A DNA stretch of 64,000 nt from an uncultured Muribaculaceae bacterium (lineage in GTDB: Bacteria; Cyanobacteriota; Vampirovibrionia; Gastranaerophilales; Gastranaerophilaceae), in NCBI GenBank assembly GCA_964626145.1, contig CAZVBZ010000004.1, positions 23,235 to 87,234 on the forward strand, in the 5' to 3' direction. The position numbers and the translations under genes were made by a program. Below are positions 1-64,000 of this stretch, one piece after another. Positions within the stretch are counted from its first letter, which is position 1. Each line of letters starts with the position of its first letter. The notes beneath the pieces are model-generated. The model saw only the letters and a list, made by a program, of their open reading frames with translations. It searched no databases and had not been told where the DNA came from.

Positions 1-1002
1 AATGTTTGGCAAAAACCTCGAGATTTAAACGAGGCAATCCGAGTATTTTATGTCGCTACCTCAAGAGCAGAAAAATACCTAAACATTCTTACTTTTGATG
101 AAACAGGAAAAAGTAAACCCGCATATTATACAAAAAATTTTCCAAACTCAATAACGCAAAAAGAGATAAATCCAGATGAAATCGAAATATCAAAAGCTGC
201 AATTATTCCGCCCGAACTTCCTATTATAAGCCAACCAATAGCACAAACTCAAAACGAAATTTGCCACCCAAAACAAGAAAATTATAAATTTTCTTTTAGT
301 AAATTAAACACTTTTCATACTTGCCCAAAGAAATTTCTTTTGAAATACAAATATGGTTTTACAAGTCTAAAAAGCCGCAATAAAGGGGCAGAAATTGGCA
401 CAATCATACATAAGTTAATTTATAACACTCTTGTATACAAAAAAGAACTTACTGAAACTGATATCCTTAAAATACTTGAAAACTACAACATTACAAAAGA
501 TACAAAAGACGCTGTACTTGAAAATTACAAAAACTTTTTAGATTGCAGTTGTTCTTTGTCGAAAATAAAAAATAATAAATACTTTGCAGAAAGAAATTTT
601 AATTTTGAATATGAATTAGAAGATAAAAAAGTTGAATTTACTGGAGATATAGACCTACTTATAAAAAATCCAGACAATACATATAAAATTATTGATTTCA
701 AAACTAATATAAATCTTAAAGAAAAAGATAAATTAAATTACTACAAACAATTATATTTGTATAAAAAAGCACTTGAAGCAGAAAAACTAGATATAAAATC
801 TGCAGAAATATTAAGTCTCAGCAGCAACGCTTTTAATACAACCATTCAACTAACAGATGAAAATAAAGTTGCAACAGAATTTAATACGCTTTTAAAAAAC
901 GCTATTTTATGTCTTGAAAATGAAACAACTACTAAAAAAGGAACAAATTGCCAATTCTGTGAATATTCGTACGCTTGTAATTATTTTTCTTCAACAAATT
1001 AA
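1..1002 (+). CDS. C-terminal part of a UvrD-family helicase fused to a PD-(D/E)XK (Cas4/AddB-like) nuclease domain; 5' end lies outside the window
   Basis: Frame 1 is open from nt 1 to the stop at 1002 (the table ORF 340..1002 is only the Met-initiated tail). 'VFYVATSRAEKYL' resembles UvrD helicase motif VI. 'TCPKKF', 'DIDLLIK...IIDFKTN' and 'QLYLYK' are RecB-type nuclease motifs. C-terminal Cys cluster CQFCEYSYAC. Confidence 0.6.
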   Translation, partial: NVWQKPRDLNEAIRVFYVATSRAEKYLNILTFDETGKSKPAYYTKNFPNSITQKEINPDEIEISKAAIIPPELPIISQPIAQTQNEICHPKQENYKFSFSKLNTFHTCPKKFLLKYKYGFTSLKSRNKGAEIGTIIHKLIYNTLVYKKELTETDILKILENYNITKDTKDAVLENYKNFLDCSCSLSKIKNNKYFAERNFNFEYELEDKKVEFTGDIDLLIKNPDNTYKIIDFKTNINLKEKDKLNYYKQLYLYKKALEAEKLDIKSAEILSLSSNAFNTTIQLTDENKVATEFNTLLKNAILCLENETTTKKGTNCQFCEYSYACNYFSSTN

Positions 1003-1758
1003 TTATTTATAATTTTCAATTATTGGTGAATAAGTTGAAAACTCAATCACAAAAGAGAATTTTTCTTTCGTTTTACTCAAAGACTCATAATTTAAAAAAC
1101 TTCCACACTGTTTAAGTAATTCGTTACTAACTGCCAACGGCAACGATATTTTTCCCCTTTTTGTTTGAAACAACATCGTGTCGTATATTTGACTTTGAAA
1201 ATCCGCATTTGTTTTTACATCCAGCGGCATCTTGCAATCATTAATTATAACAAATTTAACAGCCGCAGTACCATTTTCGTTTTTCTTTAGCGAAACACTA
1301 ACATTAATCAAACCGTTTTCTACAACTTGCAAAGAATGTTCTAATATATTATTAAGTACCTCAAATAGTTTTACTCCATTGCCATAAAGCCCTTGCGGAA
1401 TACATTCATCATAAGTAAATTTAAGATTATCTTTTACTTGATGTTTAACTGAAACAAGAATGCTTATTATCAAGCCTTTTAGTTTAATACAACTTGCCTC
1501 TTGTCTTAATAAACCAGCTTCTTCTTTTGTTTCTTTTAATAACGAATCCGCTAAATAAGCAAGAACCCTTTCTGAATGTTTTATATGAGTTAAAAGTTTT
1601 TTGTGTTCGGGGGAAGTTATGCACTTGTCAAGTAAATTTACAAAACCCGACAATCCATTAATTGCGCTTTTTATGTCTAAAGACAAGTTTTTGATACCAA
1701 TTAATCTATTCGCATCTGTGTCGCAATAATATTCAAGCTCATTTCTGTTGCCATACAT
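1003..1758 (-). CDS. histidine-kinase-like ATPase protein (degenerate HisKA/HATPase_c), no TM segment
   Basis: 251-aa ORF, long for this AT-rich DNA. N-box-like 'LFEVLNNILEHSLQVVENG' and H-box-like 'HIKHSERVLAYLAD'; G-boxes are degenerate. Confidence 0.35.
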   Translation of the reverse strand: MYGNRNELEYYCDTDANRLIGIKNLSLDIKSAINGLSGFVNLLDKCITSPEHKKLLTHIKHSERVLAYLADSLLKETKEEAGLLRQEASCIKLKGLIISILVSVKHQVKDNLKFTYDECIPQGLYGNGVKLFEVLNNILEHSLQVVENGLINVSVSLKKNENGTAAVKFVIINDCKMPLDVKTNADFQSQIYDTMLFQTKRGKISLPLAVSNELLKQCGSFLNYESLSKTKEKFSFVIEFSTYSPIIENYK

Positions 1759-1877
1759 TTAATTTCTCTATTAGTGAAGATAATATACTAAATTTTAAAC
1801 AATTCATATTACCCAACTGGGTAATCTTTTTTTTTCGACTAAATTTACATTTTTTAATATTATTGTAAAAACCACAC

Positions 1878-1925
1878 CCGCTGAACATTTTATGGTTATG
1901 TTCAATGGGCGTAGTTTTAAGTTAA
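1878..1925 (-). terminator. putative rho-independent terminator of the Cys-rich gene
   Basis: Imperfect ~12-bp inverted repeat (cccgctgaacat / atgttcaatggg) followed, on the minus strand, by a T5 run. Confidence 0.3.
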
Positions 1926-1926
1926 T

Positions 1927-2277
1927 TTATTTATCACAAGGATTGCAGCATTTATCTTTTCTTTTTTTTATTTTTTTATCGCAACCACAATCATCTTTAC
2001 ACTTGCAATCCTTTTTACTGCCGCAATCATCTTTACATTTAGTTTTTGGACAATCACATGGCTTTTTGCAATTGCAATCATCTTTGCATTTTTCTTGACA
2101 ATCACATGGCTGTTTTCTTTCGCAGTCTGTTTTCTGATATTCATTACAAACAGATTGACTTGCGGCTGACGGACAAGCATTATTTGCTGAAGAAATAGGA
2201 CACTCCGCAAAAACTCCATTCATATTAAAGGCTAAAACTGTACTAATCGCCATTGAAATAATTAAAGATTTATTCAT
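1927..2277 (-). CDS. small secreted Cys/Lys-rich repeat protein (metallothionein-like)
   Basis: Signal peptide MNKSLIISMAISTVLAFNMNGVFA followed by repeats of the form CDC..KCKDDC..CKKPCDC; ~29 Cys in 92 mature residues. The overlapping opposite-strand ORFs 1892..2098 and 1968..2219 are low-complexity mirror images. Confidence 0.6.
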   Translation of the reverse strand: MNKSLIISMAISTVLAFNMNGVFAECPISSANNACPSAASQSVCNEYQKTDCERKQPCDCQEKCKDDCNCKKPCDCPKTKCKDDCGSKKDCKCKDDCGCDKKIKKRKDKCCNPCDK

Positions 2278-2393
2278 AAATTCCTCCTTTTTATAATTTA
2301 CATAATTGTATACAATTAGAAAATTTTACATTAGCCAATTTACCTATAAATTAAAAAAAAGGATTTAATTTTATCGATTAAAGTTTATTATTA

Positions 2394-3032
2394 CTAAATT
2401 ATAGTAAATTCATTCTTTTTAAAGTCTAAAACTTTTTCTGCACGAAGATTAGAAAGCTCTCTACTTAATGCACTTCTATCTACGCATAAATATTCAGCCA
2501 TTTCCTCTCTATTCAAAGAAATTTCGAACTTGTTCGAATTAGCTTTCAATGCTTGTTTGTTTAAAAAAGTCATAATTTTTTCTCGTATAGTTTTTTTATC
2601 TAATATTTCCAAACGCTCTGAAAGTCTTAAATTCTCCATAGTTATCGTTTCTAACATATTTCGCAGAAATTTTGTTTGCCAACTTTTTGAGTCAAAACAC
2701 GCTTTAAGCATTTTTTCATAAGATAAAAACAAAATCCCGGTTTGTTTTTCTGCTTGAACCGTAACAGGAGAAGTTTTTATCCCTGCACAAATATAATTCA
2801 AGCCAAAAGTCTCGCCATCCCGAGCATAAGACAAAACCGTCTCTGAGCCATCAATATTTTTTGTATAAATTTTTACTTCACCAACAAGGACAACTGCTAT
2901 TTTAGAAATATTTTCTCCTTGGGTCAAAATCACATCACCTTTGGCGTAAACGTGAGGTGTTCCGTGCATATTTACTAAAATTTCTTCTACTAATTCTTCT
3001 TTAATCTTATTAAATAATGAGATATTTTCCAT
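2394..3032 (-). CDS. Crp/Fnr-family transcriptional regulator
   Basis: N-terminal cNMP-binding-like beta-roll and C-terminal HTH (REEMAEYLCVDRSALSRELSNLRAEKVL). Confidence 0.8.
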   Translation of the reverse strand: MENISLFNKIKEELVEEILVNMHGTPHVYAKGDVILTQGENISKIAVVLVGEVKIYTKNIDGSETVLSYARDGETFGLNYICAGIKTSPVTVQAEKQTGILFLSYEKMLKACFDSKSWQTKFLRNMLETITMENLRLSERLEILDKKTIREKIMTFLNKQALKANSNKFEISLNREEMAEYLCVDRSALSRELSNLRAEKVLDFKKNEFTII

Positions 3033-3041
3033 AATACACCT

Positions 3042-3055
3042 GTTGCATTTGCAAC
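3042..3055. promoter_or_regulatory. 14-bp perfect palindrome GTTGCA-tt-TGCAAC overlapping the RBS region of the Crp/Fnr gene
   Basis: Read directly from the sequence; lies 10-23 nt upstream of the minus-strand ATG at 3032. Confidence 0.4.
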
Positions 3056-3199
3056 GAACTACTATTTTATTTTAAATTAATTTCTCAATTAAAACAAGAA
3101 CTTTTATTGTAACAATTTTGTTATAATAAAAACATGGTAATAGCTAAAATATTGAATAAATATATAAAATGTGTTACAATAATAGTAGGAGAATGAAAA

Positions 3200-4510
3200 A
3201 TGTACACACTAGCATTACAGCAGAATAAAAATTACACCAAACTGATACTTTATTCGGTTTATGCAATGCTTTTAACCTTTATGGTGGCGCCGCCTAGGTA
3301 TATTCTTTATCAGGACAGCCTCCTCGCCATGGCAACCCCTGTACAATATGGACATGTATCTACAGATGTATTTACAACCAAAGCCGGCGAGGAGATGTAT
3401 AATCAAAATTTAATGCTTGCGGAAAAAGAGAGATGGAACAACTCAACAAAAACAAGATATAAAAATGGACTAATTTTAACAGTTAAACCAGGCGTAAAAC
3501 ATATAAAACTCACGCGACGCTCTCAAGCAGGCAATGTGAAAATAAACGTAGTAGAGATGAATAAAAAAATCAATCCAAACCTTGAAGTTGCCCCCGTTTT
3601 GGCTTCTGATACTTTATCAAGGAAAGCAAATATAAAAACACTCGCAGCAAAAGGAAACGCGATTGCCGCAATTAATGCAACCTATTTCAAACCACAAACC
3701 GGCGTTCCTCTCGGCACTTTAATGATAGACAAAAAAATTTATACAGGTCCGATTTACAACAGAGTAGCACTAGGAATAAAAAATGACAGCTATATAATGG
3801 ACAAATACCAACTTAACGCGGTGTTAAAATACAAAAAAATGTCAACAAAAATCGATAACATAAATCAGCCGCGAATGCTTTCAACATATTTACTTGTTTA
3901 CACAAAAGACTGGGGACAAAATAGCCCAACCGCCCCAAATTATGGCATAAATATAGCCATTGAGGATGGTAAAATTACAAAAGTTTCAAACGGTTCTTTA
4001 ACTATACCCCAAAACGGATTTGTTGTATCCGGACCCAAATCAAAGTTAGAACCGTTTTTTAATGCACAAATGCACGATGAAAAACAACCTTTTCTAGCCA
4101 ATCTTACAAAAGGTCGAAAAATTGAACTTGAAATAAAACAAAACGAAAACTGGGAAGATGTAAACCACATTGTGAGCGGCGGACCCTTCCTTGTAAAAGA
4201 TGGAAATATTTACGTTGACGTAAAAGAAGAAAAACTTCTTTCCATTACCGGACGAAACCCACGTACTGCAATAGGATACACAAAAGACAACGAATTTATA
4301 ATGATGACAATTGACGGACGAGAACAAACATCGGTCGGCATGACTCTCACAGAAACCGCGCGCCTAATGAAAGAGTTTGGCTGCGTCTGGGCGATGAACC
4401 TTGATGGCGGCGGTTCAAGCGTAATGCTGGTAAGTAACAAAATTGTAAATAACCCGAGCATTCAAGGCGGAATAGCAATTTCCAACGCATTAATTATTCG
4501 CGAAAGTTAA
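3200..4510 (+). CDS. phosphodiester glycosidase family protein (NAGPA-like)
   Basis: C-terminal NLDGGGSS motif typical of this family; N-terminal TM/signal segment; RBS aggag 6 nt upstream. Confidence 0.6.
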   Translation: MYTLALQQNKNYTKLILYSVYAMLLTFMVAPPRYILYQDSLLAMATPVQYGHVSTDVFTTKAGEEMYNQNLMLAEKERWNNSTKTRYKNGLILTVKPGVKHIKLTRRSQAGNVKINVVEMNKKINPNLEVAPVLASDTLSRKANIKTLAAKGNAIAAINATYFKPQTGVPLGTLMIDKKIYTGPIYNRVALGIKNDSYIMDKYQLNAVLKYKKMSTKIDNINQPRMLSTYLLVYTKDWGQNSPTAPNYGINIAIEDGKITKVSNGSLTIPQNGFVVSGPKSKLEPFFNAQMHDEKQPFLANLTKGRKIELEIKQNENWEDVNHIVSGGPFLVKDGNIYVDVKEEKLLSITGRNPRTAIGYTKDNEFIMMTIDGREQTSVGMTLTETARLMKEFGCVWAMNLDGGGSSVMLVSNKIVNNPSIQGGIAISNALIIRES

Positions 4511-4604
4511 AACAAAACATTATTACCTTGAATATTTTATTTATTTTGCGTGCTAAAAGATAAGTTAGTAGTTAGCCTAATATTTGTTGAACCAGGACAT
4601 ACGC

Positions 4605-4633
4605 TTGAAATCCCTATCAAATTTTGATAAAAT
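4605..4633 (+). promoter_or_regulatory. near-consensus sigma70-type promoter (TTGAAA-N17-TAAAAT) of pilin-like copy 1
   Basis: -35 TTGAAA at 4605-4610, 17-nt spacer, -10 TAAAAT at 4628-4633. The same architecture is upstream of copy 2. Confidence 0.55.
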
Positions 4634-4674
4634 GTAATAGTTAAAAGTACAAATGCAATAAAAAAGGATAGAAA

Positions 4675-5572
4675 ATGAAGTACGATAATTTTACTTTTAA
4701 AGACGCAAAAAACGTTTTTAGCTCGCTTTTAATGCCCCCCCCCCCCTACTGCCACAAGGGTTTCCAGGGTTTTAACTAAAAGCAAAAAACATGGTTGGAC
4801 TCTTGCAGAAACGTTAATTACTTTAACAATTATTGGAGTAATAGCTGCAATGACAGTGCCCAATTTAATGAGCAATTTTAGAAAATCGCAAACCGAGACA
4901 GGAATAAGGGTTGCTTATAAAATTTTAAACGATGCACTCAAAATGCCAATTGCTACAGAAGAAGCGCCTGATATGCCTACAATGATAATAGATTCACAAA
5001 CAGCCCCCGATATAACCGACGAATGGGACTCAATAATTAACCACTTTGCAACAAACTATCTCGTTCCATATTTAAAAGTTGCAAAGACATGTAAATCAGG
5101 AATAAGCACTGAAGATTGTGGTATACTGTATCCCAGCAAGCAAATTGATGGAAGCCCAACGCCACCAGATATGATGATGTATAATCCAAAGGACAAATAC
5201 AGAATTCAGCTCACAAATGGTATGCAAATTGGGGTTGGGAAGTACACGCCACAGGAGGGTGGTGACGGTTTTACTTTTTTAGTAGACATTAATGGTAAAA
5301 GCGGTCCAAATAGGCTAGCACACGACCAATTTTATTTTGCAATATCCGCAGCGACATGTAACACTACTAATCAATATTATTGCGACAAACATAATTTCAT
5401 ACAGGGGGGATTGCCTTATAGGAGTAGTACATCTAATAATATGTTTGATACCAGCATAAATCGGTGCATTAATAATATTGAATTCTGGGGTACTAAAGGG
5501 GCAGATTGTGCCGCGGTACTGCAACAAAACGGCTGGAAGATACCGGATAATTATCCGGTGAAAAAGTGGTAA
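4675..5572 (+). CDS. type IV pilin-like protein copy 1 (prepilin-type N-terminal cleavage/methylation domain); leader ORF and pilin body are out of frame by +1 at a poly-C tract
   Basis: RBS aaagga plus ATG at 4675 opens a leader (MKYDNFTFKDAKNVFSSLLMPPPP) that runs into C12 and stops at 4777-4779. The +1 frame continues ...TATRVSRVLTKSKKHG|WTLAETLITLTIIGVIAAMTVPNL..., a classic G|xxxxE prepilin site with a hydrophobic helix. The table ORF 4850..5572 begins inside that helix and so cannot be the true start. C-terminal GADCAAVLQQNGWKIPDNYPVKKW is shared with the paralogs. Confidence 0.75.
4735..4746 (+). repeat. homopolymeric C12 tract directly after ATG 4732
   Basis: Read directly from the sequence; 11 C (or 14) would place ATG 4675/4732 in frame with the prepilin body. 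Confidence 0.9.
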
Positions 5573-5658
5573 GCGTAAACATTTTTATACTTTTATAGAC
5601 AATGCTTTTTTTTACCTGTAAAATAAATAAGTAATAGATATAAGAGGAATGTGATTAT

Positions 5659-7032
5659 ATGTATAACGTTGCAATAGTTGGTGCCGGTCCTGCTGGTATT
5701 TTTGCTGCTTTAGAAATAACAAAGCTAAAACAAGACTGGAAAGTAATTTTAATTGAAAAAGGACAAAAGATTGAAAAAAGAAAATGCCTTTTAAGAGAAG
5801 GTTATGAAAAATGTCCAGGTTGCAAAAAATGCGGCTTGTTATGCGGCTGGGGCGGCGCTGGAGCGTTTTCTGATGGAAAACTGACTCTTACACCAGATGT
5901 TGGCGGACATTTGATAGATTATATGTCAAGAGAAAAAGTTGAAGATTTAATTGGTTATTCTGATAGTTTATATCTTAAATTTGGCGCAACTGATGAAGTA
6001 TTTGGTACAGATAAAAAAGTTTTTAGAGAAATTGAAAGAGAAGCGGCACTTGCTGAGCTTAAGCTCATTCATTCTCCAGTGAGACACCTCGGAACCGAAA
6101 GAAGTCTTGATGTTTTAAAAGGTATGCAAGATTATTTAAACGAAAAAATTACAATTTTAAATAATGTTGCCGCAGAACATCTTATCGTAGAATGCGAACA
6201 AGTAAAAGGTATTGTTCTTGATAATGGAGAAACAATTCGCGCAGAATATACTATAATTGCACCAGGGAGAGAAGGTGCTGACTGGCTTACAAAAGAATTT
6301 GACAAAAATAAAATAGGTTTTGTTAACAATGCTGTCGACGTAGGTGTAAGGGTTGAACTTCCTGCCCCTGTTTTTGAACCATTAACTTCAAAGCTTTATG
6401 AATCAAAACTTGTATATTATTCACCAACATTTGGAGACGAAGTAAGAACTTTTTGTATGAATCCAAATGGTGAAGTTGTTCAAGAAAATTACAACGGAAT
6501 TTCTACAGTAAACGGTCATAGTTATGCCGAAAAAACCACAAACAACACAAACTTTGCTCTTTTGGTAAGCAAAAAATTTACAGAACCGTTTAAAGAGCCT
6601 ATAGCTTACGGTCAACATGTTGCAAGTCTTGCAAACATGCTTGCCGGAGGTGTTCTTGTTCAAAGATTTGGTGATTTACTTGAAGGACGCCGCTCAACGC
6701 CGGAAAGAATTAAATCCAGCATAATAACTCCGACATTAACTTGCGCAACTCCTGGAGATTTAAGTCTTGTTATTCCATATAGACAAATGTTAAGCATAAT
6801 CGAAATGATTTACGCACTTGACAAAATTGCTCCTGGAACAGCTTCTAGATACACTCTGCTTTACGGTATAGAAGTTAAGTTCTATTCAGCAAGAGTTAAA
6901 CTTACAAACGAACTTGAAACAGAAGGTGTTAAAAATCTTTTTGCTATCGGTGACGGTGCAGGAGTAACGAGAGGATTAATTCAAGCCTCTGCGTCAGGTG
7001 TTCACGCTGCAAGAACAATTTGTTCAAGATAA
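5659..7032 (+). CDS. FAD-dependent oxidoreductase (COG2509-like) with a Cys cluster
   Basis: N-terminal GxGxxG (VAIVGAGPAGIFAA); CPGCKKCGLLCGWGG cysteine motif; second dinucleotide-binding motif near the C-terminus (AIGDGAG). Confidence 0.65.
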   Translation: MYNVAIVGAGPAGIFAALEITKLKQDWKVILIEKGQKIEKRKCLLREGYEKCPGCKKCGLLCGWGGAGAFSDGKLTLTPDVGGHLIDYMSREKVEDLIGYSDSLYLKFGATDEVFGTDKKVFREIEREAALAELKLIHSPVRHLGTERSLDVLKGMQDYLNEKITILNNVAAEHLIVECEQVKGIVLDNGETIRAEYTIIAPGREGADWLTKEFDKNKIGFVNNAVDVGVRVELPAPVFEPLTSKLYESKLVYYSPTFGDEVRTFCMNPNGEVVQENYNGISTVNGHSYAEKTTNNTNFALLVSKKFTEPFKEPIAYGQHVASLANMLAGGVLVQRFGDLLEGRRSTPERIKSSIITPTLTCATPGDLSLVIPYRQMLSIIEMIYALDKIAPGTASRYTLLYGIEVKFYSARVKLTNELETEGVKNLFAIGDGAGVTRGLIQASASGVHAARTICSR

Positions 7033-7051
7033 ATTTATAATAAAAAACAAA

Positions 7052-7082
7052 AACGGACGAAAATAAATTCGTCCGTTTTTTT
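7052..7082. terminator. bidirectional rho-independent terminator
   Basis: aacggacgaa/ttcgtccgtt hairpin followed by a T run; flanked by A runs. Sits between convergent genes. Confidence 0.7.
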
Positions 7083-7101
7083 ATGTTAAAGATTTATATT
7101 A

Positions 7102-7962
7102 TTAACCTTTAATTTGACCCATAACTTCTTCTGCAAAGTTTTCTTGTCTTTTTTCAAGACCTTCACCCAGCATAAATCTTGTAAATTCTTTTATTTCCAT
7201 TTTGCCAGAAATAAGTTGTTCTATAGTTTGGTTGGGATCTTTTACAAAAGGTTGTTCTAAAAGACATCTTTGAGCCATAAGTTTGTTAACACGACCTTCT
7301 ACAATTTTTGCTCTGATTTGTTCTGGTTTTTTAGCAAGGTCTTCTTTACCCATTTCAATTCTTGTTTCTTCTTCAATAACAGAAGCAGGAATTTCAGCTC
7401 TTGAAACAAATTCTGGAGCAGAAGAAGCAATGTGAAGGCAAATATCTTTAATCATTGTTTCTTCATTAGCAGAAGTGTTTAACAATACACCAATTTTTGA
7501 ATTGTGGATATAAGTACCAATATTTCCTTCATATCTAACAAATCTTCTTAAAGTAATTTTTTCACCAATTGTAGCAATTTTTTCTTTAATAAGTTCTTCA
7601 ACAGTTGAACCGCTTGAAGTTTTTGCTGAATTTAATTCTTCCAAAGATGCCGGATTTACATCTGCGGCAACTTTAGCAATTTCATTAGCAAGAGCTTTAA
7701 ATTCTTCATTTTTAGCAACAAAGTCTGTTTCGCAGTTTATTTCAACCATTGCACCTACTTTATCAGTAACATAAGAAGCAACAACTCCTTCTGCAGCAAT
7801 TCTGTTCATTTTTTTATCAGCTGAAGCAATACCTTTTTGTCTAAGATATTCCATAGCTTTTTCCATATCACCATTGTGTTCAACCAATGCTTTTTTAGCA
7901 TCCATAATGCCGGCACCGGTTTTTTCTCTAAGTTCTTTAACTTGAGCAGCACTAAATGTCAT
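7102..7962 (-). CDS. tsf: translation elongation factor Ts
   Basis: Strong family similarity (MTFSAAQVKELREKTGAGIMDAKKAL...) and conserved rpsB-tsf order. Confidence 0.95.
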   Translation of the reverse strand: MTFSAAQVKELREKTGAGIMDAKKALVEHNGDMEKAMEYLRQKGIASADKKMNRIAAEGVVASYVTDKVGAMVEINCETDFVAKNEEFKALANEIAKVAADVNPASLEELNSAKTSSGSTVEELIKEKIATIGEKITLRRFVRYEGNIGTYIHNSKIGVLLNTSANEETMIKDICLHIASSAPEFVSRAEIPASVIEEETRIEMGKEDLAKKPEQIRAKIVEGRVNKLMAQRCLLEQPFVKDPNQTIEQLISGKMEIKEFTRFMLGEGLEKRQENFAEEVMGQIKG

Positions 7963-8032
7963 TTTTCTATCTCCTTATTATTTTAAATAACGGAAAGCCC
8001 ATTCTAAAAGGGCTTTCCTAAATTATAAATTA

Positions 8033-8812
8033 TTAAACTTCTGCAGTTTCTTCTACAGTTTCTGTAACTCCAGCATCTTCTGCTTTAATAGTTTCTACTT
8101 TTGCAGAATTTTTAACTGCTTTTGCTTCTCTCAATTGTTTTCCTTCCAAAGCAGCGTCGGCTAATTTAGAAGAAATTAATTTAATTGAACGAATAGCATC
8201 GTCATTTCCTGGGATAACGTATTTAACTCCATCTGGGTTAGCGTTTGTATCAGCTAGACAAACAACTGGAATATTAAGTTTGTTAGCTTCTTGAATAGCA
8301 ATAAGTTCTTTTTGTTGGTCAACAACAAAAAGAATATCAGGCAAACCTCTCATTTCTTTAATACCGCCAAGAGACTTGCTCAATTTAGAAAGTTGTCTTG
8401 TAATTTGTGCAACTTCTTTTTTAGGTAATTTTTCTATATGTCCTGATTCAACAAAATCTTCTAATTCTCTGAGTTTATTAACTCGTGAACGAATTGTTTC
8501 AAAGTTAGTAAGCATACCGCCGAGCCATCTTTTGTTTATATAATAAACACCTGCTCTTTGAGCTTCTTCTTTAATTACATCTGTTGCTTGTTTTTTAGTA
8601 CCAACGAAAAGTATATTCTTTCCGCGAGCAGCAGCATCTCTAATTGCATCGCATGCTTCATCAAGCAGACCAACTGTTTTTCTTAAATCAATTACATAAA
8701 TTCCGTTTCTTGCTCCGAAAATATATTGTTTCATTTTCGGGTTCCAGCGTTGTGTTTGGTGTCCGAAGTGTACTCCGGCTTCTAAAAGTTCGATTAATGA
8801 TGCCTGTGGCAT
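8033..8812 (-). CDS. rpsB: 30S ribosomal protein S2
   Basis: [27 protein letters not shown]... is the canonical S2 N-terminus; adjacent to tsf. Confidence 0.95.
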
Positions 8813-8975
8813 GTTTTTCTCCTTGTTTTAACTAATACGCACAAGCTAAAAAGTACCATTTATACAAATTCGGGTTAAAATTTATACAAACTAAGCAAAA
8901 GCCTATCGTACACTTTCAACTTGTACAAATAGCATAATATAAACATGAAGAAATTTAAATAAAACTTAATTTTTC

Positions 8976-9476
8976 TTAAATATTTTTTATGTTAACAAAT
9001 TGATTTTCTCTTGAAATAGCAACTTTACCAGAACGCACTAACTCTTTTATGCCCATCGGTTTTAAAAGCTCAATAAGAGAATTAATTTGTCTTGAATCAC
9101 CAAAAGCCTGAATTGTATAGGTTTTATTTGTAACATCTATTATTTTTGCGTCAAAAATTTCAGCAATTCTCAATATTTCAGAGCGAGCCTCATCTTTTGC
9201 TGTAACTTTACACAAAATAAGTTCTCTTTCTATATAATCCAAAGAATTTAAATCAACAACTTTTAAAGTCGGAATTAACCTATTTAATTGTTTTGTAATT
9301 TGTTCAATAACAGAATCTTCACCATAAGTTATAACTGTCAAGCGAGAGTAATCGTTATCAAGCGTAGGTGCAACGGTAAGGCTTTCTATATTATAACCTC
9401 TACCTGAAAATAAATCCGAAACTCTTGACAAAACTCCTGATTCATTTCTTACTAAAACTGATATAGTATGTTTCAT
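8976..9476 (-). CDS. ACT-domain protein, acetolactate synthase small-subunit-like
   Basis: MKHTISVLVRNESGVLSRVSDLFSGRGYNIESLTV matches IlvH/IlvN ACT domains; no adjacent large subunit. Confidence 0.6.
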   Translation of the reverse strand: MKHTISVLVRNESGVLSRVSDLFSGRGYNIESLTVAPTLDNDYSRLTVITYGEDSVIEQITKQLNRLIPTLKVVDLNSLDYIERELILCKVTAKDEARSEILRIAEIFDAKIIDVTNKTYTIQAFGDSRQINSLIELLKPMGIKELVRSGKVAISRENQFVNIKNI

Positions 9477-9552
9477 TTCCAGTCCTCTATTTTAATTAAT
9501 TAATTTATATTGTATCATAAAAAAGTCTATTCATATAACAAGGTTTAAAATA

Positions 9553-10140
9553 ATGATAAAACTTGGTTTAACAGGAAATATTGCCGCAGGAAAATCAGAA
9601 GTTGAAAAAATATTCAAAAAACTAGGAATTCCAACAATATGCGCAGATTCAATAGTACATAATATTTTTAACAATAATGAAACTGTTAAAAAATCAATAG
9701 TAGAAACATTTAGCGGTTATGATGTATTGACAGAACAAAAATTAGACAGAAAAAAATTAGGTAAAATTGTTTTTTCTGACGCAAATTTAAAAAAGAAGTT
9801 AGAAAAAATTATTCACCCTATTGTTATTAAAGAAATTTTTAACTTTTTTAATAAAGAAAAAGATAAAAATGTAATTGTTGTAGATATTCCACTTTTGTTT
9901 GAAGGACATTTTGAATATTTATTTGACAAAATATTACTAGTTTACGCAAATGACAAAATACGTTTTGAAAGAATAAAAAAAAGAAACGGATTTAGTGACG
10001 AATATATAGAAAAAATTATGAAATCTCAAATGAATCAAGAAGAAAAGAAAAAATTATCTGATTTTGTTATAATCAATGAAAACCAAACACTTAATGATTT
10101 ACAAAAAGACGTTAAACATATTATAAAAGAACTAAAATGA
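9553..10140 (+). CDS. coaE: dephospho-CoA kinase
   Basis: P-loop GLTGNIAAGKSEV and CoaE family similarity. Confidence 0.85.
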   Translation: MIKLGLTGNIAAGKSEVEKIFKKLGIPTICADSIVHNIFNNNETVKKSIVETFSGYDVLTEQKLDRKKLGKIVFSDANLKKKLEKIIHPIVIKEIFNFFNKEKDKNVIVVDIPLLFEGHFEYLFDKILLVYANDKIRFERIKKRNGFSDEYIEKIMKSQMNQEEKKKLSDFVIINENQTLNDLQKDVKHIIKELK

Positions 10141-10424
10141 TACTAGAAAGTTTTTCAAAAATATTAAAAAGAACAAATTCTAAAAAATACATAAAACTAC
10201 TTACTTTATGGTTAAAAAAAAGAATATCTAAACCTGCAAAAACAAAAGTAGACAGAATTATTCAAAGTGAATGCTGGTTCGCTAAAAATAAATATGGAGA
10301 TTTTATAATAATTCCAAAATCACAAACAGGAAGAAATTTAACGCAATCTTTATATAATTATGTTAAAAGTGTCGAAAATGTAGATGTTTCAAGATTTTTG
10401 CACAACAATAATAAAATAAAATAA
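10137..10424 (+). CDS. hypothetical small basic protein
   Basis: 95-aa ORF overlapping the coaE stop (ATGA); no recognisable domain. Confidence 0.3.
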   Translation: MILESFSKILKRTNSKKYIKLLTLWLKKRISKPAKTKVDRIIQSECWFAKNKYGDFIIIPKSQTGRNLTQSLYNYVKSVENVDVSRFLHNNNKIK

Positions 10425-10709
10425 AAAAATATTTGTATTATTTTTTATGTAGATAACTTGTAGAAAAGTTTTATAAAACTGTCTTATTTTTAGTTAAAAT
10501 TTTGTATAAAAAATTTTTTATACAAAAAAATAATAACAAATTACAACTTTTATTACATTTATCTACAAATTCTTTACAATTTAAAACTCAATAATAACAA
10601 TACTTTTAGTAATTTATCTACATAAAATTTAATCTATTATTACTATTATTATTTTTATATATTATTATTAATATAAATAATCAATTAGAAATGCAGTTAA
10701 GGAGTAAAC
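10425..10709. promoter_or_regulatory. putative oriC / DnaA-box cluster upstream of dnaN
   Basis: ~285-bp, >80% AT intergenic region. It contains three perfect TTATCTACA 9-mers at 10448-10456 (inverted), 10559-10567 and 10614-10622. It also contains a perfect 26-bp palindrome TTTGTATAAAAAA|TTTTTTATACAAA at 10501-10526. Confidence 0.5.
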
Positions 10710-11831
10710 ATGATTTTTACAATAGAAAAAGAATCTTTGCTGAATAATTTAAGAATTGTTGAAAAAGCAAGTTTGTCAAAAGGTATTCAACCTGTTTTAT
10801 CAAATATTTTAATAGAAGCAAAAGATAACGAAGTACGTTTTTCGGCTACAGATTTAGATTTGTCAATTCAAGCTGCTACAACAGCAGTTGTTGAAACAGA
10901 TGGAGCAGTAACACTTCCTGCTAAAAAATTGAGCGACATTGTTTCAAGACTTCCCGAAAAACCAGTTGTTTTTAATATAGATTTAAATACTAATGTTGCA
11001 AGTATTACATGCGGTAATGCGAAATTTGAACTTGTCGGTATAGCAGCAAGTGAATTTCCAAACGTTGTTGATAAATCAATATTAGCGGATAAAGAATCTT
11101 TTGAAATAGAAGTAAAACCGTTTGTAAAAGGTATAAAACATACTGTTTATGCTGCAGCAAACTATGAAAATAGAAATATTATTAGTGGTGTTTTTTGTTC
11201 AATAGATTCAGAAAAACTAGAAATGGCTGCAACAGATGGAAATAGATTAACGAGAATTGTTGAAATTATTAAAAATGATGAACAAAAATCAAAATCTTTT
11301 GTTATTCCATCAAGAACACTTCAAGAAGTTTTGCGTATTGTATCGCTAGTTAACGATACTGTTTTAGAAATTTATGCAGATGTGTCAAGAATTATAGTTA
11401 AAACTAATTCGGTAATACTTTCTTCTAGACTTCTTGAGGGTGAATATCCTCCGTACAAACAGCTTATACCTACATCTTGTGCAAAAGAAGCAGTCGTAGC
11501 AAGAGAAGATTTAATAAATGCTTTGGAGCGAGTTTCTGTAATGGTAAATGAAAGAACAAATATTATTAAATTTACTTTTGCTAAAGAGTCATTGACTCTT
11601 AAAGCAGATACTCCTGAAACAGGCGCTTCAGAAGATGTTATTTCAATTGAATTTTCAGATAGTGAAGAACTTGTTATTGCTTTTAACTACAAATATGTGT
11701 TAGATTCATTAAAAATAATGGAAAGTAAAAATGTAAAAATAGGTTTGGGTGGCAGTTTGTCTGCTACAATATTTAAACCAGATTCAGAAGATGATTATCT
11801 GTGTTTAATAATGCCTATTCAGATAAGATAA
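10710..11831 (+). CDS. dnaN: DNA polymerase III beta sliding clamp
   Basis: Family similarity over the full length; RBS aaggag upstream. Confidence 0.9.
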   Translation: MIFTIEKESLLNNLRIVEKASLSKGIQPVLSNILIEAKDNEVRFSATDLDLSIQAATTAVVETDGAVTLPAKKLSDIVSRLPEKPVVFNIDLNTNVASITCGNAKFELVGIAASEFPNVVDKSILADKESFEIEVKPFVKGIKHTVYAAANYENRNIISGVFCSIDSEKLEMAATDGNRLTRIVEIIKNDEQKSKSFVIPSRTLQEVLRIVSLVNDTVLEIYADVSRIIVKTNSVILSSRLLEGEYPPYKQLIPTSCAKEAVVAREDLINALERVSVMVNERTNIIKFTFAKESLTLKADTPETGASEDVISIEFSDSEELVIAFNYKYVLDSLKIMESKNVKIGLGGSLSATIFKPDSEDDYLCLIMPIQIR

Positions 11832-11840
11832 GAGGTAAAA

Positions 11841-12773
11841 ATGAAAGTTACAGTAAAGGTTCCGGCTACAACAGCTAATTTAGGTCCGGGATTTGATTGT
11901 TTTGGTTTAGCATTGCCGATATATAACGAAGTTACTATAGAAGAAACCGTAATGCCTGGGACAGGAATTGAAATTTCAATTCTTTCTAATAATCAGGAAG
12001 AACTTGATATTATGTCTATTCCAACCGACAAAGAAAATATTGTTTATAAAGCAGTTGAGCTTTTATATAATTCTATAGGACAAGTTCCAAGTGAACTTAA
12101 AATTACAATAAAATCAGATATTCCTATAGCTAAAGGTTTGGGAAGTTCGGCATCTGTTATTGTTGGTGGACTCGTTGCTGCAAATGAACTTTTGGGGCAT
12201 CCAGCTGATGAAGCAGCTCTTTTGTCTATAGCAACAGAAGTTGAAGGTCATCCAGATAATGTAACACCTGCTATAGTTGGTGGTATGGTTATTTCTTCCC
12301 AAGAAGAAGATGGAAGTATTGTTTATAGAAAATTAGATTGGCCACAAGATTGGAAAATAATGGTTTGTGTACCTGATTACGAACTTCCTACTGATATAGC
12401 TCGTTCTGTTATTCCAAAAGAAGTTCCATTAAAAGACGCTTCTTTTAACTTAAGAAGAAGTGCTATGCTTGTACATGCTGTACATGAAGAAGATGAAGAT
12501 TTAATGAGGCTTGCTTTAACAGATAAACTTCATCAACCCTACAGAATGAAACTTGTACCAGGATTAAGTGAAATTATTGAAAATTTAAAACATGAACAAG
12601 ATGTTTTAGGATGTGTTTTGAGCGGTGCTGGTCCTTCTGTAATAGTTATAACCAAAGGAAATTCGCAAGAAAGAATAAAAGATATTGTAAAAAATACCTG
12701 GACTGATTTGAATGTAAAATCAGATATACAGGTTTTGAAAGTTGAAGAACAGGGCGCTGTTGTTTTAAATTAA
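11841..12773 (+). CDS. thrB: homoserine kinase
   Basis: GHMP kinase motifs (PATTANLGPGFD; KGLGSSAS). Confidence 0.85.
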   Translation: MKVTVKVPATTANLGPGFDCFGLALPIYNEVTIEETVMPGTGIEISILSNNQEELDIMSIPTDKENIVYKAVELLYNSIGQVPSELKITIKSDIPIAKGLGSSASVIVGGLVAANELLGHPADEAALLSIATEVEGHPDNVTPAIVGGMVISSQEEDGSIVYRKLDWPQDWKIMVCVPDYELPTDIARSVIPKEVPLKDASFNLRRSAMLVHAVHEEDEDLMRLALTDKLHQPYRMKLVPGLSEIIENLKHEQDVLGCVLSGAGPSVIVITKGNSQERIKDIVKNTWTDLNVKSDIQVLKVEEQGAVVLN

Positions 12774-12774
12774 T

Positions 12775-13461
12775 ATGGGTAAATTCTTTAATTATAACGT
12801 AAATACTGGCTTATACAATATGTCTTTTGATGAAAAAATGCTTAATGATTGTATAACTAGTGAGGATAAAGAGCCTGTTTTGAGATTATATGGGTGGAGT
12901 CCGGCATGTGTTTCTCTTGGTAGAAATCAAAGAGATACAATAGATTATGAAGTTTGTAATCAAAATAATATTGATGTTGTAAGAAGAATTACTGGTGGGA
13001 GAGCACTTCTTCATGACAAAGAACTTACTTATTCTTTCGTTTGTCCTGTAAATTTTTTACAGTCTGGTGAAAGTGTTATTAAGTCGTATAAAGAAATTTC
13101 TCAGGCTTTGATTTTTGGGATGAATGAACTTGGTATAAATGTTGATTTTCCAGAAGAAAAGAAAATAAAAACAACTGCAAATTATTGTATGTCACTTTCT
13201 ACTGGCGCAGATTTAAGTTATAAAGGTAAAAAAATTATAGGTTCTGCGCAAGTTCGAAAATCAGGTTATATTTTGCAGCATGGTTCAATTCTTATTGATG
13301 TAGATTTTAATCTTATTAAAAAGTTATTTCACGAATCTGCTAAAATCCATGAAATAACTTTTGTAAAGGAGATAAATAGTAGTTTAAAAATTGATGATTT
13401 GATTTTCTATATCAAAAGAGGATTTGAAAAGAAATTTAATCAAACTTTTTTTAGTTTATAA
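12775..13461 (+). CDS. lipoate-protein ligase / octanoyltransferase family protein (BPL_LPL catalytic domain)
   Basis: RRITGGRALLHDKELTYSF resembles the LplA-family motif RRxxGGxAVxHD; 228 aa, catalytic domain only. Confidence 0.6.
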   Translation: MGKFFNYNVNTGLYNMSFDEKMLNDCITSEDKEPVLRLYGWSPACVSLGRNQRDTIDYEVCNQNNIDVVRRITGGRALLHDKELTYSFVCPVNFLQSGESVIKSYKEISQALIFGMNELGINVDFPEEKKIKTTANYCMSLSTGADLSYKGKKIIGSAQVRKSGYILQHGSILIDVDFNLIKKLFHESAKIHEITFVKEINSSLKIDDLIFYIKRGFEKKFNQTFFSL

Positions 13462-13629
13462 TGGATAAACTAAAAAATCTTTCTCTGACATAGCTGCAGT
13501 GCATTCGAGTGCTTTTTCAAGAAATGCTTCAATAGCTTTTTCTATAGTTTTAACTTCTTTTCTTAGCATTCTGTAATCTTTTTCTTTGCTTTTGTTTAGT
13601 GCTTGTTTAAAATTTTCGTAGTTTTTCAT
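13456..13629 (-). CDS. hypothetical 57-aa helical protein (below the ORF-table size cut-off)
   Basis: Translates to MKNYENFKQALNKSKEKDYRMLRKEVKTIEKAIEAFLEKALECTAAMSEKDFLVYPL; found by manual translation. Confidence 0.25.
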   Translation of the reverse strand: MKNYENFKQALNKSKEKDYRMLRKEVKTIEKAIEAFLEKALECTAAMSEKDFLVYPL

Positions 13630-13790
13630 CACACATACCCTTTTTTTAATAACCTACATTTTATTTATCGGCATTTTTATTTAATAACTTTAATAAATGT
13701 GAAAAAAAAGTTACAAAACAAAACAATACTATTTATCAGTGTGTTTTCAAAAAAATATTTATACTAAAATATAATTAAGGAGCGGAAAAG

Positions 13791-15098
13791 ATGAAGAGTA
13801 AAAGACTCACCCTTTATATTTTTATAGCTTTGATACTTGGCGTATTAGTTGGTGGATTTTACCCTGAAATAGGTGTAAAAACACAGTTTTTAGCGACTGT
13901 TTTTTTAAACATGATTAAAATGATTATTGCTCCTTTGTTATTTGCAACGCTTGTTATTGGTATTGCAGGTCATGGTGATGTTAAACATTTAGGAAAAATA
14001 GGCATAAAAACTATTTTTTACTTTGAAGTTGTTACTACTATTGCGCTTTTTATAGGTCTTGCAGCTGGTCATATTTTTCAGCCTGGTAAAGGTTTTGTGA
14101 TAGATATAAGTAATGCCCAGATGAATATGGTTCAAGCTATGGCTGATTCACACCATCATGAAACAATTTCTGAAATGCTTATAACAATGGTGCCGACAAG
14201 TATTGTAGATGCAATGGCAACTGGTAATCTTTTGCAAATTGTTGTTTTTGCAATATTTTTTGCTTTAGCAATTTGTGCAATAAAAGAGAAGGCAAAACCA
14301 TTTTTATCTATACTAACTTCTTTGTCAGATATTATGTTTAAATTTACAGAACTTGTTATGTGGTTTGCACCAATAGGTATTTTCGGTGCAATAGCCTCTA
14401 CTGTAGCGCATAACGGTTTCCAAATTCTTGGTAATTATGCAAAAATAATATTTGCACTTTATGCTGCACTTATAATTTTTGTTTTTTGTGTATTAATTAT
14501 AGTTTGCAAGATATGTAAAGTTCCGTTTAGAGGAATATTAAGAGCAATATCAGAACCTGCGCTGCTTGCTTTTTCAACAGCAAGTTCAGAGGCAGCTTTG
14601 CCTAAAGCTATGGAAATAATGGAAAAATTTGGTGTTCCTAAAAATATAGTTGGTTTTGTTATGCCTACAGGTTATACTTTTAATTTAGATGGAAGTACAT
14701 TGTATTTGGCTTTGGGTGTTTTGTTTTCAACTCAAATTGTTGGCATAGATTTGTCATTACAACAGCAAATTTTTATAATGATAGCTTTGATGCTTACTTC
14801 TAAAGGTATTGCTGGAATTCCAAGAGTTGCTCTGGTTGTTATGGCTGGTACTCTTTCTTCCTTTGGATATCCGATTATAGGTGTTGCTATTTTGCTTGGA
14901 ATTGACCAAATTTTAGACATGGGGCGTACTACAGTTAATTTGATTGGTAATTGTGTAGCTACGGTTGTTATAGCAAAATGGGAAAAAGATTTTGATTATG
15001 ATAAAATGGAAAATTTTATAAATAGTGAAAAAAAGAAAAAAGCGCTTATAAAAAGATTTAGAGCCAGAAATGATGAAAAAAAAGTAATTCAGGCATAA
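13791..15098 (+). CDS. dicarboxylate/amino acid:cation symporter (DAACS, GltP-like)
   Basis: Multi-pass membrane protein with DAACS family similarity; RBS aaggag. Confidence 0.85.
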   Translation: MKSKRLTLYIFIALILGVLVGGFYPEIGVKTQFLATVFLNMIKMIIAPLLFATLVIGIAGHGDVKHLGKIGIKTIFYFEVVTTIALFIGLAAGHIFQPGKGFVIDISNAQMNMVQAMADSHHHETISEMLITMVPTSIVDAMATGNLLQIVVFAIFFALAICAIKEKAKPFLSILTSLSDIMFKFTELVMWFAPIGIFGAIASTVAHNGFQILGNYAKIIFALYAALIIFVFCVLIIVCKICKVPFRGILRAISEPALLAFSTASSEAALPKAMEIMEKFGVPKNIVGFVMPTGYTFNLDGSTLYLALGVLFSTQIVGIDLSLQQQIFIMIALMLTSKGIAGIPRVALVVMAGTLSSFGYPIIGVAILLGIDQILDMGRTTVNLIGNCVATVVIAKWEKDFDYDKMENFINSEKKKKALIKRFRARNDEKKVIQA

Positions 15099-15165
15099 TT
15101 TATTATTCTTTTGTCTATAATAAATTTTCTTCTCGCATGTAATAAATAAAAATAAAGGAGAAGAA

Positions 15166-16179
15166 ATGAAAAACATAGTTTTTTTTAATATAGATAATGA
15201 TGATAAAATTTTTTTTGAAAAAGAATTTGGAAAAGCTTTTAATTTAAAATTTTTTAAGCATTCTTTAGAAGATTTTGTACATATTACAGAAGATATTAAA
15301 AATGCTAATGTTATTTCATGTTTTACAACTTCTGAACTTAGTTCAAAAATATTAGAAAAATTTTCTAATTTGGAAATGATTGCTCTGCGTTGTGTTGGCT
15401 TTAATAATGTTGATATAGAATATTGTAAAAAAAATAATATAAAAGTTTTAAACTCAAAAGGTTATGGTAATAGAACAGTTGCGGAATTTACGTTTGGTTT
15501 AATTTTTGATGTTTCAAGATATGTTTCTAAATCTTACCTCGATTTGGTAGATAATAGTAAGCAAAAAAGTAATTATACTGGAATAGAAATAAAAGGAAAA
15601 ACAATTGGAATTATAGGACTAGGTGCAATAGGTTCTGAGGTAGCAAAAATAGCTCACAATTTGCAAATGAATGTTCTAGGCTATGATATTTATGAGAATG
15701 AAAATTTAAAAGAAAATTACAACGTTAAATATGTTTCTTTAGATAAATTGCTTTCAGAGTCTGATTTTATATCAATACATGCTCCACTTACAAAAGAAAA
15801 CTATCATCTTATAGATGAAAAAAAATTTGCACTAATGAAAGAAACAGCAATTGTAATAAATACAGCAAGAGGTGAAATTATTGATACAAATGCATTATAC
15901 AAAGCTCTTTCATTTGGTACTATTAAAGGTGCGGGGCTTGATGTGCTTGAATGCGAAGATGTTACAAATGATAAAAATTTTAAATTTGACATGGATTATC
16001 TTGACAAAAAGTCTATAAAACAAATATTATTAAACCACGAGATTACTAAACTCGATAATGCAATAGTTACACCTCATATTGCTTATGATACAGAAGAAGC
16101 TAAAGAAAGAATAAGACAAATTACAACAAAAAATATATATTCTTTTTTTGCTGGAAATATTCAAAATAACGTTTATTAA
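15166..16179 (+). CDS. D-isomer-specific 2-hydroxyacid dehydrogenase (NAD-binding)
   Basis: GxGxxG (GIIGLGAIGSEVA) and the catalytic R/E/H pattern of this family. Confidence 0.8.
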   Translation: MKNIVFFNIDNDDKIFFEKEFGKAFNLKFFKHSLEDFVHITEDIKNANVISCFTTSELSSKILEKFSNLEMIALRCVGFNNVDIEYCKKNNIKVLNSKGYGNRTVAEFTFGLIFDVSRYVSKSYLDLVDNSKQKSNYTGIEIKGKTIGIIGLGAIGSEVAKIAHNLQMNVLGYDIYENENLKENYNVKYVSLDKLLSESDFISIHAPLTKENYHLIDEKKFALMKETAIVINTARGEIIDTNALYKALSFGTIKGAGLDVLECEDVTNDKNFKFDMDYLDKKSIKQILLNHEITKLDNAIVTPHIAYDTEEAKERIRQITTKNIYSFFAGNIQNNVY

Positions 16180-17127
16180 ATGACTTTACTCCAAATTGAA
16201 AAATTAAATTTAGGCTTTAACCTGTCCAGTGGCTTTAAACAGGTTATTTATGATGTTTCACTTTCTGTAGAAAAAGGGCAAATGCTTGCTATAGTTGGTG
16301 AATCTGGATGTGGAAAAACTCTAACAGCTATGAGTATTTTAAATCTTCTGCCAAAGAATGCAGAAATAAAATCAGGTCAAATTTTATTTAACAATGAAAA
16401 TTTACTCCAAAAAACAGATTTTCAAATGCAAAAAATTAGAGGAAAAAATATTGCACTTATTCCTCAAGACCCTATGACAGCGTTAAATCCTTTATATACT
16501 ATAGAAAATCAACTTTTAGAAGTTATTAAACTTCATCAACCTGATGAAAAAAATCCTCAACAAATAGCTTTAAAAGCTTTAGAAGACGTAAAAATTCCAA
16601 ATGCATTTGAACGATTAAAATCTTATCCGCATGAACTTTCTGGAGGAATGAAACAACGTATTATTATTGCAATGGCACTTGCATGCAAAGCTGATTTAAT
16701 AATAGCTGATGAGCCGACAACTGCATTAGACGTAACAGTTCAATCTCAAATAATGATACTTTTAAATCAAATAAAAGAAACAAGAAATACAGCGATTATA
16801 TTGATTACACATGATTTAGGACTTGTTGCAGAAAATGCAGATTTTGTGGCTGTTATGTATGCTGGTAATATTGTTGAATATGCACCAAAAAACGTGTTAT
16901 TTAAAAATCCGCTTCATCCTTATACAAAAGCATTATTTATGGCTTTACCGGATATGAATAGTGAAAAGCTAATTCCAATTGATGGTCATCCACCATCAAT
17001 TGATGAAACAATTTATGGTTGTCAGTTTCATCCGCGATGTAAATGTAAAAAGGAAATTTGTTTTCAAAAAAAACCTCTGGTAATTAAAAAAGAAAACTCT
17101 TTTGTTTCTTGTTGGCTTTATAAATAA
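16180..17127 (+). CDS. ABC transporter ATP-binding protein (OppD/DppD-type, orphan)
   Basis: Walker A GESGCGKT, signature LSGGMKQR, Walker B IIADEPT, oligopeptide-type C-terminal tail. No permease or binding-protein gene nearby. Confidence 0.8.
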   Translation: MTLLQIEKLNLGFNLSSGFKQVIYDVSLSVEKGQMLAIVGESGCGKTLTAMSILNLLPKNAEIKSGQILFNNENLLQKTDFQMQKIRGKNIALIPQDPMTALNPLYTIENQLLEVIKLHQPDEKNPQQIALKALEDVKIPNAFERLKSYPHELSGGMKQRIIIAMALACKADLIIADEPTTALDVTVQSQIMILLNQIKETRNTAIILITHDLGLVAENADFVAVMYAGNIVEYAPKNVLFKNPLHPYTKALFMALPDMNSEKLIPIDGHPPSIDETIYGCQFHPRCKCKKEICFQKKPLVIKKENSFVSCWLYK

Positions 17128-17191
17128 ATAATTTAATCCGGCATAATTTTTGTGTTATAATTTGTTCAAAACATAATGCGGGAGTTTAAAC

Positions 17192-18634
17192 ATGAGTGAA
17201 TTAAGAGATAAATATGAAGTTGTTATAGGACTAGAAGTTCACGCACAACTTAAAACTAAGTCAAAAATATTTGCACCAGACGGAACAGAATTTGGTAAAG
17301 AACAAAATACACAAATTAGTCCTATTACTTTAGGTATGCCTGGAGTTTTGCCTGTTTTAAATAAAGAATGTGTTAATATGGGTATTATTTTGGGGCTTGC
17401 TCTTAATTGTGAAATTCCAGAAAGATGTAAGTTTGATAGAAAACAGTATTTTTACGCTGATTTACCAAAAGGTTATCAAATATCACAATACGATGAACCT
17501 ATATGCATAAATGGTTATATTGATGTTAAAGGTAAAAGAATTGGCATAACTAGAGCACACTTGGAAGAAGATGCTGGAAAACTCGTTCATGCAGGTGCAG
17601 ATGGACTTGCTGGGTCAAATTATTCTTTGGTTGACTTAAATAGAGCAGGTACGCCACTTTTGGAAATAGTTTCCGAACCAGATATGAGAAGTTCTGAAGA
17701 AGCAAAAGATTATATGGAAGAACTTAGAAATATAGTTAGATATCTTGGTGTTTGCGATGGAAACCTTGATGAAGGTTCAATGCGTTGCGATGCAAATATT
17801 TCCATCATGCCAAAAGGTTCAAAAGAATTTGGTACTCGTGCAGAAATTAAAAACGTAAACTCATTTAGAGCACTCCAAAGAGCTATAGAATACGAAATTG
17901 ATAGACAAATAGAATTAGTTGAATCGGGTGAAAAAGTTGTTCAAGAAACTCGTCTTTGGGATGACAATCAAGGCGTTACAAAGTCAATGCGTGGTAAAGA
18001 AGATGCACATGATTACAGATATTTCCCGGAACCAGATTTAATGCCTTTAGAAATCTCACGTGAATGGGTTGAAAATATCCGTAAGTCTATGCCAGAATTA
18101 CCTGCTCAAAAACGAAAAAAATATGAAGAAGCCGGTCTAAGTGCCTATGATGCAAATGTTATTGTAGACCAAATGGAAACAGCCCTTTTCTACGATAAAG
18201 TTTTGAAATTGGGTGCAAATGCAAGAATAGCTTCTAATTTCCTTATGGGTGAAATTACAGCTTACCTAAAAGAAGAACACTTAACTATTGATAAAACAAA
18301 AATTACACCAGAAAGTCTTACAAAATTAATTGAATTGATTGAAAAAGGAACAATTTCAAATAATATTGCAAAAACCCTTGTTATGACTCTTGTAAAAGAA
18401 GGTGGAAACCCCGAAGAAATAGTTGAAAAACAAGGATTAGGCGTTATTTCTGATGAAGGCGCAATTAAAGAAATATGTAAAAAAGTTGTTGACTCCAACC
18501 CAAATCAAGTTGCTGCTTATAAAGGCGGAAAACAGCAATTGTTTGGATTTTTTGTTGGACAAGTGATGAAAGAAACTAAAGGACGAGCAAATCCTCAAAC
18601 AGTAAATACAATTTTAAAAGAGTTATTAAGTTAA
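17192..18634 (+). CDS. gatB: Asp-tRNA(Asn)/Glu-tRNA(Gln) amidotransferase subunit B
   Basis: Full-length GatB similarity (YEVVIGLEVHAQL...). Confidence 0.9.
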   Translation: MSELRDKYEVVIGLEVHAQLKTKSKIFAPDGTEFGKEQNTQISPITLGMPGVLPVLNKECVNMGIILGLALNCEIPERCKFDRKQYFYADLPKGYQISQYDEPICINGYIDVKGKRIGITRAHLEEDAGKLVHAGADGLAGSNYSLVDLNRAGTPLLEIVSEPDMRSSEEAKDYMEELRNIVRYLGVCDGNLDEGSMRCDANISIMPKGSKEFGTRAEIKNVNSFRALQRAIEYEIDRQIELVESGEKVVQETRLWDDNQGVTKSMRGKEDAHDYRYFPEPDLMPLEISREWVENIRKSMPELPAQKRKKYEEAGLSAYDANVIVDQMETALFYDKVLKLGANARIASNFLMGEITAYLKEEHLTIDKTKITPESLTKLIELIEKGTISNNIAKTLVMTLVKEGGNPEEIVEKQGLGVISDEGAIKEICKKVVDSNPNQVAAYKGGKQQLFGFFVGQVMKETKGRANPQTVNTILKELLS

Positions 18635-18701
18635 AAAATAAATTTTACTTAGTTACGCAACTGTAATGACTTTTATTTGTAAATTGCTCATAATTGCTAT
18701 T

Positions 18702-18935
18702 ATGAAATATAATAACATGGGTAAATTTATAAGAAGAAAACGCATTGAGCAAGGTATTTCTCTTAATGAATGTGCATTAAATGCAACAGTTGAAGGAGCA
18801 ACACTTTGTCGTGTTGAAACAAAACCGCAAGATATTAAAGTTTGCTGGTTGGCTAAAATTGCTGCAGTTTTTGGCATGACACTGTCCGAATTCATTAAAG
18901 AATACGAAAATTCTCAATGGGCAAAAGAAGAATAA
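18702..18935 (+). CDS. small HTH (XRE-like) DNA-binding protein, paralog A
   Basis: MKYNNMGKFIRRKRIEQGISLNECALNA... Start placed at the Met aligned with paralog B (MQYVNVGKFIRRKR); the table ORF begins at 18666. Confidence 0.5.
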   Translation: MKYNNMGKFIRRKRIEQGISLNECALNATVEGATLCRVETKPQDIKVCWLAKIAAVFGMTLSEFIKEYENSQWAKEE

Positions 18936-18948
18936 ATTTAAGTTAAAA

Positions 18949-20034
18949 TTAAGCTTCTATTTGTGCAAGTTTTTCAAGTTTAAGCTTTTGGTCATGTTCG
19001 ACTAAAAGTCCTATAAGGTCGTCTAATTCTCCGTCAATTACTGTCCAAACGTTTAAGTTTTGTCCAATTCTATGGTCTGTAAGACGTCCTTGCGGGAAAT
19101 TATATGTTCTTATGCGTTCTGAACGGTCACCAGTACCAACTTGTGAGCGCCTAAGGTCAGTAATTTCTTGCATTTGTTTTTGAACTTCTAAATCATATAA
19201 TTTTGCTTTAAGAATTTGAAGTGCACGTTCTTTGTTTTGAAGTTGCGAGCGTTCTTCAGTACAAAAAACCATTAATCCGGTTGGTTTGTGAACAACACGA
19301 ACAGCTGTTTCAACTTTGTTAACGTTTTGTCCCCCAGCCCCTCCCGAACGGCATGTTGAAATTTCTAAATCAACTGGATTTATATCTATTTCAACATCAT
19401 CAACTTCGGGCATAACGGCAACAGTTGCGGTTGACGTATGAACTCGTCCTTGGCTTTCTGTCTCGGGAACACGTTGAACACGGTGGACGCCGGATTCATA
19501 TTTAAGCTGGGAGTAAATGCTATCACCTTTCATAGAAATAACAACTTCTGAAACGCCGCCAGCCTCACAATCATTTATTGATAAAATTTGAGTTGACCAA
19601 CCTTTTTTGTCCGCATAACGCATGTACATTCTCATTAAATCGCCAGCAAATATGTTTGCTTCATCTCCGCCAGCTCCGCCACGAATTTCAAGCATAATAT
19701 CTTTGTCATCCATTGGGTCACGAGGAAGGAGAAGAACTTTCATTCTTTCTGAGTATTCTTCGATTTTTTTCTCGTTTTCTTCAATTTCTGCTTTCAAAAA
19801 ACCTTTCATTTCTTCATCTTTTTCTGTTTTCAAAAGTTCTTGAGCGTCTTTTATGGCTTCGTCAGCATTTTTAAAAGCGTGGTAAACTTCTACCGTTTCT
19901 TCCATAGCTTTTCTTTGTTTTGAAAGGTCTCGAAATTTATTGTAATCTTGTGCTGTAGCAGGGTCTGACAAAATTAACCCAAGTTCATTATATTTTGTTT
20001 CTATTTGTAATATTTTATCAAGCATGTCTTTCAT
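18949..20034 (-). CDS. prfA: peptide chain release factor 1
   Basis: RF1 family with GGQ motif ([11 protein letters not shown]). Start trimmed to the Met with RBS aaagga (MKDMLDKIL...), because the table start at 20112 would overlap thyX by 65 nt. Confidence 0.9.
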
Positions 20035-20047
20035 TGATTTTTTCCTT

Positions 20048-20746
20048 TTAAATATCTCTTGTAGCCATTCTACCACAAGATTTGTCTTCGTCACAGAAAC
20101 CGAGTCTTTCACATTTTGGAACGAGATATGGTTTTAACCAAGGTTCTTGTTCTGTTAGGGCATTACACATTAACCGAACAAGAAGTCTTATTTCATCTTG
20201 CGCTCGTGTGCAAAGTCTTATATTTGCGAGGTGAATCATTTCTCTTAGATTTAGGCTAGCAACCATAGAGGAAGCAGCCGCGTTTGGAAGAATAAATCTT
20301 GCATCTTCTGCGGGAATTCCGTTTTCTGTCATTTCTGTGTAAAAATCGGCAACTTTTTTCATAAATTCATCGTATTTTTCTTTTAATTCAGAATTTTTTT
20401 GAATAGTTGGAGGAGTAAGATAATCAAATTGTCCTTTTTCTTTAACATATCTTTGAGATTTTTGAGAAAAAGACATGTGGCGGTGTCTAACAAGCTGGTG
20501 AGTACAAGCGCGTGACACATTTGAAATAGCAAAAGATACCTGAATATGTTCTATTGTTGAATAATGTCCAGATGAAATAACCCTTGATATGAGCTTTAAC
20601 ATTTTTTCTTCATCTTCGGCTTTATCATAAATATTAATCGGCGAATCGGCGCTGTAACAAGTGCGGCATGCCGTGTAAATTGTGCGTAGCATGTTGTCCG
20701 GTTTAGATATTAATTGTACTACTGGTTTATTTGAAAATTCAGACAT
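20048..20746 (-). CDS. thyX: FAD-dependent thymidylate synthase
   Basis: ThyX signature [14 protein letters not shown]. Confidence 0.9.
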
Positions 20747-20830
20747 AATTTTTCCTCCATAATAAAATTATTGCCCGATTTGAGTAAAAAGGGCAATAAT
20801 TTACCAAAAAATTCACAAAATAGCTCAAAA

Positions 20831-21031
20831 CTATTTCTTTTCGTATCTTTTTTTGAATCTTTCAACACGTCCTTCTGTATCCATAATTCTTTGGTTACCG
20901 GTGTAGAACGGATGGCATTTGTTGCAAATTTCAACAGTGATGTTATCAAGAACAGAGCCTGTTTCAATTTCGTTACCGCAAACGCACTTAATTTTCATTT
21001 TTTTATAATCTGGATGAATTCCTTCTTTCAT
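20831..21031 (-). CDS. rpmE: 50S ribosomal protein L31
   Basis: [11 protein letters not shown]...CxxC...CHPFYTG; start trimmed from the table ORF (21100) to the conserved Met. Confidence 0.85.
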
Positions 21032-21118
21032 TATTTTGTTCCTTTCGTAAAATGGTTGTAAAACATTATAGTCATGTAAATTTTTATTATCAAGTGTCAT
21101 GATAAAGATTGTAAAAAA

Positions 21119-22273
21119 CTATGAATTAATTTCAAGATATTCTACAATATTTAATACATTTTTATTTACTTTTGAATGAATTAATCCTTTTGTTATTCCA
21201 ATAACACAACCAGGACACGAGGTTAAAACATAATCCGCATTTGTTTTTGTAATATTTTTAATTTTTTGTTCAGAGATTTTTTCTGCAATTTTAGGAAATT
21301 TTATTGAAAAATCCCCTGAAAACCCGCAACAAACATCAAAATCTTTCATTTCTTTGTAATTTACAAAATTTTCTATTAATTGTTTAGATATTTTTTCTTT
21401 TTTTTCTCTTAAATGACAGGGGAGGTGATATGTTACGCTGTGGTTGTTTTTTTTGTTTTCGAGTTTAAAAAGCAATTCGTAAATGTCAACAATTTTTTCT
21501 GAAAAATCTTTTTTGTAGTCTTTTAAAGTACTAAGACAACTTGCACAATCGCAAACGATGTAGTCGCAATCTTCGCTTAATAGTTTTGAATTTTTTTCTT
21601 TTAATTTATTAAAAAGGTCATATTTTCCATTGTAAAGAGCGGAAATGCCGCAGCAGTCAAAGCTTTTTTGAATTACTTCTACTCCGTTTTTTTCAAGTTG
21701 GTTTAAAAGGGCATTTTTTACGGAAGGGTTTAAGTATTTTGTAAAGCAGCCTTCAAAATAAATTACTTTTAATTTGTTTTTTTTATTTGTTGTTTTTTTT
21801 CTTTTAATATTTATTTTTGAAATTTTATCAAAAAGGAGAAAAATTTCGCCAAAAAAGCCAAATTTAATAATAATTTTTTTAAATAAAAAAACAAAAGACG
21901 AAAAATGAAAAAATCTATAAGTTTTAAAAATTAAACTTAACAAAATCATTCGTAATTTAAAAAAAGAATCATACTTGAAAGGAAAACAATAATTTTTGTA
22001 CTCATTTTTTGCAGCACAAAGAATTTCGGTTGTTTTAATAGAACTTGGACAAAAATCATTACAAGCTTTGCAATTTAAACACATTGATAATGCTTTATCC
22101 ATATTTTTTGTATAATTTAAATCTCCTTTTAATAAACCGAGTAACAAGTTAAATTTTCCGCGAGAAACAATAGTTTCTTTACCGGTTGCTTTATAAACAG
22201 GGCAAACCGACTGGCAGAGTCCGCATTTTGAACATGTTTTTAGTTGTGTTTCGTAATCTTTAAGTTTTTTCAT
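21119..22273 (-). CDS. (Fe-S)-binding oxidoreductase: two 4Fe-4S ferredoxin motifs plus two CCG domains (GlcF/GlpC/HdrD-like)
   Basis: CSKCGLCQSVCP and CLNCKACNDFCP; C-terminal CCG motifs. A ~70-aa low-complexity hydrophobic insert sits between the modules. Confidence 0.7.
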   Translation of the reverse strand: MKKLKDYETQLKTCSKCGLCQSVCPVYKATGKETIVSRGKFNLLLGLLKGDLNYTKNMDKALSMCLNCKACNDFCPSSIKTTEILCAAKNEYKNYCFPFKYDSFFKLRMILLSLIFKTYRFFHFSSFVFLFKKIIIKFGFFGEIFLLFDKISKINIKRKKTTNKKNKLKVIYFEGCFTKYLNPSVKNALLNQLEKNGVEVIQKSFDCCGISALYNGKYDLFNKLKEKNSKLLSEDCDYIVCDCASCLSTLKDYKKDFSEKIVDIYELLFKLENKKNNHSVTYHLPCHLREKKEKISKQLIENFVNYKEMKDFDVCCGFSGDFSIKFPKIAEKISEQKIKNITKTNADYVLTSCPGCVIGITKGLIHSKVNKNVLNIVEYLEINS

Positions 22274-22381
22274 ATAAATATTTTATATCAAAAATTTATT
22301 CAATTATTTGTTGAGTTGCAATATATTTTAATACAGATAAAATATAATTATCTGAATTTGTATTGATGGTAAAATTATTAT

Positions 22382-24565
22382 ATGAAAAAATTAAAATTTC
22401 TAAATGTTTTTGATGACGGTATGTCATCCTCAAAAATTATAAATATTGTAGCTTTTGTTTTATTTTCTTTAGTTTTTACTTTGGTTCTTTCATCAAAATA
22501 TTTTTTGTTTGAAAACCTTATTACAGCTGATAATACAAGTAAACATGATATTATTGCCAATAAAACAATTGAAGTTATTGATACTTTTAAAACAGAACAG
22601 CAAAAAAAAGAAGTAGCGCTAAGAATTGAACCAATTTTGACGCCTGCGGAAGATAATTATATAAAAAACAATTTGACAAATCTTGTTGAAGCTATTTCTC
22701 AAATAAGGCAAAGCGATGCTTCAAACGCAGTAAAAAAAGAGCAGTTGAACATTTTATTTGACCTTAGTGATTCAACACAAAAAGCATTTGTTGTTAATTA
22801 TTTTTTAAGTGCGTCTCCACAAAGATTAGAAGTTATAAAACTCAAAGCAAAACAAACTCTGGATGCAGTTTTGAATGAAGGTGTTACGGAAAAAGATTTT
22901 GAAAAACAAAATATAGCCCGAGTTATTGTCAGAAATACTGGACATGACGTTACAAGAAATCAAATTCGCATAATTTCTGCCTTATTGGAGCAAGTTATTA
23001 TGCCTAATATGATAGTAGATGAGCATGCTACAGAACTTGCTCGCAAAAATGCAATAAACTCTGTTCAACCCTACAAAGTTGTTTTTCACAAAGGTGATAA
23101 AATTGTATTTCAAGGGGAATTTATTACAAAGCTTAAAAGAGACGCGCTTTCTAAAGCCGGATATCATGTTTTGGAATTAAATTATCAAGGATTTATCGGT
23201 ATTTTTTGTCTTGTAGTTGTTGGAATGCTTTCTCTGGTTTATTATCTTCAGTTTTTTGAGAAACCATTTCTTAACAAAAACTATATTATGTTGATGTCGT
23301 TGATGTCACTTTTTGTAACCGGTTGCGCAGTTTTGTTGCCAGATGATTTTTCAGTTTATCTTATTCCGTTTCCTGCATTTGCCATAATTTTATCTATTTT
23401 TACAAACCCTAGAGTGTCTTTTTTGACCTCTATATTACTTATTACAATGACTTCACTTACGTTAAAGCTGGACGCGGCGTCAATGGCAATATTTATCATT
23501 GTTGCATTAATTTCAACTGTTTCTGTTGCACGTGTTAAGTCCTCACGGCGTTTTGACTTGGTTAAAACCGGTTTTGAAATTTCGTTGGTTATGGTTTTAC
23601 TCATTTTAAGCGTTTATTTATTGGAAAAATGCCTTGTGGATGTCAATGGGGCTATACTGGTCAGAGATACTCTTGCAGGTTTGGCTAATGGCATTTTGAG
23701 TGGAATTGTAGCGTTAGGAACGCTGCCCTTGTTAGAAAGTGTATTTAAAATTATTACGCCTTATGGATTGGTTGAACTTGCAGACCCAAATCAGCCATTG
23801 TTAAAGCGTTTAAACTATGAGGCGCCAGGAACTTATGACCATAGTCTTAGGTTGTCGCATCTTTGTGAGGCAGCAGCAGAGGCAATTGGTGCAGACCCCA
23901 TTCTTGCACGAGTTGGCGCTTTTTATCATGATATTGGAAAATTAAAACGCCCGCTGTTTTTTGTAGAAAATCAAACATATTTTGGTATTGAAAACCCACA
24001 TACAAAGCTTAATCCTAGACTTAGCAAAATGGTTATAACCGCACATCCAAAAGATGGTATTGAACTTGCAAAAGAGTATGGAATACCGCTTATTGTTCAA
24101 AATTTTATTATTCAGCACCATGGGGATTCTCTTGCTAGTTATTTTTATAACCAAGCGCTTAAAGAAGAAGGTGCTGAAAACGTTAACGAAGAACAATTCC
24201 GCTATACAGGACCAAAGCCAAATAGTAAAGAAACAGCCATATTGATGCTTGCAGATGCGGTAGAGTCGGCTTCAAGAACTCTTTCTGACCATTCACAAGA
24301 ATCTTTGGATGCGTTGATTGATAAACTTTTCCGAGAAAGACTTAATGACGGGCAACTTTCGGACTCTCCATTAACGCTTAAGGACTTAAAAATTATTGCA
24401 ACAACTTTTTCAAGAGTTTTGAGAGCGGCGCATCACCAGCGTATTAAATATCATCAAAGTGCAATTTTGGAACTCGAAAACAAAATAAAAACAAAGCAAT
24501 CGCAGCTTTTTGTAGACTCAGAAACAAATAACGAGCAAAAAGATAACGGTAAAAATAATGATTAA
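22382..24565 (+). CDS. pgpH: 7TM-receptor/HD-domain phosphohydrolase (PgpH/YqfF family)
   Basis: N-terminal extracellular region, 7 TM helices, C-terminal HD domain (HDIGK...HHG). Conserved position upstream of ybeY-dgkA, as in Bacillus yqfF-yqfG-dgkA. Confidence 0.8.
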   Translation: MKKLKFLNVFDDGMSSSKIINIVAFVLFSLVFTLVLSSKYFLFENLITADNTSKHDIIANKTIEVIDTFKTEQQKKEVALRIEPILTPAEDNYIKNNLTNLVEAISQIRQSDASNAVKKEQLNILFDLSDSTQKAFVVNYFLSASPQRLEVIKLKAKQTLDAVLNEGVTEKDFEKQNIARVIVRNTGHDVTRNQIRIISALLEQVIMPNMIVDEHATELARKNAINSVQPYKVVFHKGDKIVFQGEFITKLKRDALSKAGYHVLELNYQGFIGIFCLVVVGMLSLVYYLQFFEKPFLNKNYIMLMSLMSLFVTGCAVLLPDDFSVYLIPFPAFAIILSIFTNPRVSFLTSILLITMTSLTLKLDAASMAIFIIVALISTVSVARVKSSRRFDLVKTGFEISLVMVLLILSVYLLEKCLVDVNGAILVRDTLAGLANGILSGIVALGTLPLLESVFKIITPYGLVELADPNQPLLKRLNYEAPGTYDHSLRLSHLCEAAAEAIGADPILARVGAFYHDIGKLKRPLFFVENQTYFGIENPHTKLNPRLSKMVITAHPKDGIELAKEYGIPLIVQNFIIQHHGDSLASYFYNQALKEEGAENVNEEQFRYTGPKPNSKETAILMLADAVESASRTLSDHSQESLDALIDKLFRERLNDGQLSDSPLTLKDLKIIATTFSRVLRAAHHQRIKYHQSAILELENKIKTKQSQLFVDSETNNEQKDNGKNND

Positions 24566-25073
24566 ATCAAATATTTTTATTGAAAATATTTATCCTGATT
24601 TTGAAATCGATGATAAAAAAGTCCTTTTGGGAACAAAAAAAATTCTCAAATATTTTCTTGAAAATAAATATATTTTTGAAAATAGTTGTTTGAGTGAAGA
24701 AAAGTTTAAAACGGTATCTTTTGACATTGTTTTTTGTAATAATGACAAAATTCATGAAATAAACCGAGAATATCGCCAAAAAGACCGCCCTACTGATGTA
24801 ATAACGTTTGCCCTTTTTGCCGATAGTTTACCAGAAGAAAGATTTGTTTTTGATGAAGAAATAAATCTTGGTGAAATTATTATTTCTTTGGATAAAACAT
24901 TTGAACAATCAAAAGATAAAAATCATTCATTTGGCGAAGAATTGTTTTTCTTAATTTCACATGGCATAATGCATTTGTTGGGATATGATCATCAAACCGA
25001 AAGCGAATTAGAGTTTATGCTTGACCAACAAGGTAAGTCAATGGAGAAGGTTAATGTCAAAATACGCACATAA
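24558..25073 (+). CDS. ybeY: rRNA maturation endoribonuclease YbeY
   Basis: HGIMHLLGYDH zinc-binding motif. Confidence 0.9.
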   Translation: MIKSNIFIENIYPDFEIDDKKVLLGTKKILKYFLENKYIFENSCLSEEKFKTVSFDIVFCNNDKIHEINREYRQKDRPTDVITFALFADSLPEERFVFDEEINLGEIIISLDKTFEQSKDKNHSFGEELFFLISHGIMHLLGYDHQTESELEFMLDQQGKSMEKVNVKIRT

Positions 25074-25425
25074 TAATTTTTTTAAATCTTTTGCAACCGC
25101 AAGAAAAGGACTAAGAGTTGCATTTAAGTCGCAAAAAAATTTCCGCATACATGTTTTTGCAATGATTTTAGTCATAATTTTAGCGTTGTTGTTTCATTTT
25201 GATTATTTAGAGTTTTGTCTTTTGTTTTTTGCAATAGGATTGGTTATGAGCGCAGAATTGTTTAATTCAGTAATAGAATTTGCGCTAGATGCATTGTATA
25301 AAAATAAATATTCCACCCTTGTAAAAATGGCAAAAGATATGGCGGCAGGCGGGGTGCTTATTGCCACTGTGACAAGCATTTCTATAGGAATATTGTTATT
25401 TGGTCACAAGATATTGTTTTCATAA
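25054..25425 (+). CDS. dgkA: diacylglycerol/undecaprenol kinase
   Basis: DgkA family (three TM helices). Start moved from the table ORF (25021) to the Met with RBS GGAGAAGG; overlaps the ybeY end. Confidence 0.8.
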   Translation: MSKYAHNNFFKSFATARKGLRVAFKSQKNFRIHVFAMILVIILALLFHFDYLEFCLLFFAIGLVMSAELFNSVIEFALDALYKNKYSTLVKMAKDMAAGGVLIATVTSISIGILLFGHKILFS

Positions 25426-25521
25426 TCCTTAAAAAAACATTAAGAAGATTGGTTAATGGCTATGCTTGGGCTATAATAAATGATAGGCATTACACCTGTT
25501 TTATAATAAGAGGTATTTGTT

Positions 25522-26118
25522 ATGAAAAATAATGAAAATGATGAAATTAAATTAGATGAAAATGCGCAAAATAATCCGTTTGCGCAAGATAATAATTTAG
25601 ATGCAGATGGTGCAGAAACGGCTGAAAAAATACAAGAACCACAAGAAAATCAAGAAACCGTTTCGGATGAAGATGTAAATAAAATAAAAAAAGATTTTGA
25701 AAATCTTAATAATCAATATTTGCGTTTGGCGGCTGATTTTGATAACTATAGAAAAAGACAAGCTCAAGAACGTGAAAATTTGATTAATTATGGTAAAACA
25801 GAGGCATTTTCTAAACTTTTGGAAGTGCTTGACAATTTTGATAGAGCTGAAACAGCGCTTAAAGATACAGAGGACGTAACTTGTGTTAAAGAGGCGTTTA
25901 ACGTTTTACATAAACAAATTACAGAATCTTTAGAAAAAATGGGTTTAACCCCAATTGAAACTGTAGGAAAAGAGTTTGACCCAAATATTCACGACGCGGT
26001 TATGCAAACGCCAAGTACTGATTATCCAGACCAAACAATTATTGCAGAATTGCAAAAAGGTTATAAGCTGGGCGACAAAGTGTTACGCCCCGCATTAGTT
26101 AATGTTGCAACAAATTAA
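25522..26118 (+). CDS. grpE: nucleotide exchange factor GrpE
   Basis: GrpE family similarity ([14 protein letters not shown]...). Confidence 0.9.
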
Positions 26119-26135
26119 GAACAACGGAAGAAAAA

Positions 26136-27266
26136 ATGACGACTGATTACTACGAATTGCTGGGAGTTTCAAAATCAGCAACAAAAGATGAAATAAAATC
26201 CGCATTTAGAAAAAATGCCAGAAAATACCATCCAGACGTAAATAAAGCGCCCGATGCCGAAGAAAAGTTTAAAGCTTTGGGTAAGGCGTATGAAACGCTT
26301 ATGGATGACGAAAAACGCTCTGTGTATGACCGCTGGGGCGAAGAAGGCTTGTCTAACGCAGGTTATAGTTCGCAAGGTCCATTTGACGGTGGTTTTGGCA
26401 ATCTTAATGATATTTTTGAAAGCTTTTTTGGCGGCTTTGGTTTTTCTTCCGGCTATGAAAGAAATCCTAACGCACCGCAACGAGGCGGAGATATTAGGGT
26501 TGATATTGAGTTAGATTTTGAGGAAGCAATATTTGGCGTTGAAAAAGAAATAAAAATAGACCACCTAGAAAAGTGTGAAGATTGCGGCGGCACTGGGAAT
26601 GAGCCTGGGTCTCAGCCTCAAACATGTCCAACTTGTGGTGGTACGGGACGCGTACAACAAGTTACAAATACAATTATGGGGCAATTTACACAAATTAGTA
26701 CTTGTCCGAATTGTGGTGGAAGTGGTCAAAAAATCACCTCGCCGTGCAAAACTTGTAAAGGCTCTGGCCGTGTAGAAAAAGAAAAAACAATTAATGTAAA
26801 GATTCCTAAAGGGGTTGATAACGGAGCTAAAATTCGTGTAGCTCAAGAGGGTGATGCCGGCAAAAATGGCGGACCAAACGGTGATTTGTATATTGTCTTG
26901 CATGTAAAAGAACATAAATATTTTAAAAGAGAAAATTTTGATATTTATTCTGAAATACCGGTCGAAATTCCTCAGGCAGTGCTCGGTGATGAAATAAATA
27001 TTCAAACCTTGGATGGCGATAGAAAAATTTCCGTGCCATCGGGAACGGAAAGTGGTAAAATAATAGTATTAAAAGATGCTGGCGTTCCTTATCTTAATAA
27101 TCCGAATAGACGTGGAAATCATTATGTTGTATTGAAAATTCGCACTCCGCAAACACTTTCGGAAGAAGAAAGAAAGCTTTATGCACGGTTGTTTGAGCTT
27201 TCTACAGGAAAAGCAGCAAATGATGAAAGTATTTTAAAACGATTTAAAAAAGCGTTGCACAATTAA
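26136..27266 (+). CDS. dnaJ: molecular chaperone DnaJ
   Basis: J domain with HPD, G/F region, four CxxCxGxG zinc-finger repeats. Confidence 0.95.
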
Positions 27267-27289
27267 TCTGAATGGATTGAGGAGAAAAG

Positions 27290-28975
27290 ATGAAAAAATT
27301 TTTGTTATCATTAATTGCCGGTTTGACAATTTCTGCTATGCAGCCTGTTTTTGCGACGCAATTGCCACCAGATATAAAAAATTATATTCTCCAAAATATT
27401 CCAACAGCAACAATTCGTTTTGATGGTTTGATTACCTTGCCGGATGGAACTTTTTATTTGCCGTTGCTACCGTCATATACGGTTAAAGATGCTGAATTTG
27501 GCGTAAAATATACATATCCAGAAAATAAGTCTTTGGATAAAAAACCGGAAATATTGATTTTTGAAAACAATTATTGCTTGCTTAAACTTATTAAAACTAA
27601 AAATAAAGGCTTGACAGTTGTTTCTTTGCAGGATTTTCCGTTGGAAGTGAGAACCGGAATTTTGCCACAAGATTTGCTTGTGCCAAAAGGACTAGTTTTG
27701 CCGGATGTTTTGGTTGGAATTTTGGGGGATTTAAATATTCCATTAACCTCTAATTTAAAAATTACTGAAAAACAACAAATTCCACAAGATTTTACCGTAA
27801 AAGATACCTTGCCAAAAAAGCCGGAAAAAGTAAATGTTATTGCGCCATTAAAAAATAAACAATTTTTTGTAACAAATTTTAATTCTAATTTTATTTACAT
27901 TTTGCCTTCAGAATTGCGCGATGTTCAATATACGCTAAAACTCGATAGTATTCCGAAAGTAGTAAAAGAAGTTCAAGGAAATTATCTGTTAGTTTCAACA
28001 AATGGCAAAACTTACATTGATGTTGTTGATATTAAAAATGAAGAAATAGCAAAACAAATTGATATTGGCGCAGAACCTGATGAAATAGTTGTAACACAAG
28101 ATGAAAAACTTGCGTATGTTGTTTCAAATAAAAGCTCAAATATTTTTGTAATTGATATTCCAACAATGTCTTTTACAAAACAAATTCAAATCAAAGGGCT
28201 GCCAGAAAAATTAAATCTTTCGGCAGATGAAAAAAAACTTGTATATCAAGATGCCGCAACAAGTGATATATATAGCGTTGAGCTAAATAACAACTATGTT
28301 AACATTTATCAATGTAATGTTCCAAATGTCTCAAAAATAACAATTTTTAATGATAAAGTATATGCCTTAAGCAGAACAAAAAATGTACTTCGCGTTTTTC
28401 CATATCAGCAATTTGTTGTAGAAAAAAACGCAGAAGACAAAGAAGTTCTTGGCGCTCAAAAATCTTATTATATAAAAAATGCATTTATTGCAACTGGTTC
28501 TGCAACAAAAAATTTCCGCAAAAAAGAACAAGAAGAACTGGAAAAACTCAATTATGTTGAAAATGGCGAGTCGATAGAAACGTCTATAAAACCGGTTGAT
28601 ATGACTTTGTATAATGGAAAATTATACATTTTAAGTGCGTCTACAAACTCAATCGATGTTTTTAATCCATTAAAAAATGTTATGGAAAAAAACATTTCAC
28701 TTAGAGTTCCTGGTTTTTCAAACAAAATTAATCCCCTTAAGGGTACAAATCTTGTCATAATAACAAATGCGGCAGAAAAAAAATATGTAGTTGTTGATTT
28801 AGCCAAACAAGCTGTTTTACAAGTAAATCCCATCGATGTTCCAATGACAACCCTTACCGTTGTTAATAAATTAAAATTCGATGATTTAGATGTAAAAGAT
28901 GTCAAAACACCTATAAAAGACTCACAACCAGAAGAAAATTTGCAATTTGAAGAAACGCCAACGGAGACGTTATAA
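27290..28975 (+). CDS. secreted beta-propeller-repeat protein (YVTN-like repeats)
   Basis: Signal peptide MKKFLLSLIAGLTISAMQPVFA; repeated ~40-aa units (e.g. KLAYVVSNKSSNIFVIDI, GKLYILSASTNSIDVFNP). Confidence 0.5.
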   Translation: MKKFLLSLIAGLTISAMQPVFATQLPPDIKNYILQNIPTATIRFDGLITLPDGTFYLPLLPSYTVKDAEFGVKYTYPENKSLDKKPEILIFENNYCLLKLIKTKNKGLTVVSLQDFPLEVRTGILPQDLLVPKGLVLPDVLVGILGDLNIPLTSNLKITEKQQIPQDFTVKDTLPKKPEKVNVIAPLKNKQFFVTNFNSNFIYILPSELRDVQYTLKLDSIPKVVKEVQGNYLLVSTNGKTYIDVVDIKNEEIAKQIDIGAEPDEIVVTQDEKLAYVVSNKSSNIFVIDIPTMSFTKQIQIKGLPEKLNLSADEKKLVYQDAATSDIYSVELNNNYVNIYQCNVPNVSKITIFNDKVYALSRTKNVLRVFPYQQFVVEKNAEDKEVLGAQKSYYIKNAFIATGSATKNFRKKEQEELEKLNYVENGESIETSIKPVDMTLYNGKLYILSASTNSIDVFNPLKNVMEKNISLRVPGFSNKINPLKGTNLVIITNAAEKKYVVVDLAKQAVLQVNPIDVPMTTLTVVNKLKFDDLDVKDVKTPIKDSQPEENLQFEETPTETL

Positions 28976-29529
28976 TGGATGAAATGTTGGAAAAAACACT
29001 CTGTGAGCTTGAAAAAACACAACACGAATTTTGGAATGTTTCAAGACAAACTGGTAATTTTCTTAACATGCTTGTAAAAATCGCAAAATGCAAAAATGGT
29101 CTGGAAATTGGTACGTCAAACGGTTATTCGGGCTTGTGGCTTGGTACAGCGTTTAAAGAAAATGGCGGGACACTCTCTACAATTGAGTTTTGGGAAAAAC
29201 GTCAGTGTATCGCCCGTGAGAATTTTGAAAAATGCGGCGTTTCCGACGTAATTACCCCTATTATTGGTTCGGGTGTGGATGTTTTGCAAAAATGGGAACA
29301 ACCTTTAGATTTTGCTTTTTTGGACGCAAATAAAGCCCAGTATATCGAGTTTTTTAGGCTTATAGACAAACATCTTGTCAAGGGCGGAATTATTGCGGCA
29401 GATAATATTACCTCACATCCGGATAAGGTGAAACCCTTTGTTGATGCAATAAAAAACGATAAACGTTATCAGGTAGAGATTTTGGATTTGCCCGCCGGAC
29501 TTTTGGTTGCGTATAAAAATAAAGATTAA
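28975..29529 (+). CDS. class I SAM-dependent O-methyltransferase (caffeoyl-CoA/catechol OMT-like)
   Basis: LEIGTSNGYSGLWL SAM-binding motif; about the family length. Confidence 0.7.
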   Translation: MDEMLEKTLCELEKTQHEFWNVSRQTGNFLNMLVKIAKCKNGLEIGTSNGYSGLWLGTAFKENGGTLSTIEFWEKRQCIARENFEKCGVSDVITPIIGSGVDVLQKWEQPLDFAFLDANKAQYIEFFRLIDKHLVKGGIIAADNITSHPDKVKPFVDAIKNDKRYQVEILDLPAGLLVAYKNKD

Positions 29530-29592
29530 ATTTTTTCTTTATTTTCTGTTTATTTTTCTGTAAAATAAAATAAACATTAAAATAGGTGGAAA

Positions 29593-30873
29593 ATGAGTAG
29601 ATTTGTTGGAATTATCGGCATTATTGTAATTTTTGCAATTTGTTTTCTTATGTCGAATAATAAAAAGAAAATTAGCTTAAAAACAGTGCTTTCTGGCTTT
29701 GGATTGCAGCTTTTGTTAGCTTTGTTTGTGCTAAAAACCAGCCTTGGAAAGGCAATATTCTTTCAAGCTGGTCGCGCAGTTGAAAAAATACTTGATTTTG
29801 CAAATGAAGGCGGAAACTTTGTCTTTGGTGCATTGACATCACAACCAGAAAAATTTGTTGAGGTTTTTGGCGCAGGCGCAGACTTTATTTTTGCGCTTAA
29901 ACTTATTCCTACAATAATATTTGTTCTTATTATTGTAAATATCCTTTATCATATTGGATTAATGCAAAAAATTGTTTATGTTTGTGCAAAAGTTATGTAT
30001 AAAATTATGAACATATCTGGGGCGGAAGCTCTTTCTAACGCTGCGAGTGCATTTGTTGGACAAGTTGAGGCTCAAATTATGATTAAGCCATATCTTGCAA
30101 CTATGACGATGTCGGAGTTGCTGGCGTCTATGACCGGCTCAATGGCGTGTATTGCCGGCGGTGTAATGGCAATGTACATAGGCATGGGCATTCCGGCTGA
30201 GTATCTTCTTTCGGCTAGTATTATGGCGGCTCCGGGCGCGCTGGTTATTTCAAAAATTGTTTTTCCGGAAACAGAGCCGTCACAGACCAAAAACGACGTT
30301 ACAATAGAGGTAAAACAGAACTATGTCAATATTATTGACGCGATAGCTCACGGAGCGTCAGACGGCATGCGGGTTTCCATTAATGTTATTGCCATGCTGA
30401 TTGCGTTGATAGCCCTAATCCACATGGTGGACTGGTTTTTGGGGTACGTCGGGCTGTTTTTGGTCAATATATGCCATTTACCGGCACATTTGCTGGGTAT
30501 AGATTTTACCCAACTTTCAATGAAAGAAATTTTGGGCGCAATTTTTTCTGTATTTGCTTTTCTGATGGGCGTTCCGCTTGATGAAGCACCCGCAGTAGGC
30601 TCCTTGATGGGCACCAAGCTTGTTTTCAATGAGTTCATCGCATATATGGATTTGGCGCGGGTTCAGCCGTTACTTTCCCCCAAAAGCATTATTATAGCAA
30701 CGTTTGCGCTATGTGGATTTGCAAATTTGGGGTCAATTGCTATTCAAATTGGAGGCATAGGTGAGCTTGCGCCTTCTCGCAGAAAGGATTTGGCTAAACT
30801 CGGTGTAAAAGCCCTGATATGTGGAACTTTGGCGTCGTACGTTTCAGCGTGTATTGCGGGTATCTTGCTATAA
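29593..30873 (+). CDS. concentrative nucleoside transporter (NupC family)
   Basis: CNT family similarity across the TM helices. Confidence 0.8.
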   Translation: MSRFVGIIGIIVIFAICFLMSNNKKKISLKTVLSGFGLQLLLALFVLKTSLGKAIFFQAGRAVEKILDFANEGGNFVFGALTSQPEKFVEVFGAGADFIFALKLIPTIIFVLIIVNILYHIGLMQKIVYVCAKVMYKIMNISGAEALSNAASAFVGQVEAQIMIKPYLATMTMSELLASMTGSMACIAGGVMAMYIGMGIPAEYLLSASIMAAPGALVISKIVFPETEPSQTKNDVTIEVKQNYVNIIDAIAHGASDGMRVSINVIAMLIALIALIHMVDWFLGYVGLFLVNICHLPAHLLGIDFTQLSMKEILGAIFSVFAFLMGVPLDEAPAVGSLMGTKLVFNEFIAYMDLARVQPLLSPKSIIIATFALCGFANLGSIAIQIGGIGELAPSRRKDLAKLGVKALICGTLASYVSACIAGILL

Positions 30874-30925
30874 GCTCTGGGAACTGCGTTTTGGTGGCTT
30901 TAGCCGCTTTTGGCTCAACGTGTTA

Positions 30926-32764
30926 TTAAGTTTGACCAAAAAATATTTTCATACGACAATTTTGGCAATCAAATAGGATTTCATATTTTTGTCCTTTTTC
31001 ATCTACCAAAAAAAGTGGTTCTGTCAGTGTTTTCGCCGGTTTTTGTTTACCACAAAATCCCAAAGAATATTTTAGACAGTGCTTTGTTTCCATCACTTGT
31101 TTTTTGTTGAAATCCTTGTGGGTAGGGTGTTCTAGCCCATATTCTTCTACGATACAGCCGCAATTTTCGAAAAAGCGCTTCGCGTATTCGTTTGTTACGT
31201 TGTATTTATAATTTAATGATTTGTTTTCTGGTTCTGGGTATTTTATTGCGGATTGTTTTTTTATAGTATAATTTTTTTCTCGAATTGTTTGGAATTCTGT
31301 TATTAATTTGCGCCTTATGTCATTTATTTCGTTTATTTTTATGAACGGAAGAATTTGGGCGTTTATTTGAACTTTTTCGGCGTAGAACTCCGTTTCACCA
31401 AGCTTTGCTAGTTGTTTTTTCAAGTTTTCTTCTGCTTTTTCTTTGTTTTGTGCGGGTTCAAAATGATTTTCAAAATTTATGCAGTGAGAAACCTTGTCGT
31501 CTGAAATGTTTATGCTTATTGAGTTTTCGCCTATCTCTACTTTTATTTGTACAGGAATTTTTCTTTTAATTTTTGCATTTTCAAGTTTTTTTAAATATTT
31601 GCAGTCAAAATTTCTATATATCTCAATTCCTTTTTTTAAATTTTTTATCGAATTTGGAAAAATCCAACCATCATTTATTTTGTCTATCTTTGTGCCGCAA
31701 AGCTCTTTTCCTGTAAGGTTTTTGGCGAAAAACGTAATTCCATCACCAATATTTAAGCCGCTTTTATCAAGCTTAAATCCGTGTTTGTTGACTTCAATAA
31801 TTTTTCCTATGTATTCTCCGCGATTTTTGGGGGTGTCAAACGTAGTGATATCCTTGTTTCTGCCGTTTAAAAAATATGCACAGTAACCGCGGTTAAAGGA
31901 TTTGTTTATGTCAAATTCAAAATCGGTGAAAACCTTTCCAGAAGAAGCTTTTTCTCTGTTTTTTTTGATTAAAATTTTGTCAAGTTCTTTTCTGTAAAAA
32001 CCAACAACATTTTTTACGTAATTTACATCTTTTAATCGCCCTTCAATTTTAAAAGATGTAACACCGGCGTCAACTAAATCTTCGAGATAATTTGTTGCGT
32101 TAAAATCTTTTAAACATAACAAATGGCTGTTTTCTGCGATAGCACTGCCGTTTGCGTCTATGAGTGAGTATTTTTTTCTGCAAGCTTGGGCGCATTCGCC
32201 TCGATTTGCTGAACGACCGCCAATTGCATAGCTCATGTAGCATTGCCCGCTATACGAAACGCAAAGAGCACCATGAATAAAGCATTCCAGCTCGATTGAG
32301 GTGTTTTGTGAAATGTTTTTTATTTCTGCAAGGCTAAGCTCGCGCGCTAGAACGGCGCGGCAAAACCCTGTTTTTTCAAGGAATTTAACTTTTTCGAGCG
32401 TTGAATTGTGGCATTGCGTGCTCGCATGCAGTTCAATAGGCGGTAAATTGAGTTCAAGTAGCCCAAAATCCTGTATAATAAGCGCGTCTGTGCCAATTTG
32501 GTAAAGTTTGTTTATCAATTCTTTTGCCAATTGCAGTTCATTGTCGAAAAGTACAGTGTTTATTGTGACGTAGACTTTCACATTGAATTTGTGCGCGTAA
32601 TTAATTATCTCGGCTATGTCTTTGAGACTATTTCCTGCATTTTTTCGTGCACCGAAAGCGTTTGCGCCAATGTAAATTGCATCAGCCCCGCAGTTTATTG
32701 CCGCAAAAGCGCATTCTTTGTCTTTTGCAGGTGCGAGAAGTTCTATTTGTGAATTCTTTTTCAT
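30926..32764 (-). CDS. peptidase U32 family protein (PrtC/YhbU-like)
   Basis: N-terminal U32 TIM-barrel motifs (LLAPAKD..., E-x-F-x-HGALC) plus a long C-terminal extension with a CxxC pair. Confidence 0.75.
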   Translation of the reverse strand: MKKNSQIELLAPAKDKECAFAAINCGADAIYIGANAFGARKNAGNSLKDIAEIINYAHKFNVKVYVTINTVLFDNELQLAKELINKLYQIGTDALIIQDFGLLELNLPPIELHASTQCHNSTLEKVKFLEKTGFCRAVLARELSLAEIKNISQNTSIELECFIHGALCVSYSGQCYMSYAIGGRSANRGECAQACRKKYSLIDANGSAIAENSHLLCLKDFNATNYLEDLVDAGVTSFKIEGRLKDVNYVKNVVGFYRKELDKILIKKNREKASSGKVFTDFEFDINKSFNRGYCAYFLNGRNKDITTFDTPKNRGEYIGKIIEVNKHGFKLDKSGLNIGDGITFFAKNLTGKELCGTKIDKINDGWIFPNSIKNLKKGIEIYRNFDCKYLKKLENAKIKRKIPVQIKVEIGENSISINISDDKVSHCINFENHFEPAQNKEKAEENLKKQLAKLGETEFYAEKVQINAQILPFIKINEINDIRRKLITEFQTIREKNYTIKKQSAIKYPEPENKSLNYKYNVTNEYAKRFFENCGCIVEEYGLEHPTHKDFNKKQVMETKHCLKYSLGFCGKQKPAKTLTEPLFLVDEKGQKYEILFDCQNCRMKIFFGQT

Positions 32765-32923
32765 AAAAAAAGTATATGAGAAAATTTTAGTTATGTAAAA
32801 TTTTAACTTTGGACTTTACAAACCTTTTTAAGCATGTAGAATAATTATACTCACTTCCTCTGAGTACAAAAGACCGTTTTGGGAGTCATTAACCCAAAGC
32901 CGTTAAAAGAAAAGGAAAACATT

Positions 32924-33193
32924 ATGGCAAACATTAAATCCGCAAAAAAACGCGTATTAGTAGCAGAAAGAAACAGACTGAGAAATGTTGCAGTTAAGTC
33001 AGAAATCAAAACTGCAATCAAAAGAGCATTAGTTTTGGCTCAAGAAAAAAACGAAGAAGCTGTTACCTTTGCAGTAAATACAGTTTACAAATTGTGTGAT
33101 AAAGCCGTAGGCAAAGGTGTTTTGCACAAAAATACTGCAGCAAGAAAAAAATCAAGATTGACTCTTGCTGTAAATAAATTGTTGGCAAAATAA
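32924..33193 (+). CDS. rpsT: 30S ribosomal protein S20
   Basis: MANIKSAKKRVLVAERNRLRN; start trimmed from the table ORF (32879) to the conserved Met. Confidence 0.9.
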   Translation: MANIKSAKKRVLVAERNRLRNVAVKSEIKTAIKRALVLAQEKNEEAVTFAVNTVYKLCDKAVGKGVLHKNTAARKKSRLTLAVNKLLAK

Positions 33194-33207
33194 CTTACTA
33201 AAGATTA

Positions 33208-33242
33208 AAACGCCGGAAACTTAATTGTTTCCGGCGTTTTTT
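33208..33242. terminator. bidirectional rho-independent terminator
   Basis: aaacgccggaaac/gtttccggcgttt 13-bp hairpin plus T run; between convergent rpsT and pilin-like copy 2. Confidence 0.75.
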
Positions 33243-33245
33243 GTA

Positions 33246-34122
33246 TTAGAATTTCTTTACCGGATAGTCGTCTGGTATCTTCCAGCCGTTTTGCTGCAGT
33301 ACCGCGGCACAACCCGCCCCGCTGTTGGTATTATTGCAGGAATTTATACTAGCATCAAAAGCGTTCTCAGAAGTCCTGCAGCGATAAGAAAGTCCTCCTT
33401 GTATAAAATTATGTTTAGAATCGTAATATGGATCGTTCATCCACGAGGGCTTATCTGCTGATATTACAAAATAAAATTGGTCATACGCCAGCCTATTTGG
33501 ACCACTTTTACCATTAATGTCTACTAAAAATGAAAATCCGTCATCAGCTCCATTTGTATACTTACCAACCCCAATTTCCATACCATTTGTGAGTTGAATT
33601 CTGTATTTTTGATAAGGGTTATACATTCCCATATTGGGGATGCGAGTTCCATCAATTGTCTTGCTCGGATAGAGTATTCCGCAGGTAGTATCCTTTATTC
33701 CATATTCACATGTTTTTGCAACTTTTAAATACGGAACAAGATAATTTGTTGCAAAATGGTTAATTATTGAGCCAAAATCGTCGGTTAAATCAGGTGCGGT
33801 GTTTGAAGCTATTATCATTGCAGACATATTAGGCGCTTTGCCTGTTACAACTGGCATCATCAGTGCATCGTTTAAAATTTTATAAGCAACCCTTATTCCT
33901 GTCTCGGTTTGCGATTTTCTAAAATTGCTCATTAAATTGGGCACTGTCATTGCAGCTATTACTCCAATAATTGTTAAAGTAATTAACGTTTCTGCAAGAG
34001 TCCAACCATGTTTTTTGCTTTTAGTTAAAACCCTGGAAACCCTTGTGGCAGTAGGGGGGGTGCATTAAAAGCGAGCTAAAAACGTTTTTTACGTCTTTAA
34101 AAGTAAATTTTTTTGTATGCAT
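33246..34122 (-). CDS. type IV pilin-like protein copy 2; leader and pilin body are out of frame by +1 at a poly-C tract (poly-G on the + strand)
   Basis: On the minus strand: RBS gaggg, ATG at 34122, leader MHTKKFTFKDVKNVFSSLLMHPP, a C7 tract, stop after 34 codons. The +1 frame reads ...TATRVSRVLTKSKKHG|WTLAETLITLTIIGVIAAMTVPNL... About 70% protein identity to copy 1, with identical N- and C-terminal ends. Confidence 0.75.
34054..34060 (-). repeat. homopolymeric G7 (= C7 on the coding strand) tract in the copy 2 leader
   Basis: Read directly from the sequence; 6 or 9 C would restore the frame. Confidence 0.9.
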
Positions 34123-34164
34123 TACTACACCCTCATAAATTTTTCTAACATTCTACATTATTCA

Positions 34165-34193
34165 ATTTTATCAAAAAACGATAAGAATTTCAA
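34165..34193 (-). promoter_or_regulatory. near-consensus sigma70-type promoter (TTGAAA-N17-TAAAAT) of pilin-like copy 2
   Basis: The reverse complement reads cTTGAAAttcttatcgttttttgaTAAAATt, the same architecture as 4605-4633. Confidence 0.55.
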
Positions 34194-34195
34194 GT

Positions 34196-34395
34196 GCAGT
34201 TTTAATTTTTTAGTTTGAGCAGAGATTCTTCGGTCGGAAATCAACTATAGCTTGCATTTTACCACTCAAAGCTTATTCCCTCAGAATGACGCGGAAAATT
34301 TGTGGACATAGGAGAATCCTAGCCCGACGGACTTTAATTCTACAGTGTTCCTGGTGGAAAACCCGCCACTGCGGGCTGAGTGAGATTTGTAAAGT
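34196..34395. other. GC-enriched, hairpin-rich intergenic element of unknown identity
   Basis: Local GC is clearly above the flanking AT-rich DNA and no ORF is present. A CCCGC-cact-GCGGG stem-loop and several other complementary segments occur. Confidence 0.3.
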
Positions 34396-34448
34396 TTAAA
34401 AAATTTTAATATATTGCTTTTATAGTCGCTTTCTGCCAAAATAAACCC

Positions 34449-35048
34449 ATGAATTACATTTGGTTTTTTATTATCACAATTTCTATAATCTTTGGAGCAA
34501 TTAATGGTCGGCTCTCAGAGGTTGTAAACGCTGTTCTTTCCGGCGCAGAAAAAACCATCCAAATTTCACTTTACTTAATTGGGATTATGTCTTTTTGGCT
34601 TGGAATTATGAAAATTGCTGAAAGCAGCGGCTGTGTTGATTTTGTCGCCAAAATAGTTTCTCCTGTTGCCCAAAAACTTTTTCCTGAATTAAAAAATGAT
34701 AAAAAAGCTATTGGTTGTGTTGCAATGAACTTTGCGGCAAATATGTTTGGACTATCAAACGCCGCAACTCCTATGGGGATTAATGCAATAGAAGAAATGC
34801 AAAAACACAATACTAATAAGAAAAGCGCTTCAAACGCAATGTGTATGCTACTTGCAATGAATACTGCCGGATTTCAGCTTATACCGGCGACAATAATTGC
34901 CATTCTTGCTGCAAATGGTGACAAAACCCCAACAGTGATTGTTTTGCCAACTTTAATTGTTACAACAATCGCGTTTGCTTTTGCAATATTTATAGCAAAA
35001 GTTTTTGAGAAAATTTGGACTCCGCAGGAGGCAGAAATAAGTGATTAG
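34449..35048 (+). CDS. spmA: spore maturation protein A-like (nucleoside-recognition domain membrane protein)
   Basis: SpmA family similarity; translationally coupled to spmB. Confidence 0.7.
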   Translation: MNYIWFFIITISIIFGAINGRLSEVVNAVLSGAEKTIQISLYLIGIMSFWLGIMKIAESSGCVDFVAKIVSPVAQKLFPELKNDKKAIGCVAMNFAANMFGLSNAATPMGINAIEEMQKHNTNKKSASNAMCMLLAMNTAGFQLIPATIIAILAANGDKTPTVIVLPTLIVTTIAFAFAIFIAKVFEKIWTPQEAEISD

Positions 35049-35577
35049 AGCGGTTTTTGATACAATTTCATTATGGCTAATTCCTGCAATCATTTTAATT
35101 GTTCTTTTTTGCGGGTTGGTAAAAAAACTGCCGATTTATGAACTTTTTATTGATGGGGCAAAAGATGGTGCCAAAATAGGCGTAAACATTTTTCCCTACT
35201 TGCTTGCGATAATTGTTGCTGTATCAATGTTGCGTGCGTCCGGTGCAATTGAAGCAATTGGCGCGGTTTTGGGGTCTGCATTAACCCAAATTCACCTTCC
35301 TGCTGATGTTTTGCCGGTAATGGTTGTGCGCTCGCTTTCTGGGAGCGCGGTTTTGGGTATTATAAGTGACATCGCGTCGAGTCATGATGTGAATTCCTAC
35401 ACCACAAGGCTTGCTGCGGTAATGGCAGGAAGTTCTGAGACAACGTTTTATGTTCTTGCGGTTTATTTTGGCGCAATCGGAATTAAAAAATATCGCTACG
35501 CGCTTTTAACCGGCATCCTCGCTGATTGCGCCGGAATTGTTGCGGCAATCGCTGTTTCTTATTGGTTTTTTGGTTAA
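35041..35577 (+). CDS. spmB: spore maturation protein B-like membrane protein
   Basis: SpmB family similarity; overlaps the spmA stop. Confidence 0.7.
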   Translation: MIRAVFDTISLWLIPAIILIVLFCGLVKKLPIYELFIDGAKDGAKIGVNIFPYLLAIIVAVSMLRASGAIEAIGAVLGSALTQIHLPADVLPVMVVRSLSGSAVLGIISDIASSHDVNSYTTRLAAVMAGSSETTFYVLAVYFGAIGIKKYRYALLTGILADCAGIVAAIAVSYWFFG

Positions 35578-35593
35578 GATGTTTTATTAAACA

Positions 35594-35626
35594 AAAACCG
35601 CCAGAAATGGCGGTTTTCTCTTTTTA
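35594..35626. terminator. bidirectional rho-independent terminator
   Basis: aaaaccgcca/tggcggtttt hairpin plus T run; between convergent spmB and ftsH. Confidence 0.7.
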
Positions 35627-37471
35627 TCCTCGATTATTTCGAACTTGTGTCATTAAGTCTTCAAATTCTTTTTCGTCAAGTGTTTCATGTTCAAGAAGAT
35701 TGTGTGCAATAGTTTCAAGCATGTCTCGATTTTCTCTAAGCAAATGTTTGGCGAGATTGTAGCGCTCATCTACAATGCGTTTAACCTCTTTATCAATCTC
35801 TGCGGCAACTTCTTCAGAATAATCCCGCTGGTGTCCAAAATCACGACCCATGAAAACGTGTTCTTGTGACTTGCCGTACGCTAAATTTCCCATTTTATCA
35901 GACATGCCCCAGGTAATGACCATTTTACGGGCAAGTTCTGAAACCTTTTCTAAATCATTTTGAGCGCCGGTTGTAATAAAATCTGCACCATAAATAATTT
36001 CTTCCGCAACCCTTCCGCCTAAAATCATGGTTATTTTATCTAAAAGTTGTGTTTTCGTGTAGGTTAAATGGTCTTTTTCTGGCAAAGTCATTGTCACGCC
36101 CAAAGCCATTCCACGCGGAATAATAGACACTTTATGGAGCGGGTCGCAATATTTAAGGATTTTGGCAAGTAGAGCATGCCCAACTTCATGATATGCGGTA
36201 TTTTCTTTTTCTTCATCGTTAATAATTTTACTTTTCTTTTCTGGTCCGGCTATAACTTTGTCAATAGCTTCTTCCATGTTGCTCATTTCGATAGTGTCTT
36301 TGTTGTGGCGAGCCGCTAGCAATGCCGCCTCGTTGAGCAAGTTTTGTAAATCAGCGCCGGTAAAACCGGGCGTGCGTTTTGCTATAACTTTAAGGTCAAC
36401 AGTTTTGCCGAGAGGTTTATTTTTTGCATGAACATTTAATATTTGTTCTCTGCCTAGAATGTCGGGTTTATTAATAAAAATTTGCCTGTCAAAACGCCCT
36501 GGGCGCAAAAGGGCGTTATCCAAAATGTCTGGTCTGTTTGTTGCTGCAATTATAATAATATTTGTGTTTTCATCAAAACCATCCATTTCAACAAGAAGTT
36601 GGTTGAGGGTTTGTTCGCGTTCGTCATGCCCGCCGCCCCAGCCGGCACCTCTTTGTCTACCTACAGCGTCGATTTCATCAATAAATATAATACACGGTTG
36701 ATGTTTTTTAGCTTGTTCAAACAAATCGCGAACACGGCTTGCACCAACACCGACAAACATTTCTACAAAATCAGAACCAGAAATTGAGAAAAATGGAACG
36801 CCGGCTTCTCCAGCAACGGCTTTTGCCATAAGGGTTTTACCCGTACCTGGAGGTCCAACAAGAAGTACGCCTTTAGGAATTTTGGCACCTAATTTTAGGT
36901 ATTTTTCACCATTTTTAAGAAAATCTACGATTTCGGAAAGCTCTTGGCGTTCTTCATCAATGCCAGCTACGTCTTTGAAGGTAACTTTAACTTTGTTGTC
37001 AAGCATGAGCTTGGCTTTGCTTTTACCAAACGACATAGCCTGAGAGCCGCCGGCTTGAACAATTTTGCTCATAACTGCAATAATAATAACAAAAATTATA
37101 ATTGGGAATAGTATGTTAAAGAATAAGCCAGTATTTTCATTTGGTTTTTTAACCGTAACATCGACTTTATTTTCGTCAAGTAATGGATACAATGAGCTAT
37201 CGTTCATTGGAATTTGCGTTTTAATAAGGATTTTGGGTGGAGCAACTTGCGCATTTTTTTCATTAACTTTCGGTTGTTTAACCGGAAGCGCAATAACCGT
37301 TTGTCCTTCTATTTCTACTGATTTAATTTCATGGTTTTTAATTTGTTCGATAAATTTTGTATAAGAAACTTCTTCCGTGCTTGTTATTGGTCCTGTGTAA
37401 AGCATTGCGGCAAGTGCAAGAACAAGTAAAACTACTACAATCCAAATTCCGGCTGTTTGACTTTTATTCAT
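35624..37471 (-). CDS. ftsH: ATP-dependent zinc metalloprotease FtsH
   Basis: AAA module (GPPGTGKT), second region of homology, and HEXXH (HEVGHAL). Confidence 0.95.
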
Positions 37472-37620
37472 TAATTTTCCCTTTCACTTTGTTTTATTAG
37501 TCTATTTTACAACCCCTTACGTTAAAAGTCTATACTTTAACCGGACTGGTTATCATGATATACATTTAAATTTTTTTGATATATAATTTGACTGAAATGT
37601 AATGAGTTAGAGTATTTCTT

Positions 37621-38991
37621 ATGTTAAATATTGAAACAACTATAGAAAGAATACGTGAAATTATTAACGATGAAAATTATTCGCAACTTCAAGAAGAATT
37701 GAATAATTTTCACTCTGCTGACTTAGCAGAAATTTTTCCAATGTTGAATGCCGAGGAAAGGCTCATTGCGTTTGAAAATGTTGATGAGGACAAAGCCGCA
37801 GAGCTTTTAGAATATTTAACCCCGCAATATCAAGTTGAATTACTTGGTGAAATTGATGAAGAAAAAGCTTCTCGCATAATAACACTTATGCCGCATGACT
37901 CTGCTGCGGATATTTTGGGTGATATGGAAGAAGATGAGTCTGAAAGTTACCTGAACAAACTTCCGCACAAATTTTCAGATGAAATCAGAGAACTTTTAAC
38001 ATACAAAGAAGATACTGCTGGCGGCTTAATGAACTCTATTGTTCTTACTGTGCGAAAAGAAATGACCGTAGAAGAAGTTTTGACGTATATTCGCAAGGAA
38101 GCCGAAGAAGACAACATGGAACTTTACTACATCTACGTTGTTGATAAGCACAATCACCTTTTGGGCGTTGTTTCTTTGCGTGATTTGTTAACCTCGCATG
38201 CTAAAGTTCGAATTGAAGAAATCATGATGAGTGATATTGTAAAGCTTCATGTTGATGATAAACAAGACCATGTAGCGGATGTATTTATGAAATATCAGTA
38301 TAATGCTTTGCCAGTTGTGGATCTTTACAATCGGCTAAAAGGTATTGTTACTTGGGATGATGTTTCAGATATTGTTGAAGAAGAAACAACCGAAGAAATT
38401 TTGCAATCTTCTGGTATTACAACAGCGGTTGTTGATGAAGATGAAATTCTTTCTGGAAATATATTTAAGGCAATTAGAGCTAGAGCGCCATGGCTTTTTA
38501 TAACATTGATTGGCGAATTTATAGCGGTAAATATTGCAGATAGATTTGAATTTGCAATACATGCTCTGCCGGTAATTGCTATATTTATGCCGCTACTTGC
38601 AGGATTGGGGGGAAACATTGGTACACAAAGTATTACGCTTATGGTGCGCGGACTTTCAACTGGACAAGTTACAATGAGTTCTGCACTTCATCACATTGGG
38701 CGAGAAATGCTTGTTGGGCTGATGATTGGACTTGTTTTTGGTTTGCTTGTAACACTATCAACCTGGGGTTGGCAACATCATATTGAACTTGGCGCTGTTG
38801 TTGGGCTTGCGATGACTGTTAACATGACCCTTGCAACGATTATTGGAACAGTAACGCCGTTTCTTTTAAAGGCAATAAAAATAGACCCCGCTGTAGCTTC
38901 AGGTCCTGTAATTGCAACAACTATCGATGTTGTTGGTTTGGCAATTTACTTTAGTATGGTAAGTGTTTTCTTGTTGGGAGTATTAAAATAA
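37621..38991 (+). CDS. mgtE: magnesium transporter MgtE
   Basis: N-terminal MgtE-N domain, tandem CBS domains, C-terminal TM domain. Confidence 0.9.
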   Translation: MLNIETTIERIREIINDENYSQLQEELNNFHSADLAEIFPMLNAEERLIAFENVDEDKAAELLEYLTPQYQVELLGEIDEEKASRIITLMPHDSAADILGDMEEDESESYLNKLPHKFSDEIRELLTYKEDTAGGLMNSIVLTVRKEMTVEEVLTYIRKEAEEDNMELYYIYVVDKHNHLLGVVSLRDLLTSHAKVRIEEIMMSDIVKLHVDDKQDHVADVFMKYQYNALPVVDLYNRLKGIVTWDDVSDIVEEETTEEILQSSGITTAVVDEDEILSGNIFKAIRARAPWLFITLIGEFIAVNIADRFEFAIHALPVIAIFMPLLAGLGGNIGTQSITLMVRGLSTGQVTMSSALHHIGREMLVGLMIGLVFGLLVTLSTWGWQHHIELGAVVGLAMTVNMTLATIIGTVTPFLLKAIKIDPAVASGPVIATTIDVVGLAIYFSMVSVFLLGVLK

Positions 38992-40490
38992 TGCAATTTA
39001 AAGGAATTAATATTGTACCTAAAGTTCAAGTTAAAGATAGAGACTCTTTGTCGTATGTTTATACGCCTGGTGTCGGTTCAAGCTGTATGGCTATTAAACA
39101 AAACATGCAGGCAAGTTTTATTTATACAAATAGAATTAATTCAGTTGCTGTAATCTCAAAAGACTATACTACCGCATTAAATCGAGCTATTTTTTTAAAG
39201 AATACATTGTTAATTGACGCGTATCCTTTGTGCATAAATGACATGACGGTGGAAAATCTAGAATTTATAGTTAATAACATTGAGCCGAGTTTTAATGCGA
39301 TTGATATTAGTTGTGTTGAGTTAAATACTGATAATGTTAATTTTAATGTTAAAATACCAGTTTTAAAAGGCGCAAATACAAACTTAAAAGAATTTTTTGG
39401 TTGTATTGCCAGGACAGCCTTTATGCCGGATTTAGAAAAATTTACTGGTACGGCGCAAGAAAAATCTCTAAAAATTCGAGAGTTTTTTGGTGGCGTAATA
39501 GAAACACGGCTTAATGAAACCACGGTCAAAAAACCAGTTGCTATTATTTCTGATGGAAGTGCGGTGCTTGGATTTGGTAATATTGGTGCTGAGGCAGGAC
39601 TCCCAGTTATGGAGGGAAAGGCTGTCTTATTTAAAACATTGGGTGATGTTGATGCAATGCCTTTGTGCATAAAAACGCAGAACCCAGATGAAATAATCAG
39701 GCTGGTTCTTCTGTTAGAAGATTCTTTTTCGGGCGTTAATTTAGAAGATATTTCTGCGCCCCGTTGTTTTGAAGTTGAAGATACGCTAAAAGAAAAGTCT
39801 AAAATTGTAATTTTCCATGATGACCAGCATGGAACGGCTATTGTTGTTCTGGCGGCACTTTTAAATTCATTACATTTAGTTCAAAAAAAGATTGAAGATG
39901 TCAAAGTCGTTTTTTCTGGTGCTGGAGCCGCGGCACAAGCTGTGTGTAAATTATTTTTAAAAGCGGGGTTTAAAAATATTATTATGAATGATATTCATGG
40001 GGCAGTTTATGCCGGGCGGCAACAAAACGACTCGTCTCTTGAAAAAATTTCACAATACACAAACCTTACACACATTAAAGGTACGTTGCAAGAAACAATA
40101 AAAGGAGCAGATGTTTTTGTTGGACTTTCTGCGCCAAATGTATTATCTTCCGAAATGATAAAAACGATGGCGCAAAAGCCGATTGTGTTTGCATTAGCCA
40201 ACCCTATCCCCGAAATTGAACCAAATCTTGCAAAGGCGGCGGGTGCATATATTGTAGCGACCGGGCGCAGTGATTTTGAAAATCAGGTTAATAATTCTCT
40301 TGCTTTTCCGGGATTATTTAAAGGTGTTCTTGAGGGTAATTTAAGTAAAATAACTGACGAAATGAAACTTGAATGCGCTTTTTCGATTGCTTCGCTTGTA
40401 AGCGAAAACGAATTAAGCCCTTCAAAAATTATACCAGACCCCCTGGATTACAGAGTTCCAGAGGTAATTGCAAAAAATATTACTAAATAA
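38991..40490 (+). CDS. NAD(P)-dependent malic enzyme with a ~110-aa internal insertion/partial duplication
   Basis: N-terminal YTPGV...VAVIS motif, then a second copy of the nucleotide-binding motif (VAIISDGSAVLGFGNIGAEAGLPVMEGKAVLFK), then the canonical NAD-binding domain (FSGAGAAA). Confidence 0.75.
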   Translation: MQFKGINIVPKVQVKDRDSLSYVYTPGVGSSCMAIKQNMQASFIYTNRINSVAVISKDYTTALNRAIFLKNTLLIDAYPLCINDMTVENLEFIVNNIEPSFNAIDISCVELNTDNVNFNVKIPVLKGANTNLKEFFGCIARTAFMPDLEKFTGTAQEKSLKIREFFGGVIETRLNETTVKKPVAIISDGSAVLGFGNIGAEAGLPVMEGKAVLFKTLGDVDAMPLCIKTQNPDEIIRLVLLLEDSFSGVNLEDISAPRCFEVEDTLKEKSKIVIFHDDQHGTAIVVLAALLNSLHLVQKKIEDVKVVFSGAGAAAQAVCKLFLKAGFKNIIMNDIHGAVYAGRQQNDSSLEKISQYTNLTHIKGTLQETIKGADVFVGLSAPNVLSSEMIKTMAQKPIVFALANPIPEIEPNLAKAAGAYIVATGRSDFENQVNNSLAFPGLFKGVLEGNLSKITDEMKLECAFSIASLVSENELSPSKIIPDPLDYRVPEVIAKNITK

Positions 40491-40528
40491 ATTTTTGTAG
40501 TATTATTAATAAAAATAAGGTTAACGTT

Positions 40529-40888
40529 ATGTACGAAGTAAAAATAGAAACAAGCTTTTCAGCGGCACATCATCTTTTAAATTACAAGGGTAATTGCGAA
40601 AATCAACATGGGCACAACTGGAAAGTTGAAGTTTATGTAAAAGGTGAAAGCCTTGATAAATCAAATATTTTAGTAGATTTCAAGGTTTTAAAAAAAGAAG
40701 TTAACGCAATAATGGAGTTGCTTGACCATAAAGATATAAACGAGTTGGAACAATTCAAAAATATCAGCCCGAGTAGCGAAATTATTGCAAAATTTATTTA
40801 TGAAGAAGCAAGAAAAGTGTTCCCGAATGTTTCTAGAGTTTGTGTTTGGGAGACACAAAATTCTTGTGCAAGTTATTTTGAGGATTAA
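40529..40888 (+). CDS. queD: 6-carboxy-5,6,7,8-tetrahydropterin synthase
   Basis: PTPS family; CxxxHGH motif (CENQHGHNW). Confidence 0.85.
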   Translation: MYEVKIETSFSAAHHLLNYKGNCENQHGHNWKVEVYVKGESLDKSNILVDFKVLKKEVNAIMELLDHKDINELEQFKNISPSSEIIAKFIYEEARKVFPNVSRVCVWETQNSCASYFED

Positions 40889-40890
40889 TT

Positions 40891-41736
40891 ATGCCAATTT
40901 TACAAGCTGTTTTAATGGGATTTATACAAGGTCTTACAGAATTTTTGCCCGTAAGTTCTTCTGGGCATTTGGTTTTAACATCAAGTTTATACAAGGTTTT
41001 TACTGGGGTTGAATTAATTCATGAAGGACCGCAAGAAGCTTTTTTTGACATAATTTTACATTTGGGAACGCTTTTTGCAATTTTGATTTATTTTAGAAAA
41101 GATATAATAGAAATTATTAGCAAATTTGTCGAAGCGTGTAAAAATAAAAACTTTAGCTCTAATGAGTCAAAAATTCCGTTATTTATTATTTTAAGTACGG
41201 TTTTTACTCTTATGGTTGTTTTTCCACTTAAAGACGTGGTAGAAAAACTTTTAAGCGCACCGGTTTTCACTGGAATATTTTTGCTTATGACTGCAATTGT
41301 TTTGTATTTGAGCGAATGGATATCAAAAAGATTTGCCAGAAAAGATGATGAAATAACTCTCAAACGGTCTATTTTAATTGGGCTTGCGCAGGGGCTTGCT
41401 ATTTTCCCTGGATTGTCTCGCTCAGGCATGACTATTGCAACTGGACTAGCAACAGGTTTAGACAGAGTAACATGTGCAAAGTATTCTTTCTTGTTAAGCA
41501 CGCCAATTATCATTGCAGCATCTTTGCTATATCCTTTAATAGAAATTAATTACAGAGATTTTGTAGGTTTTGACTGGGCGTCTATATTTATTGGCTTTGT
41601 TATTTCTGCATTTGTTGGTTATTTTTGTATTAAATATTTTATAAAATTTTTATCAAAATTTTCCATGAATGTTTTTGCCTATTACTGTTTTGTGGTCGGC
41701 ATTGCAATGATAATCGGGTTTACAGTTTACTCATAA
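40891..41736 (+). CDS. uppP: undecaprenyl-diphosphate phosphatase
   Basis: BacA/UppP family (SSSGH, PGLSRSG motifs). Confidence 0.9.
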   Translation: MPILQAVLMGFIQGLTEFLPVSSSGHLVLTSSLYKVFTGVELIHEGPQEAFFDIILHLGTLFAILIYFRKDIIEIISKFVEACKNKNFSSNESKIPLFIILSTVFTLMVVFPLKDVVEKLLSAPVFTGIFLLMTAIVLYLSEWISKRFARKDDEITLKRSILIGLAQGLAIFPGLSRSGMTIATGLATGLDRVTCAKYSFLLSTPIIIAASLLYPLIEINYRDFVGFDWASIFIGFVISAFVGYFCIKYFIKFLSKFSMNVFAYYCFVVGIAMIIGFTVYS

Positions 41737-42177
41737 TTATTTAATGTTATTGGTTAAATAAAAGAAAATTCGTTCAACCAGGATAGGCGAAAAAGCGTAA
41801 CTATTGTGGATTGGCGTAATTCTTATCATAGAAGTTTTGTTATCAACAGAAGTTATTGATGCTAGTAAAATTTTGTTTCCTGCCCAAAAGGAAATATATC
41901 CGCTGCGAGATTGAATTTCATCAATTTTATAATTATTGGCATTTATTGCTGCAAGTGTAAGGTAAAAAAGATTGTCGACGCTTGTTTTGTAGGACCTTAC
42001 ACAGTTTTCAAAATTAGTTGTCACTGTAGGTGATTTGGTTGCAGAGGAATTTTGTGGCACGGTTTGTGTGGTCTGAATTTTGGGCGCAGGGGTAGTATTT
42101 TGTAAAACCGGACTTTCTGCAAATGCCGGAAAATTAATAAATATTAAAGCTATCAAAAATAAAGCCTTATTCTTCAT
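41737..42177 (-). CDS. hypothetical secreted protein
   Basis: Signal peptide MKNKALFLIALIFINFPAFA; overlaps the polA stop by 11 nt, so likely co-transcribed. Confidence 0.4.
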   Translation of the reverse strand: MKNKALFLIALIFINFPAFAESPVLQNTTPAPKIQTTQTVPQNSSATKSPTVTTNFENCVRSYKTSVDNLFYLTLAAINANNYKIDEIQSRSGYISFWAGNKILLASITSVDNKTSMIRITPIHNSYAFSPILVERIFFYLTNNIK

Positions 42178-45052
42178 TGCTCATCTCCATCCAGCTTGAG
42201 CCAGATTCCATATCAATTTTTAATGGTACAAGTAACGGTTGTCCATGTTCCATCGCTGTTTTAACAATTTCTTTAACTTCTTCTAATTCATCTTTTGCAA
42301 CTTCCAAAACGAGTTCATCGTGAACTTGAATAATCAATTTGGATTTTAGCTTCCGTTCGTTGAGCTGTTTATAAACTTCAATCATAGCAAGTTTGACCAA
42401 ATCTGCGGCAGAGCCTTGCAACGGTGCATTAATAGCAGCACGCTCGCCAAATTCTTTTATTTGTTTATTAGATGAAGTTAGTTCATCTTGTAGGTAGCGT
42501 TTTCTGCCATAAATTGTTTCGACGTAGCCATGTTCGTGTGCATATTGTATTGAAGAATCCATAAATTGTTTAATTTTTGGGTACGTTGCAAAATATTTAT
42601 CTATAAAAATTTGAGCTGAGGCGATTGAGATATTTAAAGATTTTGCAAGTCCATAACGTGATTGTCCATAAATTATACCAAAATTTACAGCTTTTGCTTT
42701 GTATCTCATATCTTTTTCAACTCCTTCAAGTGGAACTTCAAAGATTTTTGCTGCTGTCATTGTGTGTATATCTTCGTCTGAACAAAAAGCCTCAATTAAC
42801 TCATCATCTCTTGAACAATGTGCAAGAAATCTTAATTCAACTTGGGAATAATCAGCAGAAAGAATAACGTTTTTGTTTTTATCAGCAGGCACAAAAGCTT
42901 TACGTATGCGGCTTCCAACCTCTGTTCGAATTGGAATATTTTGTAAATTGGGATTAGAAGATGACAATCTGCCAGTTGTCGTTGCTGCTTGGTTAAAATT
43001 ACCGTGAACGCGATTGTCTTTAGAATTAACAAGGTGTGGCAATGTGTCGATATACGTTGATTTTAGCTTTTGATAATGTCTGTGTTTTAAAATAAATTGG
43101 ACGATTTCATGATTTTCGGCAAGTTCCTCCAAAACCTTTGCATTTGTTGAATATCCGGTTCTGGTTTTGTGCTTAGTTTTGGTTTTATATTGCAGTTGTT
43201 CAAATAAAATTTCTCCAACTTGGCGTGGAGAATTAATATTAAATTTCATTCCCGCAAGAGCAAATATTTTTTCTTCAAGTTTTGATATTTCTAAATTGAG
43301 TTCGTTGGACAACTCTTTTAAATAATTTTTATCGATAGAAACGCCTGTTCTTTCCATATCTGCAAGAACATAAAGTAATGGGATTTCCATATTATAAAGC
43401 AGGTCTTTTTCTTTTTCGTCGAGATTTTCTGTCCAAAAACGAGTTAATTCAAGAGTTGCAAAAGCATCATCACAAGAATAGTCGGCTGCGTCTTCAATCA
43501 TAACGCTTTCCATTGTATAAGCATCTTTGCCTTTACCAATAAGCGTTTCTATGTCTTTCATTAAATAGTTTAAATGTTCTCCTGCTTGGTTTTTTAGTCC
43601 ATGTTTTCGTGATGAATCTTTTACATAACTTGCAAGCATGGTGTCAAAAATAATATTTTCGAGAAAAACATTATAATTTCTAAATACATTTATGTCGTAT
43701 TTACCGTTTTGAGTTGTTTTGTAAATATTTTTATCTGACAAAATTGGGGAAAGAAATTCAAGAACATAATCAACGTCTAGTTGTTCTCCTATTTGGTGTC
43801 CAACTGGTATATAATATGATTTTGTTTTGTTTTCTGCATCGCAGTTTAGTTTTACTTTTCCGTTTGTGGCTCCAATTTGTGGATTAAATGCGATTGATAT
43901 TCCAACCAAATCAGAGTCTATTGCGTTTATATTATTTGTTTCTGTATCAATTGCAAAAAGTGTTTGCTGTTTTAATTCAGCTATGAAACTTTCAAAATCG
44001 TTTTGGGTGAGAATAATATGTTTTTCAAAGTCAAAATTTATATTGCAACGAGGCTTTTGCTGCGAGGTAAATAAACCAAGCTGCATTTGACCGGATTGTA
44101 GTGCAACCAAATCTTCATCCGTAGGAAGGTTTAAAAGCGACTTGTTGTTTTCTTCGGAAGAAAAAGGTTTTAAAATATCTTTTATGTTGCGTAAAAAGTT
44201 GAAAAACTGCACTCGTTGAAAATAGGCGCCGACCTTTTCTATATCGGGCATTTCTAACTTGGTTTTTTCAAAGTCAAAATTAATATCAACATCTGTTTTT
44301 ATTTTAGCCAAAAATTGACTTAAACGCGCAATTTCTTCTCCTTCTTGAATTTTTTTTCGAATAGCATTTTCTTTAATTTCATTTGAATTCGCAAAAATTT
44401 GTTCAAGGTTTTCAAACCTATCGAGCAATTTAACTGTGGTTTTTTCTCCAATTCCACGAATTCCTGGAATGTTATCAGAAGTATCACCACGCAGCGCTTT
44501 ATAATCTACAACTTGAAATGGGTAAATTTGCAATTTTTCGTATACAGCGTTCCAATCATATTCTTTTAATTCGCCTTTTGACGGAATAAGCACTTTAACA
44601 TATCCGCCTCTATCAATAAGCTGAAATGCATCTTGGTCGCCAGTGAGAATAATTGTTTTGTGTCCAAGTTCTTTGGCTTCACGAGCAATTGTGCCGATTA
44701 CATCATCGGCTTCAAAACCCTCTTTTGTATAAATAGGAATGCTAAAAGCTTCTAATCCTTCAATGATTAGTTGAATTTGACTTCTAAGCGCATCTGGCAT
44801 GGTTTCGCGATTGGCTTTGTATTCAGAATATTCTTTTAACCGGAAGGTTTCTCGTCCAACATCAAACGCAACAGCGATTGCGTCAGGTTTAATGCGTGGG
44901 TTTTTGAGCAAATCAATCATTGCTTTAAAAAAACCATAAACAGCCCAGGTTGGCTGATTATAGGTTGTTTTCATGCCGCTTCTTTCAAGGGCAAAATAGC
45001 TCCTGAAAGCTAGTGCGTGTCCATCTATCAAGATTAAAGTTTTTTGTGACAT
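42167..45052 (-). CDS. polA: DNA polymerase I
   Basis: 5'-nuclease, 3'-5' exonuclease and polymerase domains, all with family similarity. Confidence 0.95.
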   Translation of the reverse strand: MSQKTLILIDGHALAFRSYFALERSGMKTTYNQPTWAVYGFFKAMIDLLKNPRIKPDAIAVAFDVGRETFRLKEYSEYKANRETMPDALRSQIQLIIEGLEAFSIPIYTKEGFEADDVIGTIAREAKELGHKTIILTGDQDAFQLIDRGGYVKVLIPSKGELKEYDWNAVYEKLQIYPFQVVDYKALRGDTSDNIPGIRGIGEKTTVKLLDRFENLEQIFANSNEIKENAIRKKIQEGEEIARLSQFLAKIKTDVDINFDFEKTKLEMPDIEKVGAYFQRVQFFNFLRNIKDILKPFSSEENNKSLLNLPTDEDLVALQSGQMQLGLFTSQQKPRCNINFDFEKHIILTQNDFESFIAELKQQTLFAIDTETNNINAIDSDLVGISIAFNPQIGATNGKVKLNCDAENKTKSYYIPVGHQIGEQLDVDYVLEFLSPILSDKNIYKTTQNGKYDINVFRNYNVFLENIIFDTMLASYVKDSSRKHGLKNQAGEHLNYLMKDIETLIGKGKDAYTMESVMIEDAADYSCDDAFATLELTRFWTENLDEKEKDLLYNMEIPLLYVLADMERTGVSIDKNYLKELSNELNLEISKLEEKIFALAGMKFNINSPRQVGEILFEQLQYKTKTKHKTRTGYSTNAKVLEELAENHEIVQFILKHRHYQKLKSTYIDTLPHLVNSKDNRVHGNFNQAATTTGRLSSSNPNLQNIPIRTEVGSRIRKAFVPADKNKNVILSADYSQVELRFLAHCSRDDELIEAFCSDEDIHTMTAAKIFEVPLEGVEKDMRYKAKAVNFGIIYGQSRYGLAKSLNISIASAQIFIDKYFATYPKIKQFMDSSIQYAHEHGYVETIYGRKRYLQDELTSSNKQIKEFGERAAINAPLQGSAADLVKLAMIEVYKQLNERKLKSKLIIQVHDELVLEVAKDELEEVKEIVKTAMEHGQPLLVPLKIDMESGSSWMEMSNEE

Positions 45053-45127
45053 TTTGTTCTCCTAAACCCATTAATGAAATTTTAGTTTAAAATTCATAAT
45101 ATATCAAGCTTTTAGTGCTGTTTTTAA

Positions 45128-45793
45128 CTATTGTAAATTAACAGAGCCGCCGTGGACTGTAGATGTTGAAAGACAAGTAAGTTTAGTTATTCCTGTTTTT
45201 TGGAATGATGAAATCATTTCTCTAAGCGTGCTTCCGGTTGTTAGAATATCATCAATTAGTAAAAGGTTTTCGTTGTTATAGTTTTCGGGATAAACTTTAA
45301 ACGCATTTTTTAAATTTTCTTCTCGTTCAGATTTTTTAAGTTTATATTGTGGTTTTGTTTCTTTTATTCTTTCAATTAAATTTGTTTTAATATCCCAGCC
45401 GCTAAGTTTTGATAATTCATTTGCAACAAGTTCCATATGATTAAATTTACGTTGTTTGTAACGTTTTTTGTGTAGTGGTACTGGAACAATTGTAAATTGT
45501 GCCGATGTGCCAACTATTTTTATAAAATATTCGTACATAAATTTTGCCTGAAAAAATGCTAAATCCTTTTGGTTGTGATATTTTACACCACGAATAAGCT
45601 TTTGCATTTCTTTTGCATAATGACAACTTGAATAAATCTTAACATTATTTATTGTTAAAATTGGTTGCAGTGGAAGTTCTTCAATTAAATCATAACAATG
45701 AGTGCACATAATGGTATTACCATCACTTGAGCGACAAAAATAGCACTTTTTCTTATAGACAAAATCCAAAATTTTTATTAAATATTTCAACAT
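45128..45793 (-). CDS. ComF-family protein (phosphoribosyltransferase domain)
   Basis: N-terminal CxxC zinc-finger pairs and a C-terminal PRTase motif (LLIDDILTTGSTL). Confidence 0.7.
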   Translation of the reverse strand: MLKYLIKILDFVYKKKCYFCRSSDGNTIMCTHCYDLIEELPLQPILTINNVKIYSSCHYAKEMQKLIRGVKYHNQKDLAFFQAKFMYEYFIKIVGTSAQFTIVPVPLHKKRYKQRKFNHMELVANELSKLSGWDIKTNLIERIKETKPQYKLKKSEREENLKNAFKVYPENYNNENLLLIDDILTTGSTLREMISSFQKTGITKLTCLSTSTVHGGSVNLQ

Positions 45794-45841
45794 AAATCAA
45801 TTATATGATAAAATTTTTGTTATATGTAGAAAGAGGAAAAA

Positions 45842-47212
45842 ATGAATATAATTTTAATGATTTTATTGATAAGCTTACTAATTCTTGTACATGAGCTAGG
45901 ACACTTCGCCGCAGCTAGAATTTGTGGAATAAAGGTTTCAAAGTTTGGTTTTGGACTCCCTTTTGGACCAACGCTATTTGAAAAGAAAATTGGCGATACA
46001 ACGTTTTACATTCATGCCTTTTTGTTAGGTGGTTATGTTTCTTTTCCTGATGATGAAAAAGATTCTGGATTACCAGAGGACTCTCCTGAGTTGTTTAAAA
46101 ATAAAACTGTTGGGCAACGAGCTTTTGTTGCAGCTGCTGGTGTCTGTGCAAACGTTCTTTGTGCTGCGGTTTTAGTTCTTTTTACTGCGTTTGTTTGGGG
46201 CAAGCTTCCATCAAGCGAGTATGAAGTTTATGTAACAAAAATTGTTGCAGAAAAAGGGGCATCCGTTTATAGCTCTGGATTAAAAGCCGGGGATAGAATT
46301 GTTACAATTAATGGAACAAAAATAATTCACCCTATACAGGTTAATTTCTTTGCACAAGCAAGCAAGCCTTTTGATGGACAAATTACAAAAAAAGCTTTTG
46401 AGCAAAAGTTGCAAATACTTCAAAAATTAAACCCTCAAATTTCAACGGAAGAAATTATTCCTGCAGGAAAAACACTTTTGCTTCCGGCAACAACGGATGA
46501 GGATAAAATTAGTCTTTCAAAAACAGAACTTTTGGGAATAAAATCGAAAGATAATAAGTCAAACATAAAACTAACAGATAGTCAAAAACTCCTTAGAGAC
46601 AATCTTTTGAATAAAAAAACGTACATAACGGATGGAAAAACGTCTTTAAAAGATGTTGCAATTGCAACTACAGATGCAAAAGTTCCTATGATAATAGAAG
46701 TTGAACGTGAAGGGAAAATACTTACATTAAATAAACTCTATCCAAATAAGGATGGAATTATCGGAATTGAACGTGAATATAAAGAAATTTTTAGTGATAC
46801 AAAAAATGTAAAAACAGGCATAGTAAATTCTTGGCAATATTTATATTCTAATACAGAAACAATGCTATGGAGTTTAGGACAGATTTTTACAGGAAAAATT
46901 CCACTAAAAGACCTCCATGGTATAGTTGCAATCACAAAAGTTGGCGGTGATGTAATTGAACAGCAAGGTTTGTTTAAGGGCTTTCTTTTGACGGCAATGA
47001 TAAGTTTAAACCTTGCTATAGTAAACCTTTTGCCAATTCCGGCACTTGATGGCGGGCATTTAATGTTTTTATTAATTGAAAAAATTCGAGGACGAGCATT
47101 AAATGAAGAAACGCTGGAAAAAATAGGAAATACAGGTTTCTATTTGTTAATACTATTAATGATAGTAATTGTTTTTAATGATATTGTCGGACTTATAACA
47201 AACAAGTTTTAG
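45842..47212 (+). CDS. rseP: RIP zinc metalloprotease (site-2 protease) RseP
   Basis: HEXXH in TM1 (LVHELGHFAAAR), PDZ region, C-terminal LDG motif. Confidence 0.85.
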   Translation: MNIILMILLISLLILVHELGHFAAARICGIKVSKFGFGLPFGPTLFEKKIGDTTFYIHAFLLGGYVSFPDDEKDSGLPEDSPELFKNKTVGQRAFVAAAGVCANVLCAAVLVLFTAFVWGKLPSSEYEVYVTKIVAEKGASVYSSGLKAGDRIVTINGTKIIHPIQVNFFAQASKPFDGQITKKAFEQKLQILQKLNPQISTEEIIPAGKTLLLPATTDEDKISLSKTELLGIKSKDNKSNIKLTDSQKLLRDNLLNKKTYITDGKTSLKDVAIATTDAKVPMIIEVEREGKILTLNKLYPNKDGIIGIEREYKEIFSDTKNVKTGIVNSWQYLYSNTETMLWSLGQIFTGKIPLKDLHGIVAITKVGGDVIEQQGLFKGFLLTAMISLNLAIVNLLPIPALDGGHLMFLLIEKIRGRALNEETLEKIGNTGFYLLILLMIVIVFNDIVGLITNKF

Positions 47213-47787
47213 TTAACCTTGTTGCAAAGGTCACAACACATTTCGATAATATTTTTTTGCCAATCGTCAATTTTTTCAACATAAAAATCGGCGCCGCGTT
47301 CTCTACAAAATTGTTTGTGTTCCTTTTTGCTGGAGGCGGTCATAATTCCTACAATGGATTTTTCAGTTTTTTGTTCGTTAATTTTTAGAATTTCATCTAA
47401 AAGAATAAAACCTTCCCGTTCAGTTGGAATAAATAAGTCCAAAATTACTATATCAAAATGTTGTTTTTTGTATTTTGTAATTGCGTCGTATATTTCTCTT
47501 GAGCAGATGGTGTTAAACCCTTTTTTTGTTAAAAGCGTGCTTATTTGATATGTAATTGTGCCCAAATCGTCAACGATTAGGACTGTTTTAGTTTTTTCAT
47601 CATTGCTGAATGAACCGAACGCTTCATTTTTTGTATTTGTAGCAGGCAATAATTTTTTTATTTTGTCGACTACTTTTTTTAAATCGTCTACACTAAGATT
47701 TTCGGAATTAACTGGGATTTCTTCAACTAAACCATAGAATGCTTCAACAAAATCTTCATCTACTTCAATCATAAATTTGTTATTCAT
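47209..47787 (-). CDS. response-regulator receiver-domain protein with an uncharacterised ~70-aa N-terminal region and no output domain
   Basis: Receiver motifs (LIVDD, D...D, T, K) in the C-terminal half. Confidence 0.6.
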   Translation of the reverse strand: MNNKFMIEVDEDFVEAFYGLVEEIPVNSENLSVDDLKKVVDKIKKLLPATNTKNEAFGSFSNDEKTKTVLIVDDLGTITYQISTLLTKKGFNTICSREIYDAITKYKKQHFDIVILDLFIPTEREGFILLDEILKINEQKTEKSIVGIMTASSKKEHKQFCRERGADFYVEKIDDWQKNIIEMCCDLCNKVN

Positions 47788-47813
47788 TGATTCTTTTTTC
47801 CTTAATTACAATA

Positions 47814-49661
47814 TTATTTTTTCTTTACGTGTTTTTTTCTAGTCTTTTTTTTTACTGTTTGTGTTTGTTGTTGGGTTTGATTTTTGGGGTCAATATAACT
47901 TCTCGTATTAAAAACCCCAGACATTAAAACATTAACATATTTGTCTTCAAAATGAGCATAATCAAATAAAATAAAACCACTCATAGAGAGTTTTCTTGTC
48001 TCATGAACCTGTCTCAATAAATCATCGGTAGAACCGCCCATAAACGTAACAAACAACCCAGGGTAAACATTTGTTAAATGGGAAGAATTTTTTTTGATGT
48101 CATTTATAAGCAAAGATGCTGTTTGTTTATCACAAGTTAAAATTAATGGAGTAAATCCATCAACATAACCGTAAATTGACCAAGAACGCCAATCTTGCAT
48201 TTTTGTTTCTAAACATCTTTGGCGGTCAGGAAAAATTACCGCAGTTAAAGTGATTTTGTTTGCTTTTGCAAGATTTTTTGTTTCTCTTACAAATTTTGTG
48301 ATTTTGTCCTGACGATATTTTGACCATTGATACCATTCTGGCGTTTCTTTTTTTATGTCAATTGGGTCAATATCATATATTTTTTCAAAATCCGCTCTGG
48401 CGTATTCTGTATATCCCCAATTAGTATTTTCATAATTATTAAATTTTGCCTGAATACTTTGTGGGTAGCGGATGTAATCAAGATTTATACCATCTGGTTT
48501 ATATTTGTAAACAATTTCATTTAATATTTCTGTTAAAAATTGTTGCACCTCGGGATTTGCGGGGTCAATAAAATATCCATTGTGTTCGGAAACAGAAGGT
48601 ACTGGCTCTGTTGAGTCATAATTTGCCTTTGTTTTGTTAATCCATTGTGGATATGCGTTTAGAATATCTTTGGGGTTGTTTGGGTTGTATTTATTCCCGA
48701 CATAAAAAGATTCAAACCAAACGTGGACTTTTATATTTCTTGCGTGTGCTTCTCTAATCCAAATATACAATGGGTCAAAACCAATAAATTCTTCTCTTTG
48801 ATTTGTAAGTCCATATTTTTTAAGTACAAATGAGGGGTAAATGGTTTTACCGTGAAAATATGTTTCCAGAAAAACATTATTTATCCCAGATTTTTGAAGT
48901 CGCTCTAAAGTGTCTATTATCTGTGTTTCGTTTGTTTCGGTTGGGCGAATCCATACACCTTTAAATTCGTTTGGATAATATGGAAGGGCTGTTTCAATGG
49001 CTTTATTAGCCATTGCGCTTGCTATTGCGGCATATTTTTGAACGTCTTTATTGTCGTGTTCTGCTCTTTTGAGATTTATTTTTGCTTTTTTGAGATAGCT
49101 TTCGGCTTCGCGCCTATCATAACATGGGTTGTTCATTTCGTAATAATGCATTATTGAAAGAACTTCTTTAATTTTTTCTTCGGCGCCAAAAATGAAACTA
49201 TAAGGGGTTATGTAGGTTTTAAGTGTCATATTTTGTGTATCAATAAAAACTTTTGTTCCAATGGTTATATTTTCGTTTATCCAGTTTTTCGCTGTTCCGT
49301 GTCCGCTAATAACGTACCCATTTTCTGGAATAATAGAGTCGGCGCCATAAAGCTGTGTGACTATACCATTTTGTACAATAGCTTCTGAACCAAATTCATT
49401 TGTATTTGTTCTGTCGCCATATTCTTTTGTGTAAATAATGAGCTGGTTTACCCCTCTTTGTCCTGGATAAAAAGCCCCTGACGCATTATTAGAAATGGTA
49501 GGATTAATTTTGTTAATTTTTTTTGAGGCTTCTTTGTATATAATTTCTTGAGAATCAATTATCGGCTGTTTTTCAAGTACAGAACTTTGCGCAAACGCTG
49601 CCATTAACTGGTTAGACAGCAAAAAAATACCAAATAAGACTGTACTAAATACTTTTTTCAT
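47814..49661 (-). CDS. secreted glycoside-hydrolase-like protein (GHL10/DUF4015-type TIM barrel) with a lysine-rich C-terminal tail
   Basis: Signal peptide; similarity to the family-10-like putative glycosyl hydrolases; C-terminal KKKTRKKHVKKK. Confidence 0.5.
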   Translation of the reverse strand: MKKVFSTVLFGIFLLSNQLMAAFAQSSVLEKQPIIDSQEIIYKEASKKINKINPTISNNASGAFYPGQRGVNQLIIYTKEYGDRTNTNEFGSEAIVQNGIVTQLYGADSIIPENGYVISGHGTAKNWINENITIGTKVFIDTQNMTLKTYITPYSFIFGAEEKIKEVLSIMHYYEMNNPCYDRREAESYLKKAKINLKRAEHDNKDVQKYAAIASAMANKAIETALPYYPNEFKGVWIRPTETNETQIIDTLERLQKSGINNVFLETYFHGKTIYPSFVLKKYGLTNQREEFIGFDPLYIWIREAHARNIKVHVWFESFYVGNKYNPNNPKDILNAYPQWINKTKANYDSTEPVPSVSEHNGYFIDPANPEVQQFLTEILNEIVYKYKPDGINLDYIRYPQSIQAKFNNYENTNWGYTEYARADFEKIYDIDPIDIKKETPEWYQWSKYRQDKITKFVRETKNLAKANKITLTAVIFPDRQRCLETKMQDWRSWSIYGYVDGFTPLILTCDKQTASLLINDIKKNSSHLTNVYPGLFVTFMGGSTDDLLRQVHETRKLSMSGFILFDYAHFEDKYVNVLMSGVFNTRSYIDPKNQTQQQTQTVKKKTRKKHVKKK

Positions 49662-49857
49662 ATTACTATTCTATACCTGATTTCAATTATGTATATCCTT
49701 AGAATTGCCTATATTTTTAACATTTTTTATTATAAATATATTTTAAAACTTATATGAAATAAGTTTTTAACAAATATTAGGATTTTTTTCTATTTTTTTG
49801 CTTATTCAGCGTTTTTATTATAAATTATTTGTAAAGGTAGAAATAGAGAGAAATATT

Positions 49858-51642
49858 ATGCAAATTACATCAATGAAAAGTCACAAATGCGGCGATTTAA
49901 GAGGAAAAAATGTTAAAGAAAAAGTTAAACTTTCTGGCTGGGTTTCAACTATTCGCGACCTGGGTGGAATTATTTTTATTGAACTTAGAGACCGTTCGGG
50001 GTTTTTCCAAATAGTTGCCGACCCTCAAATTAATCCAGATGTTCACAAAGTTTTTGAAACATTAAAAAATGAGTACGTAATAACCGTTGAAGGTATTGTT
50101 TCAATTCGTCCAGAAGAAACATTTAACCCTAAATATCCAACCGGTGAAGTAGAAATGTATCCAGAAAGCGTTATTGTTCTTTCTAAATCCGAAACACTTC
50201 CTTTTGTTTTGGAGGATGAAAATGTTTCAGAAGATGTGCGCTTAAAATATCGTTATTTAGACATCAGACGTGATTCAATGTTGAGTAAACTTAAATTGCG
50301 TCACAAAATAGTTTCAGCAATTAGAAATTATTTGAATAATCAAGATTTTATGGAGGTTGAAACACCTATTCTTATAAATACAAGTCCAGAAGGTGCTAGA
50401 GACTACCTGGTTCCATCCAGAGTGCATGAAGGCAAATTTTATGCATTGCCACAATCACCACAAATTTTTAAACAACTTTTGATGGTTGGTGGAATTGAAA
50501 AATATTATCAAATTGCAAAATGTTTCCGTGATGAGGATCTTCGAGCAGACAGACAACCTGAATTTACGCAAGTTGATATGGAAATGTCTTTTGTAAATCA
50601 GGATGATATTATCAGTATGGTTGAAGGACTTATTGTAGAGGCGTTTAAGCAAGCAGAAGTTGATGTTAAGCCTCCATTCAAGCGTATAACTTACAAAGAA
50701 GCAATGGAAAAATACGGTTCTGACAAGCCTGATACTCGTTTTGGTATGGAACTTTTTGATATATCAGATATCCTTATAAATTCAAGTTTTGACGCAATAA
50801 AAGATGTTCTTCAAACTGGTGGAACGGCTCGTGCGCTAAAAGTTGAAGGTATTGCGAATTACTCAAGAAAAGAGATGGATGATATAAGAAGTCTTGCAAT
50901 TTCTTTTGGCGCAAAAGGTCTTGCTTGGGTAACGTTTATGGAAGATGGAACTGTTAAATCCCCAATACTTAAATTCCTTAATGAAGAACAAATCGCTGAG
51001 TTTAAAGCGAAAGCAGATGCTAAAGATGGGGATATAGTATTTTTACTTGCAGACAAGCCAAAACTTGTTTTTGATGTACTTGGAAGATTAAGACTTCATT
51101 TTGGTGAAAAACTTGGTTTTATTGACAAAGCAGCTCATGACCTTTTGTGGGTTGTCGATTTTCCTATGTTTGAATATTCGGAAGAAGAACAACGCTTTAT
51201 GTCTGTTCACCACCCATTTACATCGCCAAATTTGGAGGATGTCGACAAAATGGAAACCGACCCCGGCAGTTGCCGCTCAATTGCTTATGATATTATTTAT
51301 AACGGAAACGAACTTGGTGGCGGTAGTGTAAGAATTCATGACAGTGAATTGCAAGAACGTGTTTTTAAAGCGCTCGGCTTGAGCGAACAAGACGTTAAAG
51401 AAAAATTTGAATATCTTGTAAACGCTTTCAAATTTGGTACGCCGCCGCATGCCGGTCTTGCAATCGGTCTCGATAGATTGGTTGCTTTACTTGCAAGAAC
51501 AGACAGCATTCGTGATGTTATTGCGTTCCCCAAAAATTCAAACGCAAAATGTTTGATGACCGATGCTCCGGGACATGCTTCAGAAGAACAACTTCGAGAG
51601 CTGCATCTTAAATTGAGAGAACGCCCAATGGCAAATAAATAA
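49858..51642 (+). CDS. aspS: aspartate--tRNA ligase
   Basis: Class II aaRS motifs plus an anticodon-binding OB fold; start trimmed from the table ORF (49798) to MQITSMKSHKCGDLRG. Confidence 0.95.
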   Translation: MQITSMKSHKCGDLRGKNVKEKVKLSGWVSTIRDLGGIIFIELRDRSGFFQIVADPQINPDVHKVFETLKNEYVITVEGIVSIRPEETFNPKYPTGEVEMYPESVIVLSKSETLPFVLEDENVSEDVRLKYRYLDIRRDSMLSKLKLRHKIVSAIRNYLNNQDFMEVETPILINTSPEGARDYLVPSRVHEGKFYALPQSPQIFKQLLMVGGIEKYYQIAKCFRDEDLRADRQPEFTQVDMEMSFVNQDDIISMVEGLIVEAFKQAEVDVKPPFKRITYKEAMEKYGSDKPDTRFGMELFDISDILINSSFDAIKDVLQTGGTARALKVEGIANYSRKEMDDIRSLAISFGAKGLAWVTFMEDGTVKSPILKFLNEEQIAEFKAKADAKDGDIVFLLADKPKLVFDVLGRLRLHFGEKLGFIDKAAHDLLWVVDFPMFEYSEEEQRFMSVHHPFTSPNLEDVDKMETDPGSCRSIAYDIIYNGNELGGGSVRIHDSELQERVFKALGLSEQDVKEKFEYLVNAFKFGTPPHAGLAIGLDRLVALLARTDSIRDVIAFPKNSNAKCLMTDAPGHASEEQLRELHLKLRERPMANK

Positions 51643-51666
51643 TAAATGTTACAAATTTTAAAATAC

Positions 51667-51693
51667 AAGCGGAGAGCCAATCTCCGCTTTTTA
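51667..51693 (+). terminator. rho-independent terminator after aspS
   Basis: aagcggagag/tctccgcttt hairpin plus T5. Confidence 0.7.
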
Positions 51694-51910
51694 TTGGAGA
51701 AGAATATTAAGAAATGTTAAAAAATACCACGTATTTATATAAAATTAATCAATTTTTTATATATTCTTGTTTTTATATAAATGTAAGACATAAATCGGTT
51801 AAGAACCACAAAATATAATATTCTGAGGAATAAAAGAGAGTTTTTTCACACACCACACACTTCACACACTTCACACACAGCGAGGAATGTAAATAAAATT
51901 TCATTCCAAA

Positions 51911-51941
51911 GGGCCAAAATTAAAAATGGCTCTTTTTTTTT
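51911..51941 (+). terminator. terminator-like hairpin plus T9 in the typA leader region
   Basis: gggcca/tggctc stem (one G-U pair), 10-nt loop, nine T. Confidence 0.45.
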
Positions 51942-52015
51942 GCAATAAAATATGTTTTATAGAAAATATTTGTTGTATTATGTTTACGTAACCCCACGCC
52001 GAACAGGATAAAAAA

Positions 52016-53815
52016 ATGAATAACGAAAAAATTAGAAATATAGCAATAATTGCGCACGTAGACCACGGTAAAACTACAATGGTTGATTGTATGCTTAAAC
52101 AGAGTGGCGTTTTTAGAGAAAATCAAGTTGTCCAAGAACGTGTTCTTGATAGCAACGACCTTGAAAAAGAACGCGGCATAACAATTTTGTCAAAAAATAT
52201 TGCAATTAATTACAAAGATTACAAAATAAATGTTGTAGATACCCCTGGGCACGCGGATTTCGGTGGAGAAGTCGAACGCGTACTCGGAATGGTTGATGGT
52301 GCACTTTTGATTGTTGATGCAGCAGAGGGTCCTATGCCGCAAACGCGGTTTGTGCTTTCAAAAGCACTTGAACTCGGCATCAGAGTTCTTGTTGTAGTAA
52401 ACAAAATTGACAAACCTGCTGCAGAACCTCACAAAGCGTTGGATAAAGTTTTTGATTTGTTTACTGAACTAACGACAGATGAATATTTACTTGATTTTCC
52501 ATATATATTCGCTAGCAGTTTACATGGTTTTGCCAAAAAAGAATTGGAAGATGACTCAAAAGACATAACACCGCTTTTAGACGCAATTATTGAATATATT
52601 AAGCCACCGGTTGGTGATGCAAGTGCCCAGTTACAATTTCAGGCAACAACGCTTGATTATAATGAATATGTTGGACGAATAGTTACAGGTAGACTTGTGA
52701 ATGGTAAAATTAAATCTCAAGAGCAAGTTTCTCTTATTAAAACTGATGGTTCGGTTGAACGTGGAAAAATTGCAAAACTTTATGGTTTTGAGGATTTAGG
52801 GCGTGTTGAAATTCAAGAGGCGTCTGCTGGCGATATTGTTGCAATTGCTGGTTTCCCAGATATACAGATAGGAGAAACGATTTCAACATTAAATGATCCT
52901 AAAGCGTTGCCGTTGATTAAAGTTGATGAACCAACATTGCAAATGAATTTTTCTGTAAACAATAGCCCCTTTGCAGGAACAGAAGGAAAATTTGTAACTA
53001 GTCGTCAAATTAGAAAAAGACTTTATCACGAGCTTGAAAAAAATGTCAGTCTTCGTGTTGAAGACACAGATAGCACTGATGTTTTTAAAGTTAGTGGTCG
53101 TGGTGAACTCCATTTGAGTATTCTTATTGAAACAATGAGACGTGAGGGATATGAGTTTCAAGTTTCAAAACCACAAGTAATTTTTAAAACAATAGACGAA
53201 GTTTATTGCGAACCTTTTGAAAATCTTGTTGTGGATGTTCCAGAGGAATATGCAGGTAGTTGTATTGAACGATTAGCGGGAAGAAAAGCCGAAATGCAGT
53301 CTATGCAGGTTTCGGGTAATCGCTCTCATATGACGTTTGTAATTCCGGCAAGAGGGTTAATTGGATTTAGGAGCGAATTTATTAGAATGACTCGTGGTGA
53401 GGGCATTATGTACCATACTTACAACGATTATAAGCCATACGCTGGCGATATTCCTCGACAAAGGAATGGTTCCCTTGTGGCTTTTGAAGATGGTGAGGCA
53501 ATTCCTTACGCATTGGCGCAATTTGAGGACCGTGGTGTATTCTTTATTACCCCGAAAACAAAAGTATACAGAGGGATGATTGTTGGAGAATGCAACCGAC
53601 TGCAAGATATTGCTATAAACGTATGTAAAACAAAAAAATTAACCAACATGAGAAGTGCAACCGCCGATGTAATGGTAACACTGCAAGCTCCTCGGCTTAT
53701 GTCGCTCGAGGATTGTCTTGAATATATTGAGGACGATGAACTTGTAGAAATTACACCCGAAAATGTTAGAATTAGGAAAGCTAATTTGGTTAAAATTACA
53801 TCAAAATTAAATTAA
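52016..53815 (+). CDS. typA: translational GTPase TypA/BipA
   Basis: GTP-binding motifs ([18 protein letters not shown]) and the BipA C-terminal domain. Confidence 0.95.
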
Positions 53816-54060
53816 TCAAGGTTATCCTTTTCTTTTTGGGCTTCTTGAGAGTTTTCGTATTCTTCAAGAAACGCTGAGAGTGTCATGCCGAAATTTTTTG
53901 CAATTTTTGCCAAAAATCTAACATTAACATTTTGGGGCTTTGTTTCTACTCTGCTTAAGGTTGAAACTTCAACTTCTGAATCCAACGCAAAAGCGTTTAA
54001 AGAAATTTTCATTTCTTTCCGTTTACGTCTGATAAATTTTCCCACATTCACATATTGCAT
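53812..54060 (-). CDS. small HTH (XRE-like) DNA-binding protein, paralog B
   Basis: MQYVNVGKFIRRKRKEMKISLNAFALDSEVEVSTLSRVETKPQ...; ~55% identical to paralog A at 18702-18935. Confidence 0.5.
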   Translation of the reverse strand: MQYVNVGKFIRRKRKEMKISLNAFALDSEVEVSTLSRVETKPQNVNVRFLAKIAKNFGMTLSAFLEEYENSQEAQKEKDNLD

Positions 54061-54123
54061 AAATGTAATTGTGAAGGATAAACAAAAAGATTTCATTACA
54101 TTTTTGCAAAACTATATAAATAT

Positions 54124-54696
54124 TTAAATTTCTGGTGAAATTGCCCCTTGTCTTAATATTTTTAGTGAACCGTCAATATACATTAGTACGGTTGATTCTA
54201 AGCCTTTAGCAGAATTTGAAACGTCAGGAACGACATAATCAACAAATTTGCCAATAAAATTAACTGCTTCTCTGTAATTTTTTGCAGATGGTAATCCAGA
54301 AAGGTTTGCACTAGTTGTTGCAAGTACATGTCCATCTATGTTTTCACAAATTTTTACAAAAACGTCGTTGTTGGGAACTCTGATACCAACTGTAGGCATG
54401 CCAGACGTTATAAAAAGGGGTGTTTTTTCCGATTTTTTTGTTACTAATGTTAATGCGCCAGGAAAATATTTTGCAACAAGATTTTTTTCTACTGATGTTA
54501 ATTCGCCAATGTAGGGCAAAAGGTTGTCTATTGAATTAGACATAAGGATTAACGGTTTTGCGCGGTCTCGACCTTTTAGTTCATAGATTCTGTCAACGGC
54601 TGTTTTGTTTTCTGGTAAACACCCTACGCCCCAGACGGTATCTGTTACAAATGAAATAATTCCGTTATTTTTAAGGATTTCATTTATTTTTTCCAT
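54124..54696 (-). CDS. tsaC: L-threonylcarbamoyladenylate synthase (YrdC/TsaC family)
   Basis: YrdC-domain similarity (FVTDTVWGVGC...). Confidence 0.8.
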   Translation of the reverse strand: MEKINEILKNNGIISFVTDTVWGVGCLPENKTAVDRIYELKGRDRAKPLILMSNSIDNLLPYIGELTSVEKNLVAKYFPGALTLVTKKSEKTPLFITSGMPTVGIRVPNNDVFVKICENIDGHVLATTSANLSGLPSAKNYREAVNFIGKFVDYVVPDVSNSAKGLESTVLMYIDGSLKILRQGAISPEI

Positions 54697-56267
54697 TTTG
54701 CAATAATCCTATTTAATAATTCATAAGCGTATTCAATTTTAAACAATAAAACTAATCCCCCATAAACCAAGCTAATGAACACAAGCATAACAAAAAGGTT
54801 AATTATTAAGGGGAAATTAACTGGTTCAAGAGCTTTGTAAAGTCCAAAACAAATTCCATATGTCAAAATTGCAATAGCAAACATTTTTAATAAATCGATA
54901 AAATATTTTCTAAACCCAATATTTATTTTTTTGCGGATAAAATAACCAAGAACCGCCGCATTCCACAATGTTACAAGCGAAGTAGAAAGAGTAATTCCGC
55001 CAATACCAAGCCGTGGAACCATAAACCAATTTAAAATAAATTTTAGTACAATTGAAGCAAAGGCAACGTAAAAAGGCGTTTTAGAGTCATTAAAAGCGTA
55101 ATAAACTCTTGTAATTGAATCTCTAAAAACATACGGTAGAAGCGACACAGATAAAAAGATTAAGGCTTCTGAAACCATAAACGTTGCGTCAGAACCAAAT
55201 GCGCCCCGTTCAAAGACAAATTTTATACCATCATGTCCAAGAAGAATAATTGCAATTAAAATTGGAAAACTTGCAAAATTAAGCAACCCAACACCTTTAT
55301 TAAAATAATATTTTATTCCCTCAAAATCTTTTTCCGCTACCAGTCTTGAAAATAAAGGAAACAAGGGAACGAGGAATGCCGTTACAAGTATTCCTACTGG
55401 AAATTGAAAAATTCTATTTGCGTAACCAATAGAGGACCAGGCGCCTTCTTTTAATGAGGATGCAAAAAACATATCCACGTAAATATGAATTTGTCCTACT
55501 GTAGAGCTTAAAATTGCAGGAAAAAGTAATTCTAGAATATTTTTAAATTGTTGATTATTAAAAAAATCAAAATTTGGTCTAAACCTAAACCCAAGCCGTC
55601 TTATTTTGGGTAGCTGAAATAAAAACTGGCAAAATGCGCCAACCGTAGTTGCCACGGCAAGCATTGTACCGTTTGTGTCGTTTTTAGCGAGGGCAATAAT
55701 TATAATTATTGCCAAACTCATTAAAATTGGAGATATGTTTGGTATCATGAATTTTTTATACGAAACAAGAATTCCATAATAAATTCCGACAACTCCACCG
55801 ATTATAAAGACGGGTGACATTATTTTTAAATGTTGCGAGGCAAGATTTACAAGAGCTGGAGAACCGTTGGAAATTATTACCTGCATAATAACGTCTGAAA
55901 AAGTGAAAATTAAAACACCGAGAGCGACAAAAACAATTAAAGTTGCTGTTAAAAAGGTGTTAAACAATTTATTTAAACGTGCATCAGCGCAATTACTACC
56001 CTGTGGAATAAGTTTTGAAAAAACGCTCACAACGGCACTATGAAAAGGACCACCGACTCCACCTAGCAAAATCAAAGCCAAAGATGGAATTTGATAAGCA
56101 TAAAAATAAGAGTCTGAGACTAACCCGGCACCATAAAAATTTGCGATTACTATGTCTCTTAAAAAACCTACTAATTTGCTTATTACGATAACTACTGCTA
56201 TCATCCAGGCAGATTTTAAAAGACTTTCTGTTTTGTCAACAGAGTTATTTTGCATTTTTACTTCCAT
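54684..56267 (-). CDS. murJ: lipid II flippase MurJ
   Basis: MviN/MurJ family; 14 predicted TM helices. Confidence 0.9.
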   Translation of the reverse strand: MEVKMQNNSVDKTESLLKSAWMIAVVIVISKLVGFLRDIVIANFYGAGLVSDSYFYAYQIPSLALILLGGVGGPFHSAVVSVFSKLIPQGSNCADARLNKLFNTFLTATLIVFVALGVLIFTFSDVIMQVIISNGSPALVNLASQHLKIMSPVFIIGGVVGIYYGILVSYKKFMIPNISPILMSLAIIIIIALAKNDTNGTMLAVATTVGAFCQFLFQLPKIRRLGFRFRPNFDFFNNQQFKNILELLFPAILSSTVGQIHIYVDMFFASSLKEGAWSSIGYANRIFQFPVGILVTAFLVPLFPLFSRLVAEKDFEGIKYYFNKGVGLLNFASFPILIAIILLGHDGIKFVFERGAFGSDATFMVSEALIFLSVSLLPYVFRDSITRVYYAFNDSKTPFYVAFASIVLKFILNWFMVPRLGIGGITLSTSLVTLWNAAVLGYFIRKKINIGFRKYFIDLLKMFAIAILTYGICFGLYKALEPVNFPLIINLFVMLVFISLVYGGLVLLFKIEYAYELLNRIIAKWKK

Positions 56268-57888
56268 ACAATTCGATATACACCTTAACTGGTTTACACT
56301 TATTATTATCTAAAGGATAAAAGAAATATACCTTGTTGTCACCTAAATTTAAGTATTGTGAAATATCAACAAAATATTTTTTACTTAAACTTGGTTGCAT
56401 TTTTAAATCAAATTCTTTTCCGTTTATTACTACTTTAAGCTCTGAGTACCCAAAATGATTTTCAACAACTATTTTGGCATGTTTTTGGGTTAGATTAAAA
56501 TCAAATAAAGCGGCATTTTTATCAGCTTCGCAAGAAAGCGCTATTGGTAAAAGTACTATATTTGTACCGGAATAATAATGTTGGAAAATTTCATCAAAAG
56601 TTTTACCTTCTTTTGCCATTGCGCCGGCACCAAACTGGCTCATTCCAACTCCATGTCCATATCCGCCGCCAAAAGCGGTTATATTAGTAAGTTCTCCGTT
56701 TTCAAATTCTTGTTCAAAAACGGCATTTGCGCTTGGAAGTGCTTTGCCTTTTTCTTTAAAAAGTCTTCTTATTGTTAATTCTTTTTCAACTTTGAATATT
56801 TCTTTATCTGTAATAATTTCCATTGAAACTATTTTTCCAGAATCGCCACGTTTTGTAACTTTTATTTCTTTAAGTGAACCAAAATCTTCTGGATTTTTCA
56901 GTTCCGGTGAGCAATAACCCGTTTTATAAGCTGCCTGTAAACCTGATTTTAAAACCATCTCAAGTTCTTCTTTTGTCCAATGTTTTTGCCACCTAAAATA
57001 TGGTGAGTCATTGTCGTAAGTTTTAGGTGTAGATTTATAAAAATTCAGTGCTTTTTGCTCCGTTTCAAGAGAAGGTGTTTTTTCGTTGTCAGGAATAGCT
57101 TTTAGATATGGGTATATTTCAGATTTTTTGGGCAAAAAAGCATTATCGTAACTTTCTGTATATCCGCCGGCGGTTGAGCTATAAAGAGCTAAAATCAAAT
57201 CATTTTCGTATAAACCAACCATTCCTCTTGTTTCTTTCACTGCTCGTGTAGCAAAATCAGACTCGGTGTTTGCCCCAAAATAAACCTGACATGCAACGCT
57301 ATCGCACACATCAAACTCGTGATATTTTCGTTCGCGCGGACGGAGCGTATAGTTTCTAGCGGCAATTGCTTGAACTTTTAATGCTTCTATACCAAATCTT
57401 ACTGGCATTTCATTTGGAACAACGCCCAAAAGATATGTTTCAAGATTGAGTATGTTGTTTGTCAGAAACATGTTTTCTTTATTTTGAGGTTTTACAAGCT
57501 CTATTTTCCCTCGGTACAAAGCTGGTTTTCCAGCACGTTTAAGGTTATAAATTCCAAGTAATCCGTCTTGTTCCGTGCTTAAAACTAATGGTGGTTTAAT
57601 GGAGCTAGCTAAAAGTTTGTCGTTTTCATATACGTTAAAGAGATTATCTTTGATTGTAATTTTTACAGGAATTTGTGCAGAAAACTCTTTAACAATGTTG
57701 CCGGATGATTTTTCTGTTAAAGTTAGTTTTTTTGTTGCGTAGAATACGTTTTCAGAATAATAATACCGTTGAAAACTGTTGTCGCTAATTCCGACACTAA
57801 TAATCGGATTTGTTGTGACAGGAGCTGCTATTGCTGCGGCAGTTCCTAAAAAAAACGATAACAAACAAAGTATAAATTTTTGTTTCAT
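56245..57888 (-). CDS. SpoIID/LytB-domain protein
   Basis: Signal peptide plus a C-terminal SpoIID amidase-enhancer domain. Confidence 0.7.
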   Translation of the reverse strand: MKQKFILCLLSFFLGTAAAIAAPVTTNPIISVGISDNSFQRYYYSENVFYATKKLTLTEKSSGNIVKEFSAQIPVKITIKDNLFNVYENDKLLASSIKPPLVLSTEQDGLLGIYNLKRAGKPALYRGKIELVKPQNKENMFLTNNILNLETYLLGVVPNEMPVRFGIEALKVQAIAARNYTLRPRERKYHEFDVCDSVACQVYFGANTESDFATRAVKETRGMVGLYENDLILALYSSTAGGYTESYDNAFLPKKSEIYPYLKAIPDNEKTPSLETEQKALNFYKSTPKTYDNDSPYFRWQKHWTKEELEMVLKSGLQAAYKTGYCSPELKNPEDFGSLKEIKVTKRGDSGKIVSMEIITDKEIFKVEKELTIRRLFKEKGKALPSANAVFEQEFENGELTNITAFGGGYGHGVGMSQFGAGAMAKEGKTFDEIFQHYYSGTNIVLLPIALSCEADKNAALFDFNLTQKHAKIVVENHFGYSELKVVINGKEFDLKMQPSLSKKYFVDISQYLNLGDNKVYFFYPLDNNKCKPVKVYIELYGSKNAK

Positions 57889-57921
57889 AACTTGTTTATA
57901 TTAAAACAAACAAATAAAAAT

Positions 57922-58263
57922 TTATACAACTTTAAACTTACGGTTTTTGAATTCTAGCGTTTTAATAATGCTGCTTTCTTCATTTGGATAAATATTAAAA
58001 CTTTTGTCATAATTAAGCAAATTAATCGCCGCAAAAACCTCTGCCTCCAAATTACACAATGAAATTTTATTTGTTTTTGTAATTTTTTTTAAAAATTTTA
58101 AAGTTGTGTTTTTAATTTTTGATACCCCGGAAAGATTGACAATAAAAGACTTTTCTGGGCGTAGCATTATGTGTGTCAAAACATTATTAACATCTTCAAT
58201 GTTAAATTCTTCTAACATACAATTAAATATTAAATTTTCTTCATATTCTTTAATATGAAGCAT
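57922..58263 (-). CDS. STAS-domain protein (anti-sigma-factor-antagonist-like)
   Basis: 113 aa with a SpoIIAA-like pattern (FIVNLSGVSKIKNTTLKFL...). Confidence 0.45.
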   Translation of the reverse strand: MLHIKEYEENLIFNCMLEEFNIEDVNNVLTHIMLRPEKSFIVNLSGVSKIKNTTLKFLKKITKTNKISLCNLEAEVFAAINLLNYDKSFNIYPNEESSIIKTLEFKNRKFKVV

Positions 58264-58517
58264 CGCCTAATCCAAATTAATAATACGTTACTGTTTACAA
58301 TACTATTTTAACAATATTTTTAATTTATTAATATTGGCTATTAGTTCAAATTTTTTAAAACTAAAGTTTAATAAAAGAATAAATATTTTTATATTGTTAT
58401 GTTGTCCAAAAATCCAGAAAATTACCTCAAATTTATTATTCTAACCTTTAAAACGACCTTATGGGTAATGATTGTTTTTATTAACAAATAAAAAATAAAA
58501 AGAAAAAGGAGAAAATA

Positions 58518-59093
58518 ATGAAACATTCAGTACAAGGTAGTGAAACAGAAAAAAACCTTATGATGGCTTTTGCCGGAGAATCTCAAGCTAGAAATCGTTA
58601 TACATATTACGCTTCAAAAGCAAAAAAAGAAGGCTATTTGCAACTCTCTAATATATTTTTAGAAACAGCAGAAAACGAAAAGGCTCATGCAAAAGTTTTT
58701 TTGGAATATCTAGAAAATGAGCCAGTAGCTATAACGGCAAAATTTATGACAGGTTTAAAAGATACAAAGGAAAATTTGACATTTGCAATCGAAGGAGAAC
58801 ACGAAGAAAATTCAAAGCTTTATCCATATTTTGCAGAAGTTGCTGAGAGCGAAGGTTTTTCAGATATTGCAGAGTCGTTCAAACATGTTGCAGAAGTAGA
58901 AAAATTTCATCAGCAAAGATTTGAAAAATTGTTAGAAAATCTTGAACAAGACAAGGTTTTTAAAAAAGAAAATAAAGTCGAATGGATATGCTTAAACTGC
59001 GGTTTTCATGTAATTAGCAAAGAAGCCCCTCAAAAATGCCCTTCATGCAAACATCCACAAGATTTTTTTGAACTTTGGTGTGAGAATTATTAG
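58518..59093 (+). CDS. rbr: rubrerythrin
   Basis: Ferritin-like diiron E...ExxH motifs and a C-terminal rubredoxin-like CxxC...CxxC. Confidence 0.9.
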   Translation: MKHSVQGSETEKNLMMAFAGESQARNRYTYYASKAKKEGYLQLSNIFLETAENEKAHAKVFLEYLENEPVAITAKFMTGLKDTKENLTFAIEGEHEENSKLYPYFAEVAESEGFSDIAESFKHVAEVEKFHQQRFEKLLENLEQDKVFKKENKVEWICLNCGFHVISKEAPQKCPSCKHPQDFFELWCENY

Positions 59094-59138
59094 ACGTTGC
59101 AAATTGGTTTTTATTTACAAAAACCAATTTGTATTTTG

Positions 59139-59507
59139 TTACAAAGATACTTTGTAACCACCACCATTGTTATTGTAATGTACAACGGTTCGACTGGGTT
59201 TACAAGCTATGCAAGCATTAGAAAATTTCCCATTTACATAAATATTAACACTGCGACGTCCATCAAAATAATAATATTTTTTAGTTACCCCAGTATTTAA
59301 TTTCGATTTTATTAATCTGCCTGTTTTGTAAAACATTTCTCCATTTGGAATTTGAAGGCGGCCAGTAAACCCATTTTTACCATCAATAAGGGCTTTACCG
59401 TTTTTGAATGTTCCTATTTGCTTAAATGTATCAATATCAACTTTTTTAAAAAAATATTTAATGCAATTTAAACCGTTTTTACATATTTTATTTAAATTAA
59501 TTGTCAT
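59139..59507 (-). CDS. hypothetical protein with Gly/Lys-rich repeats
   Basis: ORF only; repeated KNGxxxG / NGxxF units. Confidence 0.3.
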   Translation of the reverse strand: MTINLNKICKNGLNCIKYFFKKVDIDTFKQIGTFKNGKALIDGKNGFTGRLQIPNGEMFYKTGRLIKSKLNTGVTKKYYYFDGRRSVNIYVNGKFSNACIACKPSRTVVHYNNNGGGYKVSL

Positions 59508-59734
59508 TACAAACTAACCTTTCTGTTTTTATACATGTAAATAAAAGCATATAAATACTAAAAATTGCTATTAATTTAAAAATTGCATTTAATATTTATT
59601 TACATTCATGGAATACAAAGTAGTAAAAAGAAAATATGTAAAAGCTTTATTTTCAAGAATTAGTGCCAGTGGTTTGCATTCAGGTGTTAAATATGCTATA
59701 CTCTTGGCTGGTTTAATTGATAAAAGGAGTTTTT

Positions 59735-61024
59735 ATGAAATGTAGTAAATGTGGTGTGGATTTTGAAACATATCAGTGTGGAAACATAAAAATAAACTAT
59801 TGTAAAAAGTGTAAATCTGTTTGGATTAAATATCCAATGCTAAAAAAATTATCCGAAAGCTTAGATTTAAAAACACCTATATTAAATCCTGTTGAAATGG
59901 AGGCTGTAAGAGTTAAAGAGGAGGTTGCTCCTTGTCCAGAATGCGGCGGAAAAACAGACAAAGTATATTTAGGGGTAATTCTTGATAAATGTACTCTTTG
60001 TAATGGAATCTTATTTGATAATGGGGAACTTGCAAAATTTTTTAAGAGTTACATGAGGCAAGACCCTGGAGTTATTGGAAATATTGAATTTCTTCAAAAA
60101 TATTGTTCTAATTCCCGTGTTCACACAAAATCAAACAATATCCCTGAAATAGAAATTCAAAGCAAAGAGACAGAAAAACCAGTAATTTCAGTAAATGGTT
60201 TTTTTATGATATTTATACTTTTTGTAGTGCTTTTATTTAGTGGATTGTTTCTTCTTATTGATGCTCTTTCTGCATTATCTTGCATAGGAGTATTTTTGTT
60301 TGCTATTATGCTACCAGGGTTTAAGCTCTTAAAACCACAAGAAGCAATGGTTCTTACTGTGTTTGGAAAATATATTGGCACCCTGAAAGGCGCAGGTTTT
60401 TATTATGTAAATCCCTTTGCAAGAAGTGCTACTGCGCTGATGTCTCCGATTTCGTTAAAGGCAAGGACGCTTGATAATGGCAAACAAAAAATTAACGATG
60501 AAATGGGTAATCCTATAGAAGTTGGAATTATTGTAATTTGGGAGGTTCAAGATACCGCCAAAGCTATTTTTAACGTTGAAGATTATAAATCATTTCTATC
60601 CTCACAAAGCGATTCTGCGCTAAGAAATATTGTTAGAATGTATCCTTATGATGCACAGGAAGACTCTGGCATAACTTCTTTAAGGGGAGATAGTCGTGAA
60701 ATTTCACAAAAATTAAAAGAAGAAATTCAACACAATGTAAAAGTTGCAGGGCTTAATATTATCGATGCGAAAATTACGCACCTAGCCTATGCGCCAGAAA
60801 TCGCAGCAGCAATGCTACAAAGACAACAAGCATTTGCAATTATTGATGCGAAAAAAGCTATTGTAGAGGGGGCTGTGGGCATGGTTGAAATGGCTTTGAC
60901 AAAGCTGAAAGATAATAATGACATATCTATGAGTAATTCCGAAAAGGTCAAAATGATAAACGATTTGCTTGTAATTTTGTGTAGCGGCAAAGAAGCCCAG
61001 CCGGTCGTTAAAAGCGGAGTGTAA
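59735..61024 (+). CDS. SPFH/band-7 membrane protein with two N-terminal zinc-ribbon modules
   Basis: CSKCG...CKKC and CPECGG...CTLC, then a TM segment, then an SPFH domain. Start placed at the Met preceded by RBS aaaggag; the table ORF begins at 59717. Confidence 0.65.
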   Translation: MKCSKCGVDFETYQCGNIKINYCKKCKSVWIKYPMLKKLSESLDLKTPILNPVEMEAVRVKEEVAPCPECGGKTDKVYLGVILDKCTLCNGILFDNGELAKFFKSYMRQDPGVIGNIEFLQKYCSNSRVHTKSNNIPEIEIQSKETEKPVISVNGFFMIFILFVVLLFSGLFLLIDALSALSCIGVFLFAIMLPGFKLLKPQEAMVLTVFGKYIGTLKGAGFYYVNPFARSATALMSPISLKARTLDNGKQKINDEMGNPIEVGIIVIWEVQDTAKAIFNVEDYKSFLSSQSDSALRNIVRMYPYDAQEDSGITSLRGDSREISQKLKEEIQHNVKVAGLNIIDAKITHLAYAPEIAAAMLQRQQAFAIIDAKKAIVEGAVGMVEMALTKLKDNNDISMSNSEKVKMINDLLVILCSGKEAQPVVKSGV

Positions 61025-61126
61025 TTTTAAATGTAATTGTTGGAGTTCATTTTTAACAATATTAGGTGACCGATAAACACAAAATAGGACAGTTATTAAC
61101 TAGTTTCATAGTTCTGGCAAAAAAAG

Positions 61127-61156
61127 AATAAAAAACCTCCGTAAAAGGAGGTTTTT
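61127..61156. terminator. bidirectional terminator (SPFH gene / tRNA-Leu)
   Basis: aaaacctcc/ggaggtttt hairpin flanked by A and T runs. Confidence 0.65.
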
Positions 61157-61161
61157 AAAAA

Positions 61162-61245
61162 TGCCGAAGGCCGGACTCGAACCGGCACGTGGTTGCCCAC
61201 ACAAGATTTTGAGTCTAGCACGTCTACCAATTTCATCACTTCGGC
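61162..61245 (-). tRNA. tRNA-Leu(CAA), type II (long variable arm); CCA not encoded
   Basis: Reverse complement gives GCCGAAGTGATGAAATTGGTAGACGTGCTAGACTCAAAATCTTGTGTGGGCAACCACGTGCCGGTTCGAGTCCGGCCTTCGGCA, near-identical in fold to canonical bacterial tRNA-Leu(CAA). 7/7 acceptor stem, perfect T arm, one U-U mismatch in the anticodon stem. Confidence 0.85.
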
Positions 61246-61500
61246 GCGAATACTTGTAGCAAAAGCCTATTTCAAGCTTTTTCTGTTCAGTTCAAACAGT
61301 TTACCACAACAGCAAAATATTTAATTTTCAATGCTTGATTAAATTTTATCAAGAACAAATTTTTAAATCAATACTTAAAATAAAAACCCCATAGTTGTGG
61401 GGTTTAGGAGTTTAAGTGTTAAGGAGTTTGTTTTTTTAGACGAAAAACCATTAAAAAAGTTTCAAATTGCGAGTGTAAAATTTTGAGTTATAATTTATGT

Positions 61501-63387
61501 ATGTTTAATTATGATGTAATTGTAGTTGGCGCGGGGCATGCCGGTTGTGAAGCCGCGGTATCTGCCGCAAGATTGGGTCAAAAGGTTCTTTTGACAACAC
61601 TTAATATAGAAAATATTGCACTTATGCCGTGTAATCCTGCCGTGGGAGGTCCGGCAAAGTCTTGTCTGGTGCGGGAAATTGATGCACTCGGTGGAGTTAT
61701 GGGTGTTGTTGCAGATGCAACTTATATTCAAATGAAAATGCTTAATCGCTCCAAAGGTCCTGCAGTTCGCGCTTTGCGCGCTCAGTCCGATAAAAAAGAA
61801 TACATGCGCTTTATGCGCCATTTAATTGAATCAGAAAGCAATTTGAGCCTTAAACAATGTATGGTTACAGCTTTGCTGGTTGAAAATGGTAAAGTCTGTG
61901 GAGTCGTTGACGAATTAGGGTTGGAATACCGCGCTAATGCTGTAATTTTAACTACCGGTACTTCTCTCGATGGTAAAATTTGGATTGGTTTGCAGTCTAT
62001 TTGCGCAGGACGGTTGGGCGAAGCCGCCGCCGTTGGGCTGTCAGATAGTTTGAGAGCGTGTGGGCTAAACGTTCAAAAGCTTAAAACTGGAACCCCGGCG
62101 CGAGTTGATAGTCGTACAATTGATTATTCTAAAATGACGGTTCAGCCAGGCGATGACGAACTTAATTTCTTTTCCTTTTTGCCGAATCGCCCTGTGCGAC
62201 CGCAAATTCCTTGTTACTTAACAAGAACTAACGCACGAACGCATGAAGTTATTCGCCAAAACCTTGATAAATCGCCAATGTACACTGGGCTTATCCACGG
62301 AAAAGGTCCTCGTTATTGCCCTTCTATCGAAGATAAAATCGTACGCTTTGCCCAGAACCCGTCTCACCATATTTTTATTGAGCCAGAGGGCAAAGACACC
62401 TACGAAGTTTATGTACAAGGCTTTTCAACCAGTTTGCCGGCAATGGCACAAATAGAAATGCTGCATACCTTGCCCGGATTGGAAAAAGTTCATGTAATTA
62501 AACCAGCTTATGCCGTTGAGTATGATTATGTGCCCGCGGTGCAACTTTCGCATACGCTTATGACGAAAAAAATTCAGGGATTATTTTGCGCCGGTCAAAT
62601 TAATGGTACAAGCGGCTATGAAGAAGCAGCCGCACAAGGGTTGATTGCCGGAATCAACGCGTCTTTGTACAATGATAATCGAGAGATGATAACGCTTTCA
62701 CGTATGTCGTCGTATATTGGTACGCTTATTGATGATTTAGTTACAAAAGATATTGATGAACCTTACAGAATGCTTACCTCTCGTTCTGAGTACAGATTGA
62801 TTTTGCGCCAAGATAATGCTGATATGCGACTTACTGAAATAGGGCATAAGGTTGGGCTAATAAGCGATTTGCGCTTTAAGCTGTTTAATGATAAAAAAAT
62901 TGCCGTAGAAAATGAAATTGCGCGCTTAAAAAGCACAAAAGTTTCACCAACAGAAGAAGTTTTGTCGATTTTGGCAAAATACGGGGAAAGTCTTGATAGA
63001 GGCAAAAAACTTGCAGAGCTTCTAAAACGTCCGACATTAAATTATGACGCGTTAAAAGAACTTGACCAAGAAACGAAAGATTTAAATTTATCCCGAGAGG
63101 TGTATGAGCAAGCAGAGATTGAAATTAAGTACGATGGCTATTTAAAACGTCAGCAAGAACAAATTGATATTTCAGATAAATTGGAAAAGATAAAAATTCC
63201 CGCGGATATTGATTATCGAGCGATTGCGCAGATTTCAACTGAAACAAAGGATAAACTTGAAAAAATTCGTCCTGTTACACTGGCGCAAGCATCGCGTATT
63301 GGGGGCGTCAAACCCGCGGATATATCTGTTTTGATGGTTATTTTAGAAACGCATAAAGCTCCAACTATTACTCAAAGTAAAGCTTAA
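61501..63387 (+). CDS. mnmG: tRNA uridine 5-carboxymethylaminomethyl modification enzyme MnmG (GidA)
   Basis: MFNYDVIVVGAGHAGCEAA FAD motif and full-length MnmG similarity; the table ORF begins at 61483. Confidence 0.95.
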   Translation: MFNYDVIVVGAGHAGCEAAVSAARLGQKVLLTTLNIENIALMPCNPAVGGPAKSCLVREIDALGGVMGVVADATYIQMKMLNRSKGPAVRALRAQSDKKEYMRFMRHLIESESNLSLKQCMVTALLVENGKVCGVVDELGLEYRANAVILTTGTSLDGKIWIGLQSICAGRLGEAAAVGLSDSLRACGLNVQKLKTGTPARVDSRTIDYSKMTVQPGDDELNFFSFLPNRPVRPQIPCYLTRTNARTHEVIRQNLDKSPMYTGLIHGKGPRYCPSIEDKIVRFAQNPSHHIFIEPEGKDTYEVYVQGFSTSLPAMAQIEMLHTLPGLEKVHVIKPAYAVEYDYVPAVQLSHTLMTKKIQGLFCAGQINGTSGYEEAAAQGLIAGINASLYNDNREMITLSRMSSYIGTLIDDLVTKDIDEPYRMLTSRSEYRLILRQDNADMRLTEIGHKVGLISDLRFKLFNDKKIAVENEIARLKSTKVSPTEEVLSILAKYGESLDRGKKLAELLKRPTLNYDALKELDQETKDLNLSREVYEQAEIEIKYDGYLKRQQEQIDISDKLEKIKIPADIDYRAIAQISTETKDKLEKIRPVTLAQASRIGGVKPADISVLMVILETHKAPTITQSKA

Positions 63388-63388
63388 C

Positions 63389-64000
63389 CTAGAATTTCTT
63401 TATCGGATAGTCGTCCGGGAATTTCCAACCGTTGGTGATAATAGTATGTGCGCAACTCATTCCTTCGGTATTTGGCGCGCAGCTGTTAGAAGTTTCGTAA
63501 AATCCGTATGGACCGAATTTAGACGGAGTGAGGATATAATGCAAGAATGTAAAAATATCATTGCCTACTATGTTTGGACCTTTAAACCCATTTAAATCAA
63601 CTAAATAATAAACGCGTTGTATTGGGCGGGAGCCAATGTGAACTAGCATTCCATTGTCTAGCATTATGCTGTAGCTCAAAATGTAAAACGGGGCGTCTGA
63701 CAATTTTCTTCCGTTCATAAATTGTGGATTGTAATTATTATAGTCCGTTGATTTTTGTAGAGATTTGTTCTGGTCTTTTGTTTTAACGTATGGGATAAAA
63801 TATTTTTTAATGTAAGTTATGCGGCTGGCATAATCCCACGTACTTGGCTCTCCGTGCTCTGCAATCGCCATTTTGTTTGCGTTTTGTAGAATAGAATAAG
63901 CAACTTGGAGTTGAGAAATTCGCTCTTGCTTTTTCCATTTTTGGGTTAAATTCGGCACAGTCATCGCCGCAATTACTCCAATAATTGTTAAAGTAATCAA
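63389..64000 (-). CDS. type IV pilin-like protein copy 3 (partial; 5' end beyond the window)
   Basis: ...ITLTIIGVIAAMTVPNL... N-terminal helix and a C-terminal CAHTIITNGWKFPDDYPIKKF motif shared with copies 1 and 2; the central region is divergent. Confidence 0.7.
   Translation of the reverse strand: MITLTIIGVIAAMTVPNLTQKWKKQERISQLQVAYSILQNANKMAIAEHGEPSTWDYASRITYIKKYFIPYVKTKDQNKSLQKSTDYNNYNPQFMNGRKLSDAPFYILSYSIMLDNGMLVHIGSRPIQRVYYLVDLNGFKGPNIVGNDIFTFLHYILTPSKFGPYGFYETSNSCAPNTEGMSCAHTIITNGWKFPDDYPIKKF

Follow-up and report, generated by a model that had tools for sequence, protein, structure and literature searches.

Poly-C tracts in the prepilin leaders of two pilin paralogs of a Gastranaerophilales bacterium as probable translational phase-variation switches

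The window, by which we mean the whole 64-kb stretch of Gastranaerophilales DNA analyzed here, contains two complete genes for type IV pilin-like proteins (copy 1 on the plus strand and copy 2 on the minus strand). In each of them a poly-C tract lies in the region coding for the prepilin leader, and in each the assembled tract length leaves the leader and the pilin body in different reading frames. We consider it probable that both tracts are translational contingency loci switched by slipped-strand mispairing. According to the proposed mechanism, copy 2 would represent the 5' end of a monocistronic pilin-like gene with poly-C inside a leader of ~39 aa, which the prepilin peptidase would cut off after KKHG. 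Tract length would shift by slipped-strand mispairing during replication. At C6 or C9 copy 2 would give the full prepilin (ON), while at C7, the assembled length, translation would end after 33 aa (OFF). Copy 1 would follow its own tract (OFF at C12, ON at C11 or C14), so that each pilin variant would switch independently. Since the leader would be cleaved off, the number of Pro residues in it (PP, PPP or PPPP) would have no effect on the mature subunit.

The tracts display the features typical of contingency loci: a slip-prone repeat in the 5' coding region, a length that sets the frame, and over-representation compared with sequence composition. Length polymorphism is seen both at homologous loci (C6, C14 and C15) and between the window paralogs (C12 versus C-A-C7). 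From the sequence pattern we infer slippage as likely, together with its reversibility and rates. The interrupted C7 would be expected to switch more slowly than C12. With its A interruption, C7 is barely long enough to slip efficiently, and copy 2 may therefore be a slow-switching or locked-OFF allele.

Organization of the two pilin loci

Copy 2 is preceded by a putative promoter, TTGAAA-N17-TAAAAT with a TG extension (34165..34193, minus strand), which matches at 10 of 12 positions and is the best site in the region. The Shine-Dalgarno sequence GAGGG (34130..34134) lies 7 nt 5' of the ATG at 34122-34120; the earlier note had proposed this pair, and both the minus-strand reading and the ORF table bear it out. 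From the ATG, the leader reads MHTKKFTFKDVKNVFSSLLMHPP on the minus strand and runs into the tract C-A-C7 (34054..34062), composed of C (34062), A (34061) and C7 (34060-34054, G7 on the plus strand), again as the note had described. The tract encodes Pro-Pro where the leader has its conserved PP(P)(P) position. In the assembly the leader frame is OFF: the sequence and the ORF table give a 33-aa ORF, MHTKKFTFKDVKNVFSSLLMHPPYCHKGFQGFN, which spans 34021..34122 including the TAA at 34023-34021. Downstream of the tract, this frame adds just ten codons (YCHKGFQGFN) before the stop. An open pilin frame, TATRVSRVLTKSKKHG|WTLAETLITLTIIGVIAAM..., extends from 34064 to the stop codon at 33248-33246, offset from the leader frame by exactly +1, as the note had claimed. 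Within it, the second half of the leader, TATRVSRVLTKSKKHG (34005..34052), ends at the prepilin-peptidase Gly (-1), and the mature pilin with its stop codon (33246..34004) begins with W+1 TLAE, has Glu at +5 and a hydrophobic alpha1N helix, and continues into a DUF6613-type globular part. The two frames fuse if the tract loses one C or gains two; the computed product after loss of one C is a prepilin of 290 aa. The pilin frame contains no ATG, GTG or TTG before the ATG at 33950. This codon corresponds to mature residue +19, and therefore the pilin body has no independent start. A bidirectional terminator hairpin (33207..33240) on the 3' side of copy 2 is common to the convergent rpsT gene. In the mRNA fold of copy 2 the Shine-Dalgarno sequence pairs with poly-C, a pairing that is absent from the copy 1 fold.

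Copy 1 (plus strand) has the same layout, as the earlier note had stated. An identical promoter pattern, TTGAAA-N17-TAAAAT with a TG extension, occupies the same place as in copy 2 (4605..4633), and the Shine-Dalgarno sequence AAGGA (4664-4668) is followed by the ATG at 4675. The assembled leader frame, MKYDNFTFKDAKNVFSSLLMPPPPYCHKGFQGFN plus TAA (4675..4779), is also OFF and stops after 34 aa, compared with 33 aa in copy 2. The tract is C12 (4735..4746), and C11 or C14 would be needed for ON. The pilin frame, again at +1, extends over 4748..5572 and includes the remaining leader, the cleavage site G|WTLAE at 4796, the body and the stop codon. The tract lengths of 12 and 7 with one A interruption, given by the note, are thus correct, the A belonging to copy 2. 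In both copies the tract lies 60 nt inside the ORF, downstream of the ATG. For copy 2, the promoter (34193-34165) is well clear of the C7 run (34060-34054), which is within the ORF and not in the -35/-10 spacer. With a promoter, a Shine-Dalgarno sequence and an ATG of its own, either copy is a self-contained monocistronic unit. A third pilin paralog (63389..64000, minus strand) has its 5' end, including the leader and any tract, beyond the window end; its nearest relatives are P0007, P0019, P0129 and P0130.

When the two copies are aligned, ~250 nt starting from the leader are nearly identical (one SNP and the tract), after which identity drops to 80-88%. The first 64 codons 3' of the tract differ by a single synonymous substitution, a sign of either constraint or recent gene conversion. 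Over 211 codons of the variable part of the body, omega (dN/dS) is 0.24 at dS 0.87, showing past purifying selection on the pilin body. Both copies thus appear to be working genes, now or recently, with 5' parts undergoing homogenization. A related protein, P0002, looks mosaic, combining a copy 2-like N-part with a copy 1-like C-part. Copy 1, copy 2 and P0002 are all OFF.

The two tracts are not chance occurrences. They are the only G/C runs of at least 7 nt in the 64-kb window (33.4% GC), and the C7 pattern has 7 matches there against 0.65 expected, with no shuffle attaining 7. Of the Pro codons, CCC is the least used (9.7%), and 30 long ORFs contain 11 Pro-Pro pairs, not one of them spelled CCCCCC. 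Across ~235 kb from Gastranaerophilales there are 20 G/C runs of at least 7 nt, and every one is within a pilin 5' end or upstream of it. We also considered a frameshift reading for overlapping ORF pairs in the window and rejected it, as these pairs are distinct genes. An Rfam search over the window returned one tRNA and otherwise no match. The release-factor gene of the window is prfA, not prfB, and hence offers no internal +1 frameshift for comparison.

The prepilin leader family and tract phase in related genes

The assignment to pilins is based on the N-terminal region of the body. The sequence KKHG|WTLAETLITLTIIGVIAAM has the characteristics of a class III signal peptide: it has Gly at -1 and Glu at +5, position +1 is hydrophobic, and ~20 residues make up a hydrophobic helix. 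The NCBIfam model for prepilin N-terminal cleavage/methylation (TIGR02532) reaches 17.9, above its cut-off of 16.3, and Pfam N_methyl scores 18.9, which is under its cut-off of 21.2. The body of copy 2 belongs to the DUF6613 pilin-like family, abundant in genomes of Gastranaerophilales (Melainabacteria). No prepilin peptidase or assembly ATPase was found among the scanned window ORFs; on a related contig, a T2SSE ATPase adjoins a pilin gene. The presence of pilA-D and pilT in Gastranaerophilales has been reported (PMC5877343).

The fused window leader would have 39-40 aa, more than the usual short basic prepilin leader of 6-30 aa. It is not an isolated case. We sorted the N-termini of 169 retrieved proteins, 163 of them pilin-family members, and found the long leader in at least 50. 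The window leader falls into this widespread family, which follows the pattern M.FDSYI.S.TKT..S.PL.C-PP(P)(P)-.KLK.SKGFKRFA|FTLAE and in which the Pro run is a fixed column of 2-4 residues. P0154 (..NRFTIFEGKNTKTLSSNCPPPTAIRLLREF..) is intermediate between the window leader and the widespread form. Two proteins from other assemblies, P0007 and P0012, contain the leader, Pro run and pilin in one frame, M...NFTFKDAKNVFSSLLIAPPPTATRVSRFLTK.KKHG|W/FTLAE; their N-termini read MQYQNFTFKDAKNVFSSLLIAPPPTATRVSRFLTKNKKHG|WTLAE... and ...MNLKNFTFKDAKNVFSSLLIAPPPTATRVSRFLTKDKKHG|FTLAE..., respectively. Further in-frame leader-pilin proteins are P0142, P0154 and P0163, and two others (P0019 and P0127) begin with MPPPPT. 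Despite diverged codons 2-5, the start Met is positioned five codons 5' of FTFKD in copy 1, copy 2, P0007 and P0012. Judging by these relatives, the functional product at the window locus is a leader-pilin fusion that is broken by the tract. An exhaustive search with the OFF-frame leader ORFs retrieved unrelated repeat proteins only, and a family of free-standing leader ORFs is absent from the representative library. A word-index search with the leader profile, metagenome scans (with peptide patterns and with an exact 24-mer) and a viral scan gave no matches, and a genome-contig scan with body peptides found distant pilins only, none of them with the exact window leader.

DNA for other family members was read from ENA and Logan contigs, and that of L007, L011, L014, L017 and L018 comes from the genome scan for distant pilins. 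The closest relative with accessible DNA, L029, has C9-TACAGCCATAAGGCTT (also written C9-TACAGCCATAAGG), the homolog of the window Cn-TACTGCCACAAGGGTT, and reads it in frame as PPP-T-A-I-R-L. Also in frame are L030 (TGT+C6), L024 (C14) and L007 (G13). Out of frame are L025 (C15, ON+1), L028 (C12, ON+1), L014 (C10 and C11 in tandem, ON+1), L026 (C9, ON-1), L027 (C7, ON-1), L017 and L018 (both G9, ON-1) and L011 (G10, ON-1); for the long homopolymers (C12-C15) assembled lengths may be off by one. The tract flanks in the leaders of L024, L025 and L030 differ at a few positions only, and L024 and L025, one in frame and the other out of frame, come from one and the same sample. Across loci, tract lengths range from 6 to 15, and homologous C7 and C9 tracts are known in both phases. 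A Shine-Dalgarno sequence and an ATG precede every homologous tract-bearing leader in the frame analysis.

Before tracing N-truncated family proteins to their DNA, we had predicted that they would be OFF alleles. All four that were traced are frameshifted at the leader poly-C: P0157 (encoded by L025), P0021 (L026), P0014 (L027) and P0155 (L028). The 14 tract-bearing pilin genes that are fusable and have DNA (from the window, the genome scan and ENA/Logan) divide into 4 in frame, 5 ON+1 and 5 ON-1, in a set that is partly biased as some loci were picked as truncated or full-length. Of the loci ascertained without bias, one out of seven is ON and six are out of frame (p ~0.26 for random phase); this fits random phase and is likewise compatible with low-level recoding. 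Two simpler rules were tried and discarded. That poly-C means ON+1 and poly-G means ON-1 is contradicted by the poly-C loci L026 and L027, both ON-1. That paralogs within one genome share their phase is contradicted by Clostridium sp. CAG:967 (in fact a melainabacterium), which has both OFF signs (L011, ON-1; L014, ON+1).

The genome scan covers 23 distant pilin loci (136 kb). Nine of them contain between them 12 runs of G or C, each 9-13 nt long, and all 12 are upstream of a pilin gene. Where the upstream sequence is present and unmasked, these runs follow a strong Shine-Dalgarno sequence, an ATG and 7-13 codons. At the distant loci L010 and L015, G11 lies in a leader ORF, downstream of which are a terminator-like hairpin and a pilin gene with its own Shine-Dalgarno sequence and ATG.

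The related loci show that this apparent switch design, with poly-C or poly-G, is common in the Gastranaerophilales lineage. Independent phase variation of each paralog, one of two explanations put forward in the earlier note, agrees with the in-frame relatives, the length polymorphism and the occurrence of all three phases among homologous loci.

Alternative explanations for the frame offset

The second explanation in the earlier note was a conserved programmed +1 frameshift. On such a recoding reading, the OFF(+1) form would be the one expressed, through +1 slippage of peptidyl-tRNA-Pro on CCC-C, possibly tuned by EF-P or m1G37, or through RNA polymerase slippage. CCC-C is the classic site of +1 slippage, and ribosomes stall on runs of Pro. 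Such recoding would account for the need of exactly +1 in both window copies though their tracts differ by 3 nt, for the N-truncation of the related allele P0002 as well, and for six of the seven loci ascertained without bias being out of frame. However, homologs are in frame, both as DNA (L007, L024, L029 and L030) and as proteins (P0007, P0012, P0142, P0154 and P0163), and the opposite shift is needed at L011, L017, L018, L026 and L027, two of which (L026 and L027) are poly-C cases. Stimulatory elements were not found either: the 0-frame codon after the tract is UAC, a sense codon and not a stop, no Shine-Dalgarno-like stimulator is present upstream of the tract, and mRNA folds around the tract are no more stable than those of shuffled sequences (z of -0.06 and +0.91). 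The programmed frameshift proposed in the note is thus contradicted by the relatives, and we regard recoding as quite unlikely, although +1 slippage of tRNA-Pro, or stuttering of the polymerase, may cause a leak at low level. It is also unlikely that both copies are pseudogenes or fixed-OFF alleles, in which frameshifts arose by chance in an old mutational hotspot. This would be in line with both window copies being out of frame, with the short and interrupted tract of copy 2 (C-A-C7), which resembles decaying phase-variable tracts, and with the database containing these genes as N-truncated calls only (P0001-P0003). Yet neither of the 270-codon bodies carries a further lesion, omega stays at 0.24 over dS 0.87, and a lone synonymous difference separates the first 64 post-tract codons. 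Moreover, the promoter, Shine-Dalgarno sequence, ATG and leader are intact and conserved, and elsewhere homologous C7 and C9 tracts occur in both phases.

The offset might alternatively be a sequencing or assembly artifact, the true tracts (C6 and C11) being in frame. Long homopolymers are indeed error-prone, and the source is probably a metagenome-assembled genome. For this to hold, however, a +1 error would have to happen twice, at tracts of unequal length, one of which (C7) is short enough for reliable reading. The 57 other long ORFs of the window, with many A/T runs of 8-9 among them, have no frameshifts, and similar offsets in both directions are present in independent assemblies. We therefore consider a miscount very improbable. 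The earlier note had come to the same conclusion by arguing that both tracts share one OFF phase. The conclusion stands, but the argument is weak by itself, since sharing by chance has a probability of 1/3 to 1/2 and CAG:967 contains both signs. As a last alternative, the 33-aa ORF could be a regulatory leader peptide of the attenuation type rather than a part of the pilin. The arrangement at L010 and L015, with a separate leader ORF (G11), a terminator-like hairpin and a pilin that has its own Shine-Dalgarno sequence and ATG, speaks for such a role. In the window copies, on the other hand, the pilin frames have neither a start codon nor a Shine-Dalgarno sequence of their own and no terminator separates leader and pilin, and relatives read the leader straight into the pilin in frame, making this alternative implausible in the extreme.

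Phase variation, attenuation and recoding can also be read jointly, as a lineage-wide pilin control module having two working modes and low-level expression from OFF(+1) alleles. We see this broader reading as rather unlikely. It would place a strong Shine-Dalgarno sequence, an ATG, a short leader ORF and a G/C homopolymer of 7-15 nt before many pilin paralogs. In one mode, represented by the window, the leader would be fused translationally to the prepilin. In the other (L010 and L015), the frame of the leader ORF would set ribosome run-through of the terminator hairpin, amounting to phase-variable attenuation. OFF(+1) poly-C alleles may in addition leak by tRNA-Pro +1 slippage, in which case expression would be graded and sensitive to EF-P and tRNA modification rather than strictly binary.

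Implications and comparison with known systems

Melainabacteria (Gastranaerophilales) form an uncultured, non-photosynthetic group that is related to cyanobacteria and inhabits animal and human guts, and their interactions with the environment are almost uncharted. The slipped-strand switch that we favor for the window tracts is a textbook mechanism; as far as the searchable literature goes, the novelty lies in the host lineage and in the conserved, long prepilin leader with the tract inside. Our literature search found no link between Melainabacteria (Gastranaerophilales) and repeat-tract phase variation. Hypermutable tracts at several pilin paralogs per genome suggest strong fluctuating selection on pili, possibly from phages, host antibody or adhesion niches, and predict mixed pilus types inside one population. 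There is a practical side as well. Gene callers truncate or miss such pilins (P0001-P0003, P0014, P0021, P0155 and P0157 are all N-truncated), and pilin inventories of Gastranaerophilales MAGs are therefore wrong in a systematic way. The tracts could serve as markers of within-host population dynamics in metagenomic reads. The possible lineage-wide module and its attenuation variant also deserve attention.

Among known systems, the window copies resemble programmed +1 frameshifting of the prfB/CCC-C type in needing a +1 shift on a run of CCC codons. Unlike prfB-type frameshifting, they have no 0-frame stop or hungry codon, no Shine-Dalgarno stimulator and no requirement conserved in orthologs. 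In Bordetella pertussis fim2 and fim3, poly-C controls fimbrial subunit paralogs independently, but there it resides in the spacer of the promoter and affects transcription, whereas the window tract is 60 nt inside the ORF. Like Neisseria pilE/pilS, the window has pilin paralogs with near-identical 5' and diverged 3' parts. In contrast to pilE/pilS, promoterless silent cassettes are absent, both complete copies having a promoter, a Shine-Dalgarno sequence and an ATG.

Closer parallels are provided by two other Neisseria systems. The opa family comprises 11 complete paralogs with repeats in the region coding for the leader peptide (PMC5320596). The window genes are likewise complete paralogs that have their own promoters and each carry their own repeat in a cleaved leader, an arrangement that in opa switches every gene independently and results in combinatorial surface variation. 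The opa repeat, however, is a CTTCT pentamer and Opa is an outer-membrane protein, as opposed to a homopolymer and a pilin in the window. In pilC1/pilC2, poly-G in the region coding for the signal peptide underlies translational phase variation (Jonsson et al. 1991, as summarized in PMC5320596), and the tracts are G9-G15 with occasional interruptions (PMC5320596). For the window genes, in contrast to pilC, switching is predicted from the sequence. PilC is a tip adhesin/assembly factor with a Sec signal; the window gene codes for the pilin subunit itself, its leader is of class III with ~40 aa and would be processed by prepilin peptidase, and the host is a gut bacterium of the Gastranaerophilales. 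The similarities are nevertheless extensive. In both cases the leader-coding 5' region of a pilus gene has a G/C homopolymer that sets ON or OFF through the reading frame, and two paralogs each have one tract, located in a stretch that the mature protein lacks. Interrupted tracts are found in both, GGGC(G)11 in pilC and C-A-C7 in the window, and the pilC tracts, ~9-15 in length, vary between strains.

Pilin paralogs in the window

The two pilin paralogs of the window form an inverted repeat (4687-5105, plus strand, in copy 1; 33695-34110, minus strand, in copy 2) with 28.6 kb between them. Sequence comparison gave 92-95% identity across ~420 nt, and the 190 nt located 3' of the tract are 100% identical. 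This high identity suggests that gene conversion between the copies is ongoing. Inverted repeats of this kind would also permit a homologous inversion of the ~29 kb between them. A database protein from another assembly, P0002, appears to be a mosaic, combining the N-terminal part of copy 2 with a C-terminal part that resembles copy 1.

A third DUF6613 pilin paralog is encoded on the minus strand at 63389-64000, its 5' end lying outside the window. Its nearest relatives are the proteins P0007, P0019, P0129 and P0130. The latter two are N-truncated calls, which hints that they may represent OFF alleles.

The mRNA fold predicted for copy 2 (34054-34134, minus strand) pairs the Shine-Dalgarno sequence (SD), GAGGGUG, with CACCCCC of the tract. 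Such pairing was not seen in the predicted fold of copy 1, the SD of which is AAGGA, and the predicted fold energy around the SD and tract was no better than that of shuffled sequences.

Tract arrangements in related loci

In locus L014 of Clostridium sp. CAG:967, a single pilin leader (MNKALSFAPPPTKKKQKVFPPP...) contains C10 and C11 tracts in tandem (2875-2884 and 2909-2919), and a third tract, C10 (2359-2368), separated from them by N-masked DNA, faces the N-terminus of a divergently oriented pilin. Two other loci, L010 (2761-3010) and L015 (2746-3010), share the order promoter, SD, ATG, leader ORF (MQK..I.RISGGGAT and a stop codon, with G11 inside), terminator-like hairpin (GCCGTGCCAAATGACACGGT followed by a T-run) and a pilin that has a separate SD and ATG. 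The L010 leader ORF has one alternative frame that continues through the hairpin. This arrangement could constitute phase-variable transcription attenuation.

Composition and length of leaders

The leader of locus L007 (2620-3049), ~140 aa long, begins at an SD-ATG-G13 start and stays in frame up to AAFTLAEVL, reading straight through repeat-like sequence (translated as, e.g., TPCHPELVSGS and RHVRGDY). The leaders of L005, L013, P0005, P0112 and P0115 contain comparable stretches derived from repeats (MLKQVQHD, AELVSAS). Sequence resembling the L007-type elements (CGTCATTCTGAGGGAATAAGC ... CCGACCGAAGAATCTC) is also present upstream of the copy 2 promoter (34215-34300, minus strand); the 12-mer CGTCATTCTGAG has a single occurrence in the window. 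Decoy-like partial pilin N-termini, FTLAEG(A/N)THVA or FTLVEGAVPVA, are found inside the leaders of L011 (2950-3030), L021 (2950-3016) and P0115, ~20 residues ahead of the real FTLAEVL.

At least 50 of the 163 family proteins have a conserved leader, M.FDSYI.S.TKT..(S/T).(P)L.C-PPP-..KGFKRFA, directly preceding the mature FTLAE. Instances include proteins within P0078-P0169 and the window leaders of copy 1 (4675-4795) and copy 2 (34122-34005). At 35-45 aa this leader is unusually long, the usual class III leaders being far shorter.
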